In this document: positions 1 through 64,000 of the stretch, piece after piece | Layout of the letters: every line of letters begins with the position of its first letter | How positions within the stretch are numbered: the first letter of the stretch is position 1 | Origin: a virus | Lineage: Duplodnaviria > Heunggongvirae > Uroviricota > Caudoviricetes | Direction: 5' to 3' (one strand) | Virus record (IMG/VR): IMGVR_UViG_2513237251_000009 | DNA length: 64,000 nucleotides | The notes under the pieces: model-generated | What the model was told of the DNA's origin: nothing | The model's database searches: none | Seen by the model: only the letters and a program-made list of their open reading frames with translations | Program-made: the position numbers and the translations under genes

Positions 1-16
1 AGGCGCAGTTTTACCG

Positions 17-448
17 TCACAGGTGATTCTCCAGACGAAGACCCAGAACACCGGCAATCTCTTCCAGCACCTTGCGCTCTTCCGGCTCAATTTCGCCGTC
101 TGCCTCCGCAATGGCCACCGCCACATCCAGCACATCTTCCGCTTCACGCGTATCGTGTTTCACATCCTCAATCTCACGTAACGCCGCACGACGACCAGTT
201 TTAAAGTTCGTATCCAGCTGACCGATAATGGTTGCGCTAATCGCATTAATTTCTGACGTAAACGCGGACAGCGCAGGCTGATTACGCAGTACCTGTTCGA
301 TCTTCGCTTTCTCGGATGCCTCACATTCACCATCTGCACAGGCCACCAGGTATGCGGCGTTAATCACCACCTGTGCCAGATCGCGTTTTTCAAACTTTTT
401 AATTTCCGTTGCCGCTCTGCGGGTTTTCTTTTTGAAGATTCCAAACAT
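17..448 (-). CDS. TerB-like (tellurite-resistance TerB domain) protein
   Basis: 143 aa from ATG at 448 (MFGIFKKK...); acidic TerB-like helical pattern; paralog at 50981-51413. Confidence 0.6.
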   Translation of the reverse strand: MFGIFKKKTRRAATEIKKFEKRDLAQVVINAAYLVACADGECEASEKAKIEQVLRNQPALSAFTSEINAISATIIGQLDTNFKTGRRAALREIEDVKHDTREAEDVLDVAVAIAEADGEIEPEERKVLEEIAGVLGLRLENHL

Positions 449-580
449 CGTGACGTTCCTTTGGGTGGGTGAGCCAACGCCCGGGAGCGATCTGCCCACA
501 GAGAAAGTCACACTGACCACTCCGTAAGCTCACCCCCGAAAGGCTCTGTGGTTGGTATGCGCCGGGCGTGGCGCAGATAC

Positions 581-604
581 AAAAAAGGCCCGCCGAAGCG
601 AGCC
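581..604 (-). terminator. Intrinsic terminator after the tRNA cluster
   Basis: GC stem GGCTCGC/GCGGGCC with TTCG loop followed by a U-run on the minus strand, just 3' of the tRNA-Arg. Confidence 0.55.
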
Positions 605-617
605 TGGAAAATAAGTG

Positions 618-694
618 TGGCGCGTTGTAGTGGAGTCGAACCACTGACCGATTGCTTAGAAGGCAATTGCTCTGTCCGGCTGAGCTAACAACGC
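618..694 (-). tRNA. argO: tRNA-Arg (anticodon UCU), phage argO-type
   Basis: 77 nt; 7-bp acceptor stem, anticodon stem ATTGC/GCAAT with loop CTTCTAA, T-arm GGTTCGA, 3' CCA. Confidence 0.8.
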
Positions 695-707
695 AGAATA
701 CCGATAA

Positions 708-787
708 TGGACCGCCATCGGGGACCCGGCCCCGCACCAACAACCCTGTTATGGTGTCGTCTGCTCTTCCTGATAAGCTAATGGCGG
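708..787 (-). other. Degenerate tRNA-like element (argN position)
   Basis: Keeps a perfect 7-bp acceptor stem plus CCA and a T-arm-like hairpin, but the D and anticodon arms do not fold canonically; prophage B has an intact tRNA-Arg(UCG) here. Confidence 0.4.
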
Positions 788-794
788 TTTGTGA

Positions 795-870
795 TGGTGG
801 CCCTTGCTGGATTTGAACCAGCGACCTGGCGATTATGAGTCGCTCGCTCTCACCACTGAGCTAAAGGGCC
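795..870 (-). tRNA. ileZ: tRNA-Ile (CAU anticodon, lysidine-type), phage ileZ-type
   Basis: 76 nt GGCCCTTTAGCTCAGTGG...CTCATAATCG...GGTTCAAATCC...GGGCCACCA; resembles E. coli ileX. Confidence 0.8.
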
Positions 871-898
871 GAGCCAAAAAATAATAATCAGATGAAAA

Positions 899-1612
899 TC
901 AATAATCAAGCCCTTGCCTGGATACATATCTGTCTGGCGGGAAGCCATAATAGCGGTGAAATACAGAAATAAAGTAGGACCGGCTTGAATAACCACATTT
1001 TTCTGCTACAGCCTGTCCATATCCATACCGGGAACATAACATATTTACAGCAACACGCATCCGCTCTTCCAGCAACAAGCGACTGAACATGCCCCCTTCA
1101 TTTTTCAGTTTTGTCTTTAACAAACTCTCACTCATATGCAACTGTAGAGCAATCGCACCAAGCGTCCAGCTTGCTGATATATCTGTCTGAATTATCGCCC
1201 TGACTTTGGCACTTATGCTGGATAAACATCCACTTAAAAACAATGACATCCGTTCATCTGTTTCAAACAGAGACAGGCAGGCCATCATAAGAAACATATC
1301 CGTGACCTCTCCGGAAAATCCCTGGCTGGTAATTAAAGCCGCAGCCAACGCAGGATTGTTGGGTTCCAGCAACAGGTAAAGCGGAATGTCAGTCAGACGA
1401 GTCCTCGTCAGCTTATGCTGACTTTCCAGATATTGACTTACGACGGATTCGCTTATATCGACAATTTTAACTTTGCCATAATGCATAAGGAAAAGCTCCC
1501 TGATGCATTTGGTGGCCAGAACGACTGAGCCTGGCTTAAGTGACAACGTATCCTTTTCAAGAAAAATATTAATTGGGGAGCAAACCATGATAACTGAACA
1601 GACAACAGCCAT
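899..1612 (-). CDS. AraC-family transcriptional regulator (possibly PatE/YdeO-like)
   Basis: 237 aa ORF; C-terminal AraC-type HTH (..LLLEERMRVAVNML...GYSSRSYFISVFHRYYG); alternative start at 1588. Confidence 0.65.
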   Translation of the reverse strand: MAVVCSVIMVCSPINIFLEKDTLSLKPGSVVLATKCIRELFLMHYGKVKIVDISESVVSQYLESQHKLTRTRLTDIPLYLLLEPNNPALAAALITSQGFSGEVTDMFLMMACLSLFETDERMSLFLSGCLSSISAKVRAIIQTDISASWTLGAIALQLHMSESLLKTKLKNEGGMFSRLLLEERMRVAVNMLCSRYGYGQAVAEKCGYSSRSYFISVFHRYYGFPPDRYVSRQGLDY

Positions 1613-1747
1613 TATAATTTTACTTTCATTAGCAATTGGTTAGCTCAATTATAGCCCCAAAAGGTAAATTATCATCAACACATAAGCAAAGGACTGACAG
1701 GTGCCGCCCCCCCCACCAGCCGCCCATTTACCACAAATAAAAAGCCT

Positions 1748-1945
1748 TCAGGACTGAATGCGTCTGTAACAACCGCACTGATAGTCTGCCAGACCCGCCA
1801 TAACCAGCTGGGTCAGTATTAACTGGCAGCGTTCGCGTGAAAGGTAAGTATTCTGCGCAATCTCCCCGACTGTCGCCGGTTCGGTAACGCTTAATTCATT
1901 AAACACCACTCTGGCGGTTTCTGTCATATCCTGCTGTTTTAGCAT
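1748..1945 (-). CDS. Small hypothetical DNA-binding-like protein
   Basis: 65 aa from ATG 1945 with AGGGA-type RBS; helix-turn-helix-like stretch TVGEIAQNTYLSRERCQ. Confidence 0.4.
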   Translation of the reverse strand: MLKQQDMTETARVVFNELSVTEPATVGEIAQNTYLSRERCQLILTQLVMAGLADYQCGCYRRIQS

Positions 1946-2169
1946 GTCTTTTTCCCTTTTCCGGTTAACGTGACATACCAATAACTCTTGTCGAAAAAGC
2001 CAGCAAGTTGAAAGACCGGTATTAGCAACCACCAGCGCGTTTAACGCCCCGTGCCGTTTTTCAGTCATAAAAAAACCCGCAAAAAGCGGGCTCTTTCAAA
2101 TGTCCATGTCTGCTATTCGCCTCGCGGTACAGCTTTGCGAAGCTTACCGGAATTGAAGCAGTTTTTACG

Positions 2170-2736
2170 TCAAAAAGCAATAACTTTTTTCTCTATACCA
2201 AAAGCCATAACCATTGGTTTGTACAAAATAAATTCTGCCACCTTTAGCCAATGCTCAATGCGTCTTTCACAGGTTCTTAAACTCCATTCCGGATGTGCAT
2301 CATTCAGCAATTCAGCCATTTTGCGCTTAGTCATCCCCCGCCCCACATAACGCTGACTCAGAACATTGAGCAGCCCGGGATAACCTGCCAGTACTTCACC
2401 AATAACCCTATCGATTATTAACGCCTCTGAATCGGTACAATGTGCCAGCCAGCTTTTTTGATTGCCGTTGATCATATCCCGCAAAAAAGCCTCAAGTTCA
2501 GGTTTGTCCAGACCCGCTTTTTTCATCCTCCGGAGCGCCTCGTTAATTGCCGTTTTTGTCAGCTTTTTAGAGGTCAGTAATTGGTTGAACATATTTCCCG
2601 TCTTACCGTCGCCAATATACGACCAACGCCCCCACATACGCAGTTTCCCCTGGATCCAGACACTTTCCAGCGTTTTCAGGCGTAAATGCTCACCGCTTTT
2701 GCCTGTAATTTCCGGGTATATCATATTTATGCTCAC
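2170..2736 (-). CDS. Putative late-gene antiterminator Q (family differs from prophage B Q)
   Basis: 188 aa; assigned by position between RusA and the late tRNAs, not by sequence. Confidence 0.45.
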   Translation of the reverse strand: MSINMIYPEITGKSGEHLRLKTLESVWIQGKLRMWGRWSYIGDGKTGNMFNQLLTSKKLTKTAINEALRRMKKAGLDKPELEAFLRDMINGNQKSWLAHCTDSEALIIDRVIGEVLAGYPGLLNVLSQRYVGRGMTKRKMAELLNDAHPEWSLRTCERRIEHWLKVAEFILYKPMVMAFGIEKKVIAF

Positions 2737-2786
2737 TCACTTTCAATTTTGTAAATCTTCACGCCCAGCCGCCCACCAGAAACGAG

Positions 2787-3092
2787 CTAGCCGCGCACAA
2801 TATTGATTTCATCAAACTGCTCGTCGTCTATGAGAAGTCCGGCATGCGTCAGCGCATCCAGTGGTGCTTTCAGGATATTGTCCAGGTCACGACGGCGCTT
2901 ATCCGGTGGCTCTGCAATAATCTTTATCGCCAGCCTTCCGGACAGGTTTAATTTCAGCCGCTGCTGGCGAACAATAAGTGCCACATCCCGGCGATAACGC
3001 TCACCGGCTTTTGATACAAAATATGTGCTGCCACGACGTCGCCAGTAGGTGTTCACCGTCGGCGGGTAAGGCAAAACAAACTCTATACGCAT
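2787..3092 (-). CDS. rusA: Holliday-junction resolvase RusA (C-terminally shortened)
   Basis: 101 aa MRIEFVLPYPPTVNTYWRRRG...RRRDLDNILKA; paralog 52735-53094 is 119 aa. Confidence 0.8.
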   Translation of the reverse strand: MRIEFVLPYPPTVNTYWRRRGSTYFVSKAGERYRRDVALIVRQQRLKLNLSGRLAIKIIAEPPDKRRRDLDNILKAPLDALTHAGLLIDDEQFDEINIVRG

Positions 3093-3104
3093 CAGTAACC
3101 TCTT

Positions 3105-4154
3105 TTACCCGAGCACGCCGGTTGCAAAGGCGTGATCAAGAAAACGAAAAATTAAATCAACCTGGGAACCATGCTTTTCTTCGAACGCCAGCGGATCCGC
3201 ATGAAGCTCGTTGTGATGCTCCCGACACAGCGGTAGCGTGAAAATATCGTGGGATTTTGTTCCCATTCCGCCCTGACCATGACCAATCAGATGATGAGGA
3301 TCGTCCGCTGGCTTACCACAACACGCACACGGCTGTGTCTTTACCCAGCGTGTGTATTTCTCATTTACCCAGCGGCGACGTTTAGGTCGTTTCATGAAGG
3401 ATTCCGGAGACTCCGGATCAACGGCAATGCTGACCACCGTCTTTTCCTGTGGTGGGTTCTGTTGCTGGTGGGTGTGAGGCGGTAGCGCAATATTTTTTGT
3501 GCGCTGCTTCAGTATGCTGGTGGCGGTCTGTTCTCCCGGTATGATGTCGCTTTCACGGTATACGGAGCGGATTTTTTCCGCCGGTAATCCCAGAGAGCGA
3601 CGCGATACTGCCTCAGGTAATGCGTCCACCACCTGATTGCAGACTGCCCACCAGGATAATTCAGCCAGCGATAATTCCCGCTCCTGCGTGCCATTCATTA
3701 CATGGCGTATGACGTCAATCATCCAGGCTGTCAGATTTTGTTGAGTAAGTTGCTCAAGTGATTCGGAGGTCTGGTCGCGCAGCTGGTTGTCGCAGTGCCA
3801 GCACAACACCATTGCGCCAGCACCGTAACTGTGAATAACGGTTTCGCTGTGATGATAATCGCCGTGTGGCCACTGGCAGGATTTCACGTGACGTAATAAC
3901 CAGTCAGACAGTGCACCAGCGCCGCCAGCTGCACGAATCACCCGCTCATCGCTGAAAAATGGCAGCAGTGATTTATCTTCCGCCAGCGGCTGGCGAACAG
4001 CAGGAACCGCTCCAGATGGCAGCGCCCGCATGTTTTTCGGTTCCGGCTCCACCAGCACCCTGCCGCGATGAAAAACTGGCAATGATTCACGACCGGGCTT
4101 AAGGACCACCAGCCCGAGTTCCGGAACCAGAACAGGTCGAAGTAATACCCGCAC
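3105..4154 (-). CDS. DUF968/YdfU-like protein with C-terminal Cys/His motif
   Basis: GTG start with GGAGG RBS by homology to 53107-54156; motif PCACCGKPADDPHHLIGHGQGG...CREHHNELH; track ORF extends to 4208. Confidence 0.65.
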   Translation of the reverse strand: MRVLLRPVLVPELGLVVLKPGRESLPVFHRGRVLVEPEPKNMRALPSGAVPAVRQPLAEDKSLLPFFSDERVIRAAGGAGALSDWLLRHVKSCQWPHGDYHHSETVIHSYGAGAMVLCWHCDNQLRDQTSESLEQLTQQNLTAWMIDVIRHVMNGTQERELSLAELSWWAVCNQVVDALPEAVSRRSLGLPAEKIRSVYRESDIIPGEQTATSILKQRTKNIALPPHTHQQQNPPQEKTVVSIAVDPESPESFMKRPKRRRWVNEKYTRWVKTQPCACCGKPADDPHHLIGHGQGGMGTKSHDIFTLPLCREHHNELHADPLAFEEKHGSQVDLIFRFLDHAFATGVLG

Positions 4155-4155
4155 A

Positions 4156-4428
4156 TTACCTCCAGACGCGCTGACGGTAGCAGGCATGTGTCCGTGGCAG
4201 ATGTGCACGAACAGGAAGATATACAGAAACGGTCCAGGTCAGACGATCAGCGTTCAGACTCCGCTCCACACGGACACCGCGACGCAGATACGCCTCTTGA
4301 AGCATATCTGCCTCATCGATCGTACAGAACAGATAGTGAAACCAGCCATACTGAGGCGCACGAAAACGCCTCCCCTGCTTAATTTCCGGGTCGGCTTCAG
4401 AATTGTGGGATTTTATGTGTTGTGTCAT
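4156..4428 (-). CDS. Hypothetical prophage protein (rem position)
   Basis: 90 aa; diverged paralog at 54158-54436 with shared C-terminal pattern. Confidence 0.45.
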   Translation of the reverse strand: MTQHIKSHNSEADPEIKQGRRFRAPQYGWFHYLFCTIDEADMLQEAYLRRGVRVERSLNADRLTWTVSVYLPVRAHLPRTHACYRQRVWR

Positions 4429-4507
4429 CGGATTCTCCGGTGACAGCAGGTGTCAGTTGTTCAGGCTGACTGCGCGAATTGTAAGGCAATACGCCGGAAT
4501 GTACAAA

Positions 4508-4531
4508 CAGAAAACCCGTCAGTAAGACGGG
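4508..4531 (-). terminator. Intrinsic terminator of the BOF/YgiW gene
   Basis: Hairpin CCCGTC/GACGGG followed by a U-run on the minus strand right after the stop at 4550. Confidence 0.55.
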
Positions 4532-4549
4532 CTTAACAAGCAGGGGCGG

Positions 4550-4894
4550 TTACTTTAATAATTTCAGTGCCTTTACATCAACTTCAACACTGCTCAGGTC
4601 TTTATCAATTTCACCCTCAATTCTTACTTTGTCTTTCGGAGAAACATTCTGCCCGGCCCATACGCTGTCATCAATATCCGTGACAATTGTCCCGCTATTG
4701 TCACGAAACTCATAACGTTCATCACCCACTTTTTTAACGATGCTCCCTTCAAGGATAACCCATGCATCATCCTTCAGTTCTTTTGCCTGCGCTACTGTTG
4801 AACGCTCTGCTTCTGGCCCCTGGAAACCACCCTGCTGTGCAAAAGCGCCAAAAGACACACCGGAAATAAGTGCTGCAATCAATACCTTTTTCAT
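4550..4894 (-). CDS. BOF (YgiW/YdeI-family OB-fold) periplasmic protein
   Basis: 114 aa with signal peptide MKKVLIAALISGVSFGAFA; family pattern DDAWVILEG...YEFRDNSG; absent from prophage B. Confidence 0.7.
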   Translation of the reverse strand: MKKVLIAALISGVSFGAFAQQGGFQGPEAERSTVAQAKELKDDAWVILEGSIVKKVGDERYEFRDNSGTIVTDIDDSVWAGQNVSPKDKVRIEGEIDKDLSSVEVDVKALKLLK

Positions 4895-5013
4895 TCATAG
4901 TCCTCTTTCAGAGATGAACATTCAAACAGCATTTTCAGTATGGTAAAGCGCGGGTGCGTTGAGGATGCCTGACACATCAGAGGTGGCGGGAGATTACTCC
5001 CCCGCCTGGTCTC

Positions 5014-5169
5014 TTACTTCTCAGATTCGTAGTCTACGAAGACAGCGACCTCCGTCTGACCGGTTCGGATTCGCACCTCGCAGAGGTCTTTCCTCGTTAC
5101 CAGTGCCGTCACTATGACGGTTAAACAGATGACGATCAGGGCGATTAACATCGCCTTTTGCTGCTTCAT
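5014..5169 (-). CDS. hokD: Hok/Gef-family type I toxin (HokD/RelF-like)
   Basis: 51 aa MKQQKAMLIALIVICLTVIVTALVTRKDLCEVRIRTGQTEVAVF...; longer in-frame upstream ORF extends to 5226. Confidence 0.8.
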   Translation of the reverse strand: MKQQKAMLIALIVICLTVIVTALVTRKDLCEVRIRTGQTEVAVFVDYESEK

Positions 5170-5379
5170 AGCCTGCTTCTCCTTGCCTTTCGGCACGTAA
5201 GAGGCTAACCTACATGTGTTCAGCATGGATTGAGCCTCAGATTAATGTTAAGCGTCTTGCAGGACGCGTAATGTTAACTGGGGCTTTTCTCTATCTGCCG
5301 TTGGTGTTCATGCCCGAGGCAGATAGCCTCAAGCACCCGCAGCAATTCTACTTAACTATCCTTTTCCCGCAAACCGTTT

Positions 5380-5463
5380 TTATCCCCAGCGGCAAATCGA
5401 ATACACCACCAGCGCCACCGCCATCGCAATTCCTACCGTTGTGAATGCTTCAGGCCAGGTCAT
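5380..5463 (-). CDS. 27-aa hydrophobic peptide coupled to DUF551 gene
   Basis: ATGA stop/start overlap with DUF551 stop; MTWPEAFTTVGIAMAVALVVYSICRWG. Confidence 0.35.
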   Translation of the reverse strand: MTWPEAFTTVGIAMAVALVVYSICRWG

Positions 5464-6017
5464 TGATTCACCTCCTGCGGCGGTTCTGGTAGCGACATCC
5501 AGTGGGTTGCTTGCCTAAGATCATTACCCGGACTAACTGCTATACCTCCGCGCCGGAACGTGCCTCCGAGATAGCGTGCGGAATATATTAATGGCCCAGC
5601 CTCGCTATCGATATTCATCGAAATAAGCACGTTCTGGCTCTTTTCAGGCATTCGCTCAGTACAGCTTATCCAGCCATCCAGAGTTATCGGAGATCTGGTT
5701 GACGTTTCCGAGATTTCCCGAAAATTGTTGGTTGACGAATTCTTATTTTCCCGAAAGTTTCCGGCCTGAAGCATGGCGACGCGGCAGGCGTTCCAGCCAT
5801 CAGCATATGTTTTAGTTACACCGTCGAGATGGCAGGTAAGCAAATCCATTTCATCAGGCACTACCATTGCTATCGGCTCTGCTTCCAGTGATGCCAGCGC
5901 GATACGAAACACATTAGCCAGCAGGCTGTCTGAAGACTTGTTATCGTGCGCCGAGTCGCTCAGGAAGCCTGTGATGTATGATTTAATCTCCGCGCGTTCT
6001 CTGGTAATAGTGCTCAT
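5460..6017 (-). CDS. DUF551 phage protein
   Basis: 185 aa ending ...THWMSLPEPPQEV. Confidence 0.6.
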   Translation of the reverse strand: MSTITRERAEIKSYITGFLSDSAHDNKSSDSLLANVFRIALASLEAEPIAMVVPDEMDLLTCHLDGVTKTYADGWNACRVAMLQAGNFRENKNSSTNNFREISETSTRSPITLDGWISCTERMPEKSQNVLISMNIDSEAGPLIYSARYLGGTFRRGGIAVSPGNDLRQATHWMSLPEPPQEVNQ

Positions 6018-6018
6018 A

Positions 6019-6237
6019 TCAGTTTTCCTTATACGGATTAATTTTATTGTGCAGTGCGCTGAATGATTCCCATGTCACATCGGTATATAGCTCAATAACT
6101 GGTTCAAATGTCCTTCCAATTATCCAGACCAGTAATAGCGGGGATATCGGTATCATCAACACTATAAACAGAATGAAAAACAGAAACTCTGTTGTTCTGC
6201 TCTTTCGTGGGTAATTTTTTTCTAAATAATGTTTCAT
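6019..6237 (-). CDS. Small membrane protein
   Basis: 72 aa with hydrophobic core FLFFILFIVLMIPISPLLLVWIIG. Confidence 0.45.
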   Translation of the reverse strand: MKHYLEKNYPRKSRTTEFLFFILFIVLMIPISPLLLVWIIGRTFEPVIELYTDVTWESFSALHNKINPYKEN

Positions 6238-6364
6238 TTCTTACCGCCCTTTCGGGCGGCCTCCTGATGTTCTGAGGGTGCAGGAATCCCTCCGGTTAAG
6301 GATTTAATAAAAATCGTTTCTGATTTAAATCTTCAGTATTTAGTTGTTAGTTGGTTTATCGCCT

Positions 6365-6676
6365 TTATGCTTCAGCCTTATTTCGCAACCAGACACAAAC
6401 CGGGCCATCTTCCGTATCATGAATGGAACCAATAAACCAGCCATCGCCCTCTGGTCGTTCCGGTTCCCATGCAGAAATATCAGCATCACACGCATCAAGG
6501 TCAGCACATCCTTCATCTCTGAAGCAGAGGACGTATTGAAGATTATTTTCCTCCATCCAGGCGTTAAACTCTTCCGTTGAAATATATTCCCGACCATCAC
6601 AGAATTTTTCATATTCAGGATGTGTCCAGTAGCCATATCCGTCACGAACTACCGGCATTTCTTTAATTTCACTCAC
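6365..6676 (-). CDS. Hypothetical acidic phage protein
   Basis: 103 aa ORF; overlapping alternative frame 6340-6645 judged less likely. Confidence 0.45.
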   Translation of the reverse strand: MSEIKEMPVVRDGYGYWTHPEYEKFCDGREYISTEEFNAWMEENNLQYVLCFRDEGCADLDACDADISAWEPERPEGDGWFIGSIHDTEDGPVCVWLRNKAEA

Positions 6677-6896
6677 TGTTAACCTCCTGCAACGCTACAC
6701 GATACGCCTTCTTTATCCACGCCTTACTGCCATATAATTTCGTCTTCATAATAAACACACCTGCACGACTCGCCGATATCCCCGGACAGGTTAACAGCAC
6801 AGCATCCACCACACGGTTATGCTTCCGAAACTCCATTACAGTACTGCTGATAACCACCTGCCCCACCGGGCCGTAATCCTGATACAGGATTTTCAC
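6669..6896 (-). CDS. Hypothetical phage protein
   Basis: 75 aa ORF in operon context. Confidence 0.4.
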   Translation of the reverse strand: MKILYQDYGPVGQVVISSTVMEFRKHNRVVDAVLLTCPGISASRAGVFIMKTKLYGSKAWIKKAYRVALQEVNSE

Positions 6897-7174
6897 GCAG
6901 ACACCCTCCTGTCGAAATAAACGTAGTTATTCACTATGCGCAGCGGCATGCCTAATTTTCTGGCAATTTCCCTTCTTTGCATGCCTCTCTGATGCAGTTG
7001 CCGCGCCAGCTCAATATCACGCTGAGAATATTTTGCCGACGGGTGAAAATCACCACGTAACATCATGCTGATGCCCAGCTCCCGTGCCTTCGTTCTCACT
7101 GCCGCTTCAGTTCGTCCGATAAGTGCGCCAACGCTTTTTACCTTCATCGTTCCCGCACACTGCCGGAGTATCAT
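6893..7174 (-). CDS. Hypothetical HTH-like protein
   Basis: About 93 aa from internal ATG; sigma-region-4-like stretch RREIARKLGMPLRIV; track ORF extends to 7297. Confidence 0.4.
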   Translation of the reverse strand: MILRQCAGTMKVKSVGALIGRTEAAVRTKARELGISMMLRGDFHPSAKYSQRDIELARQLHQRGMQRREIARKLGMPLRIVNNYVYFDRRVSA

Positions 7175-7206
7175 GATTTCCGCCCGGCACCACGTCTTCC
7201 ACCCAC

Positions 7207-7941
7207 TCACCGCTGCTGTTCTCTGGTGGCGGTAATATCCCGGAGAATATCCCGGCACTTGTTCAGCTCCCGCAGCGCGGCGCAGACTCGCTCCCACTTC
7301 TGAACCTGACCTTTTGCCCGGCGCAGCTCGCGGTTAGCCACATGCAGCGATGGTAAAATCAGACCATCCGGATGCTTTCTGGTGAACGACGGCTGTGACT
7401 GCACTGTGACCGCCACACTTTCCGTTTTTATTTCTTCCTGTGTTTCCGCTTCCCCGACTGGTAACGCAACACCTGCTGGCTGAGGAAAGGCTTTACCATC
7501 CGTTTCCGTTATGGATGCGGCTTTCGGCTCTGCCGGTAAATCAGCGCCCGGTATGCAGTACCGAAATTTACCGCCCTGATTCACGCGAATCAGACGCCCT
7601 TTGCTGATTGCCATGGCCAGTGATGAATTCGCCCGGCGGGAGGTAATCCCGAACATCAGTGCCAGCTCATCCGCCGTTTGTGGGCCATGATGTTCAATCG
7701 CCTCAGTCAGCATTTGCGCTGTCACTTTCGGTACCGGTGACACTGGTTCACTTTCACCAGTCTGAGTCAGCCACCACATCGACCCCTTGTTATCCGCTTC
7801 ACCACGGCGCTTCAGTTTCCACAGTTCGTTGACAGCATCTTCGCGGCTGATTCCAAGGCGCGATGCCACTACCTGTGAAGAGGCTTTTTTCAGTGCTTTC
7901 AGTGCGTCAAATACGGTTTCCATTAATATTTCCTCCGACAA
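7207..7941 (-). CDS. Conserved prophage protein (paralog of 56277-57046)
   Basis: 244 aa; N-terminal [13 protein letters not shown]... winged-helix-like region. Confidence 0.5.
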
Positions 7942-7956
7942 AATCGTTTCTCAGAT

Positions 7957-8418
7957 TCAAATAAAACCAGCTGCCTTCCGGCGTTCGTATTCCTGTTTCA
8001 GCCGTTCAATTGGCGTTGGCCCTTGCGGGTGTTTCGCCCCTTCCAGTTGTCGTCGCACTGGCGGAACACTCATCCCGTTACCAACATGCTTTGCCCATTT
8101 CGTCAGTTGCCGTTCCGCAAGTCGTTTTAACTCACCTTGCGTCATCTGGCGCTCAATCCCTCTGGTACGCATTTCGAGGCAGATGTGGTACAGCACAGGC
8201 TGTGGCCACGGGTATTTATCACTCCCGTCGTATCGCCAGGATTCATTGCGCCAGCGCCGGTACTCTTCCATCACGGCATCCACCGTAAGACCAAATGGAT
8301 TTGCCCCACTCTCCGAAATCAGCGCAACAAACTCAGCCAGGTCCGGGGGCCACGTTTCACCCGCCCGGCAGCGGTCCATGCACTGACGGCACACCAGACG
8401 GATTTGCTGTTCAGTCAT
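7957..8418 (-). CDS. Replication protein P-like (helicase-loader-like)
   Basis: ATG at 8418 overlaps the O-like stop (GATGACTGA); C-terminal part resembles lambda P architecture. Confidence 0.5.
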   Translation of the reverse strand: MTEQQIRLVCRQCMDRCRAGETWPPDLAEFVALISESGANPFGLTVDAVMEEYRRWRNESWRYDGSDKYPWPQPVLYHICLEMRTRGIERQMTQGELKRLAERQLTKWAKHVGNGMSVPPVRRQLEGAKHPQGPTPIERLKQEYERRKAAGFI

Positions 8419-9460
8419 CGCACCAATCTGGGCAATCCAGAGCTTCGAAGGTGCGGCCCCGTTCTTCTGAGTCCAGCGGTTCGAATACACCTCCCCCATG
8501 AGCTCCCACAGCTTCCAGGCCGTTTCCGTTGCTGATAAATCCGTTGTCACGTTCCCACTGTTCGCGTGCAGCCCGGATTTCCTGAACTGCCCGTGATGCC
8601 GTGCCACCTGATGCTGCATGGCTTCCCCCCTTGCTGACTGGTTTTACCTGTGCCCTGACGTGCTGCACGTGGCGGGCAAATTTCTGCTCCCACTGAACCT
8701 GCGTGAAAACCTTCCCCTCCGCCATCCAGTAATCCCGGAATGCGGCAAGCTCAGCAGGTGTAAATTCCGGCTCAGGCAGAGCCATACCCCACACTGCTGC
8801 CCGTTGTCGAAAATCCGGCGACGGCTGCCAGACAGTAGTCATCGAAAATTTCCCGATCGGTTCGCTCAGGCCGTCCAGGTATTCAGGTTCGGCTGTCTGC
8901 AACGGCGCACCATTCGACTCACTGGTCGGAATACTCTCGCGCGCGTTATGTGTGGGGTTTAATTCTGTATCTGTATCTTTATCTGTATCTTTATCTGTCG
9001 TGACTTGTCGTGACAGATGCGTGACACGTCGTGACTCATCGTGACAATCAGCATTATGTTTCCGCAGCTTTTCCCGCTCCCGCTGCGCTCTCTTGCGCTC
9101 TGCCGGGGATTTTGCCGTTTGCGAAACGTTACCATTGTCCTCTTTCAGCACCTGACGTTTTTCCCATCCGGAAATAAGGTCACCATCCAGAACCCGCCCC
9201 TGCATTGCATGCAAAATTGAATCAATTACGTCTTCCGTCACATCAAGCGCACTTGCTAAATCTTCCGTCGTGACATCAATGTGACCACGTAGTGACACGC
9301 CGTGACATGTCGTGACATTTCGTGACGCGCTCACCAGAAGATGGATATACACTGCCATCACTGTTGCGATTGGCTGTCCTGATACCCTGGCAATCGTTCG
9401 CCACTTGGGGTCATTTGGCATGTCATGCCACAATCTGAGCCAGGCATTAGCCATACTCAC
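8411..9460 (-). CDS. Replication initiator (O-like) with embedded origin iterons
   Basis: 349 aa; two clusters of CGTGAC direct repeats inside the ORF. Confidence 0.6.
   Translation of the reverse strand: MSMANAWLRLWHDMPNDPKWRTIARVSGQPIATVMAVYIHLLVSASRNVTTCHGVSLRGHIDVTTEDLASALDVTEDVIDSILHAMQGRVLDGDLISGWEKRQVLKEDNGNVSQTAKSPAERKRAQREREKLRKHNADCHDESRRVTHLSRQVTTDKDTDKDTDTELNPTHNARESIPTSESNGAPLQTAEPEYLDGLSEPIGKFSMTTVWQPSPDFRQRAAVWGMALPEPEFTPAELAAFRDYWMAEGKVFTQVQWEQKFARHVQHVRAQVKPVSKGGSHAASGGTASRAVQEIRAAREQWERDNGFISNGNGLEAVGAHGGGVFEPLDSEERGRTFEALDCPDWCDD
8955..9050. repeat. Iteron-like direct repeats (TATCT units and 5x CGTGAC) inside O-like gene
   Basis: gtcgtgac ttgtcgtgac ...gcgtgac ...gtcgtgac ...atcgtgac. 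Confidence 0.6.
9268..9330. repeat. Second iteron cluster (7x GTGAC)
   Basis: cgtgacatcaatgtgaccacgtagtgacacgccgtgacatgtcgtgacatttcgtgac. Confidence 0.55.
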
Positions 9461-9522
9461 CTCTTCTGATACCGAACTTTACCCTCGAACATCCGGAAGA
9501 AATCCGGCATGAATATTGTTGG

Positions 9523-9948
9523 TCAATGCACGACAACAGCATTACCAGGCTGACCCCCACTGTTAGTCAGGGTGCCCCAGGCGATCGCCGCTGCGACAAA
9601 ATCATCCACATCTTTCACCAGCCGATCCCTCCGTTCGACGATCTCACGGTAATATTCAGAGCTGTGACTGCGCATACGGGCCACCAGCAGAGGCGGCATT
9701 GCCTTTTCGATCGCCGGTAACAGAGCCTGCATTTTTTCAACTGCATCAGGGGTGTCTTTCTCTATCCAGCGGAAAATTTTCTGGGTATTGCGAGCCAGGG
9801 CTTCCGGATGGCTGTCGTCGTACAGTTCAGGAAACGTCATACCCAACTCAAAATAAGCCTGGGTTATTCCAGCTGCCGGAACTTTTTCGCCATCAGGACG
9901 CGCCCAGGCATTCATCGCCATGCGGATGTGTTCATGCTTGATTTTCAT
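9523..9948 (-). CDS. YdaT-like (CII-position) regulator
   Basis: 141 aa MKIKHEHIRMAMNAW...AVVVH; paralog 58804-59229. Confidence 0.6.
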   Translation of the reverse strand: MKIKHEHIRMAMNAWARPDGEKVPAAGITQAYFELGMTFPELYDDSHPEALARNTQKIFRWIEKDTPDAVEKMQALLPAIEKAMPPLLVARMRSHSSEYYREIVERRDRLVKDVDDFVAAAIAWGTLTNSGGQPGNAVVVH

Positions 9949-10171
9949 GAATCCCCCCTTGGTTAGAAGGCGGATTATGATCAGAATCGGGAATGACAAC
10001 CGTCGGTATGTGTAACTCATATTTGAGCGCCCCGGCAGTGACTGCCTGAATTAGCAACGCCCATTTCCACGGAACGTCTTCCCCCCACATGCTGACTGTG
10101 GTTTTTGACGTTCCTAGAGCGGCGGCTGTTTTAACAACTCCGCCAAAATAGCCTAATACTTCTGATTTTTT
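9932..10171 (-). CDS. Cro-like (YdaS-type) HTH protein
   Basis: About 79 aa MKKSEVLGYFGGVVKTAAALGTSKTTVSMW; divergent from the CI-like gene. Confidence 0.55.
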   Translation of the reverse strand, partial: KKSEVLGYFGGVVKTAAALGTSKTTVSMWGEDVPWKWALLIQAVTAGALKYELHIPTVVIPDSDHNPPSNQGGIHENQA

Positions 10172-10265
10172 CATGAGTCGCTCCATAAAACTGAACGCCA
10201 AAAGTTTAATAATCAAAACCAAAGAAAGTCAAGAAACAAAACCATCTGTGTTTTAAAATCAAAAC
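10172..10265. promoter_or_regulatory. Divergent operator/promoter region of the cro-cI switch
   Basis: AT-rich 94-bp spacer with repeated TTAATAATCAAAAC / TTTAAAATCAAAAC motifs. Confidence 0.45.
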
Positions 10266-10904
10266 ATGAACAAGCAAACAATATCTGAACGCATAACCCA
10301 ACGTATGCATGCGCTAAACTTGAAAGGCAAAGACCTTGTCAATGCCACTGGCGCATCAAAAGGCTCCGTAAGTCAATGGATGAACGGTGGAGGAGCGCCG
10401 TCCTCGCGTTACATAAGTTCACTGGCAAAGATATTGAAAGTAAACGAAAATTGGCTTCTTAATGGAGGAGAGTTAAATACAGGTGATTCGCTTGATCTAT
10501 CTTTACCGCCGATAAAAACGGTTCCGCTACTATCACTTCAGCAGGCAGCAAGCTGGAGTGATTATATGAAAAATTCCTCAATAACCTCTTGTGTGCAGCT
10601 TGTCGGAGAAATCCCGGCCAATACCTTTGCTGTTGTTCTAGAGAGTGACAGTATGTCGACATCTGGTGGTGGAGTTTCCATCCCAAATGGTTCAACAGTT
10701 TTTGTTGATCCCGATCGAATCGTACAACCAGGAAATATTGTCCTTGCCTTACCCAAAGGGACCACAACGCCTGTCATTCGCAAACTGGAGATAGAAGGGC
10801 CGGATATTCTTTTAGTCCCCACGAATCCTCGCTACCCTTCAATTATGCTGGATGATCTATCTTGCATATTGGGAGTATGCTTTAAAATTCAACAAGATAT
10901 TTAA
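10266..10904 (+). CDS. CI-like repressor (XRE HTH plus S24 LexA-type peptidase domain)
   Basis: 212 aa; N-terminal HTH LKGKDLVNATGASKGSVSQWMNG; C-terminal S24-like ..SDSMS...NGSTVFVDP...K. Confidence 0.75.
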   Translation: MNKQTISERITQRMHALNLKGKDLVNATGASKGSVSQWMNGGGAPSSRYISSLAKILKVNENWLLNGGELNTGDSLDLSLPPIKTVPLLSLQQAASWSDYMKNSSITSCVQLVGEIPANTFAVVLESDSMSTSGGGVSIPNGSTVFVDPDRIVQPGNIVLALPKGTTTPVIRKLEIEGPDILLVPTNPRYPSIMLDDLSCILGVCFKIQQDI

Positions 10905-11196
10905 CCAACCTCATCTATTTGATTAACTGTATGCCATCGTAGTGATGGCGTAACAGCTGCCTGCTTAAAATGTTTTGATAAAAAAACATTGACCTTAAAT
11001 GTTCGTTTTTCTAAACTTCATTCATTCCCTCACCCCGCCCCACAGAATGCAGGGCAATACTTCGAGTTACCAGGCAGTGGTCAGGGGTTAAGTAGCCAGC
11101 CCGAGGCGTAAGAACATGACGGCAGGGTTCAACTTTAATAACTATGCAGCAGGTTTTTGTTCCGCTACCCCGGCGTTAAGGGGAAATGAGGTCAAC

Positions 11197-11349
11197 ATGG
11201 ATACGCTCAATCTTGGCAACAACGAATCTCTGGTATGTGGCGTGTTCCCCAACCAGGACGGTACGTTCACCGCGATGACGTATACCAAAAGCAAAACGTT
11301 TAAAACTGAAGCTGGCGCGCGTCGCTGGTTAGCCAGAAACACTGACTGA
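11197..11349 (+). CDS. ydfA: YdfA-like (DUF1391) small protein
   Basis: 50 aa MDTLNLGNNESLVCGVFPNQDGTFTAMTYTKSKTFKTEAGARRWLARNTD. Confidence 0.6.
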   Translation: MDTLNLGNNESLVCGVFPNQDGTFTAMTYTKSKTFKTEAGARRWLARNTD

Positions 11350-11360
11350 TGAGGTTGACG

Positions 11361-11999
11361 ATGGAATTTAAAGATTTACCTCCTTCAATCCAGGAGATTG
11401 CAGCACACACACTTCGTCATCGTCTGAACGAACTTGAATTGGAATCGGTAACGAAAAAAGACACTGATAATATGGCTCGTAATGTGCGCGATGCGTTTAC
11501 CGGATTGTATTTCTGTGCGTCTATAAATAAACACGACTCAGAGAGTGTGGCAAATAAAATTGCAGAAACGACAGCGCAAAACATCAATACGAAACCAACG
11601 GAAGAAGAAATTGATCAGTTTGCTCATGATGCTGGTTTAAAAAACAAGAAAGAAAAATCGCCATATGCGGGGAACATGTTTGTTTATGACAATCTCATCA
11701 GAATTCGTGGCGAAATTCCGGCGGAATACCTGGCAAGAGTCCATCAGGCATTGCTTAAAAATTTGGAAACAGAATTATTTGATGGCAACACTAACGGTTT
11801 CTTCATGGTATCAGGCCTTGAGAAAGACTGGGATGCAGAAAAACGCTGGAATGTTGCTACATGGTTATTCAGTAACAGAGCCGCTGCACTGGAAGCTTCG
11901 GCATGTATTTGCGGCCTGTTCTTAACAGACCACAAATATAATCTGGATGTGTACAGTTATATTTACGCTGAACACGGTCCACTCTGGATTGACTGGTAA
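11361..11999 (+). CDS. Hypothetical 212-aa protein, no recognised family
   Basis: ATG with GAGG RBS next to the ydfA stop; occupies the ydfB/ydfC slot. Confidence 0.5.
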   Translation: MEFKDLPPSIQEIAAHTLRHRLNELELESVTKKDTDNMARNVRDAFTGLYFCASINKHDSESVANKIAETTAQNINTKPTEEEIDQFAHDAGLKNKKEKSPYAGNMFVYDNLIRIRGEIPAEYLARVHQALLKNLETELFDGNTNGFFMVSGLEKDWDAEKRWNVATWLFSNRAAALEASACICGLFLTDHKYNLDVYSYIYAEHGPLWIDW

Positions 12000-12209
12000 T
12001 TATAAGGAAACACCAGCAGGGCCGCGGCGACCAACAGAACGATTAAAATCAATAATGCCATTATAAAGGACATTATTTAATTTATCGTCGAATGCTGATT
12101 CTGTGAGCCTCAACTCTGAATGAGTTTTTAATAACCCTGATTGCCTGAGTTGATTTACCAGGCATTCAATCTGTTTTTCAATAAGCGGATTTCTTTTTTT
12201 GTTTGGCAT
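12000..12209 (-). CDS. Hypothetical 69-aa protein, convergent with the 212-aa gene
   Basis: ATG 12209 preceded by GGAGG RBS; MPNKKRNPLIEKQIECLVNQLRQSGLL... Confidence 0.45.
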   Translation of the reverse strand: MPNKKRNPLIEKQIECLVNQLRQSGLLKTHSELRLTESAFDDKLNNVLYNGIIDFNRSVGRRGPAGVSL

Positions 12210-12546
12210 TTTATCCTCCATTGAGGTTCTGGGTTAAAAATGGAGACCAACACGCTGTCACGTGTGGTCGTGCGCCGGACACGGATAAGAATCCGGTACT
12301 GACAGTTTACTGAAAGGATATTTCCCTGAAAAGTCAGTGCATAACGCGAAAGCGTACGGCGAAGCTCTTTCCCTTAGAAGGCTTGTCGTTAGATTTCTTC
12401 GAACGTGCGCTTCCGGTTGTGGCACTCCGCGAAATGGCGCGGCGGTAAGTATGGCGGGGTTATTCCTTCCCCATTGAGGACACCGGGTTGTCAGGTTGAC
12501 CATACGCTTAAGTGACAACCCCGCTGCAACGCCCTCTGTTATCAAT

Positions 12547-12605
12547 TTTCTGGTGACGTTTGGCGGTATCAGTTTTACTCCGTGGCTGCTCTGCCGCCCT
12601 TTTTA
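12547..12605 (+). ncRNA. dicF: DicF small RNA (variant copy)
   Basis: TTTCTGGTGACGTTTGGCGGTATCAGTTTTACTCCGTGGCTGCTCTGCCGCCCTTTTT; one A-to-G difference from copy at 61773. Confidence 0.85.
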
Positions 12606-12773
12606 AAGTGAATTTTGTGATGCGGTGAATGCGGCTAAGCGCACGCGGAACAGTTAAAACCAAAAACAGTGTTATGGGTGGATTCTCTGTATCCGGCGTT
12701 AATTGTTAACTGGTTAACGTCACCTGGAGGCACCAGGCACTGCATCACAAAATTCATTGTTGAGGACGCGATA

Positions 12774-12962
12774 ATGGAAACGTTATTACCAAACGTTAAT
12801 ACGTCTGAAGGTTGTTTTGATATTGGTGTTCTGCTCAGTAACCGGGAGTTTACTGAAGATGCCATTAACATGAGGAAATATGAGCCTTATCTGCTCAATG
12901 ATAATTCCATACTTTCCCGAATTGCTCTTCTTGAACTTGGTATTTTCGGAGAACGTCAATGA
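12774..12962 (+). CDS. dicB: Cell-division inhibitor DicB
   Basis: 62 aa METLLPNVNTSEGCFDIGVLLSN... Confidence 0.8.
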   Translation: METLLPNVNTSEGCFDIGVLLSNREFTEDAINMRKYEPYLLNDNSILSRIALLELGIFGERQ

Positions 12963-13147
12963 CTTCAGCATTTGCACTGATGATGACGGTTTTTCTTATA
13001 ACGGGTGAATCACAGAATGTGATTACCGGAATTTATGCCAGTAAAGAATCCTGCCTCCAGGCAAGAGACGAGCAAAAAATTTCTGGTGAATGCCTCCCGG
13101 TAAAAAAAGTATCGCTGTACCTGAATAACGAAACACCGGCTGGATAA
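12959..13147 (+). CDS. ydfD: YdfD-like small membrane protein
   Basis: 62 aa MTSAFALMMTVFLITGESQNV...; ATGA overlap with dicB stop. Confidence 0.65.
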   Translation: MTSAFALMMTVFLITGESQNVITGIYASKESCLQARDEQKISGECLPVKKVSLYLNNETPAG

Positions 13148-13239
13148 CCCTCCAGCCATATTAACACCATACCAACGGATTAAAAATGCCAGCAATGGCA
13201 GGGATTTGTTCACCCTTAAATCTGTAATGAGGTTTATCA

Positions 13240-14484
13240 ATGAGCACTGATAAAGAAGAATTTGCGCTATATTGCGAAGCAAAAAATGACAAAGTCAGAA
13301 AACGTCTGGGAATTAAAGGTGGTTTTTACTGGACTACAGCAAAAAAATTATCTGTTGCCATCTCCCGCTGCATTACCGCAATGGATGACAACGATTATGA
13401 TGAAGACGACTTTAAAAAACCCGTTCGCGTCCATTTACCCGTTGTGAATGACCTTCCACCTGAAGGCGTGTTTGATACCGAATTCTGCAACCGATACGAA
13501 AAAGGCGGGGAAGATGGCATTACAATGGTATTTATCGCGCCCTCTCCCTCCGTGCAGGAGAAACCAGCCAGTACTGACAATACCAACGTCAACGGCGAAG
13601 ACATGACGGAGATTGAGGAGAATATGCTCCTGCCGGTTTCTGGTCAGGAGCTGCCCATTCGCTGGCTTGCGCAACACGGCAGCGAAAAACCAGTAACGCA
13701 CGTTGCACGGGAAGAACTTCAGGCATTACATATAGCACGGGCGGAAGAACTGCCGGCTGTTACTGCCTTGGCCATTTCTCACAAAACAAAGCTGCTCGAC
13801 CCGCTGGAGATTCGCGACCTTCACAAACTGGTACGCGACACTGACAAAGTTTTCCCTAATCCCGGTAATTCAGACCTGGGACTGATAACTGCTTTTTTCG
13901 AGGCATACCTGGACGCTGACTACACTGATCGGGGTCTGCTGACAAAAGAGTGGATGAAAGGAAATCGTGTTTCGCGTATCACCCGTACGGCTTCCGGTGC
14001 AAATGCCGGTGGCGGGAACAAAACCGATCGCAATCCGAATTTAGTACACACCTTCGATACGCTGGATGTGGAGATTGCAGCAGCCACACTTCCGATGGAT
14101 TTTAATATTTATGAAATTCCGGGCAGCGTTTATCGTCGCGCAAAAGAAATCGTCCTGAAAAGAGAAAGTCCGTTCAAAGAATGGTCCGCAGCACTTCGCG
14201 CAACCCCGGGTATTCTGGACTATTCCCGCGCCGCTATTTTTGCACTTATCCGGAGCGCTCACCCTGAGTTTTATCACTACCCGGGACGCCTTCAGGGGTA
14301 TATCAACGCCTACTTAACGGAGACTGATCACGAGAACCCCAGCAAGGAAACTCTCACTGCTGCACGACATACACCGGAAAAAGATATCCTGGAAGAAGTT
14401 AACCGCGAACTGTCTGCTAAGCAGGAAACAGAAGAAGAAAATGATGAAGAAAAACCGCAACCATCTTGCGCAATGGCAGAATGA
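13240..14484 (+). CDS. Hypothetical 414-aa acidic protein (ydfE position)
   Basis: Long ORF whose 3' end overlaps the truncated integrase frame. Confidence 0.5.
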   Translation: MSTDKEEFALYCEAKNDKVRKRLGIKGGFYWTTAKKLSVAISRCITAMDDNDYDEDDFKKPVRVHLPVVNDLPPEGVFDTEFCNRYEKGGEDGITMVFIAPSPSVQEKPASTDNTNVNGEDMTEIEENMLLPVSGQELPIRWLAQHGSEKPVTHVAREELQALHIARAEELPAVTALAISHKTKLLDPLEIRDLHKLVRDTDKVFPNPGNSDLGLITAFFEAYLDADYTDRGLLTKEWMKGNRVSRITRTASGANAGGGNKTDRNPNLVHTFDTLDVEIAAATLPMDFNIYEIPGSVYRRAKEIVLKRESPFKEWSAALRATPGILDYSRAAIFALIRSAHPEFYHYPGRLQGYINAYLTETDHENPSKETLTAARHTPEKDILEEVNRELSAKQETEEENDEEKPQPSCAMAE

Positions 14485-15017
14485 TAATCAGAAGAAATCT
14501 GGCAAAAGACCGTTTTACAGTACCAAAAACACAGGCGGGAACCAATCGTGTGATTCACCTTATTAAGCCCGCAATCGACGCTCTCCGGAGTCAGATGGCA
14601 CTAACGAGACTGAGCAAAGAGCATATCATCGATGTTCACCTCAGAGAATTCGGCAGAACAGAGAAACAAAAATGTACCTTTGTTTTTCAACCTGAAGTGT
14701 CAGCGAAAGTAAAAAATTATGGCGACCATTTTACCGTTGACTCAATAAGGCAGATGTGGGACGCAGCGGTAAAGCGTGCCGGAATCCGCCATCGCAAATC
14801 GTATCAGTCGAGACACACTTATGCCTGCTGGTCGTTAACAGCAGGAGCTAACCCGGCATTCATTGCAAACCAGATGGGCCATGCAGATGCGCAAATGGTG
14901 TTTCAGGTGTACGGGAAATGGATGTCAGAAAATAATAATGCGCAGGTAACGCTGTTAAATACACAGTTAAGCGAGTTTGCCCCAACCATGCCCCATAACG
15001 AAGCGATGAAAAGTTAA
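14466..15017 (+). pseudogene. Phage tyrosine integrase, 5'-truncated remnant (C-terminal catalytic domain only)
   Basis: Only about 180 codons; catalytic-region motifs HRKSYQSRHTYA...GHADAQMVFQVYGKWM; no N-terminal domain. Confidence 0.7.
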
Positions 15018-15379
15018 TTTTTTATTTATCAATTAGTTAGATTGAATGACTCTTGAAATCCATAATTCATAGATGTTTTTTACTATTCTGTGGGTTTTTG
15101 GGTGTTTTCTAAGTTTTTTCAGATGGTTGTATTTTTTCTAAAAATCCCTAATCTCGATTTTGCTGTTTATTTGAGGCCTTTTTATGTCCCATATATGCCC
15201 CACAGATACCCCGCAGCCAAAATCAACAAAATGCCAAAAGGTTCTGTTCCTGCCCTGCAACAAGAAATGCTGCGACGTGTCAGTAAACGTTATGACGATG
15301 TAGAAGTGATCATCAAATCCACCAGCAACGATGGCCTTGAACCGCCCCGGTTTTCCTGGAGAGTGTTTTATCTGTGAAC

Positions 15380-16270
15380 TCAGGCTGCCAGATCATCGTT
15401 TCCGATGGAAGCATAATAAGCTTTTTCTGCTTCTGCCGGAGGAGTATGGCCCAGCCTTCCCAGCAATCGTCGATTGTTATACCAGTCCACCCACGTTAGT
15501 GTGGCCAGTTCCACTTCTGCACGGTTTTTCCAGCTCTTACGGTGTATTACCTCCGCTTTGTAAAGACCATTGATGCTCTCAGCCATCGCGTTGTCATACG
15601 AGTCGCCTGTACTCCCTGTTGATGCCAGTAATCCGGCTTCTTTTAGTCGCTCCGTATAGGCCAGTGACACATACTGAGAGCCTTTATCGCTGTGATGGAT
15701 GGTGCCAGACGGACGACGGGCCCACAACGCCTGCTCCAGCGCATCCAGCACGAATGTCGTTTCCATAGACGATGAGACCCGCCACCCCACGATGTATCCG
15801 GCAAACACATCAATGATAAACGCCACATAGACGAAGCCCTGCCATGTGCTGACGTAAGTAAAATCAGCCACCCACAGCTGGTCAGGTCGTTCTGCCACGA
15901 ACTGACGGTTTACGCGGTCGCCTGCGGCAACGGCTTTCCGGCTGATGGTCGTACGGACCTTTTTACCCCGGAGAACACCGGCAAGTCCCATAACCGCCAT
16001 GAGACGTGCCACTGTACATCTGGCCACCCTGATTCCTTCCCGTAACAACTGACGCCAGACTTTACGCACACCGTACACCTGATGATTTTCATCGTATACG
16101 CGCTGTATCTCTCTCTTCAGCCAGTCGTCGTGCTGCGCACGGGCACTGCGTTTATCCGGATGATGTCGCTGTTGCTGACAATGGTAATACGTTGACGGGG
16201 CAATATGCAGTTCGCTGCATACCGGTCCGACCCCGTACTGCTCACGCAGCTTATCCAGCAGTGGCATCAT
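15380..16270 (-). CDS. IS629 transposase OrfB
   Basis: 296 aa IS3-family DDE integrase-core protein. Confidence 0.85.
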
Positions 16271-16593
16271 TTTTTCCAGAGGCGGTCGAACTCCGCCTTC
16301 GCAAAATAAGCGGAAGCCTGGCGAAGGATATCGTTACTGCGGCGCAGTTCACGATTTTCACGTTCCAGCTCTTTCAGACGCTGACGTTCAGCGCTGGTGA
16401 GCCCACCATCACCGCCCCCGGTATCCCGCTCATGCTGGCGAACCCAGACACGCAGAGTCTCCGGCGTACAGCCAATCTTTGGGGCAATGGAACAAATTGC
16501 CGCCCACTGTGAGTCATATTCATCCTGACTTTCCAGAACCATACGAATCGCCCGCTGACGGACTTCGGGGGAAAAACGAGTATTTTTAGTCAT
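16267..16593 (-). CDS. IS629 transposase OrfA
   Basis: 108 aa HTH/leucine-zipper OrfA; overlaps orfB as expected for IS3-family frameshifting. Confidence 0.85.
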
Positions 16594-17691
16594 CCTGTTT
16601 ACCTCTTTCTCAGGGAGTTTAGTCTCCAGGATTTCCGGGGCGGTTCACCTTTCAGTTACTCGCACCGCCGATAAAGATTCTGCAAAAACTTTTGTTCAGG
16701 AGACGCTGAAAGATACCTGGGAGTCTGCTGACGAGTGGTTTGTTCGCTAATTAACGAGTAAAATCGACCCTGTACACGATTCTGTGTAAATGCCTTTTCT
16801 CAGAAGTGACCGTCCAGGCGGTCACCGAACTCGATAATAAAGCGGCTCATTGCCATACGCCAGTCCCGCAGTGGCATCGTCCATTTCTGTGAAGCCGCCT
16901 GGATTGCCAGCCACACGACCTTTTTCACTGAGTCATCCGTCGGGAACACCTTGCGTTTTTTGATGGCATGCCGGATTACGCTGTTCAGCGACTCGATGGC
17001 GTTGGTTGTGTAGATGACTTTGCGGATATCTGCCGGGTAAGCGAAGAACATCGCCAGGTTGGTCCAGTTTGCCTGCCAGCTCCGGCTTATCTGCGGGTAG
17101 CGACTGTCCCAGGCGCTGGCGAACGCTTCCAGCGCCTGCTGGCCTGCTTCTTCTGTGGGGGCCTGGTAGATGGCTTTCAGGTCGCGGGTGACGGCTTTGT
17201 AGTCCTTCCAGGAAACGAACCGCAGGCTGTTGCGCACCATATGCACGATGCACAGCTGGATGCGGGCTTCCGGATACACCGTGTTGATAGCGTCCGGGAA
17301 GCCTTTCAGCCCGTCGACACAGGCTATGAGAATATCGTTCAGGCCGCGGTTTTTTAGTTCAGTCAGCACATTGAGCCAGAACTTCGCTCCCTCGTTTTCG
17401 GCCAGCCACATACCCAGTAACTCTTTCTGGCCTTCGATATTGATACCCAGTGCGAGGAATACGGATTTATTGATTACGCGACTGTCCTGCCGAACCTTCA
17501 GGACAATACAGTCAAGATAAACAATGGGATAGACCGCATCCAGTGGCCGGTTTTGCCATTCGACTACCTGCTCCATAACGGCATCGGTGACCTTCGATAC
17601 CAGCGCCGGTGAGACATCAGGTAAGCGTACAGCCTGAACCGTCTGGTCAGAATCTGACGAATTAGACAAAGTGGTGTCCACCAAATAAGTA

Positions 17692-18093
17692 GTGGGAACC
17701 AAAGTATCAGATATGCAGAAAAATGTGACTCCCGGCAGGCGAAAAGGCTGCCCTAATTATCCTCCCGAATTTAAACAGCAGCTCGTTGCTGCCTCCTGTG
17801 AACCCGGGATATCCATCTCAAAACTTGCTCTTGAAAATGGCATTAACGCAAATCTGTTGTTCAAATGGCGACAACAATGGCGCGAGGGAAAGCTGCTATT
17901 ACCTTCTTCAGAGAGCCCCCAGCTACTTCCTGTGACTCTCGATGCAGCTGCCGAACAGCCAGAATCGCTCGCAGAGGACCCGGAAACCCTCAGTATCAGC
18001 TGTGAGGTAACGTTCCGGCACGGGACGCTCCGCTTCAATGGCAATGTCAGCGAAAAGCTCCTGACTCTGCTGATACAGGAACTGAAGCGATGA
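17692..18093 (+). CDS. IS66-family TnpA (orf1)
   Basis: 133 aa ORF. Confidence 0.7.
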   Translation: MGTKVSDMQKNVTPGRRKGCPNYPPEFKQQLVAASCEPGISISKLALENGINANLLFKWRQQWREGKLLLPSSESPQLLPVTLDAAAEQPESLAEDPETLSISCEVTFRHGTLRFNGNVSEKLLTLLIQELKR

Positions 18094-18437
18094 TCCCGTT
18101 ACCTTCCGGGACCAAAATTTGGCTGGTTGCCGGTATCACCGATATGAGAAATGGCTTCAACGGCCTGGCTGCGAAAGTACAAACGGCGCTGAAAGACGAT
18201 CCCATGTCCGGCCATGTTTTCATTTTCCGGGGCCGCAGCGGCAGTCAGGTTAAACTGCTGTGGTCCACCGGTGACGGACTGTGCCTCCTGACCAAACGGC
18301 TGGAGCGTGGGCGCTTCGCCTGGCCGTCAGCCCGTGATGGCAAAGTGTTCCTTACGCAGGCGCAGCTGGCGATGCTGCTGGAAGGTATCGACTGGCGACA
18401 GCCTAAGCGGCTGCTGACCTCCCTGACCATGCTGTAA
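18090..18437 (+). CDS. IS66-family TnpB (orf2)
   Basis: 115 aa ORF overlapping tnpA stop. Confidence 0.75.
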
Positions 18438-18486
18438 ATCTCTTTATCCTGGTTGTCACAGAATAAGCCCGGTAAAATACGGGCTT

Positions 18487-30031: not shown

Positions 30032-30757
30032 TTACTGCGAAAGTTTATTAATGGAAAGGAAACCGCCAAAATTAGCCACCATGCTGCGCATCTCACACCC
30101 GCGCATGCACTTGCTGCATCTGTCCTTACGGATATCCGTGGTGGGGTTGTCGAACTCATCCGCCACTGCCCCGCCCGTGTAACCACACTCATCAGAGCGG
30201 TAGGTCCACATACAGGTATTCGCCAGCATAATGCGACCGGGAAACAGCGCTCCGTCCGTCTCCGTCGGTGTTGCCAGCACAAACGAGGCTGTCATGGCCG
30301 TCAGCTCTGACATCTGCTCCACCACCCAGCGGTCTCTCAGCTCCTGCTCCGGGTCCGCTTCCGGATTGCCCGCCACAAAATTCACCGCATCCAGAAAACG
30401 GGCATACACCCGGCGGCGGACCACCGTGGCACCCACCAGGCTCTGCAAATCCTCCGCCATCCCGGTGACAAGACCGAACAGATTGGACACCGTCAGCGAC
30501 GGGCGGGCACTGCTGCCCTTCCCGTTCATCTCAAAGCCACTGCCGTCAATCGGGTATACCTGATATTGCCGCCCCTGCCAGGTGACCGCCTCCCCTTTTT
30601 CATTCAGCTCATTACAGAAAAAATACCGCTCACCGCCCTGCACCGTCAGGTCGATTTCCCAGAGCACCACCCGCGGTGACTGCTCTGACTTAACCGACTC
30701 GTTCAGGCTTTCTTCATGAATATTCTGCATCAGTTCACCACCTGCTCTATCGTGCAA
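30032..30757 (-). CDS. L: Minor tail protein L
   Basis: 241 aa, lambda L-like. Confidence 0.75.
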   Translation of the reverse strand: MHDRAGGELMQNIHEESLNESVKSEQSPRVVLWEIDLTVQGGERYFFCNELNEKGEAVTWQGRQYQVYPIDGSGFEMNGKGSSARPSLTVSNLFGLVTGMAEDLQSLVGATVVRRRVYARFLDAVNFVAGNPEADPEQELRDRWVVEQMSELTAMTASFVLATPTETDGALFPGRIMLANTCMWTYRSDECGYTGGAVADEFDNPTTDIRKDRCSKCMRGCEMRSMVANFGGFLSINKLSQ

Positions 30758-31071
30758 CTGAAATCACTGTACCGGGCATTATCCGTGACACTCCACTCAC
30801 GGCACACAACCCTCACCGTCCGGTTATGTTTCGGCGGTCGCCACAAAAAGGCACGGTAACCACCATGCCAGGATAAAAATTCATCCAGCCAGCGCCGGGT
30901 TGACTCATCCGTCACCCGGAACACCGCCTGAAACGTCTTCAGTTGAGGATTCAGCCCTGTGGGGCGGCGCTGTTCATAACCGTCACCAAACCGCACCCTC
31001 ACCACCGACGGCTTCTCACTCACCTGCATCCCTTCACGCGGGACCAGATGCAGCGTTTTTATCTCAGCCAC
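30730..31071 (-). CDS. M: Minor tail protein M
   Basis: 113 aa, lambda M-like. Confidence 0.7.
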   Translation of the reverse strand: MAEIKTLHLVPREGMQVSEKPSVVRVRFGDGYEQRRPTGLNPQLKTFQAVFRVTDESTRRWLDEFLSWHGGYRAFLWRPPKHNRTVRVVCREWSVTDNARYSDFSCTIEQVVN

Positions 31072-34000
31072 TCAGCATTCCTCCGTCACGTCGCATGGAC
31101 AGCATCACCGCCTGCACCCGCTGGTCAATCAGCTGCACAAGACTGCCTGCCGCCTCCGGCCCTATCTGTCCGTTAGCCCCGTCATTCTGAATGGCAATGT
31201 GGTAGACCGGGGAATACACCAGACCAGCACTGCCGTTCATACTGCCCACGGCGCGTACGCCCAGCGAGCCATCCGCCGCCCGGGTCAGGGGCATAATAGC
31301 TTCAGGTCCGGCTTCCCCCATCAGCCCGGCCCCTTTTGCAAACGCAAAGTACGTGGGCGTGTCCACAATGCTGTTGCTGTACGCGCTCAGGTTTGCCGAG
31401 GTATACACGCCGCCTTTTGCATTGGCCACCGCTCCGCCCAGCCAGTCACCAATGCTGCCGAGAAATCCTCCCGCACCGGACATACCGTTTGCCGCCGTCT
31501 TAATTCCGTTGACAATCGCGGCATTCATAAGAACTTTTGATATTTCCTGCAGTACGGATGAGGCCCAGCTGCGCCATTCCACTTTATTTCCGTTCAGCAT
31601 CTCCGTGATGTTATTCACCATCCCTGAGATACCCTCCGTCGCCAGCTGTGCTGCCTGTGAGGCGTAATCGGACGCATTATCCACCCAGTTACTGAATCCC
31701 TCCTGCAGCCCTTTCTGCCAGTCCGCACGCTGCACATCCGATTCGGCATAAAAGACTGCCTGGTCCTTAAGGCGTTCGCTCAGATACTGCGCGTTCTGTG
31801 CCAGCGCCTGTCTGTAAAAATCCTCACTGATATCCCCGGTCTGATACTGAGACTGAAGGTCCGCATCCTTCTGGCGGAAGCTGTCGCGGATCTGCTGCAA
31901 CTCCCGCATGCGTTCCCTGGCTCGTTCCCCCTGCCCGTACCCCAGCAGTTCAGATTCATTTGATGCACGCGCAGCCACATTATCATTCTTCAGGGTCTCT
32001 TCCCGGTACCGCAACTGCTCCCGGATTTTTTGCTGGTCAATCAGGGCCGCATTGCGCAGCAGTTCCTGCTTCTGTATCTCCGACAGGGTTTTCAGTTCAC
32101 CCAGCGCTGTCTGGTACTTCAGCTTCGCCAGCTCCGTGTTCTGACCGGCCAGTGCCAGTTGCTCTTTCTGCTGCTTCAGCAGCCGGGAAAAACTGTCTTC
32201 CGCTTTTTCCGTCTCTGATTTTCCACCCCGGGATTTGGGTTTATTCACCTCGTTATTGCGCCAGGCTTCCAGGGCATTACTGATATAACGTTGTCTCGCC
32301 TCCTGATACGGATCCCCCACAAAACCGAGGTCATCCGCCGCATACCCCAGTCGGACGCGCTCTTTTTCTTCCCCTTTCAGTCTGGACAGGGCCAGCTCAC
32401 GCTCTGTTTTTGTCAGGGCACTCTGCTGTTTATCATCCAGAGTGGCCTGTGGCAGCCGTAACGGCACATTCACCAGTCCCTGCCGCTGCTGAAGCAGTTC
32501 ATTCCCCAGCCCCAGCAGACGGTTGAATTCCGTATACTGACCGTTCATAACCAGCATGGACTGGTACACCTTATTCTGCTCTGCCGCCTGCTGACGAATT
32601 AACGCCACACGACGGTCTTCCAGCCCGGCAAGCACATCCTGAATGGACTGCGCTTTTTCCTGCATCTGTGCCAGACGGGACTGCTCAACGGCAAGCTGCT
32701 CTGTTGCCTGAGCAAGCCCTTCCGTTACGGTCTTCACCGATGTCAGATGGTTTATCATGAATCCGTCACCGGTCGTCCAGCCCGGGTTCGCCAGAACATA
32801 CTGATATCCTGCGATTTTTTCCTGCAGGGATTTCACCCGACTGGCCTGTTCATCAATCAGCCGGTTCTGCTCTGTCAGCGCCGCCCGTGTTCGTCCTTCA
32901 TTATCTGAGGCTTCAGGCAAAGACATTGACGGCGTTTTATGCGCGATTTCATCTATCGTCAGTGCATACTGGCGCGCAGACTCCCTGGCCTGCTCCTGAT
33001 TCTGGTACAGCGTGTACCATGCTGCAGCCCCCAGCATCACCAGTCCGGGTACGCCACCAACCAGCCCCAGCGCACCGCTCATCAGACGTGAGCCCACCGC
33101 CGTTGTACTGTTCAGCGCATTCTGGGCGGCGCTTCTGGCAGCAATATTTCTGTTCAGGCGTTCCTGTGTGGCCGCCAGACGGGCCTCTGCAGCAATCTGC
33201 ATCTCCGTCCCGCGGGCTGCCGCCACGGCCTGCTGAGCACGGTACACGGCTGCCCTTGCCCGCGCCGTGGCAATCTGCGTTCCCCTGAACTGTGCTTCCG
33301 CCAGTGCAACTTCATTACGTGCAGCCGTCACAAGTCCTGCCGTGGCAGACATCGCTCCGGAGGCCATATTGCCAAAGTACCGGGCAACCCCGACGGCAAC
33401 CAGCGCGCCCACGGCTGTTGCCACATTATCAATCTGTCCGGCAACACCGTTCAGCATGCCGGAGAGCGTTTTTGTCACCCCGCTGGCCTCATTCGCACCG
33501 CCCACCCAGGCCATAAAGGCGTTTTCCACCTTTGTGATACTACTGGAAACCGTTTCCGGCATGGCCGCATATTCATCACGTAATATCCCCAGCTGGCTGA
33601 TTAACGCGGGGACCACTTTATCCGCTGTCAGTTTTCCGTCATCCGCCATTGCCTTCAGATCTTTACGGGCCACGCCCATACCCGCAGCCAGTGCACGTAC
33701 GATCCGGTCACCACTTTCATTGACCGAATTAAACTCCTCACCACGCAATACACCCTGCGCCAGCGCCTGACTGAACTGGGTGATCACCGAGCCCGCCTCT
33801 GCCGTACTGGCACCGGAGATTTTCAGCCCTGTCGAAATGGCCTCCGTCACCTTCAGCACATCATCAGCACTGTAACCATATTCACGCATCGAGGCAGCCG
33901 AACGGGCAAACAGGGCCGCATTATCCGAAAATGCGGTGCCTGTCCGCTGGCTGATATCCATCAGCACTTTCTGTGATGACGCAAATTCATCGGATGACTG

Positions 34001-34306
34001 TGATGCCTGTTTCAGACGGGCATTCACGGAGCTCCATTCATCCGCCAGCGAAATCAGGTGTCCGGTGGCAAAGGCACCGGCAAACGCACCGGTCATTCCG
34101 ACAGCCGAAGCGCGGATTTCCGTCAACTGGCTGTGCAGCTCAGCCAGAGCCCGGCGCTGCTCCCTGGCTGCCGCAGCAGCCTGACGTCCGCCATTCTGCA
34201 GGGTCCGGTAATATTCACTGCCCATACGGGACGCCCGCTGGATCTCCGACTGGAATGACTGTGAATTTGCCGAAATTTTGATAATCAGTTCACGTAACGT
34301 CGCCAT
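31064..34306 (-). CDS. H: Tail tape measure protein
   Basis: 1080 aa, coiled-coil-rich with Gly-rich C-terminal part. Confidence 0.85.
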   Translation of the reverse strand: MATLRELIIKISANSQSFQSEIQRASRMGSEYYRTLQNGGRQAAAAAREQRRALAELHSQLTEIRASAVGMTGAFAGAFATGHLISLADEWSSVNARLKQASQSSDEFASSQKVLMDISQRTGTAFSDNAALFARSAASMREYGYSADDVLKVTEAISTGLKISGASTAEAGSVITQFSQALAQGVLRGEEFNSVNESGDRIVRALAAGMGVARKDLKAMADDGKLTADKVVPALISQLGILRDEYAAMPETVSSSITKVENAFMAWVGGANEASGVTKTLSGMLNGVAGQIDNVATAVGALVAVGVARYFGNMASGAMSATAGLVTAARNEVALAEAQFRGTQIATARARAAVYRAQQAVAAARGTEMQIAAEARLAATQERLNRNIAARSAAQNALNSTTAVGSRLMSGALGLVGGVPGLVMLGAAAWYTLYQNQEQARESARQYALTIDEIAHKTPSMSLPEASDNEGRTRAALTEQNRLIDEQASRVKSLQEKIAGYQYVLANPGWTTGDGFMINHLTSVKTVTEGLAQATEQLAVEQSRLAQMQEKAQSIQDVLAGLEDRRVALIRQQAAEQNKVYQSMLVMNGQYTEFNRLLGLGNELLQQRQGLVNVPLRLPQATLDDKQQSALTKTERELALSRLKGEEKERVRLGYAADDLGFVGDPYQEARQRYISNALEAWRNNEVNKPKSRGGKSETEKAEDSFSRLLKQQKEQLALAGQNTELAKLKYQTALGELKTLSEIQKQELLRNAALIDQQKIREQLRYREETLKNDNVAARASNESELLGYGQGERARERMRELQQIRDSFRQKDADLQSQYQTGDISEDFYRQALAQNAQYLSERLKDQAVFYAESDVQRADWQKGLQEGFSNWVDNASDYASQAAQLATEGISGMVNNITEMLNGNKVEWRSWASSVLQEISKVLMNAAIVNGIKTAANGMSGAGGFLGSIGDWLGGAVANAKGGVYTSANLSAYSNSIVDTPTYFAFAKGAGLMGEAGPEAIMPLTRAADGSLGVRAVGSMNGSAGLVYSPVYHIAIQNDGANGQIGPEAAGSLVQLIDQRVQAVMLSMRRDGGMLSG

Positions 34307-34353
34307 TCACCTTTCTCCGGGCGTAAAAAAACCGCCTCAGCGGTTCTCATCAT

Positions 34354-34668
34354 TCATGACTGTGCTGCAAGGCTCAGCGCGTCTTCCAGCGCCGCAAACG
34401 GATCCACCTCCGGCTTATCCTCATCCTCGCCCCAGCAGAGCATGGCGTCCTTCAGTGCAACATTCATCCCCTGTGCCCCGAAAACCGCTTTCACGATCTG
34501 TGCATTACGGATATCCCCGCGCTCATCACCCAGCGGGGATATCCTGTCGAACTCCATCCACATCATCGCCTCGCTCGCACTCAGGCTGTGGCGCAGTTCG
34601 GATAAGGTGCGCCCCAGACGGAGCGCAAGTCGCATCAGAAAGCGAATTTCCGGGCGGGCTACTTTTTT
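34354..34668 (-). CDS. T: Tail assembly chaperone T portion (expressed as G-T fusion by -1 frameshift)
   Basis: -1 frame downstream of slippery A_AAA_AAG reads ...KKVARPEIRFLMRLALRLG..., matching ORF 34354-34635. Confidence 0.7.
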   Translation of the reverse strand, partial: KKVARPEIRFLMRLALRLGRTLSELRHSLSASEAMMWMEFDRISPLGDERGDIRNAQIVKAVFGAQGMNVALKDAMLCWGEDEDKPEVDPFAALEDALSLAAQS

Positions 34669-35081
34669 CTGGCCGACTCTGCATCAGCGATCAGTTCCAG
34701 TGCCTGACGCAGCAACCGGGCATGTACCGGACCATAGACGGCCAGCACCTGCTCACGGTCGTCCGGAGTGAACACCCGCTGCAGGTCCGTATCACACAGG
34801 ACATCGCAGAACAGCGTCACATCCGCTTCCAGGTTACGGCGGGTTTTCGCCACCACCGACAGGGTATCGTCATCCTCTCCATCACCATTGAGCACTTCCT
34901 GCCACAGATACCAGGCCTCTGCCGAAGGCTCCCGCAGCACCACGCTGACATTACCCCATTCCGGCACCTTCACCGTTTTATGACGAAACCCTGACAGTCT
35001 GGCCAGCGCCAGCGTTTTCAGATCCTTTTTCATGATGACCCATCCCCTTATCCGGCGGCTGCGCTCACTGTCACGGTGCAT
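34659..35081 (-). CDS. G: Tail assembly chaperone G
   Basis: 140 aa ending ...ARKK with slippery heptamer at its 3' end. Confidence 0.75.
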   Translation of the reverse strand: MHRDSERSRRIRGWVIMKKDLKTLALARLSGFRHKTVKVPEWGNVSVVLREPSAEAWYLWQEVLNGDGEDDDTLSVVAKTRRNLEADVTLFCDVLCDTDLQRVFTPDDREQVLAVYGPVHARLLRQALELIADAESARKK

Positions 35082-35833
35082 TCAACAGACGTCACACTCT
35101 GTGCTTTCTCTGCCGAATCGGTCACCACACAGGTATATTTCCCCGCATCAGCGGACTGCGCACCTGGCTTACTGAAGGTGTCTGTCGTCTGCCCGTCAAC
35201 CGGCTGACCATCCTTCTTCCAGGCGTATTTATACGGCGGCGTTCCCCCGTTGGCACTGACTGACATTGTCAGCAGCGCACCGGTATTCACGGTAAGTGTC
35301 TTATCCAGATTTTTCACAAACGCCAGCGGTACCACAAAGGACACCGGTTTGCCTTTCAGACGCAGTGAGAACGTTGCAGCCACCACGCCGTTGGTACCGG
35401 ATGACCAGGTGTGCTGGCGCACTTCCGCCAGGAATTTAAAGCCCTTACCGGACGGAAACAGCACCTTAAACGCATACAACGCGTCATTGTCATAGGCATC
35501 ACGCAGGGCGTTCTGGGCCTGATTCAGATAAAAATTGCCCGACATGGAAATCTCAGACGACGCCCCCAGACCATTGATGTTCTCCTGCTCTGTGGAGCAG
35601 AGCGTGGTCACATCAATATCCTGTTTCTGCCCGGCGGTGAACTGCACTTCCTTGATGGTGCAGTCCAGGCGCAGATATTCCGCCTTATCCATAGTTTCAG
35701 CAGTCGCCGGGGCAGATGAAATCATCACCTGCGTCAGCTGTGAGCGTTCATACAAAGCAGACATTCTGCCTCCTGATAATAAAAAACCCGCACGCGGCGG
35801 GGTATGGGTTTTGTAGAAAAAAGAAAAAGTCAC
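35048..35833 (-). CDS. V: Major tail protein (V-like) with C-terminal Ig-like domain
   Basis: 261 aa ORF; C-terminal Ig-like stretch ...YKYAWKKDGQPVDGQTTDTF...TCVVTD. Confidence 0.7.
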   Translation of the reverse strand: MTFSFFYKTHTPPRAGFLLSGGRMSALYERSQLTQVMISSAPATAETMDKAEYLRLDCTIKEVQFTAGQKQDIDVTTLCSTEQENINGLGASSEISMSGNFYLNQAQNALRDAYDNDALYAFKVLFPSGKGFKFLAEVRQHTWSSGTNGVVAATFSLRLKGKPVSFVVPLAFVKNLDKTLTVNTGALLTMSVSANGGTPPYKYAWKKDGQPVDGQTTDTFSKPGAQSADAGKYTCVVTDSAEKAQSVTSVECTVTVSAAAG

Positions 35834-36174
35834 ACCGTGACCTGAAACTCCAGGGTTGCACGGTAACAGCGGTTTTCCGGAATATAGTCCTGCATTTCAC
35901 TGACGGATCCCGGGGCCAGCAGCATTATGGCTTCACGGGCGTCCTGACGTATCTGACGCGCCTGCGTCACAGTCCCGGCATAAACGTCTATCTGCACCGA
36001 CACTGAGGACTCCGCCTGCCCGCCCATCACGTCCGCTGACACCGATGAAATCAGGCTGAAAACCACCCACGGAAGCGCCACCGACGGCCTGCCATCCAGC
36101 AGGGGGACCACATACGGGTACACCTGCCCGCCGGCAAGATGCGCCAGATGAGGATACAAATCCGCCTCCGTCAT
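35830..36174 (-). CDS. Tail completion/terminator protein (U-like)
   Basis: 114 aa, position. Confidence 0.5.
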   Translation of the reverse strand: MTEADLYPHLAHLAGGQVYPYVVPLLDGRPSVALPWVVFSLISSVSADVMGGQAESSVSVQIDVYAGTVTQARQIRQDAREAIMLLAPGSVSEMQDYIPENRCYRATLEFQVTV

Positions 36175-36617
36175 CGTCTCAGTACCTCATCAATGGCCCG
36201 GTTCATCCGCGCAATCGCCACCTGTGCCGCCTGTTCACTGCGCACATCAAATGCCGGGCGCACAAACGGGTGCGGTGGCATATTCACGGTCCCCATTTCC
36301 ACAAACCGCCAGTAGAAAGCGTTGCGCGGGTTATCCGCCTTCATGGTGTTATCGCTGTTACCGGTGTCCGGATTAACACCCCGGATATGCACACCGGATT
36401 CCATCCCGCCATCGCGGGAGCGCCGGGAAAGGACCACCACATTGCGGCGCAGTTTTCCCCTGCGTACCGGTGCCCGTGACACCACTTCTTCTTTCAGCAC
36501 ATTCGCACCCGCACGGGTTGCCTCACGCAGCACCCGGTTATTTTCTGCACCACTCAGAAGCTGCAAATCGCGGCTGATGTCCTCCAGCCCCGAAAAATCC
36601 AGCAGGGTTTCGATCAT
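36171..36617 (-). CDS. Tail-component protein (HK97 gp10-like)
   Basis: 148 aa, position. Confidence 0.5.
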   Translation of the reverse strand: MIETLLDFSGLEDISRDLQLLSGAENNRVLREATRAGANVLKEEVVSRAPVRRGKLRRNVVVLSRRSRDGGMESGVHIRGVNPDTGNSDNTMKADNPRNAFYWRFVEMGTVNMPPHPFVRPAFDVRSEQAAQVAIARMNRAIDEVLRR

Positions 36618-36964
36618 TTTTCCCCTCCCAGCCGACAGAGAATTTCCAGACGTCCGCCGGTCGCATCCGGCACGGGCAGCCCGACAACGTTCAGGATCCG
36701 GTCACGCCAGGGACCACTCAGCACATGAAGTCGTGACGCTGCCGTGATTTCCCGACCGGACTGACCGCGCACCCAGATGCGGATTTCCGCCTGCGCCATT
36801 TCCGCACCGGACTGCATCCGCTCCCGGCTGCTCCTGCCCCGGATATCCGCATGAATTTTCCCGCATGACACCCATTCTTCCGTCATTTCTCCGGCAGCGT
36901 TACGGGTTAACACCGGGTTCAGAACACTTATCATCTGTGTCAGACGACCTGCAGATATTGCCAT
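36614..36964 (-). CDS. Head-tail adaptor / head closure protein
   Basis: 116 aa, position. Confidence 0.5.
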   Translation of the reverse strand: MAISAGRLTQMISVLNPVLTRNAAGEMTEEWVSCGKIHADIRGRSSRERMQSGAEMAQAEIRIWVRGQSGREITAASRLHVLSGPWRDRILNVVGLPVPDATGGRLEILCRLGGEK

Positions 36965-36973
36965 TCCCCCTCC

Positions 36974-37300
36974 TCATAACACCGTCGGACAACGCAAATC
37001 GTAAATCAGCACGGAAACAGAAAACGGCAGCTCCCCCTGAATCAGTTCTTCCCGCTCCGCAAGATCCGGATTCCGGTACAGCATCCCGGTCAGTCGCATG
37101 GCAGCCCCCTTCATCCGGGTTAATGCCTCGCCCGGGATCAGTTCACCGTCCTCACGAATCACCTTATCCCGGCTGCCCTGAATGTAGGCCAGCAGCACGG
37201 CGGTAGCCTGACGAACCTTGTCCATCAGCATGTCATCATCCGCGTCATGGTCGACACGCAGATGTGCCTTGATCTCTTCCAGTGTCAGTAATGCCGTCAT
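36974..37300 (-). CDS. Head-tail connector (gp6-like)
   Basis: 108 aa, position. Confidence 0.5.
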   Translation of the reverse strand: MTALLTLEEIKAHLRVDHDADDDMLMDKVRQATAVLLAYIQGSRDKVIREDGELIPGEALTRMKGAAMRLTGMLYRNPDLAEREELIQGELPFSVSVLIYDLRCPTVL

Positions 37301-37302
37301 TT

Positions 37303-39882
37303 TCAGCCTCCTGCATCCCGCCCACGTTTTGCAGCCAGGGTCCAGGCTGATGAATGAGCTTCTCCGGGTTTATCTTCGGTCATACTGTTGCAGTGCCACA
37401 GCGAGCCCCCCCACGTCACCGTATCGCCGGGGTGGTAGGTTTCACCGGCTCTGAACACACCGCGGTAGAGCATCACCGGCAGGGAAAATGTTTTTTCCGT
37501 ACGCTGGCCACTGCTCTGCCGGACCACCACAGAGAACAACCGCTCACCCGTCATGCTGACGTCAATATCCGCCACCCCGTCAACCAGGCATTCCCATCCC
37601 CGCATCCCGTGCGTTTTTTCATACGCCCGCCAGAGTCCGCCCTGGTGTGTGGCATACGTGCCCCGGGGAAAGGATTTTTGATCGTCAATGGCGGGGAGTA
37701 TTTCCAGTGCCGTGGCATCACGCCCGTCCTGCGGAGCCGGCAGGGCACTCACCGCATCCAGAACCGCCTTCTGCAGAACATCCGGATCGTAGTCACGACC
37801 ATCACGCGGAACAGGAATATGGCTTACCGCCTCCTTCACCATCTGTTCAAGCATCGGACGCACATCATCCGGGGTGAGACTTTTACCGTCTGCCGGCTGC
37901 GGAATATTTGCGACCGCATCATTCACCGCCTTCTGCAGTACTTCCGGATCATAGTCACGACCGTCGCGCGGAACAGGGATATGGCTTACCGCCTCCTTCA
38001 CCATCTGTTCAAGCATCGGACGCACATCATCCGGGGTGAGACTTTTACCGTCCGCCGGCTGCGGAATATTTGCGACCGCATCATTCACCGCCTTCTGCAG
38101 AACATCCGGATCGTAGTCACGACCATCACGCGGAACAGGAATATGGCTTACCGCCTCCTTCACCATCTGTTCAAGCATCGGACGCACATCATCCGGGGTG
38201 AGACTTTTACCGTCCGCCGGCTGCGGAATATTTGCGACCGCATCATTCACCGCCTGCTGCAGTACATCCGGATCATAATCACGACCATCACGCGGTACCG
38301 GAATGGCCCCCACAGCGTCATCCACCATCGCCTGCAGAACCGGACGCACCTCATCCACCGTCACATGCTTCTGTAATACCGCCGACAGGGAAGTCAGTTT
38401 CTCTTCAAACGCTTGTGCCTGCGAGGCCATCTTCCCCTCAAATGTGCGCTGTAAATCCGCCAGCACTGTGGAAAATTCTTCTCCCAGTGCACGAATAATG
38501 GACAGTTCCCGTTCCGTCATTTTCTCAGTATCCCCCCTGAACATCGCTTTCACCGCATCATGCTCTGTTTCACTGATTGCCTTATTACCGTCAGATGCGC
38601 CGTCAGGCAGCTGTGATGAAACTGTTTTCCCGGCAGACGCGAACGGATCCTCACGGGCATCACGACGGGACAGCGCCTCCAGACTGTAGTTCTGCTGCTG
38701 AAGATACAGTGCATCACCGCCGGCCAGGGGCGGCAGGTTCTCCCGTTTACGGGCCTCATTGGGCGTGAGAAGCGTATTTTTCACCGCATCCCCCAGCGTT
38801 TTCATGCGCCGCTCACTGTCCATTCTCAGCAGCGTGGTGACATCAAATTCTGTACTCTCGTTTTCCCCCGTTTCCAGCGCCTCATCCAGTAACAGTTCAA
38901 TGGACTCAATCAGCGTCTGCAGACACTGGGAATAATACTGCTGCTCCAGCGCCTCCACGTTGTCACTGGAAGGCGGGTGGCCAACGCCAATCTTGTAGGC
39001 CGGGACACGGAACACCGAACAGACAATTTCAGCCGTCATTTTCAGTTGTTCCACCGTCTGCGCATCCACCGGTGAAAACGTCGTGGGGCTGTATTTTGCC
39101 CCGTTGCTCAGTATGGCCGTCTTCCCGGCATTTTCGCCCGTATATCCGCTGTCCCAGTTCCCCTTCAGTTTTTTCGCGTTTTCTTCCGTAATACTGCCGG
39201 GGACCTCAATCACGCCTGATGGTCGCCCGCCATTTCTGAAAAAATACGTCGAATTTGCCTGAATATGATGCCCCTGCATGGCGGCCAGTCCTGCGGCATA
39301 CACCGGCGGCAGCCCCACAAGCGGATGAAAAAAACAGTTAAAACGGTCGTGGATCACCTCCCGGGCAGGCACCGTCACCGACTCTGTGATCCCACAGTTC
39401 CGGTCCGGCGTGATGCGGTAGAACACCTCGCCGTCATCCGCCACCAGAGGTTCAACCCGGTTCCAGTCCAGAATACGCAGTTCTTTGATCTGCCCCCGGG
39501 GGGTGCGGATTTTCAGCACCACCGTATTGCCGTGACGCAATTTGGAATTCAGCCACAGTTCAAAAAACTGGATGCGATTCTGCTGCGCATTAGGACGACG
39601 ACAGAGACGGGCAGTATCTCCCTGCCGCTTTTCCCGGCGTATTCCCTGTACATCAGTCTGCATCAGGCGAAGCCGCATTTTGGCAATATCCTGGGATATC
39701 AGCGAAATGCATGAAAACACCGCGTGAAAGGACAAAACGGTTTCCGGATCGGCTTTCACCCCCTGCTGCCAGGCACCGGCAAAAGGCTCAGCCACCGCCT
39801 GAAACAGGGACCGCCAGCCCACTTCTCTTACGTCACGTCCTGATTTCTGGTTTTTTCGGGTTCGCCGCAAAAGGTTCCACAT
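37303..39882 (-). CDS. Portal protein (HK97-family N-terminal domain) with C-terminal 54-aa tandem repeats
   Basis: 859 aa; portal-like core then repeats DVRPMLEQMVKEAVSHIPVPRDGRDYDPDVLQKAVNDAVANIPQPADGKSLTPD. Confidence 0.6.
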   Translation of the reverse strand: MWNLLRRTRKNQKSGRDVREVGWRSLFQAVAEPFAGAWQQGVKADPETVLSFHAVFSCISLISQDIAKMRLRLMQTDVQGIRREKRQGDTARLCRRPNAQQNRIQFFELWLNSKLRHGNTVVLKIRTPRGQIKELRILDWNRVEPLVADDGEVFYRITPDRNCGITESVTVPAREVIHDRFNCFFHPLVGLPPVYAAGLAAMQGHHIQANSTYFFRNGGRPSGVIEVPGSITEENAKKLKGNWDSGYTGENAGKTAILSNGAKYSPTTFSPVDAQTVEQLKMTAEIVCSVFRVPAYKIGVGHPPSSDNVEALEQQYYSQCLQTLIESIELLLDEALETGENESTEFDVTTLLRMDSERRMKTLGDAVKNTLLTPNEARKRENLPPLAGGDALYLQQQNYSLEALSRRDAREDPFASAGKTVSSQLPDGASDGNKAISETEHDAVKAMFRGDTEKMTERELSIIRALGEEFSTVLADLQRTFEGKMASQAQAFEEKLTSLSAVLQKHVTVDEVRPVLQAMVDDAVGAIPVPRDGRDYDPDVLQQAVNDAVANIPQPADGKSLTPDDVRPMLEQMVKEAVSHIPVPRDGRDYDPDVLQKAVNDAVANIPQPADGKSLTPDDVRPMLEQMVKEAVSHIPVPRDGRDYDPEVLQKAVNDAVANIPQPADGKSLTPDDVRPMLEQMVKEAVSHIPVPRDGRDYDPDVLQKAVLDAVSALPAPQDGRDATALEILPAIDDQKSFPRGTYATHQGGLWRAYEKTHGMRGWECLVDGVADIDVSMTGERLFSVVVRQSSGQRTEKTFSLPVMLYRGVFRAGETYHPGDTVTWGGSLWHCNSMTEDKPGEAHSSAWTLAAKRGRDAGG
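37640..38300. repeat. Tandem 162-bp coding repeats (about 4 copies) inside portal gene
   Basis: Repeat starts at 37806, 37969, 38131 (period 162 bp) with flanking degenerate copies. Confidence 0.8.
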
Positions 39883-40093
39883 TCGCCATGCTCCGCATCA
39901 CGTTTCTTTTTCTGACCTGCCGGACGTCGCGCTGTGATGTACTCCGCCTTCCCCAGGCGAACCAGCACCTCCGCACACGGCTGTGCCACATCACGGATAT
40001 CCCCGGCCCGGGCATCATGCGTGCCCTGCAGATATCGGATCTTTGCCATAACCTGTTACGGGAGGCGCACGCCTCCCGTCCTCCTTATCAGAC

Positions 40094-42031
40094 TCAGCCG
40101 CCGGACGCACTGCCGTAGTTCACTCCGGTGATCACCGCCACCGCCGCAGTACGGCGACGACGCCAGTTGATCCAGCGCTCCGCACGGATGGCCACGCTGC
40201 CTGTCTGGAACATGGAAACCAGCTCCACCGGGGACGGCGTGGTACTGTCGCCGCCCGGCTCAGACTGCATTTCCAGTGATGCCTCGCGGGACATATCCAC
40301 TGCCACGCCGCCGTCATCCGCCAGATAAATATCCGGGGCATTCACCAGCACCAGCTGGTCACCCACGTACTGGGAGACAATCACCGGCAGCCCCTGGAAG
40401 GAGCCACCCAGCAGGGTCATGTCCGGGTATTCCTTCTGACCCAGCGCATTTTTACGCATGGACAGTGCCAGGGCATTGGTGCTGGACATCAGCCAGACCG
40501 CACCGGTGGGCTGCAGGTTTGCTGCCACAAACTGTCCAAACGCAGCCTCGGCATCCGCATCCGGGTTACCGGTTGATGCCGTGCCCTTCACATCATGGGT
40601 GATGGACGCCGGGGAGACATCTGCCACTGCGGCTTTTTTCGGGTCCACAAAGTCTGTATCCAGACGCGCCACCACCGCTTCCGCCAGCGCATTACGGACC
40701 AGTGCATCAGCAGCCGGACTGGAAAAACGGATCAATTCTTCCGTCAGTACCGCAATGGCCGACACCTTCGCATGACTGAAGGTGATGGATTCAAAATCAA
40801 ACTTCGTCAGGGGTTTTGCCTTACCCTCACCCACCCAGCCGGCAGCACCGCCGGACACCTGGGCGTGCACACGGATATTGAATGGCACCTGACGAAGTGC
40901 AGGGATCCCGCCCTGACCAAATCGCCCGATAATGGTCTGCGGACGCAGGTAATCAATAAAGTCCTGTGCGTATTCCTGATATTCAGACAGGCTGCCTGCC
41001 CACTGCGGATCCGTGGTGGTCCCCGCGCCCACTGCCGATTTCAGGACATGATGCAGACGACTGTCATCCGGATACTGACGACGGGCCACTTCCAGGGCTT
41101 CAGATCGGACGCCTTTAGCCGCAGCCAGCGATTTGGCAAAGCGGGCGAAGCCAATCCCCTTATCCAGTTTCTGCTCCACACGGATCACCGGCGCAGAAGC
41201 CACCGCGGCCACATTCCCGTTACCGGCCTGTTTCACCGGCTGCGCCGTGGCGGCCTTACCGGCTTCCAGTTCACGCAGGCGCTTCAGGTGCGCATCCACC
41301 TGACGGATTTCCGCTGCGGTGTTGTCGTAATGCTCTTCCTCCTCCACATCCAGCGTGCGCCCTTCCTCTGCGGCTTTGGTCATGACCTCCTCAAGGGAGG
41401 CTGCCAGCGCTGCACGCTTGTTTTCAAAACTTTTAATCTGTTCGCCAATATTCATTATGGTCTTTTCCTTATGAAAAACGGTTGTTGACTGTGCCGCAGC
41501 GCCGGCAGAAGATGCGATTTTCACCACCGGTTTCCGGTTGCCGGACGCGGCAGAAAACGGGCGGTCGTAAGATTTAATGGTCCGGATGGTGCATTCCGCA
41601 TTCGCGGGCACGGTGACGGCAGACACCTCCATCAGTTCCCAGCGCAGAAAATGCAGTCCGCCTCCGTCCAGAAAGGTGTATTCATGGGGACGGAAGCCCA
41701 CGGACAGCCCCCTGACCAGCCCGGTCTTAATGGCCGCCCAGACCTCATCCAGCCGGGCAGCCAGTTGCGACGGCATATCCGGTACGGGCTTCACCAGTGT
41801 TGCCGTGATTTCCAGCCCTTCGCTGACCCGGCGCACCGTACACTGCCCCACCGGGCGGGAATGGTCATGCTGCCAGAGAAACGGGATCGCACTGCCAAAC
41901 TCCGCGCCCTCCGGCTCCAGGATGTCACCATCCCGATCCGGAGAAGGCGTTGACGCAATCCCGGTGATCACCCGTTCATCCTCACTGAAGGATTTCACCG
42001 TCAGCAGGGAACAGGCCCGTTTAAGAGTCAC
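40094..42031 (-). CDS. Prohead protease - major capsid fusion protein (HK97 type)
   Basis: 645 aa; N-terminal S78-like motifs (DRDGDILEPEGAEF, WQHDHSRPVG, GLSVGF, VTVPANAECTI); C-terminal HK97-gp5-like region (GLPVIVSQ). Confidence 0.75.
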   Translation of the reverse strand: MTLKRACSLLTVKSFSEDERVITGIASTPSPDRDGDILEPEGAEFGSAIPFLWQHDHSRPVGQCTVRRVSEGLEITATLVKPVPDMPSQLAARLDEVWAAIKTGLVRGLSVGFRPHEYTFLDGGGLHFLRWELMEVSAVTVPANAECTIRTIKSYDRPFSAASGNRKPVVKIASSAGAAAQSTTVFHKEKTIMNIGEQIKSFENKRAALAASLEEVMTKAAEEGRTLDVEEEEHYDNTAAEIRQVDAHLKRLRELEAGKAATAQPVKQAGNGNVAAVASAPVIRVEQKLDKGIGFARFAKSLAAAKGVRSEALEVARRQYPDDSRLHHVLKSAVGAGTTTDPQWAGSLSEYQEYAQDFIDYLRPQTIIGRFGQGGIPALRQVPFNIRVHAQVSGGAAGWVGEGKAKPLTKFDFESITFSHAKVSAIAVLTEELIRFSSPAADALVRNALAEAVVARLDTDFVDPKKAAVADVSPASITHDVKGTASTGNPDADAEAAFGQFVAANLQPTGAVWLMSSTNALALSMRKNALGQKEYPDMTLLGGSFQGLPVIVSQYVGDQLVLVNAPDIYLADDGGVAVDMSREASLEMQSEPGGDSTTPSPVELVSMFQTGSVAIRAERWINWRRRRTAAVAVITGVNYGSASGG

Positions 42032-42094
42032 ATCAGCCTCCTGAAAATAAAAAAACCGCCGCAGCGGTTCATGATGGTTACAGTGTGAACAGGG

Positions 42095-43756
42095 TTATAT
42101 GAAAAAAACCGCATATTCTTTCTTTTTCGGTTCCGGGTTAAGGGACATCAGGGAGACCGCATTGAACAGCGCCATCAGCGGGTCAATTTTTCCCCGTCCA
42201 CTGGCCTGTTTGGTGATAAGAATGGCGTTACCTTTAGGCTCCACCCGGGCATTGCCGACACACCAGGCCATCAGGGGCTGGTCACCATGCACCAGCACCC
42301 CTTCAGCCAGTTTGCGCTCGGTGGTTTTAATGGCCCCGCCCAGTTTCCAGCCCTGGCTTATCCCCACCACAATTCCGTCGGGGATCCCGGCTTCCGCCAG
42401 TGAATCCAGAATCTGCCCCACCCCTGACGGGTCAATACCGATATGGTCCAGTAACTCAGCCTCATGAATGCGACGCACATATTCCGCCACTTCCGCCGTG
42501 TCATCCCCGACACGCCGGACAATGGTCATATCTCCACAGGCAACAAGATCCTGAAACCGGGACGCCTCGCTCTTCCGTCGGACCACCGCGGTTTCATGCG
42601 CCCAGGCATGGCCCCAGCCCAGCCATTCGCGGGTTTCCCTGTCACGGCCAATCACGTACATTCCCAGCAGATCATCCAGGCCCCCGCCGTCAATCCCCAC
42701 CGTCACCACATCAGCGCGCTGCAGGATATCGTCCAGGCTGACGCGCCTGCCCTGCTGCTCCCAGAAATCCGCACCCGCCCAGCGGTCAGAACGCAGGGCA
42801 AGACCAATTTCCACATTGGCATGTTTTGACATGAAGCCACGAAATGCTTCCTCACCAGCCTCCCGGGCTTTACGGTACTCCCGGTACAGAAAAGCCTCAT
42901 CCACCGAATAACCGAGATTCGGGTTAACCATGGCGAGGTTTTCCATCAGCAGGTGAGCCCCGCTTTCCACCATTTCAGGAGGATGCTCAAAAATCACCGG
43001 CAGAAAGTGCGGATCATGAATTTTGCCGTCACGGACATCCCGGGCGTACTGCAGTTTCTGTCTGAACACCCCGGCTGGCGGCTCATTCGACTGGGTGGTC
43101 GTATACACCACAAACCCTTCCGGGCGGGAGGCAAGGCCGCCTATGGCTTCACGTAACATGTCCTCCGCTTTGTACTGCTTGCCAAATAACCACAGTTCAT
43201 CAATCAGCGTCCCCACGGACTTGATACCGGATACCGTATTCGGATCGGCAGCCACCACCTTCAGGGTGGTGTCCGTCACCCTGTGGGTGATGGTCCGGAT
43301 ATGTGTCTGCACCTGACAGAGGTCATCCAGATCATCGTCCCGTCGTACCATATCCCTGGCAGGGTTGAAGGCGTTAGCCGCCACCTCCACGGTCGGGGCC
43401 AGAATGGTGTAGCCCGCCGCCTGCCGCCAGTTCAGTAACAGCGCCGTCATCATGATCCCGGCAGCCAGCGTGGACTTGCTGTTTTTCTTGGGGATAAGGA
43501 TAAAAACTTCCTTGATATGGCGTACACCGGTCTGCGCATCGTAGGAGCCAAACAGGGCCGCCACCAGGTCAAACACCCACTGTGCGCAGGACTCCCCGAA
43601 CGTCGGGCTGCCCGGTGCATCCACAATCCGCAGTTGTTTAAAAATCGCCAGGGCATGTGCGGCCTGCTCCGGATAAATCGGAGCCGGAATAATCGACAGC
43701 CCCTTTTTCAGGCGCTCTGCCCAGTCCGGGCAGGCCGTGCTCCACACAGGTATCAT
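42095..43756 (-). CDS. Terminase large subunit
   Basis: 553 aa with ATPase-like N-terminal region and nuclease-like C-terminal region. Confidence 0.8.
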   Translation of the reverse strand: MIPVWSTACPDWAERLKKGLSIIPAPIYPEQAAHALAIFKQLRIVDAPGSPTFGESCAQWVFDLVAALFGSYDAQTGVRHIKEVFILIPKKNSKSTLAAGIMMTALLLNWRQAAGYTILAPTVEVAANAFNPARDMVRRDDDLDDLCQVQTHIRTITHRVTDTTLKVVAADPNTVSGIKSVGTLIDELWLFGKQYKAEDMLREAIGGLASRPEGFVVYTTTQSNEPPAGVFRQKLQYARDVRDGKIHDPHFLPVIFEHPPEMVESGAHLLMENLAMVNPNLGYSVDEAFLYREYRKAREAGEEAFRGFMSKHANVEIGLALRSDRWAGADFWEQQGRRVSLDDILQRADVVTVGIDGGGLDDLLGMYVIGRDRETREWLGWGHAWAHETAVVRRKSEASRFQDLVACGDMTIVRRVGDDTAEVAEYVRRIHEAELLDHIGIDPSGVGQILDSLAEAGIPDGIVVGISQGWKLGGAIKTTERKLAEGVLVHGDQPLMAWCVGNARVEPKGNAILITKQASGRGKIDPLMALFNAVSLMSLNPEPKKKEYAVFFI

Positions 43757-44316
43757 CCGTTGCCCTCATTATCATTATTCACCACCAGGCGGGGTGGTGG
43801 TGGCACCGCAAAACGGTTAGCCGCTTTTTTCGCCGCGTCACCTTTTGCCGATTTTTTACCGGCATCCCCTTTTTTGTGGTGCGTGAACTGCGCCAGCTTA
43901 TAAGCCGCATCCAGCGCCAGCCTGGGGTCGGTATTAATGTTCTCCACCAGAAGACGCCCCATCGCTTTCACCGGATCGGGAAGACCGTCCTCCATATACT
44001 CAATACCAGGAGATATCACCACGGGCGGTGGCATCTCCGGATTTGTTTCGTCCGGCTGTGGTATTGCAGCCGCCTCACGGCGACGGGGTTTATCCTCCGG
44101 CTCTGATTTTTTCTGCCGATAAACAGGAACCTCATCCACCTCCACCGTCTCGCACTGTTTACGGGCTATAAACGCAAGCACCTCCGGATCTTTTGCCAGC
44201 TGCGAGCCTTTAACCCTGGCTGTCTTCGCCGAATAACCGGCGGCAAGGGCTGACGCTGTTTTGTTTTTCCCGGACATGAGCGCCAGCGCAAATTTTCGTT
44301 TTTGCGTTGTCAGCAC
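43753..44316 (-). CDS. Terminase small subunit
   Basis: 187 aa; N-terminal HTH-like, basic Lys-rich tail; overlaps terL start. Confidence 0.7.
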   Translation of the reverse strand: MLTTQKRKFALALMSGKNKTASALAAGYSAKTARVKGSQLAKDPEVLAFIARKQCETVEVDEVPVYRQKKSEPEDKPRRREAAAIPQPDETNPEMPPPVVISPGIEYMEDGLPDPVKAMGRLLVENINTDPRLALDAAYKLAQFTHHKKGDAGKKSAKGDAAKKAANRFAVPPPPRLVVNNDNEGNG

Positions 44317-44319
44317 AGC

Positions 44320-44600
44320 CTCCTCCCGGGTCCAGAACGCACTCAGCCGGGTATGGTTCAGCCCATTTTTCCCGGCGTCTCATGCCGCAAATGTTAACTG
44401 CTGCCTGGTTAACATTTGCTGAAAAAGCCTGTTAACATTTTTTCCGCACAACAAACTGAATAATAAAGATAAAAACCGCAAAAATGCCCGGGCAGCCAGT
44501 TAACATGTTAACTGCCCTGAAACGGGAATTTTTTCTCTGCGTGAGAGGGGGCGCGGTGTCCAGGGCGATCGTTTTTTTTCGCCGGATGATCCCCCCCGGG
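44320..44600. other. Candidate cos / packaging-initiation region
   Basis: Noncoding gap between HNH and terS with repeated GTTAAC-containing motifs. Confidence 0.4.
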
Positions 44601-44605
44601 TCTGG

Positions 44606-44971
44606 TCACAGGCCAGTGATTCCGTCGGCCCTGAGCGTGCCATCAGGAAGCTCAGGCAACGTCGGATCAGGCATACCACTCGCCGCTTCACTCGCTGACT
44701 TCTGGCGATGGCATTCAGTACAGAGGGTCCAGAGGTTCGTCTCCTCATTACCACCACCGAACTGAAGTGCAATGCGGTGATCGAGTTCACTGTCACAAAG
44801 GTCAACCACGCGTCTACAGAGACAACAGTGTCCGGCATCCCTCCGCCAGATACGACGTTTGAGGGAAACCCGGGCACTGCCACTGACACGACGCTGTTCC
44901 CCCCTCAGGACATTTATCCGCCGGGTGTTCAGAGTTTTGATTCTGCCCGGTAACGTACGAAGCACAGCCAT
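44606..44971 (-). CDS. HNH endonuclease (terminase-associated)
   Basis: 121 aa; HNH motif HCCLCRR...LDHRIALQFGG...NLWTLCTECH. Confidence 0.8.
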   Translation of the reverse strand: MAVLRTLPGRIKTLNTRRINVLRGEQRRVSGSARVSLKRRIWRRDAGHCCLCRRVVDLCDSELDHRIALQFGGGNEETNLWTLCTECHRQKSASEAASGMPDPTLPELPDGTLRADGITGL

Positions 44972-45012
44972 GTAAAATCCTCGCCATATAGCTTGTCACC
45001 AGAGGAAAGAAA

Positions 45013-45240
45013 ATGTCATCGAAAAACCGGCCCCGCAGAACAACAACCCGCAACATCCGATTTCCAAACCAGATGATTGAACAAATTAACATCGCTCTTG
45101 ACCAGAAAGGTTCAGAAAATTTTTCTGCGTGGGTCATTGAATCTTGCCGCCGGGAGCTGGCAGCAGACATAAAATATGCCCGTCAGTTGACTATAAAAAA
45201 GAATGATACACAGTATGCTCTGCGATGGCTGTTCATATAA
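45013..45240 (+). CDS. ylcI: YlcI-like (DUF3950) ribbon-helix-helix-like protein
   Basis: 75 aa MSSKNRPRRTTTRNIRFPNQMIEQINIALDQKGSENFSAWVIESCRRELA. Confidence 0.6.
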   Translation: MSSKNRPRRTTTRNIRFPNQMIEQINIALDQKGSENFSAWVIESCRRELAADIKYARQLTIKKNDTQYALRWLFI

Positions 45241-45602
45241 CTATTTCTTTATATTGCTGAATTTATAAAAACTCACAGACATTAGCTGTATTAATTCCGA
45301 ATTGAAATAATCAGCCATATAGAATAAAAATAAAGCATAACAATAATAATCTTCTACCCAATCAGTACATTACTGCTGTGACTCCAACACGGCAGTTTTT
45401 TTATTGAACAGATTCCAGTTTCTTCCACCATCGCACCGGACGGGCGACCATGAGGGGAGAACGCCGCGCTCCGTTTACGCGGTAAACCCCGGTGTGTATC
45501 GTTTTTGATTATCCCCGCACACTCTCGCAGAGGAGTCTCCCTGTCGGGCTGCGGTCTCTGTTAATGCAGGAATACGGCGACGATACGGCGCATCAGCAAA
45601 AC

Positions 45603-46070
45603 TTAGTTCAGGCACTGAGTGCGGATATAGTCCTGTGCCCCTTCCAGCTGCTTCTGCATTGTCATCAACCGTTCTCTGAGGATGAAATAATCCCGTTCAG
45701 CGGTGTCTGCCAGTCGGGGGCCGGTTGCATTATCCACGCCGGAGGTGCCGGTGGCTTCACGCACGGTACCGGAGCAGGTGGCGTTGATCCGCAGGCGCTT
45801 ACGACCAGCGGCAACATCAGCACGCAGAGTTTCATTTTCAGCTCTCGCATCGGCTAACTCCCTCGAGTATTTTGCATCGAGCGCAGCAACATCACGCTGG
45901 CGCACCTGCATGTCAGTAATGGTGGCATTCGCCTGTTCCAGCTCTCTGGCTTTTTTATCGCGCTGCGCTTTGTAGGTGAGCGCGTTGTCACGGTAATGGT
46001 TTGTTGCCAGCCACAGCGCACCATAGCCAACCGCCAGGACAATAATCACCACACACAGAACACGGTTCAT
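45603..46070 (-). CDS. Rz: Spanin Rz (i-spanin)
   Basis: 155 aa; N-terminal TM then coiled coil. Confidence 0.8.
45665..45835 (-). CDS. Rz1: Spanin Rz1 (o-spanin lipoprotein), embedded in Rz
   Basis: [15 protein letters not shown] lipobox, Pro-rich mature part; +1 frame inside Rz. Confidence 0.8.
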
Positions 46071-46223
46071 CTCTCTTTCACCCCACCAGTCCCGATAACG
46101 TCAGGACTCGCCAGGCGGTGGAAAAGAAAATGGCAACCAGCATGACTAAAAATGAAATGCCGACAAGTACACAGAGGCTCTTCACCAGCGTTATGAGTTT
46201 ATCTGATATCATTAGCCACCCCA

Positions 46224-46793
46224 TCAATCCGCCTTTGTTATTTTCCCTTTGCCTGTATCAGCCAGGACAAAATCAATCAGCATATTCGCTTCATTTACCA
46301 GCGTACGGATTTTTGATACATGCGCGGCTTTAACCTGTTTCCACTCATTCAGCCCGGTAGCAAACACACTGGCAATGTTTTTATCCCGTTTCATGTCAGC
46401 ACAAGCCTGGTTGAGTTCTTCCATCACGCTCATTTTACGGGGATTAACGACAAAACCCTTCGTCCAGTACTCGTAAAGAACATCGTCGCACTCTTCCTGA
46501 TACCGGATGACCTTATCGCGGATTTCGGGTTTTACTTTGTTGGGATTAATGGTTTGTAGCCAGCCGGCAAGTTTTCGAAGTGGCATGGACACCATATTGC
46601 GTTGTTTCCCATCCTCAGCAACCATAACGATTTCCGTTATAGTTGACGCAAAACGCTGTCTTAACTTAGCCAACTGTGATTGCCAGGCCAGCCCCATCCC
46701 CGCAACGACAGGTTTCATGGGAACGTATGGTTCGCCATTATGGTTAACTACATAAAGAGAGTTGCCGTGAAACGGCACGGCCATCATATTCAT
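46224..46793 (-). CDS. Anti-repressor-like protein (Ant-type)
   Basis: 189 aa between endolysin and Rz; assigned by remembered similarity. Confidence 0.5.
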   Translation of the reverse strand: MNMMAVPFHGNSLYVVNHNGEPYVPMKPVVAGMGLAWQSQLAKLRQRFASTITEIVMVAEDGKQRNMVSMPLRKLAGWLQTINPNKVKPEIRDKVIRYQEECDDVLYEYWTKGFVVNPRKMSVMEELNQACADMKRDKNIASVFATGLNEWKQVKAAHVSKIRTLVNEANMLIDFVLADTGKGKITKAD

Positions 46794-47063
46794 CGGTTAT
46801 TTCCTTTTAGTGATGAACCTTGTCTCACAGGAATCCAGCCCACAGAAAGGCACCGACAGCCAAACCGGTATCCTCAAGGGTCATCCTGAAAGGTTCTGTG
46901 TTGTGAGATGCGCGTGAGATGCGCAGAAATGACAAAGGCATCATTACGGTGCCTGAGTGTTAAACAACTGCTTTGACTTTATTCACTTACATTTTGCCAA
47001 TTTGCAGGATTTCGTGTTATCCGTCCATGTAAGCAAACCTCATTTTTCAGCAAAATATTCTGC

Positions 47064-47597
47064 TTATCTGTCGATTCCCCAGCACGCCAGCGCGCTCTCC
47101 TGGTCACGACGGGATACCTGACCGTAACAGTTATTTGAGCGAATACGGCAGTCCCTGCCACCGTCCTTAATCCACCAGCGAATCGCTTCGCAGGCACCTT
47201 TTCGATCTCCTGCATTAATCCGTCTGTAAAACGTCGACGGGAAACACTTACCGGGGCCAATGTTGTACGGACAGAATGACGCGATCCCCGCTTTCTGGGG
47301 TTCGGTCAGCGGCACTCTGATGTTTTTCTCCACCCATGCCAGCGCCTTATCACGCTCAATGGCGTTAACCCGGTCGCATTTTTCCTTCGACAGCTTCATG
47401 CCAGGAATAACAGGCTTACCATCCCCCCGGGTGGCTCCACGGCAGATGGTCCAGATACCCGCACCATCACGGTATGCTGTGGTGTGGTTACCTTCCTTTT
47501 CATCCAGAAACTGGTCGAGGATTTCAGGCGCAGACGCCCCTGCACCAATCAGCGCCAGAACGGCAGCCGACAGGCCGTATCTGATTTTTGCGTTCAT
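47064..47597 (-). CDS. R: SAR endolysin (phage-21-type lysozyme R)
   Basis: 177 aa; N-terminal signal-arrest-release TM; catalytic E..D..T pattern EGNHTTAYRDGAGIWTICRG. Confidence 0.85.
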   Translation of the reverse strand: MNAKIRYGLSAAVLALIGAGASAPEILDQFLDEKEGNHTTAYRDGAGIWTICRGATRGDGKPVIPGMKLSKEKCDRVNAIERDKALAWVEKNIRVPLTEPQKAGIASFCPYNIGPGKCFPSTFYRRINAGDRKGACEAIRWWIKDGGRDCRIRSNNCYGQVSRRDQESALACWGIDR

Positions 47598-47647
47598 GGA
47601 TATTTATCAGGGTTTATCGATTTCAAATCCCTGGATATGTTAAGTCT

Positions 47648-47995
47648 TCAGGCCAGCGGTGGAGTCTTCAGAGAACCCGTAATTATTCCCGGTAGTTTTC
47701 CTCTGTAGGTTATCAACACATCCTGCGCCTCTAAAATTACGGGGCGCTTTTCCGGCAACGGACCATCCCCTTCACATAACCCGGCAGCAACATCCATGAA
47801 AAACTGCTTCGCCTGCTTTTTCGCCTCAGCTTCGTAAAACTCCAGCGTGGCACCTTCAGTACGGTCAAGACTAATCGCCACATCTGGCAACAACAGTGAC
47901 GGATACCCACCAATTTCCGGTGCCACAGTAACAGTAATCTTATCCGGGTAATTATTTATCCCTTTAACAACCAGTTCGTATTTTTTCTTCATCAC
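47648..47995 (-). CDS. Hypothetical lysis-cassette protein
   Basis: 115 aa between S and R. Confidence 0.5.
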   Translation of the reverse strand: MMKKKYELVVKGINNYPDKITVTVAPEIGGYPSLLLPDVAISLDRTEGATLEFYEAEAKKQAKQFFMDVAAGLCEGDGPLPEKRPVILEAQDVLITYRGKLPGIITGSLKTPPLA

Positions 47996-47996
47996 T

Positions 47997-48203
47997 TTAC
48001 TCTCCCCGCGCCGCCTTACGCCGGTCTTCTTTAATCTTGAAATACAGGTTCGTCAGATATGTCAGCAGCCCAAACAGCAGACTCCCCAGCACGCCTATCG
48101 CCACCCACTGGGACGGAGAGACTTTGTCCAGCAGCTGCAGTAACCAGTATCCCGTCCCCACCGCTGACGTGGTGTATGACACACCTGTTGTGATTTTTTC
48201 CAT
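47997..48203 (-). CDS. S: Pinholin S (phage-21 S21-like)
   Basis: 68 aa; two TM segments, C-terminal [13 protein letters not shown]. Confidence 0.85.
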
Positions 48204-48250
48204 CTGATGTATGTCTCCGTCACCGCCGACAGAAAATGAAAGTAAAGAAA

Positions 48251-48284
48251 AACAAAAAAGCCGCCAGTGTCACCCACTGACGGC
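48251..48284 (-). terminator. Intrinsic terminator upstream of S within the late operon
   Basis: 10-bp stem GCCGTCAGTG/CACTGGCGGC, loop GGTGA, then UUUUUUGUUUUU on the minus strand. Confidence 0.55.
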
Positions 48285-48382
48285 CAACGCCGGGAGCCGT
48301 GATTATGGCATTCAGGCTCTGCTAAAAATGCCAGATAACATTCCGGCCACCCCCTGATTCAGGTTATAAATGACACAATATC

Positions 48383-48502
48383 TTGACAACACCCGTCACT
48401 GTCTGTCAGAAAATATACCGCCAGGCATAAGTATCATGTGAAATCCAACTATCCTTCTGAGCCAGCACCTCTCCACCGAAAGTCAGTGCTGGCTGTTTTT
48501 TT
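48383..48502 (+). ncRNA. Candidate small RNA unit 1 (antisense to late operon)
   Basis: TTGACA at 48383-48388; terminator hairpin GCCAGCAC...GTGCTGGC plus T7 at 48461-48502. Confidence 0.35.
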
Positions 48503-48540
48503 CCTTAATAAAGCATCTGTAACTGAAACAATCCGCATAT

Positions 48541-48650
48541 TGATAATATATTGACAGGCATCATTGCTGTCTGTGAAAAATAAGTCTCTACAAACATATA
48601 AGGCCTTTTAGCCAGCGTCTTCTTTCAGGTCAGTCGCTGGCTCTTTTTTT
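48541..48650 (+). ncRNA. Candidate small RNA unit 2 (antisense to late operon)
   Basis: TGATAAT and TTGACA promoter-like hexamers at 48541-48556; terminator hairpin AGCCAGCG...CGCTGGCT plus T8 at 48610-48650. Confidence 0.35.
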
Positions 48651-48651
48651 A

Positions 48652-50502
48652 TTATGCTGCCGGTGCATTTATCTCCAGCACCAGACTTTCTATCTCAACG
48701 CCATACGCTGCATTTTTTGTAACATCCGTCAGCGTCAGCGCATTCAGTCCCAGTGTCAGACTGTCTTTTATAACCTGGAATGCCGGGCCAGCCACTCCAT
48801 TCAGTTTCGGAGTAACCGTGGCACTGCCGGCGGTGAACACCAGCTCCAGCGTCTGCCAGTCGTTACCGTAATCGCCGAACTCCCCCAGCTTCGTGTTTCC
48901 GGCTTTCCTGTGATGCATCAGATTCACTCTGCCGTCAGTGGTCTGAGTAAAGTACGACATCAGGAACGGATTACCGGTACCCGTCATCGCCACACCATCA
49001 GGAACGGGAGCATCCGTATACAGATAAATCCCCAGCCCGAACTGATTGTTGGTCAGCGCGCCTGACAGGCGGAACTTACAGGTCAGTCTGCCGCCCTGTG
49101 TCAGCAGGGTAATTGCGTCATCCACCGGATGCGTCAGGGACCAGGTTTTATTGCTCTGCCTGGTGATCTTAAATACACCATCTGACAACTGAATTCCGCC
49201 ATCCTTAATGCTCCAGCCCTGCGCAGCAGCCTCTCCGGCTGCCGGCAGCAGGGAGATTGTGCGAACGGACGTATCTGCAGACGGACCCGATGGCGTGTTG
49301 CCGCCGGGCGAGGGTTTGATTTCCGGTGCCTTACCACTGATGAAGGCTGAGGTGCGCCCGGCTGCGTTCAGAATAGCGGTTGCCAGACGATCCGGAATAA
49401 TGCTCCTGCGCGCCCATGAACTGAAATGTGTCGGGCGGTTTGATGATACCTGGTTTCCATTCGTTCTCGATGCCGCACCGTAATATCCTGATGCCGGAAT
49501 ATCCGGATCTTCTGCCGGCGCGTTAGTGGCGGTATTGACGCCGTTACCGTCTGTCATGAAGGGCACAAAATAAACGCCCTCACTCTCCCTGTTTTTATAC
49601 CCGCCGTACACGGTGTCGTACTGGGTAGCGTATGTATTTTTCCAGTAATACGTCGTGTCACCACAAATCCACGGCACATCTGCAGCACTGCCACCATGGC
49701 ACTGCGCGTTAAACACGGAGAGGTCAGCACGAAACTGTGCCAGCATGGCTGTAAACAGCGCAGGTTGCTGTGCGTGGGTGGCGGCGCTCATGTCAAACTC
49801 TCCCTGCATCCAGCAGACGGCCAGCAGAACGTTTTTGGGATTTTTCTGCAATGCCGCTTTTGTGCGGGAAATCAGATCCTGATATAACGGCTTGCCCACC
49901 CCCCAGCGTGCCGAATCCTGGCTGGCCCCCGTGGACTCGCTGAATGTCCCCTCCGCGCCCTGGGTAAATGCCGAACCACCACGACAGCATGGTACCAGCA
50001 GGATCCCCGCGTTATTCGGGATATACGGGAGCAGTTTTTTGGCAATATGTAACCCCTGGCCGACACAGCCGTACTGCCCTTTGCTCAGGTCTGCCTTCGG
50101 ATGATTCAGCGTACTCATATCCTGCACATCATGCAGGCAGTGGTCGGCCGGAATAATATCGTTATATCTGCAGGCAGCCCCACCCGGCGTCACTGTACTG
50201 CGGCGCGCCAGCTGTTTAATGCGCGGATCCGGAGCATCGTATGAATCCGGCAGCGGAAGCCCTTCACCGTAAGCCATGGCATTGGACTGCCCGGCCAGTA
50301 CGATGACGTAGTACCAATCCGGCTCAGTTGCACCACTGACCACCACATCACCTTCTGCTGTAATCGCCTGCATCAGGGTATAAGGGGTTATGGCCACCGG
50401 ACTACCAAACGGCTGCCAGCCCTCTTTCAGTTTGTGTGTCAGCTTTTCCGCAAGGTCTGACGGCGACGCCGCCCTGACAACATCATAATGTTTAATCGAC
50501 AT
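48652..50502 (-). CDS. nanS: Prophage sialate O-acetylesterase (NanS-p)
   Basis: 616 aa; N-terminal MSIKHYDVV..., esterase-like region VIVLAGQSNAMAYGEG. Confidence 0.8.
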   Translation of the reverse strand: MSIKHYDVVRAASPSDLAEKLTHKLKEGWQPFGSPVAITPYTLMQAITAEGDVVVSGATEPDWYYVIVLAGQSNAMAYGEGLPLPDSYDAPDPRIKQLARRSTVTPGGAACRYNDIIPADHCLHDVQDMSTLNHPKADLSKGQYGCVGQGLHIAKKLLPYIPNNAGILLVPCCRGGSAFTQGAEGTFSESTGASQDSARWGVGKPLYQDLISRTKAALQKNPKNVLLAVCWMQGEFDMSAATHAQQPALFTAMLAQFRADLSVFNAQCHGGSAADVPWICGDTTYYWKNTYATQYDTVYGGYKNRESEGVYFVPFMTDGNGVNTATNAPAEDPDIPASGYYGAASRTNGNQVSSNRPTHFSSWARRSIIPDRLATAILNAAGRTSAFISGKAPEIKPSPGGNTPSGPSADTSVRTISLLPAAGEAAAQGWSIKDGGIQLSDGVFKITRQSNKTWSLTHPVDDAITLLTQGGRLTCKFRLSGALTNNQFGLGIYLYTDAPVPDGVAMTGTGNPFLMSYFTQTTDGRVNLMHHRKAGNTKLGEFGDYGNDWQTLELVFTAGSATVTPKLNGVAGPAFQVIKDSLTLGLNALTLTDVTKNAAYGVEIESLVLEINAPAA

Positions 50503-50588
50503 CGAATTTCTCCCGTGTACAGGAACAGAGTTAAAAAGCCGGAACCGGAATCAAATCACAGGATGACCATCTGCCAGTGGCTGGTCGT

Positions 50589-50617
50589 AAAAAAAAGGCC
50601 GCGCCATGCGCAGCCGG
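50589..50617 (-). terminator. Intrinsic terminator upstream of nanS-p
   Basis: Stem GGCTGCGC/GCGCGGCC with ATG loop followed by U8 on the minus strand. Confidence 0.55.
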
Positions 50618-50816
50618 AAATAAAGGGATAACGATGATAGTTTGAGAAAAACAGAAATAACACTTTTGTGGCAAAGCATGGTGCCGGGTGCCTCCCGGTG
50701 AATTCAGTACCAGCACCTGAATCCGCGATTATCCCATATACCTTCTTGCTGATCGCCCCTCCGCACAGGGGGATTCACCATGCAGAAGTGTTTTTAATAA
50801 ACAGCAAACAAAAAAA

Positions 50817-50984
50817 TCAAGCATTATGCAGGCTGTTTCTTTTTATCACCGGCCACAGCAATACCACAATGCCGCAGACCAGCACCCCATCCGCCAGCAC
50901 CGACATGATTCTGCTGGTGAAATCCACCATCACCACCAGAAACAGCAGGAGTGCAGCCACAGTCAGGCGCAGTTTTACCGTCAC
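50817..50984 (-). CDS. Small membrane protein coupled to TerB-like gene
   Basis: GTG start overlaps the TerB TGA stop; 55 aa VTVKLRLTVAALLLFLVVMVDFTSRIMSVLADGVLVCGIVVLLWPVIKRNSLHNA. Confidence 0.4.
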   Translation of the reverse strand: MTVKLRLTVAALLLFLVVMVDFTSRIMSVLADGVLVCGIVVLLWPVIKRNSLHNA

Positions 50985-51413
50985 AGGTGATTCTCCAGAC
51001 GAAGACCCAGAACACCGGCAATCTCTTCCAGCACCTTGCGCTCTTCCGGCTCAATTTCGCCGTCTGCCTCCGCAATGGCCACCGCCACATCCAGCACATC
51101 TTCCGCTTCACGCGTATCGTGTTTCACATCCTCGATCTCACGTAACGCCGCACGACGACCAGTTTTAAAGTTCGTATCCAGCTGACCGATAATGGTTGCG
51201 CTAATCGCATTAATTTCTGACGTAAACGCGGACAGCGCAGGCTGATTACGCAGTACCTGTTCGATCTTCGCTTTCTCGGATGCCTCACATTCACCATCTG
51301 CACAGGCCACCAGGTATGCGGCGTTAATCACCACCTGTGCCAGATCGCGTTTTTCAAACTTTTTAATTTCCGTTGCCGCTCTGCGGGCTTTTTTTACCAA
51401 AAATACCAAACAT
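50981..51413 (-). CDS. TerB-like protein (frame disrupted near codon 7 at an A-run)
   Basis: Paralog of 17-448; ATG at 51413 reads MFGIFGKKSPQ...stop, main body continues in another frame. Confidence 0.55.
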
Positions 51414-51551
51414 CGTGACGTTCCTTTGGGTGGGTGAGCCAACGCCCGGGAGCGATCTGCCCACAGAGAAAGTCACACTGACCACTCCGTAAGCTCCCCC
51501 CCCCCCCCGAAAGGCTCTGTGGTTGGTATGTGCCGGGCGTGGCGCAGATAC

Positions 51552-51575
51552 AAAAAAGGCCCGCAAAAGCGAGCC
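51552..51575 (-). terminator. Intrinsic terminator after tRNA cluster
   Basis: Counterpart of 581-604 with a less perfect stem. Confidence 0.4.
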
Positions 51576-51588
51576 GGGAAAATAAGTG

Positions 51589-51665
51589 TGGCGCGTTGTA
51601 CTGGAGTCGAACCAGTGACCGATTGCTTAGAAGGCAATTGCTCTGTCCTGCTGAGCTAAAAACGC
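51589..51665 (-). tRNA. argO: tRNA-Arg (UCU), argO-type
   Basis: Near-identical to 618-694 with one acceptor-stem mismatch. Confidence 0.75.
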
Positions 51666-51678
51666 AGAATACCGATAA

Positions 51679-51755
51679 TGGACCGCCATCGGAGACTCGA
51701 ACCCCGCGAAACCAGCTTCGAAGGCTGGCGTTCTATCCCGATGAGCTAATGGCGG
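51679..51755 (-). tRNA. argN: tRNA-Arg (UCG), argN-type
   Basis: Anticodon loop CTTCGAA, T-arm GGGGTTCGAGTCTCC, 3' CCA. Confidence 0.75.
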
Positions 51756-51762
51756 TATGTGA

Positions 51763-51838
51763 TGGTGGCCCTTGCTGGATTTGAACCAGCGGCCTGGCGA
51801 TTATGAGTCGCTCGCTCTCACCACTGAGCTAAAGGGCC
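51763..51838 (-). tRNA. ileZ: tRNA-Ile (CAU, lysidine-type), ileZ-type
   Basis: Near-identical to 795-870. Confidence 0.8.
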
Positions 51839-52048
51839 GGGCGCAGGATAATAACGTTACGAAATCAATGTTGCAAGCATTCAAGAATCACCTGGTTAAA
51901 AATTACCCTTACTTCCTCCACCAGCGCATTCACCATGTCTATCCGAGATAAGTGGCACAAAAAAACCCGCTTGTGGGCGGGTTTTGTTTGCTTTTGCCAT
52001 CACGTACAAAATCGGCAAAATATCAGATTTGCATGAAATATATGCCTT

Positions 52049-52744
52049 TCAATCTACTTTTGCAACACTTTGCTTTGAAAATGCCGCCTTTTGTTTTGAA
52101 CGCGTTCTCATTACAAACAATAAAGCCTCACTATCCAGTCGGTGAAAAATGTGTTTCATTGCAACCCAGTGACGAGTAAATGTTTTGGACCAGTTTTTAG
52201 TTGTCACTCCCACCAGTAATGCCAGCTCCTTGTATTCATAACCTTCCCCACCAAAAAGTTCTGCTTTTACTGCCTGCGCCGCCAGCCAGATTAATTTTTT
52301 CAGGCGTTCCTGCGTTTTCCCTGCAATTTTTCTGGTACCGGATTGAGTATTAAATTCATTCCACGCCCACTGTGTTATCGCGATCTGATATTCCCAACAA
52401 ATACTCCCGCTGTAACACCACAACAACCAGGCTTTATGATGTTCTTCAAGAGACAGAACAGCCCGCCGCCACGATGATGTCGAAAACTCAACCGGACTGA
52501 CCAGAGGAATTGACGTCACCTTCGCCAGCGATTGCTTTCCCGGGATTGGTGGATTATCCCGCGTTATCATTTTTCCAGTCACTTCATCGCGGTACCGGAT
52601 TTTTTTTCGCCTGTAACGCCCTGTATCGAACATGGCATTCTCCTGCCAGGCTTCAAGCTGACCTTTTGTTGCCCCACTCAAATCAGCGGTGGCGATAATG
52701 AGCTGCTCACGCACAAACTGTAAATAGTGGTTATTCATGCGCAC
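52049..52744 (-). CDS. Putative late antiterminator Q (QuuQ-like family)
   Basis: 231 aa, by position between RusA and late tRNAs; unrelated to prophage A Q. Confidence 0.5.
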   Translation of the reverse strand: MRMNNHYLQFVREQLIIATADLSGATKGQLEAWQENAMFDTGRYRRKKIRYRDEVTGKMITRDNPPIPGKQSLAKVTSIPLVSPVEFSTSSWRRAVLSLEEHHKAWLLWCYSGSICWEYQIAITQWAWNEFNTQSGTRKIAGKTQERLKKLIWLAAQAVKAELFGGEGYEYKELALLVGVTTKNWSKTFTRHWVAMKHIFHRLDSEALLFVMRTRSKQKAAFSKQSVAKVD

Positions 52745-53094
52745 TCCAGTTCTGTGATTTTTATCCCCAGCCGCTCACCAGGAACGAGCTGACCGCGCAC
52801 AATATTGATTTCATCAAACTGCTCGTCGTCTATGAGAAGTCCGGCATGCGTCAGCACATCCAGTGGTGCTTTCAGGATATTGTCCAGGTCACGACGGCGC
52901 TTATCCGGTGGCTCTGCAATAATCTTTATCACCAGCCTTCCGGACAGGTTTAATTTCAGCCGCTGCTGGCGAACAATAAGTGCCACATCCCGGCGATAAC
53001 GCTCACCGGCTTTTGATACAAAATATGTGCTGCCACGACGTCGCCAGTAGGTGTTCACCGTCGGCGGGTAAGGCAAAACAAACTCTATACGCAT
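52735..53094 (-). CDS. rusA: Holliday-junction resolvase RusA (full length)
   Basis: 119 aa. Confidence 0.85.
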   Translation of the reverse strand: MRIEFVLPYPPTVNTYWRRRGSTYFVSKAGERYRRDVALIVRQQRLKLNLSGRLVIKIIAEPPDKRRRDLDNILKAPLDVLTHAGLLIDDEQFDEINIVRGQLVPGERLGIKITELECA

Positions 53095-53106
53095 CAGTAA
53101 CCTCTT

Positions 53107-54156
53107 TTACCCGAGCACGCCGGTTGCAAAGGCGTGATCAAGAAAACGAAAAATTAAATCAACCTGGGAACCATGCTTTTCTTCGAACGCCAGCGGATCC
53201 GCATGAAGCTCGTTGTGATGCTCCCGACACAGCGGTAGCGTGAAAATATCGTGGGATTTTGTTCCCATTCCGCCCTGACCATGACCAATCAGATGATGAG
53301 GATCGTCCGCTGGCTTACCACAACACGCACACGGCTGTGTCTTTACCCAGCGTGTGTATTTCTCATTTACCCAGCGGCGACGTTTAGGTCGTTTCATGAA
53401 GGATTCCGGAGACTCCGGATCAACGGCAATGCTGACCACCGTCTTTTCCTGTGGTGGGTTCTGTTGCTGGTGGGTGTGAGGCGGTAGCGCAATATTTTTT
53501 GTGCGCTGCTTCAGTATGCTGGTGGCGGTCTGTTCTCCCGGTATGATGTCGCTTTCACGGTATACGGAGCGGATTTTTTCCGCACGCAACCCCAGCGAAC
53601 GACGTAATACCGCTTCCGGTAGCGCGTCCGCCACCTGATTGCGGACCGCCCACCAGGATAATTCAGCCAGAGATAATTCACGCTCCTGTGCGCCATTCAT
53701 TGCGTGACGGATGATGTCAATCATCCAGGCGGCCAGATTCTGTTGAGCAAGTTGATCCAGTGAATCAGATGTCTGCTCCCGCAGCTGGTTGTCGCAGTGC
53801 CAGCACAACACCATCGCGCCGGTACCGTAACGGTGAATGACGGTTTCGCTGTGATGATAATCACCGTGTAGCCACTGGCAGGATTTCACGTGACGTAATA
53901 ACCAGTCAGACAGTGCACCAGCGCCACCCGCAGCACGGATCACCCGCTCATCGCTGAAAAATGGCAGTAGTGATTTATCTTCCGCCAGCGGCTGGTGAAC
54001 GGCAGGTACAACCCCGGACGGCAGAGCTCGCATGCTTTTTGGTTCCGGCTCCACCAGTATTCTGCCGTTATGGAATGCTGACATTGATTCACGGCCTGGC
54101 TTAACGATAACCAGACCGAGTTCCGGTACCAGAACAGGTCGAAGTAATACCCGCAC
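53107..54156 (-). CDS. DUF968/YdfU-like protein
   Basis: 349 aa, GTG start with GGAGG RBS; paralog of 3105-4154. Confidence 0.65.
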   Translation of the reverse strand: MRVLLRPVLVPELGLVIVKPGRESMSAFHNGRILVEPEPKSMRALPSGVVPAVHQPLAEDKSLLPFFSDERVIRAAGGAGALSDWLLRHVKSCQWLHGDYHHSETVIHRYGTGAMVLCWHCDNQLREQTSDSLDQLAQQNLAAWMIDIIRHAMNGAQERELSLAELSWWAVRNQVADALPEAVLRRSLGLRAEKIRSVYRESDIIPGEQTATSILKQRTKNIALPPHTHQQQNPPQEKTVVSIAVDPESPESFMKRPKRRRWVNEKYTRWVKTQPCACCGKPADDPHHLIGHGQGGMGTKSHDIFTLPLCREHHNELHADPLAFEEKHGSQVDLIFRFLDHAFATGVLG

Positions 54157-54157
54157 A

Positions 54158-54436
54158 TTACCTCCAGATCCGTTGCTGGAATGTGCGGGACGGACGCGGT
54201 GGCCGTTCGGAGTAAGGGAGCCTGACGGAGATTATCCAGTGACGGTAGTCGAGGCTAAGGGCTTTTTTAACCTCGCATCCGCGCCTGCGGTAACACTGAA
54301 TGAGCCATTCGGCCTGTTCTTCAGTGCATGGGGGATGCTGGTACCAGTCAGATTTGAATGCGTAAAAACACCGTCCGCGCCTGCTGGCAAAGACGGCAGA
54401 ATCATCAGAATTGTATAATTTGGTATCGTGCGCCAT
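54158..54436 (-). CDS. Hypothetical prophage protein (rem position)
   Basis: About 93 aa from MAHDTKLYNSDD...; diverged paralog of 4156-4428. Confidence 0.4.
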   Translation of the reverse strand: MAHDTKLYNSDDSAVFASRRGRCFYAFKSDWYQHPPCTEEQAEWLIQCYRRRGCEVKKALSLDYRHWIISVRLPYSERPPRPSRTFQQRIWR

Positions 54437-54603
54437 CGGTTGTCTCTGCTGGCGCAGCAGGTGCCAGTTGTTCAGGCTGGCGTGCGAATTGTAAACCAGA
54501 ATGCCAGGAAAAAACAAAACCCGCCGAAGCGGGTTAAGTGCGGGTGCGTTGAGGATGCCTGATTCATCAGAGGTGGCGAGGGATTTCTCCCTCGCCGGGT
54601 CTC

Positions 54604-54759
54604 TTACTCCTCAGGTTCGTAAGCTGTGAAGACAGCGACCTCCGTCTGGCCGGTTCGGATTCGTACCTCGCAGAGGTCTTTCCTCGTTACCAGTGCCGTC
54701 ACTATGACGGTAATACAGATGACGATCAGGGCGATTAACATCGCCTTTTGCTGCTTCAT
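54604..54759 (-). CDS. hokD: Hok/Gef-family type I toxin HokD
   Basis: 51 aa MKQQKAMLIALIVICITVIVTALVTRKDLCEVRIRTGQTEVAVFTAYEPEE. Confidence 0.85.
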   Translation of the reverse strand: MKQQKAMLIALIVICITVIVTALVTRKDLCEVRIRTGQTEVAVFTAYEPEE

Positions 54760-55004
54760 AGCCTGCTTCTCCTTGCCTTTCGGCGCGTAAGAGGCTAACC
54801 TACATGTGTCTAGCATGAAATTGGCCTCAGATTAATGTTAGGCGTCTTGCAGGACGCGTAATGTTAACTGGGGCTTTTCTCTGTCTGCCTTACGGTGGCA
54901 TGCCCGAGGCAGACAGCCTCAAGCACCCGCAGCAATTCTACTTAACTCTCGCTTTACCGCAAACCGTTTTTACCCGATATGGGAATTCCCATATCGTAAT
55001 GAAT

Positions 55005-55109
55005 TCAGTTCCCTAGTCGATCCATCAAAAACACAACCAGGCAGTAAACGCCCACAACAGCAATAACAGCCAGCGCACCTTCCATTGCCAGTGAAATATC
55101 ATCCGACAT
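55005..55109 (-). CDS. 34-aa hydrophobic peptide
   Basis: AAGGAGGG RBS then ATG; MSDDISLAMEGALAVIAVVGVYCLVVFLMDRLGN. Confidence 0.35.
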   Translation of the reverse strand: MSDDISLAMEGALAVIAVVGVYCLVVFLMDRLGN

Positions 55110-55224
55110 ATTCCCTCCTTTGGTGTGAATCCCGGCGAACGTTTTTACCCCCACCGACAAATAACATATACTAAAAAATCAATAGCTATAGCAACGCCTG
55201 TAATTGCAAAGGCTTCAGGCCAGA

Positions 55225-55869
55225 TCATTGGCGCACCTCCTGCGGCGGTTCTGGTAGCGGCATCCAGTCGGTTACATTGCGGCTCTGTGTTTCGAAAAAT
55301 TCATCACCATTACGGACTACATCAAAAAACTCACCGTCTCGATATTGCGCATAAAGAACGAATGCGCCATCACATAAAATAATTACGTGCTGACCATCAT
55401 CCGGCATTCGCTCACTACAGCTTATCCAATCATCCAGAGTTACCGGATAGTTGGTTGACGTTTCCGAGATTTCCCGAAAATTATTGGTTGACGAACCCTT
55501 TTTTTCCCGAAAGTTTCCAGCCTGAAGCATGGCGGCGCTGTCTGGCGGGGCAGCATATAGCGGCACGTATATTTCCGGTTCCTTATCAGCACCGGGTTGC
55601 TCTTCCAGTGAGAATGTCTTTCCGGTAAATCGATTCATATAAAGCACGGGCTCTGCTTCCAGCGAAGCCTGAGCAACAAGGGCCAGTGCTAAATCCAACT
55701 CAATTGCCTCGAGAGAATTTTTGAATGCTGTCTGTTTTACTGCAAATTTCATCGCCTTTACATTTTCACTAACATGACTGATTAACTGCTCTTTTGTAAA
55801 AGTGGTCATCTCATTCTCCTTTGATGCGAATGCCAGCGACAATTGAAGCCTGATAGCTAATTCACTCAC
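55225..55869 (-). CDS. DUF551 phage protein
   Basis: 214 aa ending ...VTDWMPLPEPPQEV. Confidence 0.6.
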   Translation of the reverse strand: MSELAIRLQLSLAFASKENEMTTFTKEQLISHVSENVKAMKFAVKQTAFKNSLEAIELDLALALVAQASLEAEPVLYMNRFTGKTFSLEEQPGADKEPEIYVPLYAAPPDSAAMLQAGNFREKKGSSTNNFREISETSTNYPVTLDDWISCSERMPDDGQHVIILCDGAFVLYAQYRDGEFFDVVRNGDEFFETQSRNVTDWMPLPEPPQEVRQ

Positions 55870-56261
55870 AGTACCGCCTCCTGAAAATTGCCCTGATAGA
55901 ACGCCAGTACACGCAGCATAACTTCACTCTTCCGGCACTCGCCACAGATTATGTTCTGTTGTCTGTCGTAGCGGCGTATTTCTCCGTCTGGTAACTTTCG
56001 AATCAATGTCTGGTCGGTTGCTTTCTCCGCTGCCTTACGCCATACGCGATACACCTGTTCTGATGTAAAAACACCGTATTTACCGGGCATGTATAAATCG
56101 CCACAAGCCAGTACATCCACAAGGCAACGTCTGACTGAATGCCAGCCTGCTCCCGTCGCTCTCTCCAGTTGTGATATCGTCATGCGTTCATTTTTGCGTA
56201 CCAGCCCGATAATTCGGGCCTTCAGTTCTTCACGCTGTTCGTGTGTAAAAGGTTTCGCCAT
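55866..56261 (-). CDS. Hypothetical phage protein with Cys motif
   Basis: 131 aa ORF with ...ICGEC... Confidence 0.45.
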   Translation of the reverse strand: MAKPFTHEQREELKARIIGLVRKNERMTISQLERATGAGWHSVRRCLVDVLACGDLYMPGKYGVFTSEQVYRVWRKAAEKATDQTLIRKLPDGEIRRYDRQQNIICGECRKSEVMLRVLAFYQGNFQEAVL

Positions 56262-56276
56262 AAGCGCCTCCGGCTA

Positions 56277-57046
56277 TCACTTTTCCGATACAACACGGCG
56301 GGAAGAATCAGTAATCTGTCGAACAATATCCCGGTGCTTGTTCAGCTCCCGCAGCGCGGCGCAGACTCGCTCCCACTTCTGAACATCACTTTTCGCCCTG
56401 CGCAGCGCCAGGTTTGCCCTGCGCAGGGACGGAAAAATCAGCTCATCTGCTTGCGTTTCGGTAAACGATGGCAACGGCTGCACAATGTCCGCCACAGTTT
56501 CTGTTTTAATTTCTTCCTGTGTTGCGGCTTCCCGGACTGGTAACGCAGCACCTGCTGGCTGAGGAAAGGCCTTACCATCATTTTTCGTTACCGGCGCGGC
56601 TTTCGGATCTGCTGGTAAATTACCCCCCGACATGCAGTAACGAAATTTACCGTTCTGATTAACGCGTGCCAGCCGCCCCGTTGCGGTTACCACCGCCAGC
56701 GTGGAAGCAACCTTGCGAGTACTGACGCCGAACTTACCCGCCAGTTCCTCACACGTTTTAGCACCATCCTGACCGATAAACTCAACCATCATGTCTGCGG
56801 TAACTTTTGGAGCGACCTCTTCGGTTACCACATCCGGCGCTTCAGGTTGTAGTGCCTGCCCTTCGGTTACCCCGGCTTCACCTTCGACAGCCAGAAACCA
56901 GGTGTGACCCGTTTTATCAACAACGCCATTTTTTTGAGTTCCCACAGTTCGTTAAGAACTTCTTCACGGCTGATATCAAGCCGCGCCGCCAGTTCAACAG
57001 AATTGGCTTTTCCCATCGCTTTCAGTGCATGCAATACAGTTTCCAT
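56277..57046 (-). pseudogene. Conserved prophage protein (paralog of 7207-7941), frameshifted at a T/A7 run
   Basis: ATG 57046 reads [39 protein letters not shown] then shifts frame at 56929-56935 into ORF 56277-56945. Confidence 0.55.
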
Positions 57047-57071
57047 CGAAAATTTACCTCGTCAAAAATTC

Positions 57072-57812
57072 TCACATACCCTGACGTCCAACGTTTGACC
57101 GCCAGCTCTCCCAGTTAAAATTCACCCAACGACCACCATTCATGGTCATACGGTCCATCACCCGATCTCCGAGGAGTGTGCTCATCGCTGCGTGATTCAG
57201 GTTCGTCAGCATTCCGACACTACGCATCGAAGCCGTTCTGCGGTCGACTATCTGGTTCAGCGTGACCTGCTCGTTGCGCGTATCCCGCTGCATGCCAATT
57301 TCATCAAGGACCAGAAGGTCAACTCCACAAAGCTCCTGTAAAAATTTTTCCCCGGACTGGCCGTTGTCGTAGCCGTCATGCAACACGCTCATGACATCGG
57401 ACACGGTGACGATAATCACGCTTCTCCCCTTCGCCATCAGCCGATTGCCAATCGCTGCTGCCAGGTGATTTTTACCGGTACCAGGTTTACCGCTGAACAC
57501 GAAGTTTGTACATCCGGTCATCAATTCATCGGCAATGGATTTCGCCTGGCTCAGAGCATGGCGCTGACCGTCGTTCTGCACCCGGTAGTTCCCGAATGAG
57601 CACTTCCTGTGAAGCGGCTGGATGCCCGCACGGTTCAGGATTTTTTCAACCCGCACCTGATGATTCAGGCGGTTAATCTCCTCGCTGCGTTTTCGTCCTT
57701 CAGCAAGTTGCCATTCCCGCCACTCCTCCACCGTCCGGTACGGTGGAACCGCCCCCTGTGGTGCAAGTCTGCGAATACGTTCAAGAACCCCAACTGCCGC
57801 AATGTTTTTCAT
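57072..57812 (-). CDS. DnaC-like replication ATPase (IstB-like helicase loader)
   Basis: 246 aa; Walker A GKPGTGKNHLAAAIG, Walker B LLVLDEIG. Confidence 0.8.
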   Translation of the reverse strand: MKNIAAVGVLERIRRLAPQGAVPPYRTVEEWREWQLAEGRKRSEEINRLNHQVRVEKILNRAGIQPLHRKCSFGNYRVQNDGQRHALSQAKSIADELMTGCTNFVFSGKPGTGKNHLAAAIGNRLMAKGRSVIIVTVSDVMSVLHDGYDNGQSGEKFLQELCGVDLLVLDEIGMQRDTRNEQVTLNQIVDRRTASMRSVGMLTNLNHAAMSTLLGDRVMDRMTMNGGRWVNFNWESWRSNVGRQGM

Positions 57813-57818
57813 GACACG

Positions 57819-58796
57819 TCACCCCCTGAATCCCGGCGGTATTTCAGTGTCCGGTTCAGAAATGTGATTCACGCAACGCTGCGCGGGCGAACGCCCCAGG
57901 CGGATAACCAGTTCATCCCATTTTTCCCGGAGTTTTGCCGGACTCATGATGTTTTTTACCCAGAACGAATCCCGCTGGAGACGCCCAAACATTTCACAAA
58001 TTTGTCTGTGAGTTCTGCCATCCAGCATCCGCATTGTCCGCACGTCATTGGCCCATGCAGTCCAGTTGGGTTCTTTCGGTCTCGTGATCTCGCCATCATC
58101 GCTGGCCGCCTGCTCGTAAAGACTCACGATTCGTCCCCAGATCCACTGTGCGCACACCAAATCTTCCTGACTTCCCCACTGGCGTTTTTTCGCACTGAAC
58201 ACAACCGCGTCAGGGTGTCGGGTTAAAAAATTCTGTTCAGCCGTCTGCGGGTCCGGTTGCGAAGCGTCCGGACAAGAAGATCTTTTATCTGACGGATCAG
58301 GTTTTAATACTGACGGATCGGGGTCAATCATCGCCCCCCTAATCGGCAGTTTGTTATCAACAGTTGATCCATCAAAATTTGACGGGTCAACCGTTGAGGG
58401 GGCAATATTTGACGGGTCAACTGTTAACGGGTCATTTTTTGCCGGGCTAATTTTTCTTTTCGGTTTATATGACTCACGCGCCGCCGCAGCAGCTGCTTCG
58501 AGTTTTTCCACATTAAGCCGATAGATATTGCTTACATTACGCCCACCGACCTTACGCTCTTCCTTCGTCAGCCAGCCCTCTTTCGCCAGTTCTGCAATAG
58601 CCGATTTCACTGTGGATTCACTTCTTGCACCGATCTGACGCCGGATAGTTTCAATGGCAGGCCATGACACGCCCTCGTCATTGCTGTAGTCTGCAAGACG
58701 GGCCATAACCGCCACCCTGGATAAGATCATGCCGGTGAAGGCGCACCCTTCCCAGACAAGACCATGAAGCTTGCTGCTCATAAAACCCCCGAACAC
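57819..58796 (-). CDS. Replication initiator (O-like) with embedded iterons
   Basis: 325 aa; N-terminal winged-helix region; TGACGG(A/G)TC repeats at 58290-58440. Confidence 0.6.
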   Translation of the reverse strand: MFGGFMSSKLHGLVWEGCAFTGMILSRVAVMARLADYSNDEGVSWPAIETIRRQIGARSESTVKSAIAELAKEGWLTKEERKVGGRNVSNIYRLNVEKLEAAAAAARESYKPKRKISPAKNDPLTVDPSNIAPSTVDPSNFDGSTVDNKLPIRGAMIDPDPSVLKPDPSDKRSSCPDASQPDPQTAEQNFLTRHPDAVVFSAKKRQWGSQEDLVCAQWIWGRIVSLYEQAASDDGEITRPKEPNWTAWANDVRTMRMLDGRTHRQICEMFGRLQRDSFWVKNIMSPAKLREKWDELVIRLGRSPAQRCVNHISEPDTEIPPGFRG

Positions 58797-58803
58797 CGTG
58801 CTT

Positions 58804-59229
58804 TTAGTGCATCACCACAGCATTCCCTGCCGGGCCGCCGCGATTCATCTGGTCATACAAAACAACCGCTGACGCAACAAAATCATCGACATCCTTCACC
58901 AGCCGATCCCTCCGTTCGACGATCTCACGGTAATATTCAGAACTGTGGCTGCGCATACGGGCCACCAGCAAAGGCGGCATCGCCTTTTCGATCGCCGGTA
59001 ACAGAGCCTGCATTTTTTCAACAGCATCAGGGGTGTCTTTATCCAGCCAACGGAAAATTTTCTGGGTATTACGGGCCAGGGCTTCCGGATGGCTGTCGTC
59101 ATACAGTTCCGGGAACGTCATTCCCAGCTCGAAATACGCTTTGGTAATTTTCGCAGCCGGTACTTTTTCGCCGTCCGGATGCGCCCAGACATTCATCGCC
59201 ATGCGGATGTGTTCATGCTTGATTTTCAT
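58804..59229 (-). CDS. YdaT-like regulator
   Basis: 141 aa MKIKHEHIRMAMNVW... Confidence 0.6.
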   Translation of the reverse strand: MKIKHEHIRMAMNVWAHPDGEKVPAAKITKAYFELGMTFPELYDDSHPEALARNTQKIFRWLDKDTPDAVEKMQALLPAIEKAMPPLLVARMRSHSSEYYREIVERRDRLVKDVDDFVASAVVLYDQMNRGGPAGNAVVMH

Positions 59230-59528
59230 GAATCAACTCCATCAGATAAGCATGCACTACAATCACCTTCAGCATGAACTACATGTGTTTGCCCCAAACG
59301 AATGCCGCTCGCATACTCAGGCCAAATAAGCTCCCAATCATGGGGTCGTAGCTCCGCCCTACTTACTTGGCCTTCCGTCGCAGATTCGATCATAAGGGCG
59401 CGGGTTGGAGATATAGCTGTTCGTCCAGACGCCATTTGCGATAAGTAAGATGGCGATACACCAAGTCTGGCCGCGAATTTCTTAGCATCACCAACCCTTA
59501 ATGATTTAATAAACTCTTTTAATGTCAT
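59226..59528 (-). CDS. Cro-like HTH protein
   Basis: 100 aa; HTH AKKFAARLGVSPSYLSQMASG. Confidence 0.6.
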   Translation of the reverse strand: MTLKEFIKSLRVGDAKKFAARLGVSPSYLSQMASGRTAISPTRALMIESATEGQVSRAELRPHDWELIWPEYASGIRLGQTHVVHAEGDCSACLSDGVDS

Positions 59529-59625
59529 ACCTTCCTCGGTTTAGTGTTTTTTTGCGAGTTTAGTGTTTAATAAACCATTAAGTCAAGTATTTGCTTGTTT
59601 AGTGATTACTAAAGATAATTACCAC
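59529..59625. promoter_or_regulatory. Divergent operator/promoter region of the immunity switch
   Basis: Repeated GTTTAGTG motifs between the divergent cro-like and repressor genes. Confidence 0.45.
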
Positions 59626-59997
59626 ATGCAAAAAAAAGAAATTCGCCGTTTACGTCTCAAGGAGTGGTTTAAAGATAAAACTCTGCCACCCAAAGAGAAG
59701 AGCTACCTATCTCAACTAATGAGTGGGAGAGCCTCGTTTGGAGAAAAGGCTGCCAGAAGAATAGAGCAAACATACGGGATGCCGGAAGGGTATCTGGATG
59801 CGGAATACGCAGAACAACCGGGGGGTTCTCCACCACATGCAGGGTTAACGTCTAATCAACTGGAATTATTGCAGATTTTTTCAGCCTTCCCTGAGGATGA
59901 GCAACGCCAGATAATCAGCGAGTTAAAGCAGAAAAAAGAATCAATGGAAGATCTCATAGCGAGATGGATTGCGGCGCAAAAATGCCGCCGCGCCTGA
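59626..59997 (+). CDS. DicA/CI-like XRE-family repressor
   Basis: 124 aa from MQKKEIRRLRLKEWFKD...; DicA-like C-terminal LTSNQLELLQIFSAFPEDEQ. Confidence 0.6.
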   Translation: MQKKEIRRLRLKEWFKDKTLPPKEKSYLSQLMSGRASFGEKAARRIEQTYGMPEGYLDAEYAEQPGGSPPHAGLTSNQLELLQIFSAFPEDEQRQIISELKQKKESMEDLIARWIAAQKCRRA

Positions 59998-60017
59998 GTT
60001 ATAAAACCGGAGGAAAC

Positions 60018-64000: not shown

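Follow-up and report, generated by a model that had tools for sequence, protein, structure and literature searches.

psrB of E. coli O157:H7, a cargo cassette in a late-leader slot of the locked-in prophage Sp11

PsrB of EHEC O157:H7 is a prophage-borne regulator reported to bind the gadE and hdeA promoters, raising acid resistance, and to repress the LEE type III secretion system (T3SS) indirectly, via GadE/YhiF. This is the account given in two reviews, which credit the findings to Tree 2011 and Yang 2015 (PMC10877973, PMC8565820); two further reviews (PMC8147483, PMC10057817) also cover PsrB function. In the route described in the literature, the C-terminal double helix-turn-helix (HTH) of PsrB would bind the two host promoters, the GAD acid-resistance regulon would be switched on, and GadE and YhiF would relay the effect, so that there is less LEE type III secretion. 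According to the first two reviews (PMC10877973, PMC8565820), deletion of psrB alone had no significant effect on secretion, the acid-survival phenotypes of the gene were seen with trans or induced expression, and the identity between PsrA and PsrB is 90%.

PatE (Z0321, OI-8), like PsrB, is encoded by a prophage; it is AraC-like and activates the gad/hdeA acid-resistance genes. GadW, YdeO, AppY and GadX, which are chromosomal or encoded in DLP12, share both the AraC/XylS subgroup and the regulon (AR2/gadE) of PsrB, at 26–34% identity. As to locus organization, phages phiP27 (L23-L24), SfV (orf47-orf48) and cdtI (orf55-orf56) carry a late-leader cassette made up of a small ORF and a gene for a Dam-like methylase.

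The window analysed here, a stretch of 64,000 nucleotides, is E. coli O157:H7 Sakai DNA (100% identity to Sakai 2189034–2212000) and contains prophages Sp11 and Sp12. Prophage A of the window is Sp11, a locked-in lambdoid prophage that in Sakai corresponds to the EDL933 OI-57/CP-933O region. Its repressor and integrase are disrupted, and neither excision nor replication nor packaging was seen for it (PMC2669165). The minus strand of Sp11 carries, in this order, Q (2170-2724), a terminator, a small winged-helix (wHTH) ORF, an AraC-family ORF, a tRNA with the anticodon CAU and tRNA-Arg(UCU).

Identity and family of the AraC-type regulator

A first-pass annotation of this DNA had described an AraC-family ORF at 899-1612 (minus strand) and a 65-aa HTH-like ORF at 1748-1945 (minus strand) between Q and the tRNAs. 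Both are present as it stated, and RefSeq/PGAP makes identical calls in O157 genomes. The suggestion that the larger ORF encodes an AraC-like, PatE-type regulator directed at the host was also borne out, as primers and the EDL933 OI-57 protein identify the gene as psrB (Z2104 / ECs_2191), coding for a 237-aa AraC/XylS-family activator. Primers for Z2104, Z2102 and Z2101, together with a Z2104 amplicon of 158 bp, have been published for EDL933 (PMC4763077). The Z2104 pair matches the window at 1333-1352 (minus) and 1195-1214 (plus), which corresponds to a 158-bp amplicon, the published size, and the Z2102 and Z2101 primers match the neighbouring Q and RusA genes. As both Z2104 primers map within the AraC ORF and the amplicon has the published size, this ORF is psrB. 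Moreover, its product is identical to WP_000301797.1, encoded inside OI-57 of EDL933, and to that of the Sakai Sp11 gene. The AraC ORF is the already known and characterised prophage-borne O157:H7 regulator gene, and nothing differs between it and psrB of EHEC O157:H7.

PsrB passes the Pfam gathering thresholds of HTH_AraC (50 bits against 26.6, in two stretches) and HTH_18 (37.8 bits against 33.6, residues 155-230), and it has the hallmark of AraC/XylS proteins, a C-terminal domain of about 100 aa with two HTH motifs. The best PDB match is the DNA-binding domain of GadX (2.2e-18, residues 134-233), and among NCBIfam profiles YdeO, GadX and HilD score best. Alignments run over the full length, from residue 1, with PatE (36-37% identity), GadW (33-34%), YdeO (30-31%) and AppY (28-29%). 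In the alignment with PatE, YdeO and GadX that the first-pass annotation had proposed as a check, the first two match full-length and GadX matches over the C-terminal half (41% there, 26% overall). On these alignments, PsrB can be assigned to the GadW/YdeO/AppY/PatE subgroup. In Sakai RefSeq, psrB is annotated from a later start and codes for 195 aa; in favour of the 237-aa start, the N-terminus aligns with those of YdeO, GadW, AppY and PatE. With PatE, in particular, PsrB shares the same full-length architecture and a conserved N-terminal VCSVI motif.

None of these relatives could be taken as an orthologue. PsrB scores far below the NCBIfam equivalog cut-offs of YdeO (NF007407, 106 bits against 348; identity 30%) and GadX (NF007432, 87 bits against 500; identity 26%), and is therefore not an orthologue of either. 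An orthologous relationship with PatE was rejected as well, given a global identity of 36% and differences in both prophage type and position: unlike psrB, patE ends a P4/P2-like remnant and does not lie in a lambdoid Q-tRNA slot.

The second O157 copy is the PsrA-type paralogue (WP_000261909.1; EDL933 1266008-1266721), also of 237 aa and 90.7% identical to PsrB, in line with the 90% published for PsrA and PsrB. It resides in another prophage, at serT/hyaA, which carries tccP2. The two loci have in common a wHTH ORF, the psr gene, ileZ and arg tRNAs, with a pch gene nearby. Unlike the psrB locus, that of the paralogue has a different Q type and a CPBP protease gene upstream, a frameshifted wHTH ORF and three tRNAs instead of two. 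Reviews place PsrA in OI-50 (z1789). In the OI-50 region of resequenced EDL933, no psr homologue was found; the 90.7% paralogue is in the serT/hyaA prophage instead. A close copy of psrB is present in 725 of 5426 complete genomes (in 588 of these at an identity of at least 99%), and two copies are typical of an O157 genome.

A cargo cassette in the late-leader slot

In prophage B of the same window, Q_B (52049-52744) is separated from three tRNAs (51589-51838) by a gap of 210 bp. A conserved ORF was looked for in this gap and none was found, in agreement with the initial description of prophage B as having Q followed by the tRNAs. On the other hand, the view that the two ORFs were inserted in prophage A gave way to a swap of the module from Q to the tRNAs. 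Homology between A and B reaches the start codon of Q (4166->2724 versus 54168->52732, 93%) and resumes 4 nt ahead of the first tRNA (874->1 versus 51842->50965, 94%). The non-homologous stretch between these points is 1849 bp long in A and 889 bp in B, and the Q types of the two prophages are unrelated (phrog_753 versus phrog_304). Because the entire Q-to-tRNA segment differs, the psrB region cannot be described as a simple insertion relative to prophage B, and the two prophages are related by module exchange, not by insertion into an identical backbone.

Downstream of psrB lie the tRNA with the CAU anticodon (ileZ5, 795-870, minus strand; Met according to ARAGORN, Ile2 according to RefSeq) and tRNA-Arg(UCU) (argO5, 618-694, minus strand), followed in both EDL933 and Sakai by holin and lysozyme genes. 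Upstream, homology to phages with other Q types begins within the terminator, at 2080. Against phiP27 and SfV, homology breaks at 1676 and 874. Between these breakpoints, psrB forms a low-GC cargo cassette of 801 bp (875-1675), located between the wHTH ORF and the ileZ tRNA. The GC content is 41.7% for the cassette and 43.8% for the psrB ORF, compared with 50.0% for the wHTH ORF, 52.0% for RusA and 52.1% for the window.

The phages with a methylase share the left flank of the psrB locus (the terminator tail, the wHTH ORF and the first leader hairpin), its right flank (ileZ) and its location, with Q on one side and the lysis or stx genes on the other. What differs is that the psrB cassette replaces the methylase together with most of its structured leader. 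The left junction of the cassette cuts this leader, which in most phages extends to the methylase start codon, and the right junction falls 4 nt before the tRNA. The part of this conserved leader retained in Sp11 is a remnant, the first stem-loop (1682-1727, minus strand). A 17-mer, AATGGGCGGCTGGTGGG (1712-1728), is the same in each of the eight loci aligned, and the full leader has covarying pairs among 40 distinct sequences. A search of Rfam with the full leader and with the hairpin remnant yielded no matching family.

In roughly 90% of related phages, this slot is filled by a Dam-like DNA methylase. Among 107 evaluable IMG/VR loci with the leader motif, a methylase was present in 95, psr in four and neither in seven; in one further locus (L070), a Psr-like gene comes after the methylase. 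The complete phage phiSTEC1575-Stx2k has a psr gene of 91.6% identity, located between Q and ileZ-argN-argO-stx2k. In filling a slot between backbone elements and in its deviant GC, psrB resembles morons such as late-operon stx and lambda bor and lom, and, like these, it is a host-directed extra, possibly with a promoter of its own. Unlike them, it replaces an accessory gene and is not a pure addition, and it lacks its own terminator before the tRNAs.

Transcription of psrB

The gene at 2170-2724 (minus strand; ECs_2193 / Z2102) encodes the Q-like late antiterminator of Sp11, of the DUF1133 type. Q_A matches Pfam DUF1133 (3.7e-105), Phage_antitermQ weakly (5.9e-8) and PHROG 753, 'anti-termination protein Q-like' (5e-81). 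The Z2102 primer match is at 2534-2554, and the Sakai annotation reads 'phage antiterminator'. The DUF1133 protein is thus predicted, by homology alone, to be an antiterminator. An intrinsic terminator (2069-2097, minus strand; GCCCGC-UUUUU-GCGGG and then U7) follows the Q stop at a distance of about 75 nt. The RNA from 2172 to 2050 folds into a 13-bp hairpin with an MFE of -38.3 kcal/mol (z = -2.81), and this terminator may represent the tR'-like end of a short leader. The Q-proximal leader (2070-2143) gave a sub-threshold Rfam isrK match (19.8 bits, E 0.57). A consensus scan of the interval from the Q_A stop to this terminator gave no canonical pR' promoter at its threshold.

A consensus scan predicts a sigma-70-like promoter at 1648-1675 (minus strand; ATGATA-16-TATAAT, 10 of 12 matches), in a scan that returned 3 sites against 3.2 in shuffled sequence, i.e. 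no excess. The cassette begins with the first base of the predicted promoter, which precedes the psrB ATG by 35 nt and whose TATAAT is kept in the paralogue and Stx2k-phage loci. The first terminator downstream of psrB is found only after both tRNAs (586-605, minus strand; an 8-bp stem with 6 GC pairs and then a T-run), and the same element follows the tRNAs of prophage B. The cassette would bring its own sigma-70-like promoter, and because of this PsrB could be made in the lysogen without Q. The psrB transcript probably includes ileZ and argO and ends at the terminator at 586-605. During late transcription, Q-modified polymerase passing the terminator at 2069-2097 would add psrB transcript. 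Taken as a whole, we consider it very probable that the ORF is psrB in the locked-in Sp11, that it encodes a gad activator as reported in the literature, and that it forms a cassette in the methylase slot with a promoter of its own.

Two other readings concern how much, and when, the gene is expressed. In one of them, psrB is expressed mainly in a Q-antiterminated late transcript, its output being coupled to induction and not to lysogenic growth. The gene is indeed co-oriented with Q and lies past the first terminator and ahead of the tRNAs and lysis genes, and the psr gene of phiSTEC1575-Stx2k occupies the position of a known Q-dependent stx transcript. However, the defects of Sp11 noted above (PMC2669165) speak against such coupling, as do the promoter-like site at the edge of the cassette, just ahead of psrB, and the lack of a pR' for Q_A in the consensus scan. 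Moreover, a regulator made only in cells that are soon to lyse would be of little benefit to the host. We regard this reading as possible, though rather unlikely, and co-induction of psrB with lysis in the locked-in Sp11 as doubtful. A search for expression data on ECs2191-2193 returned no literature text matches for ECs2191 and none in the supplements of an SMX-TM induction transcriptome.

Alternatively, the Sp11 psrB may be an essentially silent and redundant remnant, with its function covered by PsrA, PatE, GadX, GadW and YdeO. Low GC is typical of H-NS-silenced DNA, which the low-GC cassette fits, and Sp11 is defective. In the reviews on PsrB, the psrB deletion is without significant secretion effect and the phenotypes come from trans or induced expression. 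Because the single deletion has little effect and the phenotypes stem from induced expression, the native output of the Sp11 psrB may be small. Nevertheless, the intact ORF is found with 100% conservation in hundreds of O157 genomes, and close copies occur in O26, O103, O111, O145 and O55:H7, which makes a silent remnant unlikely.

The small winged-helix gene and the meaning of the locus

The small ORF (1748-1945, minus strand; ECs_2192, Z2103 by gene order) encodes a stand-alone wHTH protein of 65 aa that matches phrog_331, a family of unknown function (3.9e-37). Its AlphaFold2 model (mean pLDDT 89.8) consists of three helices and a beta-hairpin, as in the winged-helix fold. A Foldseek search with the model returned only generic wHTH domains (IclR, MarR and OMT, TM 0.7-0.8). 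Matches to Pfam TrmB (16.7 bits against a cut-off of 25.6), MarR_2 and DprA_WH were all sub-threshold, an NCBIfam profile search gave no match and a PDB sequence search nothing meaningful. Judging by the model, the product has a wHTH fold but belongs to no family in particular. Across six phage homologues, substitutions number 92, 83 and 298 at codon positions 1, 2 and 3, and this accumulation at the third position indicates a real coding gene. The end coordinate 2068 given in the first-pass annotation is where the longest possible ORF (106 aa, 1748-2068) would start, in the T-run of the terminator. This longer reading does score in phrog_331, but stops interrupt the extension in phiP27 and at the paralogue locus, and no start codon is conserved for it; it was therefore rejected, and the 65-aa call is the right one.

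The first-pass annotation had treated this gene as cargo alongside the regulator. It turns out to be a conserved phage backbone gene, usually the partner of a methylase, and not psrB cargo. The small ORF is present in 55 phage records, compared with one that has psr at more than 90% identity, and a Dam-like methylase follows it in phiP27, SfV, phiNP, cdtI and Stx2a_1447. Being widespread without psr, outside the cassette junction and of backbone GC, it cannot be counted as part of the psrB cassette. It is, moreover, frameshifted beside the psr paralogue in EDL933 and strain 10671 and is therefore dispensable for Psr function; PsrB would not need the small protein as a partner. That the two genes form a regulatory unit, in which the small protein controls or partners PsrB in the style of controller proteins, is very improbable: they lie side by side in the same orientation in each of the three psr loci examined and the modelled fold would be a DNA-binding one, but the small ORF is far commoner than psr and normally precedes a methylase, lies outside the junction with a GC content of 50.0% versus 41.7% for the cassette, and is frameshifted beside the very copy that the reviews credit with the stronger phenotype.

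A more speculative idea, to which we give little credence, is that the wHTH protein and the structured leader constitute an undescribed late-leader module gating the cargo of the slot, be it methylase or psrB. With the wHTH gene and the first leader hairpin still in place ahead of psrB, PsrB output could be tied to late transcription via that module. If this were true, acid resistance and the T3SS would be linked to phage late transcription and, in Stx2k-type phages, also to stx expression.

As the role of PsrB has been established since 2011-2015, the locus holds no new regulator biology. What is added here is that psrB fills a defined lambdoid late-leader slot normally belonging to a Dam-like methylase, that the neighbouring small HTH gene is phage backbone and not cargo, and that this copy of psrB resides in a prophage that is not inducible in the ordinary way. 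These points on slot, backbone and inducibility are useful mainly for transcript-mapping or deletion designs at the psrB locus. PsrB itself exemplifies prophage cargo that rewires GAD acid resistance and LEE type III secretion of the host.

Identity of the AraC-family gene and its relatives

Window positions 1-22967 match the chromosome of E. coli O157:H7 Sakai at 100% identity (NC_002695.2 2189034-2212000). Because RefSeq places prophage Sp11 up to 2204088 and Sp12 from 2204089, prophages A and B are Sp11 and Sp12. On the minus strand of Sp11, a Q-like gene (Q_A; 2170-2724; ECs_2193; Pfam DUF1133, 3.7e-105, with a weak Phage_antitermQ match; PHROG 753, "anti-termination protein Q-like") is followed by a strong intrinsic terminator (2069-2097; GCCCGC-UUUUU-GCGGG then U7; fold z = -2.81), a 65-aa ORF (1748-1945; ECs_2192) and a 237-aa AraC/XylS ORF (899-1612; ECs_2191; Pfam HTH_AraC and HTH_18, both above the gathering threshold). 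Next come a CAU-anticodon tRNA (795-870; Met by ARAGORN, Ile, ileZ5, in RefSeq), tRNA-Arg(UCU) (618-694), a second intrinsic terminator (586-605) and a TerB-family gene (17-448). The two ORFs that the first-pass annotation saw between Q and the tRNAs are thus present.

Three lines of evidence identify the AraC gene as psrB. Both published genotyping primers for EDL933 gene Z2104 (amplicon 158 bp; PMC4763077) have perfect matches in the window, at 1333-1352(-) and 1195-1214(+), and give a 158-bp product within the AraC ORF; the Z2102 primer matches Q and the Z2101 primer RusA. The identical protein WP_000301797.1 is encoded in EDL933 at 1905274-1905987, within O-island 57 (1849324-1929825; PMC8565820). 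Finally, two reviews name Z2104 psrB (PMC10877973, PMC8565820). The initial reading of a prophage-borne, PatE-like regulator was therefore essentially right, and the regulator is one already characterized. RefSeq starts psrB of Sakai (NC_002695.2 2189932-2190519) 42 codons late, giving 195 aa, while PGAP annotations give 237 aa. The 237-aa start is supported by a VCSVI-type N-terminal motif common to PsrB, PatE, GadW, YdeO and AppY, but not GadX, and by alignment from residue 1.

The proposed comparison with PatE, YdeO and GadX bore out the relationship: PsrB aligns over its full length from residue 1 with PatE (Z0321, EDL933 309101-309844; 36% identity), GadW (33-34%), YdeO (30-31%) and AppY (28-29%), whereas GadX aligns over the C-terminal half, at 41% locally. 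The best NCBIfam profiles are the YdeO and GadX equivalogs; orthology to either was rejected, with 106 bits against a cut-off of 348 and 87 against 500, respectively. By these alignments, PsrB groups within the YdeO/GadX/GadW/AppY/PatE subgroup as an orthologue of none.

Two psr copies are usual in O157 genomes, as judged from complete E. coli genomes. In EDL933 the other copy encodes WP_000261909.1, which shares 90.7% identity with PsrB, in agreement with the 90% published for PsrA and PsrB (PMC10877973). This copy lies at NZ_CP008957.1 1266008-1266721 (L011:16009-16722), in the serT/hyaA prophage with tccP2 and a pch gene. Reviews put PsrA at z1789 in OI-50/CP-933N; the OI-50 region of resequenced EDL933 (L005) contains no psr homologue. 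Another paper has z1789 adjoining esterase z1793, a position taken by the Q gene in resequenced EDL933. The locus tag and prophage assigned to PsrA in the secondary literature look inconsistent. Of 5426 complete E. coli genomes, 725 carry DNA at least 80% identical to psr, among them O157:H7, O145, O103, O111, O26, O55:H7, NMEC S88 and some porcine ETEC.

Module exchange and the psrB slot

In prophage B, 210 bp separate Q_B (52049-52744) from the first of three tRNAs. A pR'-like promoter (TTGCAA-17-TATATT) and a terminator hairpin lie in this gap, which contains no conserved ORF, so the description of Q running directly into the tRNAs stands. The idea that the two genes were inserted in prophage A does not. 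Coming down from 4166, the prophages stay homologous as far as the Q start codon (2724); the next homologous stretch opens at 874 and continues downwards. The interval without homology measures 1849 bp in A and 889 bp in B. A simple insertion is ruled out, as the whole Q-to-tRNA stretch differs and the Q types are unrelated; the difference is a module exchange.

Comparison with other phages defines the slot that psrB occupies. Window 2080-1676 is homologous to phiP27 and SfV, from inside the terminator across the small ORF to 72 bp past its stop, and homology to phiP27 picks up again from 874 downwards, 4 nt ahead of the tRNA. Between these breakpoints lie 801 bp (875-1675) comprising psrB and its upstream region. 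GC content is 41.7% in this cassette, 50.0% in the small ORF and 52.1% in the whole window. With flanks homologous to those of the window, phiP27 and SfV carry a DNA methylase of ~350 aa in place of psrB, as do Citrobacter phage phiNP, cdtI and Stx2a_1447. One IMG/VR contig (L070:5364-7350) has the small ORF, leader and methylase, directly followed by a 241-aa Psr-like AraC gene, whose product is distinct (~47% identity across 107 aligned aa). This order suggests that psr-type genes landed first downstream of the methylase and that the PsrA/PsrB lineage subsequently lost the methylase.

Sp11 holds further cargo in its early-right region (4550-5338, minus strand): a YgiW/YdeI-family stress-tolerance gene (4550-4894) and a hok/sok type I toxin-antitoxin (hok 5014-5169; sok 5164-5338, Rfam 113.5 bits). 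At the Sp11/Sp12 junction (15380-20459), IS629 and ISEc8 sit within an IS256-family remnant beside nleG pseudogenes. EDL933 and TR01 lack this IS629, so their coordinates drift from the window beyond ~15 kb.

The small winged-helix ORF and the methylase leader

AlphaFold2, with an alignment of 21 homologues, predicts three helices and a beta hairpin for the small ORF (pLDDT 89.8). Foldseek matched it only to generic winged-helix domains (IclR, MarR/OhrR, O-methyltransferases), the TrmB, MarR_2 and DprA_WH profiles all scored below threshold, and its family, phrog_331, has no assigned function. The ORF is under purifying selection, with 92/83/298 pairwise differences at codon positions 1/2/3 among six phage homologues. 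Its conserved start is MLKQQDMTE; a 106-aa version was rejected, the extension lacking conservation.

The small ORF occurs in 55 phage records (Stx2 phages, phiP27, SfV and Klebsiella, Citrobacter and Hafnia phages among them), compared with a single record for psr at > 90% identity. In complete E. coli genomes, the segment encoding it maps to 4851 locations spread over 2279 of them, compared with 1322 locations for psr. Intact beside psrB, it is a pseudogene frameshifted by a 1-nt deletion beside the paralogous psr (L007:8667-8906 in strain 10671; L011:15675-15871 in EDL933). Because of this wider spread and the frameshift, the small ORF is best read as a phage backbone gene, usually ahead of the methylase, rather than as co-cargo of psrB or a gene that psrB needs.

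Conservation is higher in the non-coding DNA following the small ORF than within the ORF. In many lambdoid phages an apparently structured leader of ~135 nt separates the small ORF from the Dam-like methylase, with GATC directly ahead of the methylase ATG. The full leader is present at L008:3699-3848, L010:3196-3344, L017:3199-3348 and ~95 IMG/VR loci (L018-L137). A 17-mer, AATGGGCGGCTGGTGGG, is invariant across eight diverse loci, and a 19-mer consensus form, which the window mismatches at the last base, has matches in at least 120 IMG/VR contigs. Among 107 evaluable contigs, the small ORF lies upstream of the motif in 102, and downstream are a methylase (95), psr (4), a methylase then a distinct Psr-like gene (1; L070) or neither (7).

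Forty distinct methylase leaders share a multi-helix fold with covarying pairs: 45-69 (UA 23, CG 11, AU 6, unpaired 0), 83-104 (CG 16, UA 12) and 58-134, beside the start codon (GC 12, AU 12, GU 10). One helix excludes part of the RNAalifold fold, and no Rfam family matches the leader. Only its first stem-loop (1682-1727) is retained in the window, because the psrB cassette took the place of the remainder. The retained hairpin loop (1704-1714, minus strand) carries a G-run (GGGGGGGG); GGGTGTTAG stands there in the paralogue, in the Stx2k phage and in phages with the methylase.

Transcription and reported function of psrB

The cassette carries its own predicted promoter, a sigma-70-like site (ATGATA-16-TATAAT; 10/12 matches) that opens with the cassette's first base and stops 35 nt short of the psrB ATG; its TATAAT is kept in both other aligned psr loci. 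Expression from this promoter in the lysogen, possibly with added read-through, appears the more likely arrangement. Q-dependent transcription as part of the late operon, the less likely one, would fit the position of psrB past Q and the first terminator in late orientation, and the complete phage phiSTEC1575-Stx2k has a 91.6%-identical psr between Q and ileZ-argN-argO-stx2k. For the Sp11 copy, three points speak against it: the promoter-like site within the cassette, a promoter scan that found no pR' promoter for Q_A, and the state of Sp11, whose repressor and integrase are disrupted and for which no signal of excision, replication or packaging was obtained (PMC2669165). As no terminator was found between psrB and the tRNAs, the transcription unit is likely psrB-ileZ-argO, ending at 586-605.

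Between the Q stop and the first terminator (2070-2143, minus strand) lies a sub-threshold Rfam match (19.8 bits, E 0.57) to isrK, a Gifsy-1 sRNA made from the equivalent position. In EDL933, the sRNA EvrS likewise maps just 3' of a prophage Q gene (PMC11774850). The 2070-2143 stretch may give rise to a short, terminated leader RNA.

PsrA and PsrB are described as prophage-encoded AraC-like regulators that lower type III secretion indirectly, via raised GadE and YhiF; PsrB is reported to bind the gadE promoter and the hdeA promoter (region -132 to -45) and to increase survival at pH 2.5-3.5 and through mouse stomach passage, and a single psrB deletion to change secretion little (PMC10877973, PMC8565820, PMC8147483, PMC10057817). 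For this locus, then, the biology of PsrB is known; the slot it occupies is normally filled by a methylase, and its small neighbor belongs to the phage backbone.

Follow-up and report, generated by a model that had tools for sequence, protein, structure and literature searches.

A convergent gene pair in the early operon of O157:H7 prophage Sp11 belongs to a polymorphic family of two-gene cassettes

SieB is a membrane protein of approximately 190 aa whose gene also yields Esc as an in-frame internal product; the details of their antisense coupling reportedly go back to Ranade and Poteete in 1993. Lambda cII/OOP, Rac ralR/ralA, and B. subtilis txpA/RatA are arranged tail-to-tail, with a 3' overlap and no terminator between the partners. 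As cited in PMC7067206, SieB/Esc is an exclusion factor and a phage-encoded antidote coupled by antisense transcription, and genes antisense to lytic genes, of which sieB/sas is an example, are typical of lysogen-expressed accessory loci. The gene pair described here, ORF-A (X) and ORF-B (Y), shares with SieB/Esc/sas of P22 and lambda, and with sieB of Rac (where ralR/ralA is also annotated), a lysogen-expressed gene in the early-left region near the repressor. Like type II toxin-antitoxin pairs (e.g., RelB/ParE of prophage Sp12), it consists of two small adjacent genes in prophage early regions that are always co-inherited, with products of approximately 70 and 110 aa (the latter counted as the C-domain), one acidic and one basic. 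As in CdiA-CT/CdiI and Rhs-CT/RhsI, a conserved N-terminal part gives way abruptly to a variable C-terminal one, a small cognate gene is exchanged along with the latter, and cassettes can occur in tandem.

The pair lies in the 64,000-nucleotide stretch of DNA analyzed here (the window), of which positions 9001-15000 are 100% identical to prophage Sp11 of Escherichia coli O157:H7 Sakai (Table 1). RefSeq places exactly these two coding sequences at the locus, both as "hypothetical protein". A first-pass annotation had described convergent 212-aa and 69-aa genes with abutting stops and a strong GGAGG ribosome-binding site for the smaller one; we found that the two TAA codons are directly adjacent and that the site reads GGAGGA. 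ORF-A is within a repressor-controlled early (dicBF-type) operon, in which the Sakai annotation of ydfA (ECs_2210) uses a longer start at 11116, and dicB and then ydfD lie 3' of DicF. Since DicF is beyond ORF-B on the plus strand, the early transcript must traverse ORF-B in antisense to reach it. The same annotation had placed ydfB/ydfC of Qin in the slot between ydfA and the DicF precursor, and different cargo in that slot of prophage B (Sp12), and both statements are correct. K-12 Qin carries ydfB and ydfC, whose sequences are unrelated to ORF-A and ORF-B, and similarity to the K-12 DNA ends at 11340 and begins again at 12269. The Sp12 slot holds the RelB/ParE pair, a minus-strand ECs_2282-family zinc-binding gene, a ydfA remnant, and ydfC. 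YdfB/YdfC are likewise uncharacterized and occupy the same dicBF-operon slot, but both are encoded on the operon strand and have neither a head domain nor a convergent partner. In Rac, sieB adjoins the DUF1391 gene ydaF in the opposite orientation and is a positional precedent for the pair.

Table 1. Positions of the gene pair, its parts, and neighboring or compared features in the window.
Feature	Position	Strand	Details
CI-like repressor	10266..10904	+	212 aa; HTH_3 and Peptidase_S24; 5' of operon
ydfA (DUF1391)	11197..11349	+	Same operon, 5' of ORF-A; Pfam E 1e-29
ORF-A (X)	ATG 11361 to TAA 11997-11999	+	212 aa, acidic, pI 5.2; ECs_2211 (Sakai), WP_000394548.1 (RefSeq), phrog_2151 (PHROG)
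ORF-A head	11361..11534	+	aa 1-58; MEFKDLP..IQEIAA..NVRDAFTGLY; predicted helical hairpin
Swappable module (X tail and Y body)	11570..12200		Homology to other types stops at 11503-11568, resumes at 12197-12269
ORF-A C-terminal domain	11655..11999	+	aa 99-212; predicted beta-beta-alpha-beta-beta-alpha-beta
ORF-B (Y)	ATG 12209 to TAA 12002-12000	-	69 aa, basic, pI 9.7; ECs_2212 (Sakai), WP_001133037.1 (RefSeq), phrog_4274 (PHROG)
A7 homopolymer in ORF-B codons 4-6	12194..12200	-	Intact in the window
Shine-Dalgarno GGAGGA of ORF-B	12214-12219	-	4 nt 5' of ORF-B start
Conserved right flank, three hairpins	12215..12296		Adjoins Y start
Hairpin H3	12215-12221 / 12240-12246		Anti-SD pairs with ORF-B SD
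Hairpin H2	12246-12254 / 12261-12268		Covarying palindrome
Hairpin H1	12275-12279 / 12292-12296		Invariant
DicF sRNA	12548..12599	+	Rfam 75 bits; same plus-strand operon, 3' of pair
RelB/ParE pair of Sp12	59964-60489

Searches of Pfam, NCBIfam, and PADLOC gave no significant match for ORF-A or ORF-B and nothing for the other X tails and other Y proteins discussed below, while PHROGs gave only families of unknown function, including those of ORF-A and ORF-B. This agrees with the earlier remark that neither protein resembles a recognized family, and the profile-HMM and structure searches that had been recommended likewise yielded no known family or fold: PDB sequence and fold searches matched neither protein, apart from a chance-level sequence-profile hit to Noc (E 0.02), predicted structures likewise gave no match, and AlphaFold2 models of both are of low confidence (pLDDT 61-62). 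We recognized no effector domain in the pair, whether toxin, nuclease, membrane, or of another kind, Pfam and PHROGs scans showed no homology to SieB, and Rfam found only DicF at the locus. Paper text searched for Ybl81, the WP accessions, and ECs2211/2212 returned nothing; the literature on svsR and on UTI89 filamentation proved unrelated to the gene pair. The first-pass annotation had also viewed this repressor-proximal variable slot as a typical place for superinfection-exclusion or defense genes. The site is indeed a variable, recombination-bounded cargo site, but no known anti-phage system model in PADLOC matched, with zero PADLOC-DB v2 families at E <= 1 for ORF-A, ORF-B, or YdfA. A role of the pair in superinfection exclusion or defense is a plausible hypothesis.

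We found that ORF-A is modular, with a conserved head of approximately 58 aa, an acidic linker, and a variable tail. The head always begins at residue 1 and is common to approximately 45 protein clusters with unrelated tails; its DNA is present in 915 of 5426 complete E. coli genomes (approximately 17%), in up to 5 copies per genome. Full-length ORF-A was absent from the phage collection, where only head-domain matches occurred, in Stx phages. An N-like antiterminator was considered for ORF-A and rejected, as the head lacks an arginine-rich motif and precedes the hairpins. The C-domain carries the motifs FDGxxNGxF and WxFS..AAxEA and has a dN/dS of 0.13-0.18. A search of 1.84 billion representative proteins detected it in the ORF-A family and two Salmonella clusters but nowhere else, and a C-domain profile search of the genome contigs collection gave no match. 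Since its invariant polar residues are few (Y, D, N, S, E, W), its sequence hints at binding rather than catalysis.

ORF-B has a GRAVY of -0.53, no hydrophobic segment, and the conserved motifs IEKQIEC, SGLLK, and C-terminal GRRGPAGVxL. Its dN/dS of 0.19-0.26, with many synonymous changes, indicates purifying selection, and the Y proteins of cassette types I, II, and III (Y-I, Y-II, and Y-III) together give 0.15-0.27. On the evidence of their sequences, ORF-A and ORF-B are real genes and not chance ORFs. Published Ribo-seq and RNA-seq data show that ORF-B is transcribed and translated in uninduced Sakai, as would be expected of an accessory gene expressed in the lysogen: in LB, ECs2212 has RPKM values of 46.2 for RNA and 34.0 for ribosome footprints, an RCV of 0.74, and a coverage of 0.71, which exceed the authors' thresholds for a translated ORF (PMC5597208 S2 Table). 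Thus, as with SieB-type genes, ORF-B is lysogen-expressed, early-left, and on a strand independent of the early transcript. ECs_2211 and ECs_2212 were absent from the lists in two Sakai omics supplements. A sigma-70 promoter scan within the window gave no credible promoter for ORF-B (one match overlaps the start codon), candidates picked by eye are weak and unconserved, and the sole remaining candidate, predicted by BPROM, lies 213 bp upstream. No terminator was predicted between or after ORF-A and ORF-B.

These data bear on whether ORF-B is a mere antisense-RNA template against ORF-A, or one of the ORFs a chance frame. The convergent 3' overlap is like the layouts of cII/OOP and type I toxin-antitoxin systems and, with no terminator between the genes, the two transcripts must be complementary, as in cII/OOP-type pairs. 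However, the dN/dS of ORF-B, the persistence of its motifs at 44-52% identity across Salmonella lineages, its strong Shine-Dalgarno sequence, and footprints over 71-73% of the ORF at an RCV of 0.74-0.95 (PMC5597208 S2 Table) speak for a translated protein. We therefore rejected a purely antisense RNA; this reading is highly improbable and, as the sole explanation, largely refuted, while an additional antisense role of the ORF-B transcript is possible. Unlike cII/OOP, ralR/ralA, and txpA/RatA, both partners here are conserved, translated proteins, and unlike type I toxin-antitoxin systems there is no small hydrophobic membrane toxin (GRAVY -0.5) and purifying selection acts on both genes at the protein level.

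In complete E. coli genomes, ORF-B occurs at 743 places in 596 genomes and the ORF-A C-domain at 750 places in 599; type I is present in approximately 11% of complete E. coli genomes. Carriers include the major Shiga-toxin-producing lineages O157, O121, O145, O111, O26, and O103. Every C-domain gene examined has a convergent ORF-B homologue at its 3' end, and the tail-to-tail geometry extends to Escherichia sp. and Salmonella. The distant Salmonella homologues P0176 and P0189 have C-domains 28-31% identical and Y proteins 44-52% identical to those of the pair, with an N-terminus that differs from the ORF-A head; P0176 carries HTH_3 (Pfam E 8e-6), which is missing from P0189 and the E. coli proteins. 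Two further Y-I homologues (P0211 and P0220) are also convergent and beside C-domain genes. The C-domain/Y-I pairing has thus been kept through divergence, N-terminal replacement, and a move to a Cox-type switch context, and the two genes are a real, obligately linked unit. We set aside mirror-tree co-evolution as an argument for interaction, since physically linked genes would show the same signal in any case.

Together, ECs_2211 and ECs_2212 represent one allele, type I, in a polymorphic family of two-gene cassettes. The family occupies the beginning of the early-left (dicBF-type) operon in Rac/Qin-like lambdoid prophages of E. coli and Salmonella. At least six cassette types follow the same plan of a head with a different tail and a different convergent small ORF, and the X and Y proteins of the family span 66-212 aa. 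Exchange moves the X tail and Y as a unit between conserved flanks: the DNA that encodes the head on one side and the translation-initiation region of Y on the other. Recombination breakpoints lie within the head and where Y begins; types I-III have a common ORF-B translation-initiation region (ATGGAGGATAAAATG). In Salmonella, cassettes occur in tandem (loci L003-L006). The constant N-terminus, variable C-terminus, and co-varying small neighbor of polymorphic cassettes are therefore all found here. This places the pair beyond its earlier description: the modular ORF-A, whose head also begins proteins with unrelated tails, the constant partner ORF-B, and the cassette family are new.

Such exchange could also mean that X and Y are two independent morons that co-travel only via common recombination flanks, their convergent geometry being meaningless. 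Lambdoid genomes are mosaic and exchanged at conserved flanks, the breakpoints lie where this reading places them, and either gene can decay alone. An A6 frameshift allele of ORF-B is present in 5 of 32 O157-type loci, and Y has further been lost with X intact by deletion in two loci (L070 and L075) and by C-terminal frameshift in two others (L005 and L006). Independent morons are nevertheless unlikely, given that the C-domain/Y-I pairing survives the divergence and changes of context described above, that eight independent pairings (the six cassette types and two distant type I lineages) all have a stop-to-stop spacing of 0 to -68 nt, and that the two genes occur in nearly equal numbers of E. 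coli genomes.

A conserved block of hairpins, including a covarying palindrome, adjoins the Y start, and Y-I is basic. The pair could accordingly be a second convergent switch that tunes lysis commitment or early-operon read-through into dicF/dicB, for example with the neighboring palindrome or hairpins serving as a nucleic acid binding site for Y, and with X sequestering Y. The HTH_3 of P0176 and a convergent layout of the kind that gives transcriptional interference would suit such a regulatory pair. On the other hand, H2 variants do not follow Y type (types I-III have the same H2), K-12 Qin and Sp12 have the hairpins with Y absent, no DNA-binding fold was detected in Y, and the HTH occurs in neither P0189 nor the E. 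coli proteins, which makes this role distinctly unlikely.

We tentatively propose that the X tail and Y form a putative cognate antagonist binding pair that is split across the lysogeny/lysis switch, a possibility that we hold with less than even confidence. In the lysogen, Y alone would be made; the translation of Y is consistent with this, as are the values of dicB on the early-operon strand (6.9 for RNA, 1.5 for footprints, coverage 0.07; PMC5597208 S2 Table). Y would be favored as the immunity- or antidote-like partner, neutralizing X that leaks or arrives with a related superinfecting phage. Inactivation of the CI-like repressor would permit early transcription, which makes X and, running head-on through Y with no terminator between, may also suppress Y through transcriptional interference and antisense pairing. 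X would then be free as an early effector against the host or a competitor, with the head as a common adaptor or oligomerization module. The HTH and Peptidase_S24 domains of the upstream repressor, and the repressor control of the early operon of Qin (PMC5069750), fit such a split. Further support comes from the linkage of the two genes in E. coli and Salmonella, from the plan common to the six cassette types, from purifying selection on Y, from the joint exchange of tail and Y, from the retention of a Y-I homologue by the type I tail at approximately 30% identity and after head replacement, and from charge, X being acidic and Y-I basic in 3 of 3 type I lineages. Several observations argue against a cognate pair: a position between two recombination flanks could by itself yield linkage, the type V X is nearly head-only and Y is still present, and the head protein of PA2, the one Stx phage head protein examined, has no convergent partner. 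If X were strongly toxic, loci that keep X but lack Y would be surprising, though X is repressed in lysogens. The lack of a convincing ORF-B promoter in the window and the low confidence of the AlphaFold models also count against it.

The acidic/basic pattern fits the opposite polarity equally well, with Y as the effector and X as the antidote. Y would then be a lysogen exclusion or abortive-infection factor as in SieB/Esc, and X an early cognate antidote that lets its own or a sibling phage escape Y, so that the diversity of cassettes would stem from an arms race in which exclusion is pitted against escape. Translation of Y in the lysogen (PMC5597208 S2 Table), the position and opposite orientation of Rac sieB beside a DUF1391 gene, the tolerated loss of Y with X intact, and the combination of a small basic Y-I with an acidic X, as in many toxin/antitoxin pairs, all suit this polarity, and the sieB/esc/sas locus of P22 provides a precedent in which exclusion and escape are coupled through antisense (PMC7067206). 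Yet neither SieB nor any PADLOC model shows similarity to the pair, a conserved head on a mere antidote is left unexplained, and Y-II, Y-IV, and Y-V are not basic; we regard this polarity as somewhat unlikely. SieB/Esc also differs in architecture, as the present pair consists of two separate soluble proteins, has a head joined to a variable tail, and exists as several cassette alleles. The pair is also distinct from type II toxin-antitoxin systems, in that ORF-A and ORF-B are convergent rather than co-transcribed, matched no recognized toxin-antitoxin superfamily, and are under different transcriptional programs. Compared with CdiA-CT/CdiI and Rhs-CT/RhsI, the proteins are tiny and cytoplasmic, with no secretion/delivery domains or known toxin domain, and the partner gene is convergent with its own conserved 5' region rather than downstream on the same strand.

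Extending the cognate antagonist pair to the whole family, the cassettes might be an unrecognized class of polymorphic effector-immunity modules that decide phage-phage encounters (i.e., kin discrimination) among enterobacterial lambdoid prophages, which we consider doubtful. The small immunity protein would come from the lysogen, and the head-tethered effector from an infecting or induced phage; neutralization would occur only between cognate alleles, and the convergent-transcription switch would flip the balance at induction.

If X and Y are two unrelated morons, they are ordinary mosaic cargo. If instead the cognate-pair hypothesis is true, they would represent a new architecture in which antagonists are split between the lysogenic and lytic transcription programs, coupled by head-on transcription, and diversified through cassette exchange. 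Such a pair may also influence how strongly DicF and DicB are expressed, both being encoded further downstream on that early transcript. O157 strains carry many lambdoid prophages each, and a cognate pair would provide a handle on competition, or on the avoidance of self-harm, among co-resident lambdoid prophages.

Re-reading the ORF coordinates in the window confirmed that the first-pass annotation had placed its unrecognised convergent gene pair exactly, and the strong ribosome-binding site it claimed for the smaller gene is a GGAGGA Shine-Dalgarno sequence. The two genes, referred to here as X (ORF-A) and Y (ORF-B), have directly adjacent stop codons. E. coli O157:H7 Sakai, in which prophage A is known as Sp11, matches window 9001-15000 at 100% identity, and its counterparts of X and Y, ECs_2211 and ECs_2212, are each annotated 'hypothetical protein'. 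The order on the + strand is CI-like repressor, ydfA/DUF1391, X (with Y convergent), DicF (an Rfam match of 75 bits), dicB, and ydfD. RefSeq annotates only the C-terminal 113 aa of the prophage A repressor (ECs_2209 in Sakai; TR01 homologue) on identical DNA, and the start is probably under-annotated there. In the K-12 prophage Qin the slot contains ydfB and ydfC, which are unrelated to X and Y. Prophage B (Sp12), as had been noted, has different cargo: a RelB/ParE pair, an ECs_2282-family gene, a ydfA remnant, and ydfC. The zinc-ribbon gene of Sp12 is overlapped by a 118-aa + strand ORF (60785-61141), probably a spurious one.

Coordinates of the X/Y pair and associated features in the window
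Feature	Position	Strand	Description
CI-like repressor, prophage A	10266-10904	+	212 aa, HTH_3 + Peptidase_S24
X (ORF-A)	ATG 11361 to TAA 11997-11999	+	212 aa
Y (ORF-B)	ATG 12209 to TAA 12002-12000	-	69 aa
Y Shine-Dalgarno, GGAGGA	12214-12219	-	precedes Y start
Three-hairpin block (H1-H3)	12215-12296		adjoins Y start, between cargo slot and DicF precursor; conserved
Sp12 RelB + RelE/ParE toxin-antitoxin pair	59964-60489	+	directly after Sp12 repressor
Sp12 ydfA remnant	60700-60774	+	25 codons
Sp12 ECs_2282-family gene	60920-61126	-	zinc ribbon (zinc-binding), antisense to early operon
Sp12 ydfC	61213-61431	+	

The statement that neither protein resembles a recognised family held, since searches of Pfam, NCBIfam, and PADLOC gave no match for either; PADLOC also answers the proposal to run defence-system detection tools on the pair, and none of its models matched. 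PHROGs assigns the proteins to phrog_2151 and phrog_4274, both families of unknown function. Homologues are restricted to Enterobacteriaceae (Escherichia, Salmonella, and Cronobacter), all unnamed or 'hypothetical', and a literature search found no mention of the genes in paper text.

Family alignment and PHROG matches divide X into three parts: a head (aa 1-58) that contains the motifs MEFKDLP..IQEIAA and NVRDAFTGLY and is predicted to be a helical hairpin; a low-complexity, acidic linker; and a strongly conserved C-domain (aa 99-212), predicted as beta-beta-alpha-beta-beta-alpha-beta. We searched 1.84 billion representative proteins exhaustively with these parts using HMMER. Approximately 45 clusters start with the head at residue 1 while the rest of each is unrelated (lengths 42-201 aa), and some are head-only proteins of ~60-70 aa. 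The C-domain was found elsewhere in only two clusters, Salmonella P0176 (286 aa) and P0189 (220 aa), whose N-terminal regions differ from that of X; P0176 additionally has HTH_3. Of 5426 complete E. coli genomes, 915 contain head-coding DNA (1468 places).

We then scanned IMG/VR with the head profile and surveyed 80 loci, plus targeted look-ups. This yielded at least six cassette types built on one plan, an X of head plus tail on the operon strand whose 3' end faces a small convergent ORF; the window pair is type I. Domain searches of the tails and partners found no known domain in any. An exception to the plan is PA2, the Stx2 phage examined, which has a head protein without a convergent partner.

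Cassette types that share the head
Type	X	Y	Stop-to-stop arrangement
I	212 aa	69 aa	spacing 0 (stops abut)
II	112-119 aa	64 aa	overlap 12-33 nt
III	179-186 aa	80 aa, zinc ribbon	overlap 20-44 nt
IV	201 aa	63 aa	overlap 23 nt
V	66 aa, head only	59 aa	overlap 68 nt
VI	124 aa	72 aa	overlap 38 nt

Pairwise BLAST placed the left homology breakpoints within the head/linker (window 11503-11568) and the right ones in the first Y codons or just upstream (12197-12269), which argues that the exchanged module is the X tail plus the Y body (~11570-12200). The Y initiation region, ATGGAGGATAAAATG, is common to types I-III. Tandem cassettes occur in Salmonella loci L003-L006 (5001-6513), with type I (200 + 69 aa) followed directly by type II (119 + 64-68 aa). 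Each tandem cassette has one copy of the hairpin flank, and in L005 and L006 the type I Y contains a C-terminal frameshift.

Among complete E. coli genomes, Y is found in 596 (743 places) and the X C-domain in 599 (750 places). Escherichia sp. E4742 and a Salmonella element of different organisation share the tail-to-tail layout with abutting stops. P0176 and P0189 keep a convergent Y homologue at the 3' end (overlaps of 11 and 53 nt) despite a C-domain identity of 28-31% and a replaced N-terminus, and two more distant Y homologues have the identical convergent arrangement. X and Y are an obligate unit, and the X tail and Y travel together both by descent and in cassette exchange. That they are independent morons linked by recombination flanks alone is unlikely.

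Distant Salmonella C-domain/Y-I pairs (L015-L018, L103-L107) follow a P2-type Cox gene near an integrase and HTH repressors, a lysis-lysogeny switch that differs from that of the window; one X version at these loci has HTH_3 inserted between the N-terminal region and the C-domain. In L103-L105 a further convergent small-ORF pair (1469-1850; 73 + 78 aa, 77-nt overlap) follows approximately 1.3 kb after the type I-like pair, and both of its proteins lack the head. In two IMG/VR loci (L075/L070, ~3671), X is intact (211 aa) and Y is deleted (window 12046-12207 absent). These loci also have a ~660-bp insert (3758-4417) between H1 and the DicF precursor, and the 172-aa ORF on the minus strand of this insert combines a coiled coil with a CxxC..CxxC motif.

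Y evolves as a protein-coding gene, with dN/dS of 0.19-0.26 between Escherichia and Salmonella copies, and its motifs IEKQIEC, SGLLK, and C-terminal GRRGPAGVxL are still present at 44-52% identity; purifying selection extends to Y-II and Y-III (dN/dS 0.15-0.27). In the Sakai RNA-seq/Ribo-seq data of Hücker et al. (S2 Table; PMC5597208), ECs2212 exceeds the authors' translated-ORF criteria both in LB (RNA RPKM 46.2, ribosome-footprint RPKM 34.0, RCV 0.74, ORF coverage 0.71) and in the BHI control (23.9, 24.8, 0.95, and 0.73, respectively), and its translation collapses under cold and salt stress. On the early-operon strand, dicB barely exceeds background in LB (RNA RPKM 6.9, footprint RPKM 1.5, coverage 0.07), a value to be read with caution as dicB is multicopy in Sakai (PMC5597208). 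The dN/dS values and the footprints that pass the translated-ORF criteria all but exclude that ORF-B acts as antisense only. Hücker et al., using BPROM, predicted a promoter that lies 213 bp before the Y start, and no downstream terminator (PMC5597208); our promoter scan of the window found no convincing Y promoter. Codons 4-6 of Y contain an A7 homopolymer (12194-12200, - strand) that is intact in the window. Among 32 O157-type loci, 27 have A7 and five have A6, an allele that shifts the Y frame beyond codon 5. Slipped-strand switching between on and off states could explain the difference, as could sequencing errors in older assemblies.

Within the right-flank hairpin block, H1 (CCGGA-N12-TCCGG) is invariant, H2 is a palindrome whose pairing is kept in all five sequence variants (two are mutual reverse complements), and H3 forms between the Y Shine-Dalgarno and an anti-SD (CTCCAT, Y sense). 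RNAalifold recovered H1, H2, and H3, and six pairs show compensatory changes; single-sequence folding of the block was modestly better than shuffled controls (z -2.2, -1.9), and H3 alone was weak. Rfam has no family for the block. Since the block is present without a type I-III Y gene in Sp12 (window ~61440-61520) and Qin (L002 ~3575-3640), and its variation does not follow the type of Y, the block may be part of the early transcript (DicF precursor), of the Y leader, or of both. It could be an RNA processing/antitermination element, a Y leader, or a DNA operator. Types V (L099 4313-4360) and VI (L101 4556-4600) contain extended -10-like sequences, TGGTATACT and TGCTACCTT, respectively, just downstream of an H1-like hairpin and ~35-40 nt upstream of the Y start codon; in the window this position is taken by H2 and H3, with no obvious promoter.

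X lies on the repressor-controlled early strand, downstream of an S24, SOS-type repressor; repressor control of the Qin early operon is documented (PMC5069750). Y is not encoded by the early transcript and is translated in the uninduced lysogen. Since there is no terminator between X and Y, the early transcript must cross Y in antisense before it reaches dicF and dicB. On the simplest reading, X and Y would be cognate, antagonistic proteins, one on each side of the lysogeny/lysis switch, and head-on transcription would reinforce the change of state at induction. Because a conserved N-terminus, a variable C-terminus, and a small partner that co-varies are also the layout of polymorphic toxin-immunity cassettes, we tentatively favour Y as a possible immunity-like partner of an early effector X. 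Nearly as good is the opposite polarity, itself somewhat doubtful, in which Y would act in exclusion as SieB does and X would serve as an Esc-like antidote. The equivalent position of sieB in the prophage Rac, the loci that lost Y with X intact, and the charge pattern point to it; in all three type I lineages X is acidic (-10 to -12) and Y-I basic (+3.6 to +4.6). That X and Y together regulate the lysis decision or read-through is quite improbable.

The cassette differs from type II TA systems, since X and Y are not co-transcribed and match no known TA family; from type I TA systems, since both are soluble conserved proteins; from SieB, to which they have no homology; and from catalogued defence systems, since none of the PADLOC models fits it. 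Its modular logic is like that of polymorphic toxin-immunity loci, and its position and expression logic are like those of SieB/Esc. Entries for the gene families themselves exist already, under hypothetical proteins and PHROGs; the head/tail modularity, constant convergent partner, and cassette exchange appear to be undescribed in the searchable literature. We regard the X/Y cassette as a putative prophage accessory antagonist pair. There is a small chance that these cassettes represent a new class of phage-phage effector-immunity module.

Follow-up and report, generated by a model that had tools for sequence, protein, structure and literature searches.

Several short, Hfq-binding RNAs have been described in the lambdoid prophages of pathogenic E. 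coli, and the closest to the locus analysed here is PasA of EPEC E2348/69, a northern-validated RNA of 85 nt (NC_011601, 743499 to 743415) whose stability depends on Hfq and which comes 12th in the ranking by RIL-seq interaction counts (Pearl Mizrahi et al. 2021, PMC8550237). A minor form of PasA, 236 nt long, ends at 743264 (PMC8550237, table S6). According to Zhu, Shabalina and Storz (bioRxiv 10.64898/2026.05.13.724894), pasA or its relative pasC is the gene between the esterase and the holin, and the order esterase, pasA/pasC, holin is typical. In EHEC, Hfq-CRAC of strain Sakai revealed peaks in 3/5 data sets for EcOnc51 (prophage Sp12, 2237479-2237555, plus strand) and EcOnc52 (prophage Sp4, 1181998-1182075, minus strand) (Tree et al. 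2014, PMC4104026, Table S2). Existence, Hfq binding and formation of chimeras with core-genome, LEE and bfp mRNAs are thus on record for PasA and EcOnc51/52 (PMC8550237, PMC4104026, PMC5286369). AgvB and AsxR (RF02702, RF02703), also short Hfq-binding sRNAs of lambdoid prophages, share a conserved ~42-nt 3′ region, GUAUCUCAUGCnAUUGCCCGAACCCAyUCGGGC, and block a core sRNA (GcvB, FnrS) through base-pairing (Tree et al. 2014, PMC4104026).

We analysed a window of 64,000 nucleotides from a caudoviricete virus (IMGVR_UViG_2513237251_000009), in which 448 bp separate the genes of holin S and a sialate esterase (Table 1). Aligned with prophage Sp12 of E. coli O157:H7 Sakai (NC_002695.2; window position = record position - 2189033), this interval shows 100% identity, and with prophage PP2 of EPEC E2348/69 ~96%. 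It is very probably the pasA locus of the lambdoid prophage Sp12, consisting of two tandem paralogous sRNA genes (units 1 and 2) that oppose the late operon and whose products are Hfq-dependent and trans-acting. An original prediction, made from the letters of the window without database searches, had proposed in this gap two plus-strand RNAs of 60-110 nt and read them as candidate prophage sRNAs without being able to name them. All of its elements are present where it had placed them, and the two RNAs, of 85 nt and a predicted ~65 nt, match ones seen experimentally, so that the missing names are the PasA family for unit 1 and EcOnc51/EcOnc52 for unit 2. Both sRNA elements are, therefore, already known from experiment. 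What is new is the view of the locus as a pair of tandem paralogues, an apparent chimeric origin of PasC and a corrected assignment of EcOnc51/52.

Table 1. Features of the holin-esterase interval and its flanks (window coordinates)
Feature	Coordinates	Strand	Details and basis
Class II holin (pinholin S, ECs_2261)	47997..48203	-	ORF list and RefSeq annotation
Intrinsic terminator of the late strand	48249..48285	-	Stem 48259-48285, T-run 48249-48258; terminator scan
Unit 1 promoter, sigma-70 (inferred)	48383..48412	+	-35 TTGACA 48383-48388, 18-nt spacer, TG 48404-48405, weak -10 CAGAAA 48407-48412
Unit 1 RNA, 85 nt	48418..48502	+	Sakai Sp12 allele of the PasA family; probe match, EPEC PP2 alignment, fold, variability profile
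Unit 2 promoter region (inferred)	48541..48580	+	-35 TTGACA 48551-48556, 18-nt spacer, TG 48572-48573, weak -10 GAAAAA 48575-48580
Unit 2 RNA, ~65 nt if its own promoter is used	48586..48650	+	EcOnc51; CLASH fragments, shift-corrected peak, fold, EPEC RIL-seq
Read-through transcript, 233 nt	48418..48650	+	Unit 1 start to terminator 2; counterpart, via alignment, of the EPEC 236-nt 'minor' PasA
SASA-family sialate O-acetylesterase (nanS-p type, ECs_2262)	48652..50502	-	ORF list and RefSeq annotation

Both units are built on the same plan: TTGACA, 10 nt, CTGTCTGT, a stretch rich in A, a short single-stranded body and a GC hairpin. The two TTGACA hexamers, already picked out by the prediction, are perfect, and the conserved core that it had described is indeed found in both units, as CTGTCTGTCAGAAAATA at 48399-48415 (which contains CTGTCTGT within the unit 1 promoter) and as CTGTCTGTGAAAAATA at 48567-48582, but with a 1-nt indel between them, unit 2 having one A fewer. 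The string TTGACA-N10-CTGTCTGT-NANAAAAT occurs twice in the 64 kb of the window, against 0.00 occurrences expected from shuffles of the window. This layout suggests a putative sigma-70 promoter for each unit. A consensus promoter scan called neither of the TTGACA promoters, because their -10 hexamers are weak. The TGATAAT that had been listed as a promoter-like hexamer is present, but it lies upstream of the second TTGACA and therefore cannot serve as the -10 of that hexamer; TGATAAT/TAATAT (48541-48549) is, instead, a possible alternative upstream -10 for unit 2.

The hairpin of unit 1 is formed by AGCCAGCAC and GTGCTGGCT (48460-48468 and 48486-48494), 9 bp of 100% complementarity with 17 nt between the arms, and is followed by a T7 tail (48496-48502). 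In unit 2 the arms are AGCCAGCG and CGCTGGCT (48610-48617 and 48635-48642; 8 bp, 17-nt loop), and the tail is a C followed by T7 (48644-48650), the U-run of which stops 1 nt before the stop codon of the esterase on the other strand. The predicted loops of 17 nt, the T-runs and the ends at 48502 and 48650 were thus all recovered, whereas the predicted 8-bp stem has to be lengthened to 9 bp in unit 1. Terminator-like sites are in excess in the 1.7 kb scanned (5 versus 1.3 +/- 1.0 expected), and the hairpin-bearing 3′ parts of both units fold better than shuffled sequences (z = -3.2 for unit 1 and -3.4 for unit 2).

The gap had been described as holding no ORF. Short ORFs of 30-48 aa do exist in it, but the annotations of Sakai, EPEC and phage 434 include none of them. 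We rejected a small-protein reading of the 38-aa GTG ORF that runs across terminator 1, because this ORF lacks a Shine-Dalgarno sequence and is not conserved, a premature stop interrupting it in the PasC allele.

The covariance-model search against Rfam that had been suggested along with the prediction gave no match to either unit in 47900-48950, at gathering threshold or at E up to 10; two chance snoRNA matches were all that the search of the interval returned. Neither RNA is represented in Rfam or in RefSeq annotation, and genome scans will for this reason keep 'rediscovering' them. RF02076 (STnc100 / PasD) matches outside the interval, at 50640-50812 on the minus strand; this family is a late-strand short RNA upstream of the esterase, and units 1 and 2 are not members of it.

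The identity of unit 1 follows from comparison with EPEC. [quoted passage not shown] Unit 1 consists of a hypervariable 5′ body (48418-48457), a conserved CUAUCCUUCU and the terminator stem; over the 3′ 45 nt it has the sequence of EPEC PasA (with no mismatch to pasA in alignment columns 270-323), and the differences, 13 substitutions, are confined to the 5′ ~40 nt. Carried through the alignment, the 5′ end of EPEC PasA falls on 48418, 35 nt after the first T of TTGACA, which fits a promoter made of TTGACA, an 18-nt spacer, TG and the -10 CAGAAA, although Zhu et al. consider that the 5′ end of PasA may come from processing of a longer transcript (bioRxiv 10.64898/2026.05.13.724894). The reported PasA seed, GCCAGCACCU, is present at 48461-48470, where it overlaps the terminator stem; as published, the seed rests on a weak motif (MEME E = 0.024; PMC8550237).

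Unit 1 thus has the sequence marks of the PasA/PasC family (conserved 3′ half, probe site and seed GCCAGCACCU) as well as its hairpin (9-bp stem and U7, with two compensatory pairs across the family), and it lies where the family is found, on the opposite strand between esterase and holin of a lambdoid prophage. The slot, the strand and the promoter block are those of PasA and PasC in E2348/69, and a second unit downstream of pasA is present in EPEC prophage PP2 as it is here; PasC, by contrast, is single-unit. Judged by its sequence, unit 1 is the Sakai allele of PasA. Hfq dependence and Hfq-mediated mRNA chimeras are on record for the EPEC allele of PasA only (PMC8550237), and the Hfq-CRAC peak list of Sakai (Tree et al., PMC4104026) contains no peak for unit 1 of Sp12. 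Zhu et al. mention that PasA has a common variant, PasA-2, whose first 40 nt are different (bioRxiv 10.64898/2026.05.13.724894). Among 120 IMG/VR loci, the window allele (32 loci) and the EPEC allele (35 loci) have the two commonest 5′ bodies and diverge over ~40 nt. The window allele is, therefore, probably PasA-2, which we compared by its description.

For unit 2, the published coordinates had to be corrected before they could be used. At face value, EcOnc51 would fall on unit 1. This placement is wrong, because Tree et al. used NC_002695.1, and it was refuted by anchors between the two genome versions and then by the sequences of CLASH reads. The difference between versions (v2 minus v1) is about 0 at the EcOnc32 probe (0.90 Mb) and at the convergent terminators of EcOnc05/08 (Sp4, 1.18 Mb), +134 to +139 at AsxR (1.27 Mb), +138 to +143 at AgvB1 (1.94 Mb) and +120 to +149 at the EcOnc22/23/24 probe (2.68 Mb), so that the current record is shifted by +136 bp at Sp12 and by about +1 bp at Sp4. 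Likewise, EcOnc10 in Sp12 meets a clear 66-nt sRNA with a terminator (HnrS) only when the shift is applied. At +136 the EcOnc51 peak corresponds to about 48582-48658 of the window, that is, to unit 2.

The RNase E-CLASH table, which prints the read sequences (Waters et al. 2017, PMC5286369), leads to the same place: the EcOnc51 fragment (v1 2237458-2237483), TCATTGCTGTCTGTGAAAAATAAGTC, is window 48561-48586, and the EcOnc52 fragment, CTTTCAGGTCAGTCGCTGGCTCTTTTT, is the unit 2 terminator (48622-48648). With both the published peak and the hybrid reads mapping onto it, unit 2 is, as far as matching sequences can identify it, EcOnc51 itself, from the same strain and prophage, and the identical copy in Sp4 is EcOnc52. 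Reads of the two identical copies are not separable. In Sp4, unit 2 is immediately preceded by an IS629 element and so has no unit 1 next to it. As a name for unit 2 we also considered HnrS, a prophage sRNA of 66 nt with multiple copies, but discarded it, since HnrS corresponds to EcOnc10/11/12 and is found 3.2 kb from unit 2 in the window.

The Hfq-CRAC peak on unit 2 has its 5′ edge at ~48582-48584, about 31-33 nt beyond the T that opens the second TTGACA. A start at +35, as in unit 1, would be at 48586 and give an RNA of ~65 nt. The CLASH fragment at 48561-48586 lies upstream of this predicted start, so that at least part of the unit 2 RNA comes from read-through or from an upstream start. 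In EPEC, the unit 2 region qualified as an sRNA by RIL-seq and its 3′ end forms chimeras with escD, but the authors merged the region with PasA (PMC8550237); their RIL-seq fragment 743267-743294 corresponds to unit 2. The same study remarks that the EHEC homologues of PasA are EcOnc51/52 (PMC8550237). Since EcOnc51/52 are unit 2, this remark is true only for the long, 236-nt form. Recognizing EcOnc51/52 as unit 2 rather than PasA, and the locus as a tandem pair, is relevant to merging the EHEC and EPEC data sets.

We aligned the two units with one another and compared them across other lambdoid prophages, as had been proposed together with folding them. The units are identical in 79 of 129 alignment columns (z = 8.3 against shuffles), and the two-unit locus proved recurrent. 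Common to both are the -35 hexamer, the CTGTCTGT core, the TG and A-rich -10 at 18-nt spacing, ATAAGT, a U-rich stretch before the stem, the outer 7 stem pairs and the U-run. Across the family, pairing in the stem survives two compensatory changes, one from C-G to U-A and one from A-U to G-C, and 94.9% of cells pair, as compared with 21-50% when the partners are slid; the sequences are close relatives, so the support from compensatory changes is modest. Adjacent paralogous sRNA genes with a read-through product across both are also known in tandem duplicates such as OmrA/OmrB and PrrF1/PrrF2, the kind of case with which Zhu et al. contrast pasA, but the units described here differ from these in sharing promoter and terminator and little of the body.

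Of the 120 IMG/VR loci, 73 have the two-unit architecture, while 24 have a single unit of PasC type and 8 a single unit of PasA type; the others are interrupted, mostly by IS elements (7), or truncated where the contig ends (8). Variation among 46 unique two-unit loci falls mainly in the unit 1 5′ body, at 48413-48457, whereas the promoters, the terminators and unit 2 over its full length hardly vary, and both promoter blocks are invariant. PasC of EPEC prophage PP5 is a single unit that abuts the esterase. Its 5′ 72 nt match unit 1 (66/72), but its last 41 nt match a terminator variant of unit 2 (40/42, versus 31/49 for unit 1). Since its two parts match different units, PasC looks like a recombinant of units 1 and 2; alternatively, the two-unit locus may have arisen by the reverse event. 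We think it likely that the pasA locus is a tandem paralogue pair in which unit 2 would be an independent, nearly invariant sRNA gene, and PasC a unit-1/unit-2 recombinant. The independence of unit 2, in the sense of its having its own sigma-70 promoter, is suggested by the conserved promoter architecture. The statement of Zhu et al. that the copies of pasA did not arise as tandem duplicates of one another (bioRxiv 10.64898/2026.05.13.724894) is true for pasA proper but overlooks unit 2.

The proposed mode of action is as follows. Each unit would be transcribed from its own sigma-70 promoter with a TG-extended, weak -10. Unit 1 would yield an 85-nt PasA-family RNA with a hypervariable 5′ ~40 nt and a fixed 3′ half, and unit 2 the short Hfq-bound RNA recorded as EcOnc51; part of the transcription from unit 1 would pass terminator 1 and end at terminator 2. 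The GC hairpin and U7 tail would constitute the usual Hfq-binding 3′ module. Produced in the lysogen, the RNAs would base-pair in trans, dependent on Hfq, with mRNAs of the host and of horizontally acquired genes. In unit 1, the variable 5′ body may diversify the choice of targets, as proposed for AgvB/AsxR, while the fixed 3′ half would supply Hfq binding and the reported seed. When both RNAs were scanned for duplexes with 397 translation-initiation regions of the window, the best energies were no better than those of shuffled RNAs, and the energies looked unreliable.

A possible, though on balance doubtful, alternative for unit 2 is that it is only a second terminator of pasA, with EcOnc51/52 arising by 3′ processing of a read-through transcript of 233-236 nt. 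This would agree with the treatment of the region in EPEC as a 236-nt 'minor' PasA (PMC8550237), with the position of CLASH fragment 48561-48586 ahead of the predicted start and with a unit 2 -10 that is weak and escaped the promoter scan. Yet unit 2 keeps the promoter architecture and spacing of unit 1 though the rest of the spacer has diverged, its promoter block is invariant in the 46 unique loci, and the edge of the Hfq peak is only 2-4 nt upstream of the predicted start at 48586, all of which argues for a separate gene. The Sp4 copy, which IS629 cuts off from upstream sequence, would point the same way, but its reads cannot be told from those of Sp12. It is much less probable still that the hairpins are insulating terminators that protect the esterase from stray antisense transcription, the RNAs being functionless by-products. 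Terminator 2 does end 1 nt from the stop codon of the esterase, reports of a phenotype are lacking, and the function has not been elucidated according to Zhu et al. (bioRxiv 10.64898/2026.05.13.724894). Hfq binding, Hfq-dependent stability and reproducible chimeras with mRNAs speak against this reading; moreover, conserved promoters precede each hairpin, and the locus is kept in 698/5426 complete E. coli genomes at a median of 5 places.

The location of the units also raises the question of whether their main role is in cis, with transcriptional interference or antisense-directed cleavage tuning how much stx/nanS-p transcription reaches S-R-Rz. Both units lie within the esterase-to-S intergenic stretch on the opposite strand and are fully complementary to the esterase 3′ UTR and the Q-antiterminated late transcript; EPEC RIL-seq contains a late-strand fragment antisense to the PasA 5′ end (743494-743512), and PasA forms chimeras with the 3′ end of the neighbouring esterase mRNA. 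In addition, the slot between the last moron and the holin holds different sRNA cassettes in different prophages, such as EcOnc32 in Sp3. We nevertheless regard a mainly cis role as unlikely: uninduced lysogens contain abundant amounts of the RNAs, which have many core-genome partners in trans, and a hypervariable 5′ body would be pointless in a purely cis-antisense role, where complementarity is automatic. A combined scheme, in which the sRNA genes act both in cis and in trans, gating the lysis genes together with the late-strand terminator while the hypervariable 5′ body of unit 1 would independently change which host mRNAs are targeted, is speculative and in our view quite improbable. It is prompted by the units being antisense to the only route of Q-antiterminated transcription from the stx/nanS-p moron region into S-R-Rz, and, if true, such gating could set the timing of lysis and toxin release.

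The intrinsic terminator of the late strand, noted by the original prediction at 48251-48284, was found with slightly wider limits (Table 1). It has 11 pairs, 7 of them GC, and a loop of 5, followed by TTTTTGTTTT on the minus strand. Located ~365 nt downstream of the esterase stop and 46 nt upstream of the start codon of holin S (48203), just upstream of the holin ribosome-binding site, it is nearly invariant across loci. The record of phage 434 (OL657226) annotates exactly this terminator and those of units 1 and 2. From its position before the S ribosome-binding site, the late-strand terminator most likely prevents transcription without Q modification from entering the lysis cassette.

AgvB and AsxR resemble the two units in being antisense to the late operon, downstream of the PR′ morons, and in combining a variable 5′ part with a conserved 3′ terminator module. 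It was the description 'variable 5′ plus conserved 3′' that made us suspect this family first. Membership was rejected, as no covariance-model match was found in 47900-48950 up to E 10 and the sequences differ: the terminator of AgvB/AsxR is GCCCGAACCCAYUCGGGC, versus AGCCAGCAC...GUGCUGGCU here, and their length is 51-60 nt, versus 65-85 nt. EcOnc32 of Sp3 (Tree et al. 2014) occupies the same slot directly upstream of a holin, on the opposite strand and behind a TTGACA promoter, and its terminator 3′ arm, GCGCTGGCTCTTTTTT, is followed by ATTATGCTGC, as in unit 2. Its body, however, is unrelated and longer (about 112 nt), and the neighbouring esterase is only a remnant. The presence of a different body in the same slot suggests that the pre-holin slot is a general site for sRNA cassettes.

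Among complete E. coli genomes, the ~13% that carry the interval are almost all of EHEC/EPEC type and usually have several copies. Copies of unit 2 alone on pO26 plasmids were set aside as functional evidence, each being a fragment of an esterase remnant beside IS elements. A search for the promoter-core motif across species gave 56 matches, almost all of them single and in unrelated taxa; this is about the number estimated by chance for 17 specified bases in 596 Gb. With one genome per species, the two-unit locus was found, among 185,579 species, only in Escherichia albertii. The interval is also present in Stx1a-converting phages, in H-19B, in YYZ-2008 and in phage 434.

The two sRNA units on the plus strand of the esterase-holin gap each carry an inverted repeat at their promoter, with the -35 hexamer forming one of its arms, and a CTGTCTGT core is kept in both promoters despite divergence across the rest of the spacer. 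These repeats could serve as an operator for some regulator, or could form a hairpin within a read-through RNA. RNA from the opposite, late strand is known at this place in EPEC, where RIL-seq recovered a fragment antisense to the promoter and 5′ end of PasA, the relative of unit 1, in 19 chimeras with PasB. This fragment is probably the 3′ UTR of the esterase message, extending to the late-strand terminator at 48249-48285.

Unit 2 is found without an adjacent unit 1 in Sakai prophage Sp4 and on pO26-type plasmids. The plasmid fragment starts directly after the T-run of the unit 1 terminator and ends with an 87-bp remnant of the esterase gene. In Sp3, EcOnc32, which is among the strongest Hfq-CRAC peaks, occupies the same slot in front of the holin as the two-unit locus of the window; its promoter carries TTGACA, its terminator ends in GCGCTGGCTCTTTTTT, and a 3′ remnant of the esterase is present. 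EcOnc32 may represent a distantly related cassette of that sRNA family.

The window comprises parts of two tandem lambdoid prophages (Sakai Sp11 and Sp12) and an IS element; sok, DicF and tRNA matches are each present in duplicate. On the far side of the lysis cassette, 3.2 kb from the two-unit locus, lies a further sRNA-like element, to which the Rfam scan of the window assigned no family. Once coordinates are corrected, its position matches that of EcOnc10, the Sp12 copy of HnrS, which is an sRNA of 66 nt and a repressor of hha (bioRxiv 10.1101/2025.11.27.690950). Sakai coordinates published before the 2018 record update are displaced in the current record: positions in NC_002695.2 differ from those in NC_002695.1 by about 0 as far as 1.18 Mb, and by +134 to +143 at 1.27 Mb and beyond. 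An EcOnc feature read at its old coordinates ends up, without any warning, more than one sRNA length from its true place. Upstream of the esterase, between it and the tRNA genes, the STnc100-type element is a short late-strand RNA of the PasD/EcOnc type; in Sp4 the equivalent region holds back-to-back convergent terminators (EcOnc05/EcOnc08).

Features of the window and of related loci
Feature	Record	Position	Strand	Details
sok matches	window	5164-5338; 54754-54928	-	duplicate
DicF matches	window	12548-12599; 61774-61825	+	duplicate
tRNA matches	window	621-870; 51592-51838	-	duplicate
ALIL pseudoknot	window	16196-16312	-	IS3-type frameshift
sRNA-like element (HnrS)	window	45337-45402	+	terminator CTGCTGTG...CACGGCAG, then T7
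Unit 1 promoter repeat	window	48383-48408	+	TGACA-N15-TGTCA
Unit 2 promoter repeat	window	48552-48571	+	GACAG-N9-CTGTC
Antisense fragment counterpart	window	48405-48423	-	transferred from EPEC 743494-743512 (+)
STnc100 (RF02076) match	window	50640-50812	-	Rfam; whole element 50589-50812
STnc100-type terminator	window	50597-50615	-	intrinsic, with T8
EcOnc32	Sakai Sp3 locus	485-610	-	Hfq-CRAC peak
Unit 2 alone	Sakai Sp4	1182010-1182130		IS629 inserted just upstream of TTGATAAT
Unit 2 fragment	plasmid pO26_02E060_1	3001-3151		next to IS elements

Follow-up and report, generated by a model that had tools for sequence, protein, structure and literature searches.

The window analysed here, a stretch of 64,000 nucleotides, is 100% identical to E. 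coli O157:H7 Sakai, and its two prophages, A and B, are Sp11 and Sp12. On the minus strand of Sp12 lies a two-gene cassette, in which tciA (ECs_2265, WP_001303509.1; 50981–51409) encodes a TerB-family protein of 142 amino acids read from a TTG, and tciB (ECs_5733, WP_000216653.1; 50817–50984) encodes a 55-amino-acid DUF3927 membrane protein with a GTG start. Sp11 carries the same pair on the same strand: its tciA (ECs_2190; 17–448) encodes 143 amino acids from a canonical, in-frame ATG, and the first 20 nt of its tciB (ECs_5731; 1–20) remain before the window edge truncates the gene, with the alignment to Sp12 reaching base 1 and the full gene annotated in Sakai. The small gene is thus present in prophage B, as a preliminary description of this DNA had it, but is not specific to that prophage. 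Nor is the cassette new, as that description implied, since both genes are in RefSeq, labelled “TciA/TerB-like” and “DUF3927”, are very common in phages and are homologous to the tciAB genes of phage P1, in which the names tciA and tciB were first given. Among 5426 complete E. coli genomes, 839 (~15%) carry the pair, and those that do have a median of six copies.

The TerB relationship proposed for both prophages is borne out by profile searches (Pfam, PHROG), a solved structure and a fold search, all of which agree. The Sp12 open reading frame (50981–51442) and its Sp11 counterpart (17–448) match Pfam TerB PF05099 with E-values of 7.7e-14 (52.4 bits) and 3.7e-14 (53.4 bits; cut-off 24.4), and TciA matches PHROG 632 over its full length (E 1e-68) and the solved TerB structure 2jxu_A over residues 15–137 (E 2.9e-7). 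An AlphaFold2 model of TciA consists of six helices (pLDDT 83), and its top Foldseek matches are 2h5n (probability 1.0, TM 0.53–0.60) and 2ou3, a ‘tellurite resistance protein COG3793’, with weak E-values of 0.01 or more. The protein contains paired acidic motifs of the form A-D-G-x5-E (CADGECEASEK and EADGEIEPEER), which are thought to bind metal; all of 13 diverse phage homologues keep D39, E46, D117 and E124, and nearly all keep G40 and G118. The hydrophobic-basic N-terminus (MFGxFKKK) is conserved as well. TciA is a stand-alone, all-helical TerB-family protein that keeps both acidic DG-x5-E motifs, and it shares these motifs, its size, its single-domain architecture and its Pfam family with the TerB of the K. 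pneumoniae terZABCDEF operon (PDB 2jxu). Unlike in that operon, none of terZ, terA, terC, terD, terE or terF lies beside tciA, whose neighbours are tRNAs, the DUF3927 gene, the nanS-p esterase gene and lysis genes, and the partner is a 55-amino-acid DUF3927 protein rather than TerC. The ‘tellurite resistance’ label derives from homology alone, and the cassette should not be taken for a phage-carried resistance gene.

The start of the Sp12 gene requires correction. The coordinates first given for it, 50981–51413, span 433 nt, which is no multiple of three, and the ATG at 51413 is out of the TerB frame: translation from it through the span of the TerB body meets 12 stop codons. The ATG is out of frame because the A-run at 51395–51389 has seven A, whereas intact alleles have six; as a result, this canonical start, with the Shine-Dalgarno sequence AAGGA 8 nt upstream, opens only a 16-codon frame (minus strand, 51363–51413; MFGIFGKKSPQSGNGN followed by a stop). 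The in-frame minus-strand reading frame reaches up to 51442, and RefSeq and PGAP start the protein at TTG 51409 (142 amino acids). Programmed frameshifting on the A7 run was considered and rejected, as it would require a +1 shift, has no support, and a simple insertion in an A6 allele suffices. A second homopolymer, 13 G in the minus-strand reading (51496–51508), lies between the upstream terminator (see below) and the tciA ribosome-binding site; the tract is G5 in Sp11 and variable in length among related loci. The one-base insertion, by displacing the normal ATG, probably leaves Sp12 tciA weakly expressed, and Sp12 tciB would be weak too because it is coupled to tciA. Much of the practical value of the analysis is correct bookkeeping: both genes are real and annotated, and the Sp12 allele has a displaced start.

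These features raise the question of whether the cassette is a relic, idle in both prophages and effectively a pseudogene in Sp12. Sp11 and Sp12 are defective prophages with disrupted repressor and integrase, for which neither excision nor replication was seen (PMC2669165), and the 16-codon frame opened by the out-of-frame ATG runs across the TTG start, so that competition between the two is to be expected. We nevertheless regard this reading as unlikely, since the Sp11 copy is intact, the Sp11 and Sp12 proteins are identical beyond the first ~10 codons with no further lesions, and the frameshift is a stable allele, present at 34 of 81 related loci as well as in many complete O157 genomes. Moreover, PGAP accepts the TTG-start protein, whose N-terminus is still hydrophobic-basic (MVFLVKK).

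The second gene is tightly coupled to the first. As described before, the tciB GTG (50984–50982) overlaps the tciA TGA (50983–50981) as GTGA, and all 81 related loci share this 4-nt overlap. The GTG is preceded by GGAG at a distance of 8 nt. The encoded protein scores 62.6 bits against Pfam DUF3927 (PF13064; cut-off 25; E 3.3e-17) and also matches PHROG 1470, ‘TciB-like’ (E 5.6e-30). Its conserved residues are K4, D21-F22, D32, P45 and K48, and it contains both DUF3927 motifs, DF(T/S)S and (A/S/T)D(G/E), the latter within LADG here; in the alignment, D21, F22 and D32 never vary, S24 and G33 hardly do, and position 31 is A, S or T. Synonymous sites are saturated between the P1, N4-like and lambdoid versions, yet residues are kept, and pairwise dN/dS is 0.19–0.68, below 1, in the comparisons where dS is estimable. 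Furthermore, at all six places read for the commonest DUF3927 protein, the gene just upstream encodes TerB, and a species-level sampling of Enterobacterales gives the same adjacency at 7 of 8 loci. Diverse TciB loci for these comparisons came from GenBank phages and a species-level genome scan, the IMG/VR scan having yielded only near-identical E. coli prophages.

Pfam membership, dN/dS and TerB adjacency in nearly all relatives together indicate, at the level of sequence, that the 55-codon frame is a real, conserved and coupled gene. That it is untranslated, and the stretch downstream of tciA merely untranslated RNA, might be suspected from its GTG start and very short length, and from its absence from the original Sakai annotation, to which the ECs_5733 tag suggests a later addition. 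With a score far above the Pfam family cut-off, the selective constraint on its residues, the GGAG 8 nt upstream and a constant position after the TerB gene, we consider this extremely improbable.

The topology of TciB is less certain than the two-helix form first described. Two hydrophobic segments (~5–20 and 26–47), separated by DFTSR, do appear in a hydrophobicity scan, which is rough and not a validated predictor; the AlphaFold2 monomer model, however, is one continuous helix over residues 3–54 (pLDDT 89.7) with no hairpin. Two apparent TerB-DUF3927 fusions (P0006, P0066) were examined as Rosetta-stone evidence and set aside, as the junction sequence matches neither gene and we read them as frameshift products from near-identical E. 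coli. For phage 434, the annotation lists a 62-amino-acid ‘membrane protein’ beyond tciB; this too was taken as spurious, its match in the window (~50559–50708) including the terminator hairpin at 50597–50615.

The cassette sits within a recognizable lambdoid late operon, all of it read on the minus strand. The Sp12 antiterminator Q gene (ECs_2267; 52049–52744) is identified by Pfam Phage_antiter_Q PF06323 (E 7e-92) and RefSeq, and its 3' end contains a pR'-like sigma-70 promoter (52037–52065; TTGCAA, 17 nt spacer, TATATT) that scores 9 of 12 consensus matches and is assigned its putative function by position. A tR'-like hairpin (CCCGC CCAC AAGCGGG) followed by T7 comes next (51956–51985), for which the scan gives a symmetrical hairpin on the plus strand at 51962–51985. 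Three tRNA genes follow: ileZ6 (51763–51838), with a CAT anticodon and called Met by ARAGORN and tRNA-Ile by RefSeq, then argN4 (tRNA-Arg, tcg; 51679–51755) and argO6 (tRNA-Arg, tct; 51589–51665), both from tRNA calls and annotation. The tRNA cluster ends in an intrinsic terminator (51548–51575; GGCTCGC TTTT GCGGGCC + T6), beyond which lies tciAB. Directly 3' of tciB is an STnc100/PasD-family sRNA element (50640–50812; Rfam RF02076, 101.8 bits against a gathering score of 47, E 1.5e-22), then a second intrinsic terminator (50587–50615; GGCTGCGC ATG GCGCGGCC + T8), and then a nanS-p-type esterase gene (ECs_2262; 48652–50502), with Pfam DUF1737, SASA and DUF6645 domains and annotated as ‘SASA family carbohydrate esterase’. 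In Sp11, the corresponding region holds the tRNA pair argO5 (618–694) and ileZ5 (795–870), spanning 618–870 by tRNA call and annotation, and a copy of the post-tRNA terminator (578–605).

Both terminators said to bracket the cassette were recovered by our scan, the upstream one as a hairpin at 51575–51558 (7 pairs, 6 G-C) with T6 and the downstream one at 50615–50597 (8 pairs, 7 G-C) with T8. Terminator-like sites are no more numerous than expected by chance (3, versus 2.5 ± 1.6 in shuffles); the upstream hairpin, however, is kept at the homologous place in Sp11 (605–586) and upstream of stx2A in the Sakai Stx2 phage Sp5. The downstream terminator is present as described, but the sRNA element between it and tciB had been missed.

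The proposal that the cassette occupies the slot equivalent to stx holds up in direct alignments with the flanks of Sp5 and of the Stx1 phage 75/02. The left flank (window 51876–51541) aligns to Sp5 at 92% up to 42 bp before stx2A, and the right flank (window 50801–50676) aligns from 87 bp after Sp5 stx2B at 72%, and to phage 75/02 at 95%, so that a ~740-bp cassette stands in place of stx2AB between flanks common to Sp12 and Sp5. Members of the STnc100 family also follow stx2B in Sp5, stx1B in phage 75/02 and tciB in Sp11 and JLK-2012. These comparisons show tciAB to be the first cargo in the late operon: Q, pR'/tR', the ileZ-argN-argO tRNAs and a terminator precede it, and the STnc100-family RNA, a second terminator and nanS-p follow. 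Because the flanks are shared, this is the stxAB slot of Stx phages, which has the same elements on either side. The locus is a clean example of cargo swap in lambdoid late operons, the same flanks bracketing either stxAB or tciAB. The proteins themselves are unrelated. Stx phages differ further in carrying antisense RNAs beyond STnc100 (AsxR in Sp5, AgvB in phage 75/02), and neither of these anti-sRNAs is found in Sp12 even at a permissive threshold. An additional iron-regulated promoter serves stx1.

A scan for near-consensus sigma-70 sites, which weak or regulated promoters could escape, finds no promoter-like site between the post-tRNA terminator and tciA. Together with the pR'-like promoter and tR'-like hairpin after Q, this makes Q-dependent read-through into tciAB likely. 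Lacking a promoter-like site of its own, tciAB would be transcribed mainly from pR' by Q-modified polymerase, late in lytic growth. The tciAB genes are not listed in the supplements of an O157 induction transcriptome.

The closest known system is the tciA-tciB-tciC cluster in the ban operon of P1. By tblastn to P1, TciA is 40.6% identical over its full length, and the core of TciB is 58% identical. Gene order and the stop/start overlap are the same, and tRNA genes adjoin the pair in both; one of these, with the anticodon CAT, shows 85% DNA identity between the two. In both phages function is assigned by homology only. P1 differs in having a third small gene, tciC (35 amino acids, one transmembrane segment), where Sp12 has the STnc100-family RNA; P1 TciC gives no significant tblastn match in 50300–51100. 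The setting differs too, the P1 genes lying in an early, C1-repressed operon and the Sp12 pair in the late region, which is probably Q-dependent. A CRISPRi screen found P1 tciA, tciB and tciC non-essential, so any role must be accessory.

Beyond P1, the two genes are adjacent in the N4-like phage Pollock and the Erwinia jumbo phage ChrisDB, and the same stop/start arrangement, overlapping or abutting, recurs in P1, Pollock, JLK-2012 and ChrisDB. In a Vibrio phage relative, a TerC gene adjoins the TerB gene, and in Pseudomonas phage AF an unannotated open reading frame for a 73-amino-acid single-transmembrane protein follows TerB with a GTGA overlap. According to the literature, TerB is a membrane-associated, amphitropic protein that forms a TerC-TerB complex, and DjlA bears a TerB-like domain beside a transmembrane helix. 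A membrane partner beside TerB is thus a recurring theme, exemplified by TerC in the Vibrio phage, the single-transmembrane protein of phage AF, TerC-TerB and DjlA. TciA itself weakly but specifically matches DjlA (NCBIfam, E 4e-7) and YebE (DUF533, Pfam, E 1e-5), both below the family cut-offs. These two host proteins follow the same logic, in which a TerB-like domain is tethered to the inner membrane on its cytoplasmic side; in the cassette, by contrast, the membrane segment is a separate polypeptide and there is no J domain.

On balance, we favor, with moderate confidence, the view that the cassette is the lambdoid-prophage version of P1 tciAB, a late, Q-dependent, inner-membrane-associated TerB module acting on membrane state. 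TciB would be a small inner-membrane protein that anchors or partners amphitropic TciA at the cytoplasmic face, making the two a two-polypeptide analogue of TerB-TerC, DjlA or YebE. Such a complex could act on ion or metal handling, envelope stress or the exclusion of other phages, to the benefit of the replicating phage, and tciAB alone would not be a tellurite-resistance determinant. A role in lytic growth fits the presence of tciAB in strictly lytic phages and, in P1, in the C1-repressed ban operon. This late-lytic role cannot currently operate from the Sp11 and Sp12 copies, since neither prophage is inducible. EHEC genomes retain about six copies each, and many of these lie in defective prophages; a benefit at the level of the host fits this at least as well. 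Full-text literature yields no functional report on TciA/TciB, DUF3927, ECs2265/ECs2190 or a prophage TerB family protein, and no experimental report of a tellurite, phage-inhibition or colicin phenotype for tciAB.

Alternatively, the cassette could be a lysogenic-conversion or defence module, expressed in the lysogen and protecting it against superinfecting phages (by exclusion), colicin or tellurite, with TciA as an amphitropic sensor at the membrane and TciB as its small membrane effector in the manner of a minimal TerB-containing defence system. Published work makes this conceivable: ter operons inhibit phages and confer colicin resistance, terC affects phage infection, and the Bunzi, Shango and Dionysus defence systems include TerB proteins alongside membrane proteins. 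Shango, Bunzi and Dionysus resemble the cassette in combining a small TerB protein with membrane proteins, and a ‘membrane surveillance’ role has been proposed for them. Many defective prophages keep the cassette, which has a median copy number of six in the genomes that carry it; this points the same way, as does the neighbouring cargo in other prophages, which includes methyltransferases, type I R-M subunits and a ParE toxin. We hold this explanation to be possible but somewhat unlikely. PADLOC defence models give no significant match, the best being TciA to PDC-S48 (E 0.005 over 35 residues), with none for TciB, and the cassette has no neighbouring gene for a helicase, ATPase, MAEBL or pore-forming partner. 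Additionally, no promoter-like site precedes tciA and terminators stand on both sides. The pair is phage-encoded, and its carriers include N4-like and jumbo phages that are strictly lytic, in which protection of a lysogen would be meaningless, although exclusion of competitors is still possible there.

A further candidate role is that of an anti-defence decoy, in which a phage TerB mimics host TerB domains and blocks Ter, Shango, Bunzi or Dionysus membrane surveillance during infection. In its favor, lytic and temperate phages that are unrelated to each other have the module, often within early regions, and host defence systems use TerB proteins. The case is, however, purely inferential and leaves unexplained both the tight coupling to a dedicated membrane protein and the pairing with TerC in the Vibrio phage; we judge it very unlikely.

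A broader and quite speculative extension of the membrane-module reading is that tciAB may be a minimal, widely mobile ‘TerB-at-the-membrane’ device, in which a stand-alone amphitropic TerB and a tiny dedicated membrane partner, replaced elsewhere by TerC or an unrelated single-transmembrane protein, move with phage tRNA genes among P1-like, lambdoid and jumbo phages, and either control the ion or metal state of the inner membrane during infection or blind or mimic host TerB-based immunity. If this were true, the commonest occupant of the Shiga-toxin slot would be a phage-host conflict module. In any event, the pair is highly successful, ranging from ~15% of complete E. coli genomes to P1-like, N4-like and jumbo phages.

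The 1.1 kb around the cassette matches E. coli O157:H7 Sakai (NC_002695.2) and many other O157:H7 genomes at 100%; window base 1 corresponds to Sakai position ~2,189,034, and the two elements are the neighbouring lambda-like prophages Sp11 and Sp12, with all genes treated here on the minus strand. In both, the repressor and integrase genes are disrupted, and excision, replication and packaging do not take place (PMC2669165). The cassette, a TerB-family gene (tciA) followed by a small DUF3927 gene (tciB), is an ordinary, already catalogued feature, and the preliminary description of it holds except at the start of the Sp12 copy and is largely right in its interpretation. Worth keeping are the precise boundaries of the cargo swap, a frameshift allele, and the linkage of tciAB to tRNAs in lambdoid phages, P1 and a jumbo phage.

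The proposal that tciAB sits in an stx-equivalent slot is borne out by flanks that align around stx2AB in Sp5, the Stx2 phage of Sakai itself, where the order is Q, ileZ-argN-argO, stx2A, stx2B and a nanS-p homologue. The left flank, window 51876-51541, takes in the tRNAs, the terminator and a little sequence beyond it; it is 92% identical to Sp5 and ends 42 bp before stx2A, and on the right homology restarts at 50801, 87 bp after stx2B, at 72% to Sp5 and 95% to the Stx1 phage 75/02. Given these shared flanks, about 740 bp with tciAB (51540-50802) thus take the place of the toxin phage's stxAB segment of about 1.37 kb. On its right side the cargo slot is bordered in both by a structured RNA that belongs to the Rfam family STnc100: an STnc100/PasD-family sRNA element directly follows tciB at 50640-50812 (-) (101.8 bits; gathering score 47), with counterparts 3' of stx2B in Sp5 (207.7 bits), of stx1B in 75/02 (141 bits), and of tciB in Sp11 (104.7 bits) and the inducible phage JLK-2012 (107.1 bits). 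At 50640-50812 the Rfam model goes unmatched in its 3' terminator portion, the real hairpin lying about 25 nt further on. STnc100 is related to PasD sRNAs, and TerB is among the genes usual near PasA/PasC (2026 preprint). Immediately beyond STnc100, in antisense, lie AsxR in Sp5 (comparison locus L009, 5630-5682 (-); 88 bits) and AgvB in 75/02 (locus L007, 3679-3738 (-); 56.6 bits); the corresponding position in Sp12 showed neither.

The cassette occupies a late-operon position, and both terminators said to bracket it were recovered, at 51575-51558 with a T6 tail and at 50615-50597 with a T8 tail, in a region where terminator-like sites are not above chance (3 vs 2.5 ± 1.6 in shuffles). The upstream hairpin is conserved in matching position in Sp11 (605-586) and before stx2A in Sp5, and the downstream one stands 3' of the STnc100-family element. 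A promoter-like site at 52065-52037 overlaps the end of Q, and next comes a hairpin with a run of seven T (51985-51956), an arrangement expected for putative pR' and tR'. The tRNAs have a second promoter-like site ahead of them (51876-51848) and the terminator at 51575-51558 behind them. Between that terminator and tciA the scan gave no promoter-like site, so read-through into tciAB would be predicted to need antiterminated polymerase, a dependence well established for stx2 in phages of the 933W type. The Sp11 antiterminator (2170-2736) is of the DUF1133/Phage_antitermQ family, different from the Phage_antiter_Q family of Sp12 Q, and between its gene and the tRNAs lies an AraC-family regulator (ECs_2191, 'phage regulatory protein'; 899-1612 (-); Pfam HTH_AraC, E 2.9e-13). 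A PGAP pseudogene fragment at 50479-50622 (+), 'hypothetical protein, partial in the middle of a contig', overlaps the nanS-p start and the terminator hairpin and is probably an annotation artefact.

The suggested TerB relationship of the larger gene holds in both prophages: Pfam TerB (PF05099) is matched far over its cut-off of 24.4 bits by the ORFs at 50981-51442 in Sp12 (52.4 bits) and 17-448 in Sp11 (53.4 bits), each with E about 1e-14, and RefSeq names the product "TciA/TerB-like protein" or "tellurite resistance TerB family protein". TciA consists of a single, complete TerB domain. Its P1 homologue is 40.6% identical over the full length, the solved K. pneumoniae TerB (2jxu) aligns with residues 15-137 (E 2.9e-7), and an AlphaFold2 model has six helices (pLDDT 83), with the TerB-like proteins 2h5n and 2ou3 as closest structural matches. 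Two A-D-G-x5-E motifs and a hydrophobic-basic N-terminus, MFGxFKKK, are kept across distant phage homologues.

The small gene (50817-50984, 55 codons) matches Pfam DUF3927 (62.6 bits vs cut-off 25; E 3e-17) and PHROG 1470 "TciB-like", is named "DUF3927 family protein" in RefSeq, and shares 58% identity over the core with its P1 homologue. As described, its GTG (50984-50982) overlaps the tciA TGA (50983-50981); a GGAG lies 8 nt 5' of the GTG. It had been placed in prophage B, where it is indeed present, but Sp11 has tciB too (ECs_5731), the window starting 20 nt into the gene. Likewise, the two hydrophobic segments of the proposed two-helix membrane protein are there, with a conserved DFTSR between them, but AlphaFold2 models one continuous helix. 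Residues K4, D21-F22, D32, P45 and K48 are kept, and non-synonymous divergence is well below synonymous (pairwise dN/dS 0.19-0.68 where dS is estimable, synonymous sites being saturated in several comparisons); by these sequence criteria tciB has the marks of a protein-coding gene.

The start of the Sp12 tciA gene needs revision. A TerB gene is present, but the interval first assigned to it, 50981-51413, is no reading frame and gives 12 stop codons on translation. The Sp11 gene opens in frame with ATG TTT GGA ATC TTC AAA AAG AAA ACC, whereas ATG TTT GGT ATT TTT GGT AAA AAA AGC in Sp12 reaches a stop after 16 codons; past about codon 10 the two gene copies encode identical proteins. The intact allele in related loci has six A (GGTAAAAAAGCC) and Sp12 has seven (51395-51389), which puts the canonical ATG out of frame, and RefSeq and PGAP therefore start the gene at TTG 51409 (142 aa, N-terminus MVFLVKKARR). 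The seven-A allele is no sequencing error: 34 of 81 related loci have it, as do many complete genomes. With the Shine-Dalgarno spaced for the ATG and the TTG overlapped by a short ATG-initiated ORF, expression of tciA and of the coupled tciB is probably reduced in Sp12, and this copy specifically may be a hypomorph or relic. A G13 run (minus-strand reading; 51496-51508) stands upstream of the tciA ribosome-binding site, after the post-tRNA terminator; it is G5 then T in Sp11 and about 4 to 13 long in related loci; it may be a hypermutable tract.

The pairing of the two genes is widely conserved. Among near-identical viral contigs plus the Sp12 copy, TerB lies directly 5' of DUF3927 with the GTGA overlap in 81/81; the same order holds for the commonest 54-aa DUF3927 protein (6/6 places read, just upstream of holin) and in other Enterobacterales (7/8 species-level loci), and the genes are adjacent in all three of P1, the N4-like phage Pollock and the Erwinia jumbo phage ChrisDB. 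Phages 434 and 2B8 and E. albertii depart from this order, tciB there lying 3' of a different gene. In 434 (locus L003, 2138-3125) and 2B8 this gene encodes a 247-aa 'putative membrane protein' without Pfam match, so TerB is not the only partner that DUF3927 can have. Conversely, where DUF3927 is missing, another membrane protein adjoins the TerB gene. Vibrio phage vB_VpaP-MS02 (locus L092, 78-1626) has a TerC/Alx-family membrane gene (Pfam TerC, E 3.6e-41) immediately 5' of a TciA-like TerB gene, a phage-borne TerC-TerB pair. In Pseudomonas phage AF (locus L091, 1632-1853), an unannotated 73-aa single-TM ORF overlaps the TerB stop with its GTG (GTGA), coupled as tciB is but unlike DUF3927 in sequence.

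In the literature, TerB is membrane-associated and amphitropic, in complex with TerC; DjlA holds a TerB-like domain beside its membrane helix; and the Bunzi, Shango and Dionysus defence systems include TerB proteins, and "membrane surveillance" has been proposed for these systems. Together with the identity of both proteins, their coupling, their late-operon position and the recurring membrane partner, these precedents lead us to lean, somewhat beyond even chances, towards a reading in which TciB would hold or partner TciA on the cytoplasmic side of the inner membrane and the pair would adjust membrane, ion or envelope state, or exclude competitors, during lytic growth. The main rival, a host-protective function expressed from the prophage, better explains why the cassette is kept in so many defective prophages; we consider it unlikely, as strictly lytic phages carry tciAB and the P1 copy sits in the early ban operon, both of which favour an infection-time role over lysogenic conversion. 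An anti-defence decoy role is conceivable but improbable. In P1, tciA and tciB were non-essential in a CRISPRi screen (PMC10695390).

The cassette core occurs in 839 of 5426 complete E. coli genomes, at a median of six places per positive genome. In phages of unrelated types (lambdoid phages, P1, a jumbo phage), tciAB is located inside a tRNA cluster or directly behind one, which could reflect co-transfer, a shared 'cargo island' or a functional link. Most lambdoid prophages have Ile-CAT and Arg tRNAs beside it (L093, L097 and L098 are among the comparison loci with tRNA-linked tciAB), and JLK-2012 has Asn, Thr and Gly tRNAs (locus L008, 2274-3268). Asn and Thr tRNAs precede and Ile-CAT follows in P1 (locus L005, 1116-2776), while in ChrisDB (locus L090, 586-2814) Trp and Cys tRNAs precede tciAB and Tyr, Gln and Ile tRNAs follow.

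Follow-up and report, generated by a model that had tools for sequence, protein, structure and literature searches.

Two short hydrophobic peptide genes between an Ea22-like/DUF551 gene and hok in Escherichia coli prophages

In the window, by which we mean the whole 64-kb stretch of DNA analysed here, two prophages (A and B) carry very short ORFs between a DUF551 gene and hok. The DNA is that of E. coli O157:H7: the segment at 54560-55900 in prophage B is 100% identical to strain PV15-279 and to many other EHEC chromosomes. Gene order in prophage B is replication genes, DUF1627, DUF977, DUF551, the small ORFs, hok, a 92-aa ORF, DUF968, rusA and Q, with the small ORFs and their neighbours on the minus strand in a nin-type early-right region 5' of Q (Table 1). 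The DUF551 gene, listed with its RefSeq limits, would span 55225-55869 if a GTG start were used, and its product begins with an N-terminal module (MTTFTKEQL...LASLEAEP) common to the Ea22-like proteins encoded 5' of every member of the 27-aa family described below. The small ORFs encode hydrophobic peptides with a single predicted helix, as had been proposed from the letters alone: the best 18-residue Kyte-Doolittle windows of the 27-, 34- and 29-aa peptides scored 2.1-2.9. Alignment did not support the 27-aa and 34-aa peptides as paralogues of one another, and neither has a family in Pfam, PHROGs or NCBIfam.

Table 1. Coordinates of genes and sequence features at the prophage B locus, with the prophage A counterpart of the 27-aa gene
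Feature	Position in window	Strand	Basis or remark
Ead/Ea22-like early gene with C-terminal DUF551 domain	55225..55809	-	RefSeq WP_000206793.1; Pfam PF04448 E = 2e-20
Shine-Dalgarno GGAGG of the 27-aa ORF	55236..55240	-	sequence; 7 nt 5' of ATG, within the DUF551 coding sequence
27-aa micropeptide gene, prophage B: MIWPEAFAITGVAIAIDFLVYVICRWG	55145..55228	-	RefSeq without annotation; conservation, codon-position signature, hydropathy (one predicted transmembrane helix)
27-aa micropeptide gene, prophage A: MTWPEAFTTVGIAMAVALVVYSICRWG	5380..5463	-	ATGA overlap with Ea22-like/DUF551 gene 5460-6017; hok promoter directly 3'
Direct repeat copy 1, CGTTTTTACCC on the + strand	55140..55150	.	contains the 27-aa ORF stop codon; left edge of 175-bp insert
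Shine-Dalgarno AAGGAGG of the 34-aa ORF	55114..55120	-	sequence; identical in all copies examined
34-aa micropeptide gene: MSDDISLAMEGALAVIAVVGVYCLVVFLMDRLGN	55005..55109	-	RefSeq WP_001278450.1 = XECs145; one transmembrane helix
Perfect 22-bp palindrome CGATATGGGAATTCCCATATCG	54975..54996	.	8 nt 3' of the 34-aa stop; centre ~57 nt 5' of hok +1
Direct repeat copy 2, CGTTTTTACCC	54965..54975	.	right edge of 175-bp insert; hok -35 directly 3'
Inferred hok promoter: -35 TTTGCG, 17-nt spacer, -10 TAGAAT; +1 near 54928	54935..54963	-	sequence reading; Rfam sok/hok-leader start 54928
mok/hok reading frames (hok 54604-54759)	54604..54816	-	neighbour; separate from the micropeptide genes

The earlier note on this DNA had given the first small ORF of prophage B as 18 aa long. 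The frame does not end there: TTA GTA, which follows ...GAT TTT, contains no stop, and the prophage B product is therefore a full-length, 27-aa homologue of the prophage A peptide. The overlap that had been described between this ORF and the DUF551 gene was borne out, with the TGA of DUF551 lying inside the ATGA that starts the small ORF, and the same ATGA overlap was found at the 27-aa ORF of prophage A. The two 27-aa peptides are identical at 15 of 27 positions, and at many of these the codons differ (pS 0.70, pN 0.24). We then scanned IMG/VR with a degenerate pattern in which codons 3-6 and the last four codons were fixed, 17 codons were left free and the start codon was not imposed. Together with those from GenBank phages and the window this gave 125 copies, representing 56 different DNA sequences and 37 different peptides. 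None of the 125 contained an internal stop, the 17 unconstrained codons notwithstanding, and the start/stop overlap was ATGA in 121 copies and GTGA in two. Variation was concentrated at the third codon position (entropy 0.48, 0.30 and 0.93 at positions 1, 2 and 3), and the summed pN/pS was 0.43 in frame vs 0.80 and 1.39 when the frame is shifted. Length variants were all in frame, at 25 aa (two loci), 24 aa (phage-plasmid SJ46) and 28 aa (another set); the 25-aa variant arises by an in-frame 6-nt deletion and still overlaps its upstream gene, whose C-terminus is a different one. A GGAGG-type Shine-Dalgarno (SD) sequence stands 7-10 nt 5' of the ATG in the main classes of upstream gene, and a weaker GGGG in one minor class. 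These patterns, read from sequence, indicate that the 27-aa ORF codes for protein and is subject to purifying selection. The signature of translational coupling proposed earlier is likewise kept (A/GTGA overlap plus an SD within the upstream gene, 123/125 copies), and by this conserved overlap and internal SD the 27-aa ORF and its upstream gene should form a translationally coupled pair.

The gene upstream of the 27-aa family always begins with the Ead/Ea22 N-terminal module (MTTITKERL...LASLEAEP) and ends in at least four kinds of C-terminus, including DUF551 (...MPLPEPPQEVNQ) and ...RNGLISVEDILR. In a sample selected by the DUF551 end alone, at least 47 of 124 genes were followed by a 27-aa family member. 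A cluster look-up had suggested DUF551-peptide fusions; none was present in the sequences, and the suggestion was set aside as a clustering artefact. On the other side, hok lies 3' of the 27-aa ORF at 56 of 110 loci, and where it is missing the next gene begins 4-6 nt past the stop or an intrinsic terminator stands there. The proposed link to hok therefore holds as a frequent neighbourhood and fails as a constant association: with an Ea22-like gene 5' at every locus and hok at about half, the Ea22-like gene is the stable partner and hok a frequent neighbour only. Family members occur in Stx phages, other lambdoid phages, P1-like phage-plasmids (226 plasmid records) and one Vequintavirinae record, and phage 933W carries one at 58832-58909, after L0139. 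The region of the prophage A variant was found in 1375 of 5426 complete E. coli genomes (25%), unannotated among the matches listed. RefSeq annotation of the 27-aa ORF is absent, and a few GenBank records call it "hypothetical protein". Lambda has no 27-aa gene after ea22, and the K-12 DUF551 gene yfdS is followed by yfdT with no 27-aa peptide. In those parts of the exo-xis review and of the Ea22 structure paper that a term search covers, the 27-aa gene was not found.

The 34-aa ORF was upheld as described, including its strong ribosome-binding site, with AAGGAGG four to five nt 5' of the ATG. RefSeq records its product as 'hypothetical protein', and the same ORF is XECs145 of E. coli O157:H7 Sakai, reported as translated and as a predicted one-helix inner-membrane protein (Huecker et al. 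2017, PLoS One, PMC5597208). In that study it was called with a 20-codon upstream extension, as one of 465 candidates and with no context given (PMC5597208). RIBOseq of Sakai in LB gave a translatome RPKM of 346, a ribosomal coverage value of 4.35 and a coverage of 0.99, identical copies of the ORF being pooled in these values; in BHI the coverage value was 1.14, and short annotated genes averaged 1.55 (PMC5597208). Because the same study excluded ORFs under 30 aa, it is silent on the 27-aa ORF. Supplements of EDL933 RIBOseq held no entry for the peptide, literature searches with the peptide sequences found no paper, and a HMMER search with the 34-aa query against 1.84 billion representatives returned only 7 near-identical proteins. 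The earlier note had held that untranslated frames without conservation in related prophages would count against these peptides; the frames proved conserved, and ribosome footprints over the 34-aa ORF have been published.

Alignment of prophages A and B placed the 34-aa ORF, together with the palindrome, in a 175-bp insert between the 27-aa stop and the hok -35, edged by 11-bp direct repeats. This module was present in 673 of 5426 E. coli genomes (12%) and lay between the 27/25-aa ORF and hok in every copy examined. At one locus (L005) an IS481 element separates the module from hok. Among the E. coli copies we counted six synonymous vs three conservative codon changes in the ORF. We found no sigma-70-like promoter 5' of the ORF in the window copy.

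Weak tblastn matches led to a 29-aa homologue, MLVLKCALAIAAVMAIYCLAVVLMDRLSD, which shares ~50% identity with the 34-aa peptide (alignment score 78 vs 21.8 +/- 4.3 for shuffles). In phages Tritos and HannyBb, as in plasmids and chromosomes, 12 nt separate the end of the 29-aa ORF from the hok -35. Its SD is conserved, and so are its promoter hexamers (TTGAAT/CATATT), between which lies a 17-nt spacer of variable sequence. The region was found in 1581 of 5426 E. coli genomes (29%) and was unannotated among the matches listed. The ORF is intact at a locus where hok has decayed (L268) and at another where hok has been replaced (L274). Across the 34/29-aa family, at ~50% divergence, the ORF stays intact and the SD and start are kept. 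The pN/pS of the family is 0.32-0.56, a weak contrast since frame +1 gives similar values; frame +1 of the 29-aa ORF contains stops. Ribosome occupancy of the 34-aa form and conservation of the ORF indicate that the 34/29-aa ORF is protein-coding. The ORF was absent at 41 of the 56 hok loci in the sample selected by the 27-aa ORF, and by tblastn it was seen in no more than 9 plasmid records. The report of XECs145 (PMC5597208) describes neither the link to hok nor the 29-aa homologues, and neither the 175-bp insert nor its palindrome.

The perfect 22-bp palindrome noticed earlier occurs once in the window, with 0 expected by chance, and exceeds in length every other perfect palindrome in the 64 kb; comparison of the two prophages agreed that prophage A lacks it. 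As RNA it would form a 9-bp hairpin with an AAUU loop, and its 81-nt context folds at -22.4 kcal/mol (z = -3.0). We dropped its reading as an intrinsic terminator: neither strand has a U tract at the palindrome, which makes a terminator role doubtful. Its 16-bp core, TATGGGAATTCCCATA, is present in 19/19 copies of the 34-aa module; the 29-aa form lacks it. Rfam gave no match over the palindrome; its sok/hok-leader match covers 54754-54928 and agrees with the hok +1 inferred at ~54928. The 5' GCGGGTGCTTGAGG is complementary to the 3' CCTCAACGCACCCGC, in keeping with the tac/fbi pairing known from hok mRNAs. In Cappable-seq data of EDL933, a hok-strand transcription start site (TSS) falls exactly at the palindrome centre in 3 of 8 conditions, and the table holds no TSS at the inferred hok +1; the Sok TSS is present in all conditions, which validates the coordinate mapping (PMC10469882). 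We tentatively suggest that the palindrome might act as a stable 3' hairpin for the 34-aa transcript, or perhaps as a barrier or a promoter/operator element before the hok promoter.

Taken together, we consider it probable that the locus holds two unrelated genuine minus-strand genes, each encoding a single-pass inner-membrane micropeptide and neither belonging to the hok/sok RNA circuit. The 27-aa gene would be a cistron placed after a mosaic Ead/Ea22-like early gene, which here ends in DUF551. With GGAGG in the last codons of the Ea22-like gene and the ATGA overlap, terminating ribosomes should be able to start the 27-aa peptide, and the two products would then be made together from the early operon after induction or infection. 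An acidic N-terminus (WPE/D), a hydrophobic core of ~18 residues and a C-terminal Arg suggest an N-out/C-in topology. By analogy with bacterial proteins of <50 aa that have one transmembrane helix, the peptide most likely functions through binding to a larger host or phage membrane protein. Its proximity to hok would reflect only that hok cassettes often sit just 3' of the end of that operon. The 34-aa gene would be a member of a family of 29-34-aa ORFs located directly 5' of prophage hokD/hokW-type promoters, and, being translated in uninduced EHEC according to the published RIBOseq, it behaves as a lysogen-expressed moron-like gene.

One point against this separation from hok is that the constant adjacency of the 34/29-aa ORF to hok across ~50% divergence could mean a functional tie to Hok. 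In such a case the peptide would be a protein partner of Hok, acting in immunity, damping or as a helper, and the loci would have three components. The ORF does keep its same-strand site directly 5' of the hok promoter, and keeps it amid differing flanks in phages, plasmids and chromosomes with varied cargo genes; the 34-aa form is expressed in lysogens, and the peptide is a membrane helix, as is Hok. However, the ORF outlives hok where the latter is decayed or replaced, it is missing from most hok loci of the 27-aa-selected sample and is scarce in plasmid records, and the minimal R1 hok/sok locus needs no such gene to work. We regard a partnership with Hok as unlikely. Slightly less credence still goes to the proposal, made in the earlier note, that one or both peptides resemble type I toxins, which would depolarise the membrane and be controlled by an antisense RNA, on the model of Hok and Sok. 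The peptides are short, hydrophobic and single-helix and adjoin a true type I locus; many early phage micropeptides are toxic if overproduced; and two weak antisense promoter-like sites occur on the + strand (55085-55112 and 55144-55172). Against this, promoter-like sites on either strand were not enriched (3 vs 1.3 +/- 1.0 in shuffles), the -35 of the site at 55085-55112 is not conserved (CTGGCAATGG becomes CTGGTAATGG in variants), no antisense terminator was found, and no Rfam family matches 54975-55240. A toxin of this class would be expected on its own transcript, behind a long folded leader that prevents translation. The 27-aa ORF, by contrast, is internal to an operon, ATGA-coupled and preceded by an exposed SD; the leader of the 34-aa ORF is short and its AAGGAGG exposed, and this ORF, unlike a silenced toxin, is efficiently translated in growing cells, as its LB coverage value indicates. 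The resemblance to Hok goes no further than composition. In alignments all four peptides scored within or near shuffled controls, and no Pfam Hok/Gef match or other curated family was found; the strongest case was the prophage A 27-aa peptide, whose score over a 12-residue hydrophobic stretch was reached by 16 of 500 shuffles. We also considered an origin of the 34/29-aa ORF from hok, by tandem duplication or as a paralogue since decayed, and rejected it because neither DNA nor protein similarity rose above shuffles.

A role as holin, antiholin or other lysis modulator, the second function to which the peptides had been likened, has in its favour that they are small membrane helices encoded by prophages. 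Their setting speaks against it: the replication genes on one side and Q on the other place the ORFs in the early/nin region, 5' of Q, or, in other phages, they belong to the exo-xis/ea region, with no lysis cassette and no adjoining endolysin or Rz. At 27-34 aa they also fall far short of known holins, which typically have at least 60 aa and defined TMD classes, and they match no PHROG lysis family; we hold this reading to be highly improbable. Neither the search for an antisense RNA gene, nor leader length, nor the search for a lysis-cassette context gave support to a type I toxin or holin role. A different kind of objection is that the frames yield no functional product and that their conservation reflects constraint on DNA or RNA, for instance on elements 5' of promoters, on recombination joints or on operon punctuation. 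The lack of annotation for the 27-aa ORF, the similar frame +1 pN/pS of the 34/29-aa family and the location of both regions beside a promoter and module junctions would fit such an account. It is difficult to reconcile with the position-3-biased variation and frame-specific pN/pS of the 27-aa ORF, with its freedom from stops and exclusively in-frame indels, and with the retention of its start codon and SD behind different upstream genes; for the other family, the near-complete RIBOseq coverage of the 34-aa ORF and the stops in frame +1 of the 29-aa ORF point the same way. This leaves a non-coding explanation improbable, and two separate membrane micropeptide genes as the reading that we favour.

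Several known systems bear a partial likeness to these genes. As at Hok/Sok loci of the hokD/hokW type, we see small hydrophobic membrane peptides encoded on the same strand and adjoining hok, with the 34/29-aa ORF fixed at the hok promoter; they differ in having no similarity to Hok, no mok-like overlapping frame, no long folded leader and no detected antisense RNA gene, and the 27-aa ORF is tied to its upstream gene rather than to hok. AcrZ, MgrB, MgtS, KdpF, CydX and PmrR are proteins of 25-50 aa with one transmembrane helix that were overlooked in annotation, and KdpF and CydX are encoded at operon ends and translationally coupled. The peptides described here resemble this group in size, single helix and neglect, and may share the mode of action that we propose by analogy with it; unlike its members, they are phage-encoded, and there is no homology. 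The best NCBIfam match was KdpF, at E = 0.024, far below cut-off. [quoted passage not shown] Finally, the 34-aa ORF resembles phage morons in being a discrete insert of 175 bp that has its own SD, is lysogen-expressed and is hairpin-ended, and the 29-aa form has its own promoter; it departs from them in that no promoter was recognised for the copy in the window and that its hairpin has no U tract.

Small phage membrane proteins without known function are common, and the finding is unsurprising in kind; toxicity of a phage micropeptide on over-expression would not be unusual either. Both peptides are products of conserved, mostly unannotated micropeptide genes, and their mode of action past membrane insertion is proposed by analogy with other small membrane proteins. 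The result is useful mainly for annotation, for interpreting ea22 genetics in Stx phages and for drawing attention to what may be an unexamined component of hok loci. As to annotation, the 27-aa and 29-aa forms are missing from RefSeq because they fall under the length limits of gene callers. As to ea22, the ea22-like genes of Stx-converting phages are studied for the lysis-lysogeny decision and hence for Shiga toxin release, and deletions or polar mutations of ea22 would also remove the coupled membrane peptide, so that published phenotypes may need re-reading. A bolder conjecture, to which we attach little probability, is that prophage hok/sok loci have a third component, a protein, in the 29-34-aa peptide, which would be a membrane partner tuning Hok activity or immunity and would occur, unannotated, in ~40% of E. 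coli genomes, and that the 27-aa peptide, not Ea22 itself, could explain part of the pro-lysogenic phenotype of ea22 in Stx phages. Quite apart from that conjecture, the hok-flanking peptide is an unexamined lysogen-expressed gene at a classic toxin-antitoxin locus, and the gene and its promoter read straight into the hok promoter, an arrangement that could matter for hok regulation.

In the set of 124 DUF551 genes drawn from IMG/VR, another hydrophobic ORF, roughly 50 aa long (MDSFAKYTIIDWIAFIQVLLIWFYMAYRSGQW...), overlaps the DUF551 gene stop at approximately 30 loci, where it takes the place of the 27-aa micropeptide family; DUF551 genes with the tail WMPLPEPPQEVK are examples of those overlapped in this way. 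Therefore, predicted small membrane proteins following DUF551 genes may represent a recurring arrangement. On the upstream side, the Ea22-like/DUF551 gene of prophage A begins 2 nt after the end of a 72-aa ORF that includes a hydrophobic stretch (…EFLFFILFIVLMIPISPLLLVWIIG…). We also found that the prophage B DUF551 gene can be read as a longest ORF of 55225-55869 or as the RefSeq ORF of 55225-55809, which share the end at 55225, the former beginning at a GTG that precedes the RefSeq ATG by 60 nt.

Published Cappable-seq data for EDL933 (PMC10469882) place a hok-strand TSS at 54817, 1 nt ahead of the mok ATG, in all eight conditions, and the Sok TSS at 54808; the same eight-condition table has no TSS entry at the canonical hok +1 (~54928). 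This pattern may mean that mok has a leaderless start, or that the method is technically blind to the hok 5' end because of its folding. Rfam additionally returned an isrK-like match, which at 27.7 bits (E = 0.001) fell below the gathering score of 50.

Additional features of the two prophages
Feature	Coordinates	Strand	Remark
isrK-like Rfam match	54514-54595	-	covers hok mRNA 3' end and terminator; sub-threshold
72-aa ORF with hydrophobic stretch	6019-6237	-	upstream of prophage A Ea22-like/DUF551 gene
YgiW/YdeI-like gene, prophage A	4550-4894	-	between hok and DUF968 gene

The YgiW/YdeI-like gene of prophage A, whose product has an N-terminus resembling a signal peptide, looks like a moron that is absent from prophage B; in phage 933W, L0136 beside hokW matches this gene. 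The 34-aa ORF found just upstream of hok in prophage B occurs as a tandem duplicate with a 107-bp repeat unit in E. coli O55:H7 TB182A (NZ_CP038295.1, 2470216-2470427); both copies are annotated as WP_001278454.1 in RefSeq, and the second has a TTG start and no strong SD. A coupled 27-aa ORF is also present with an Ea22-like gene lacking DUF551 in Escherichia phage Av-05 (KM190144.1, 74413-74493), a record classified in the Vequintavirinae, of virulent type, which may indicate horizontal acquisition or prophage-derived sequence within the record. On E. coli chromosomes (L271-L274), the unit formed by hok and the 29-aa homologue of the 34-aa ORF is immediately preceded on its 5' side by varied defence-type genes (FRG domain, large AAA ATPase, AIPR and SIR2), an arrangement that suggests a cargo hotspot with the unit as its constant right flank.
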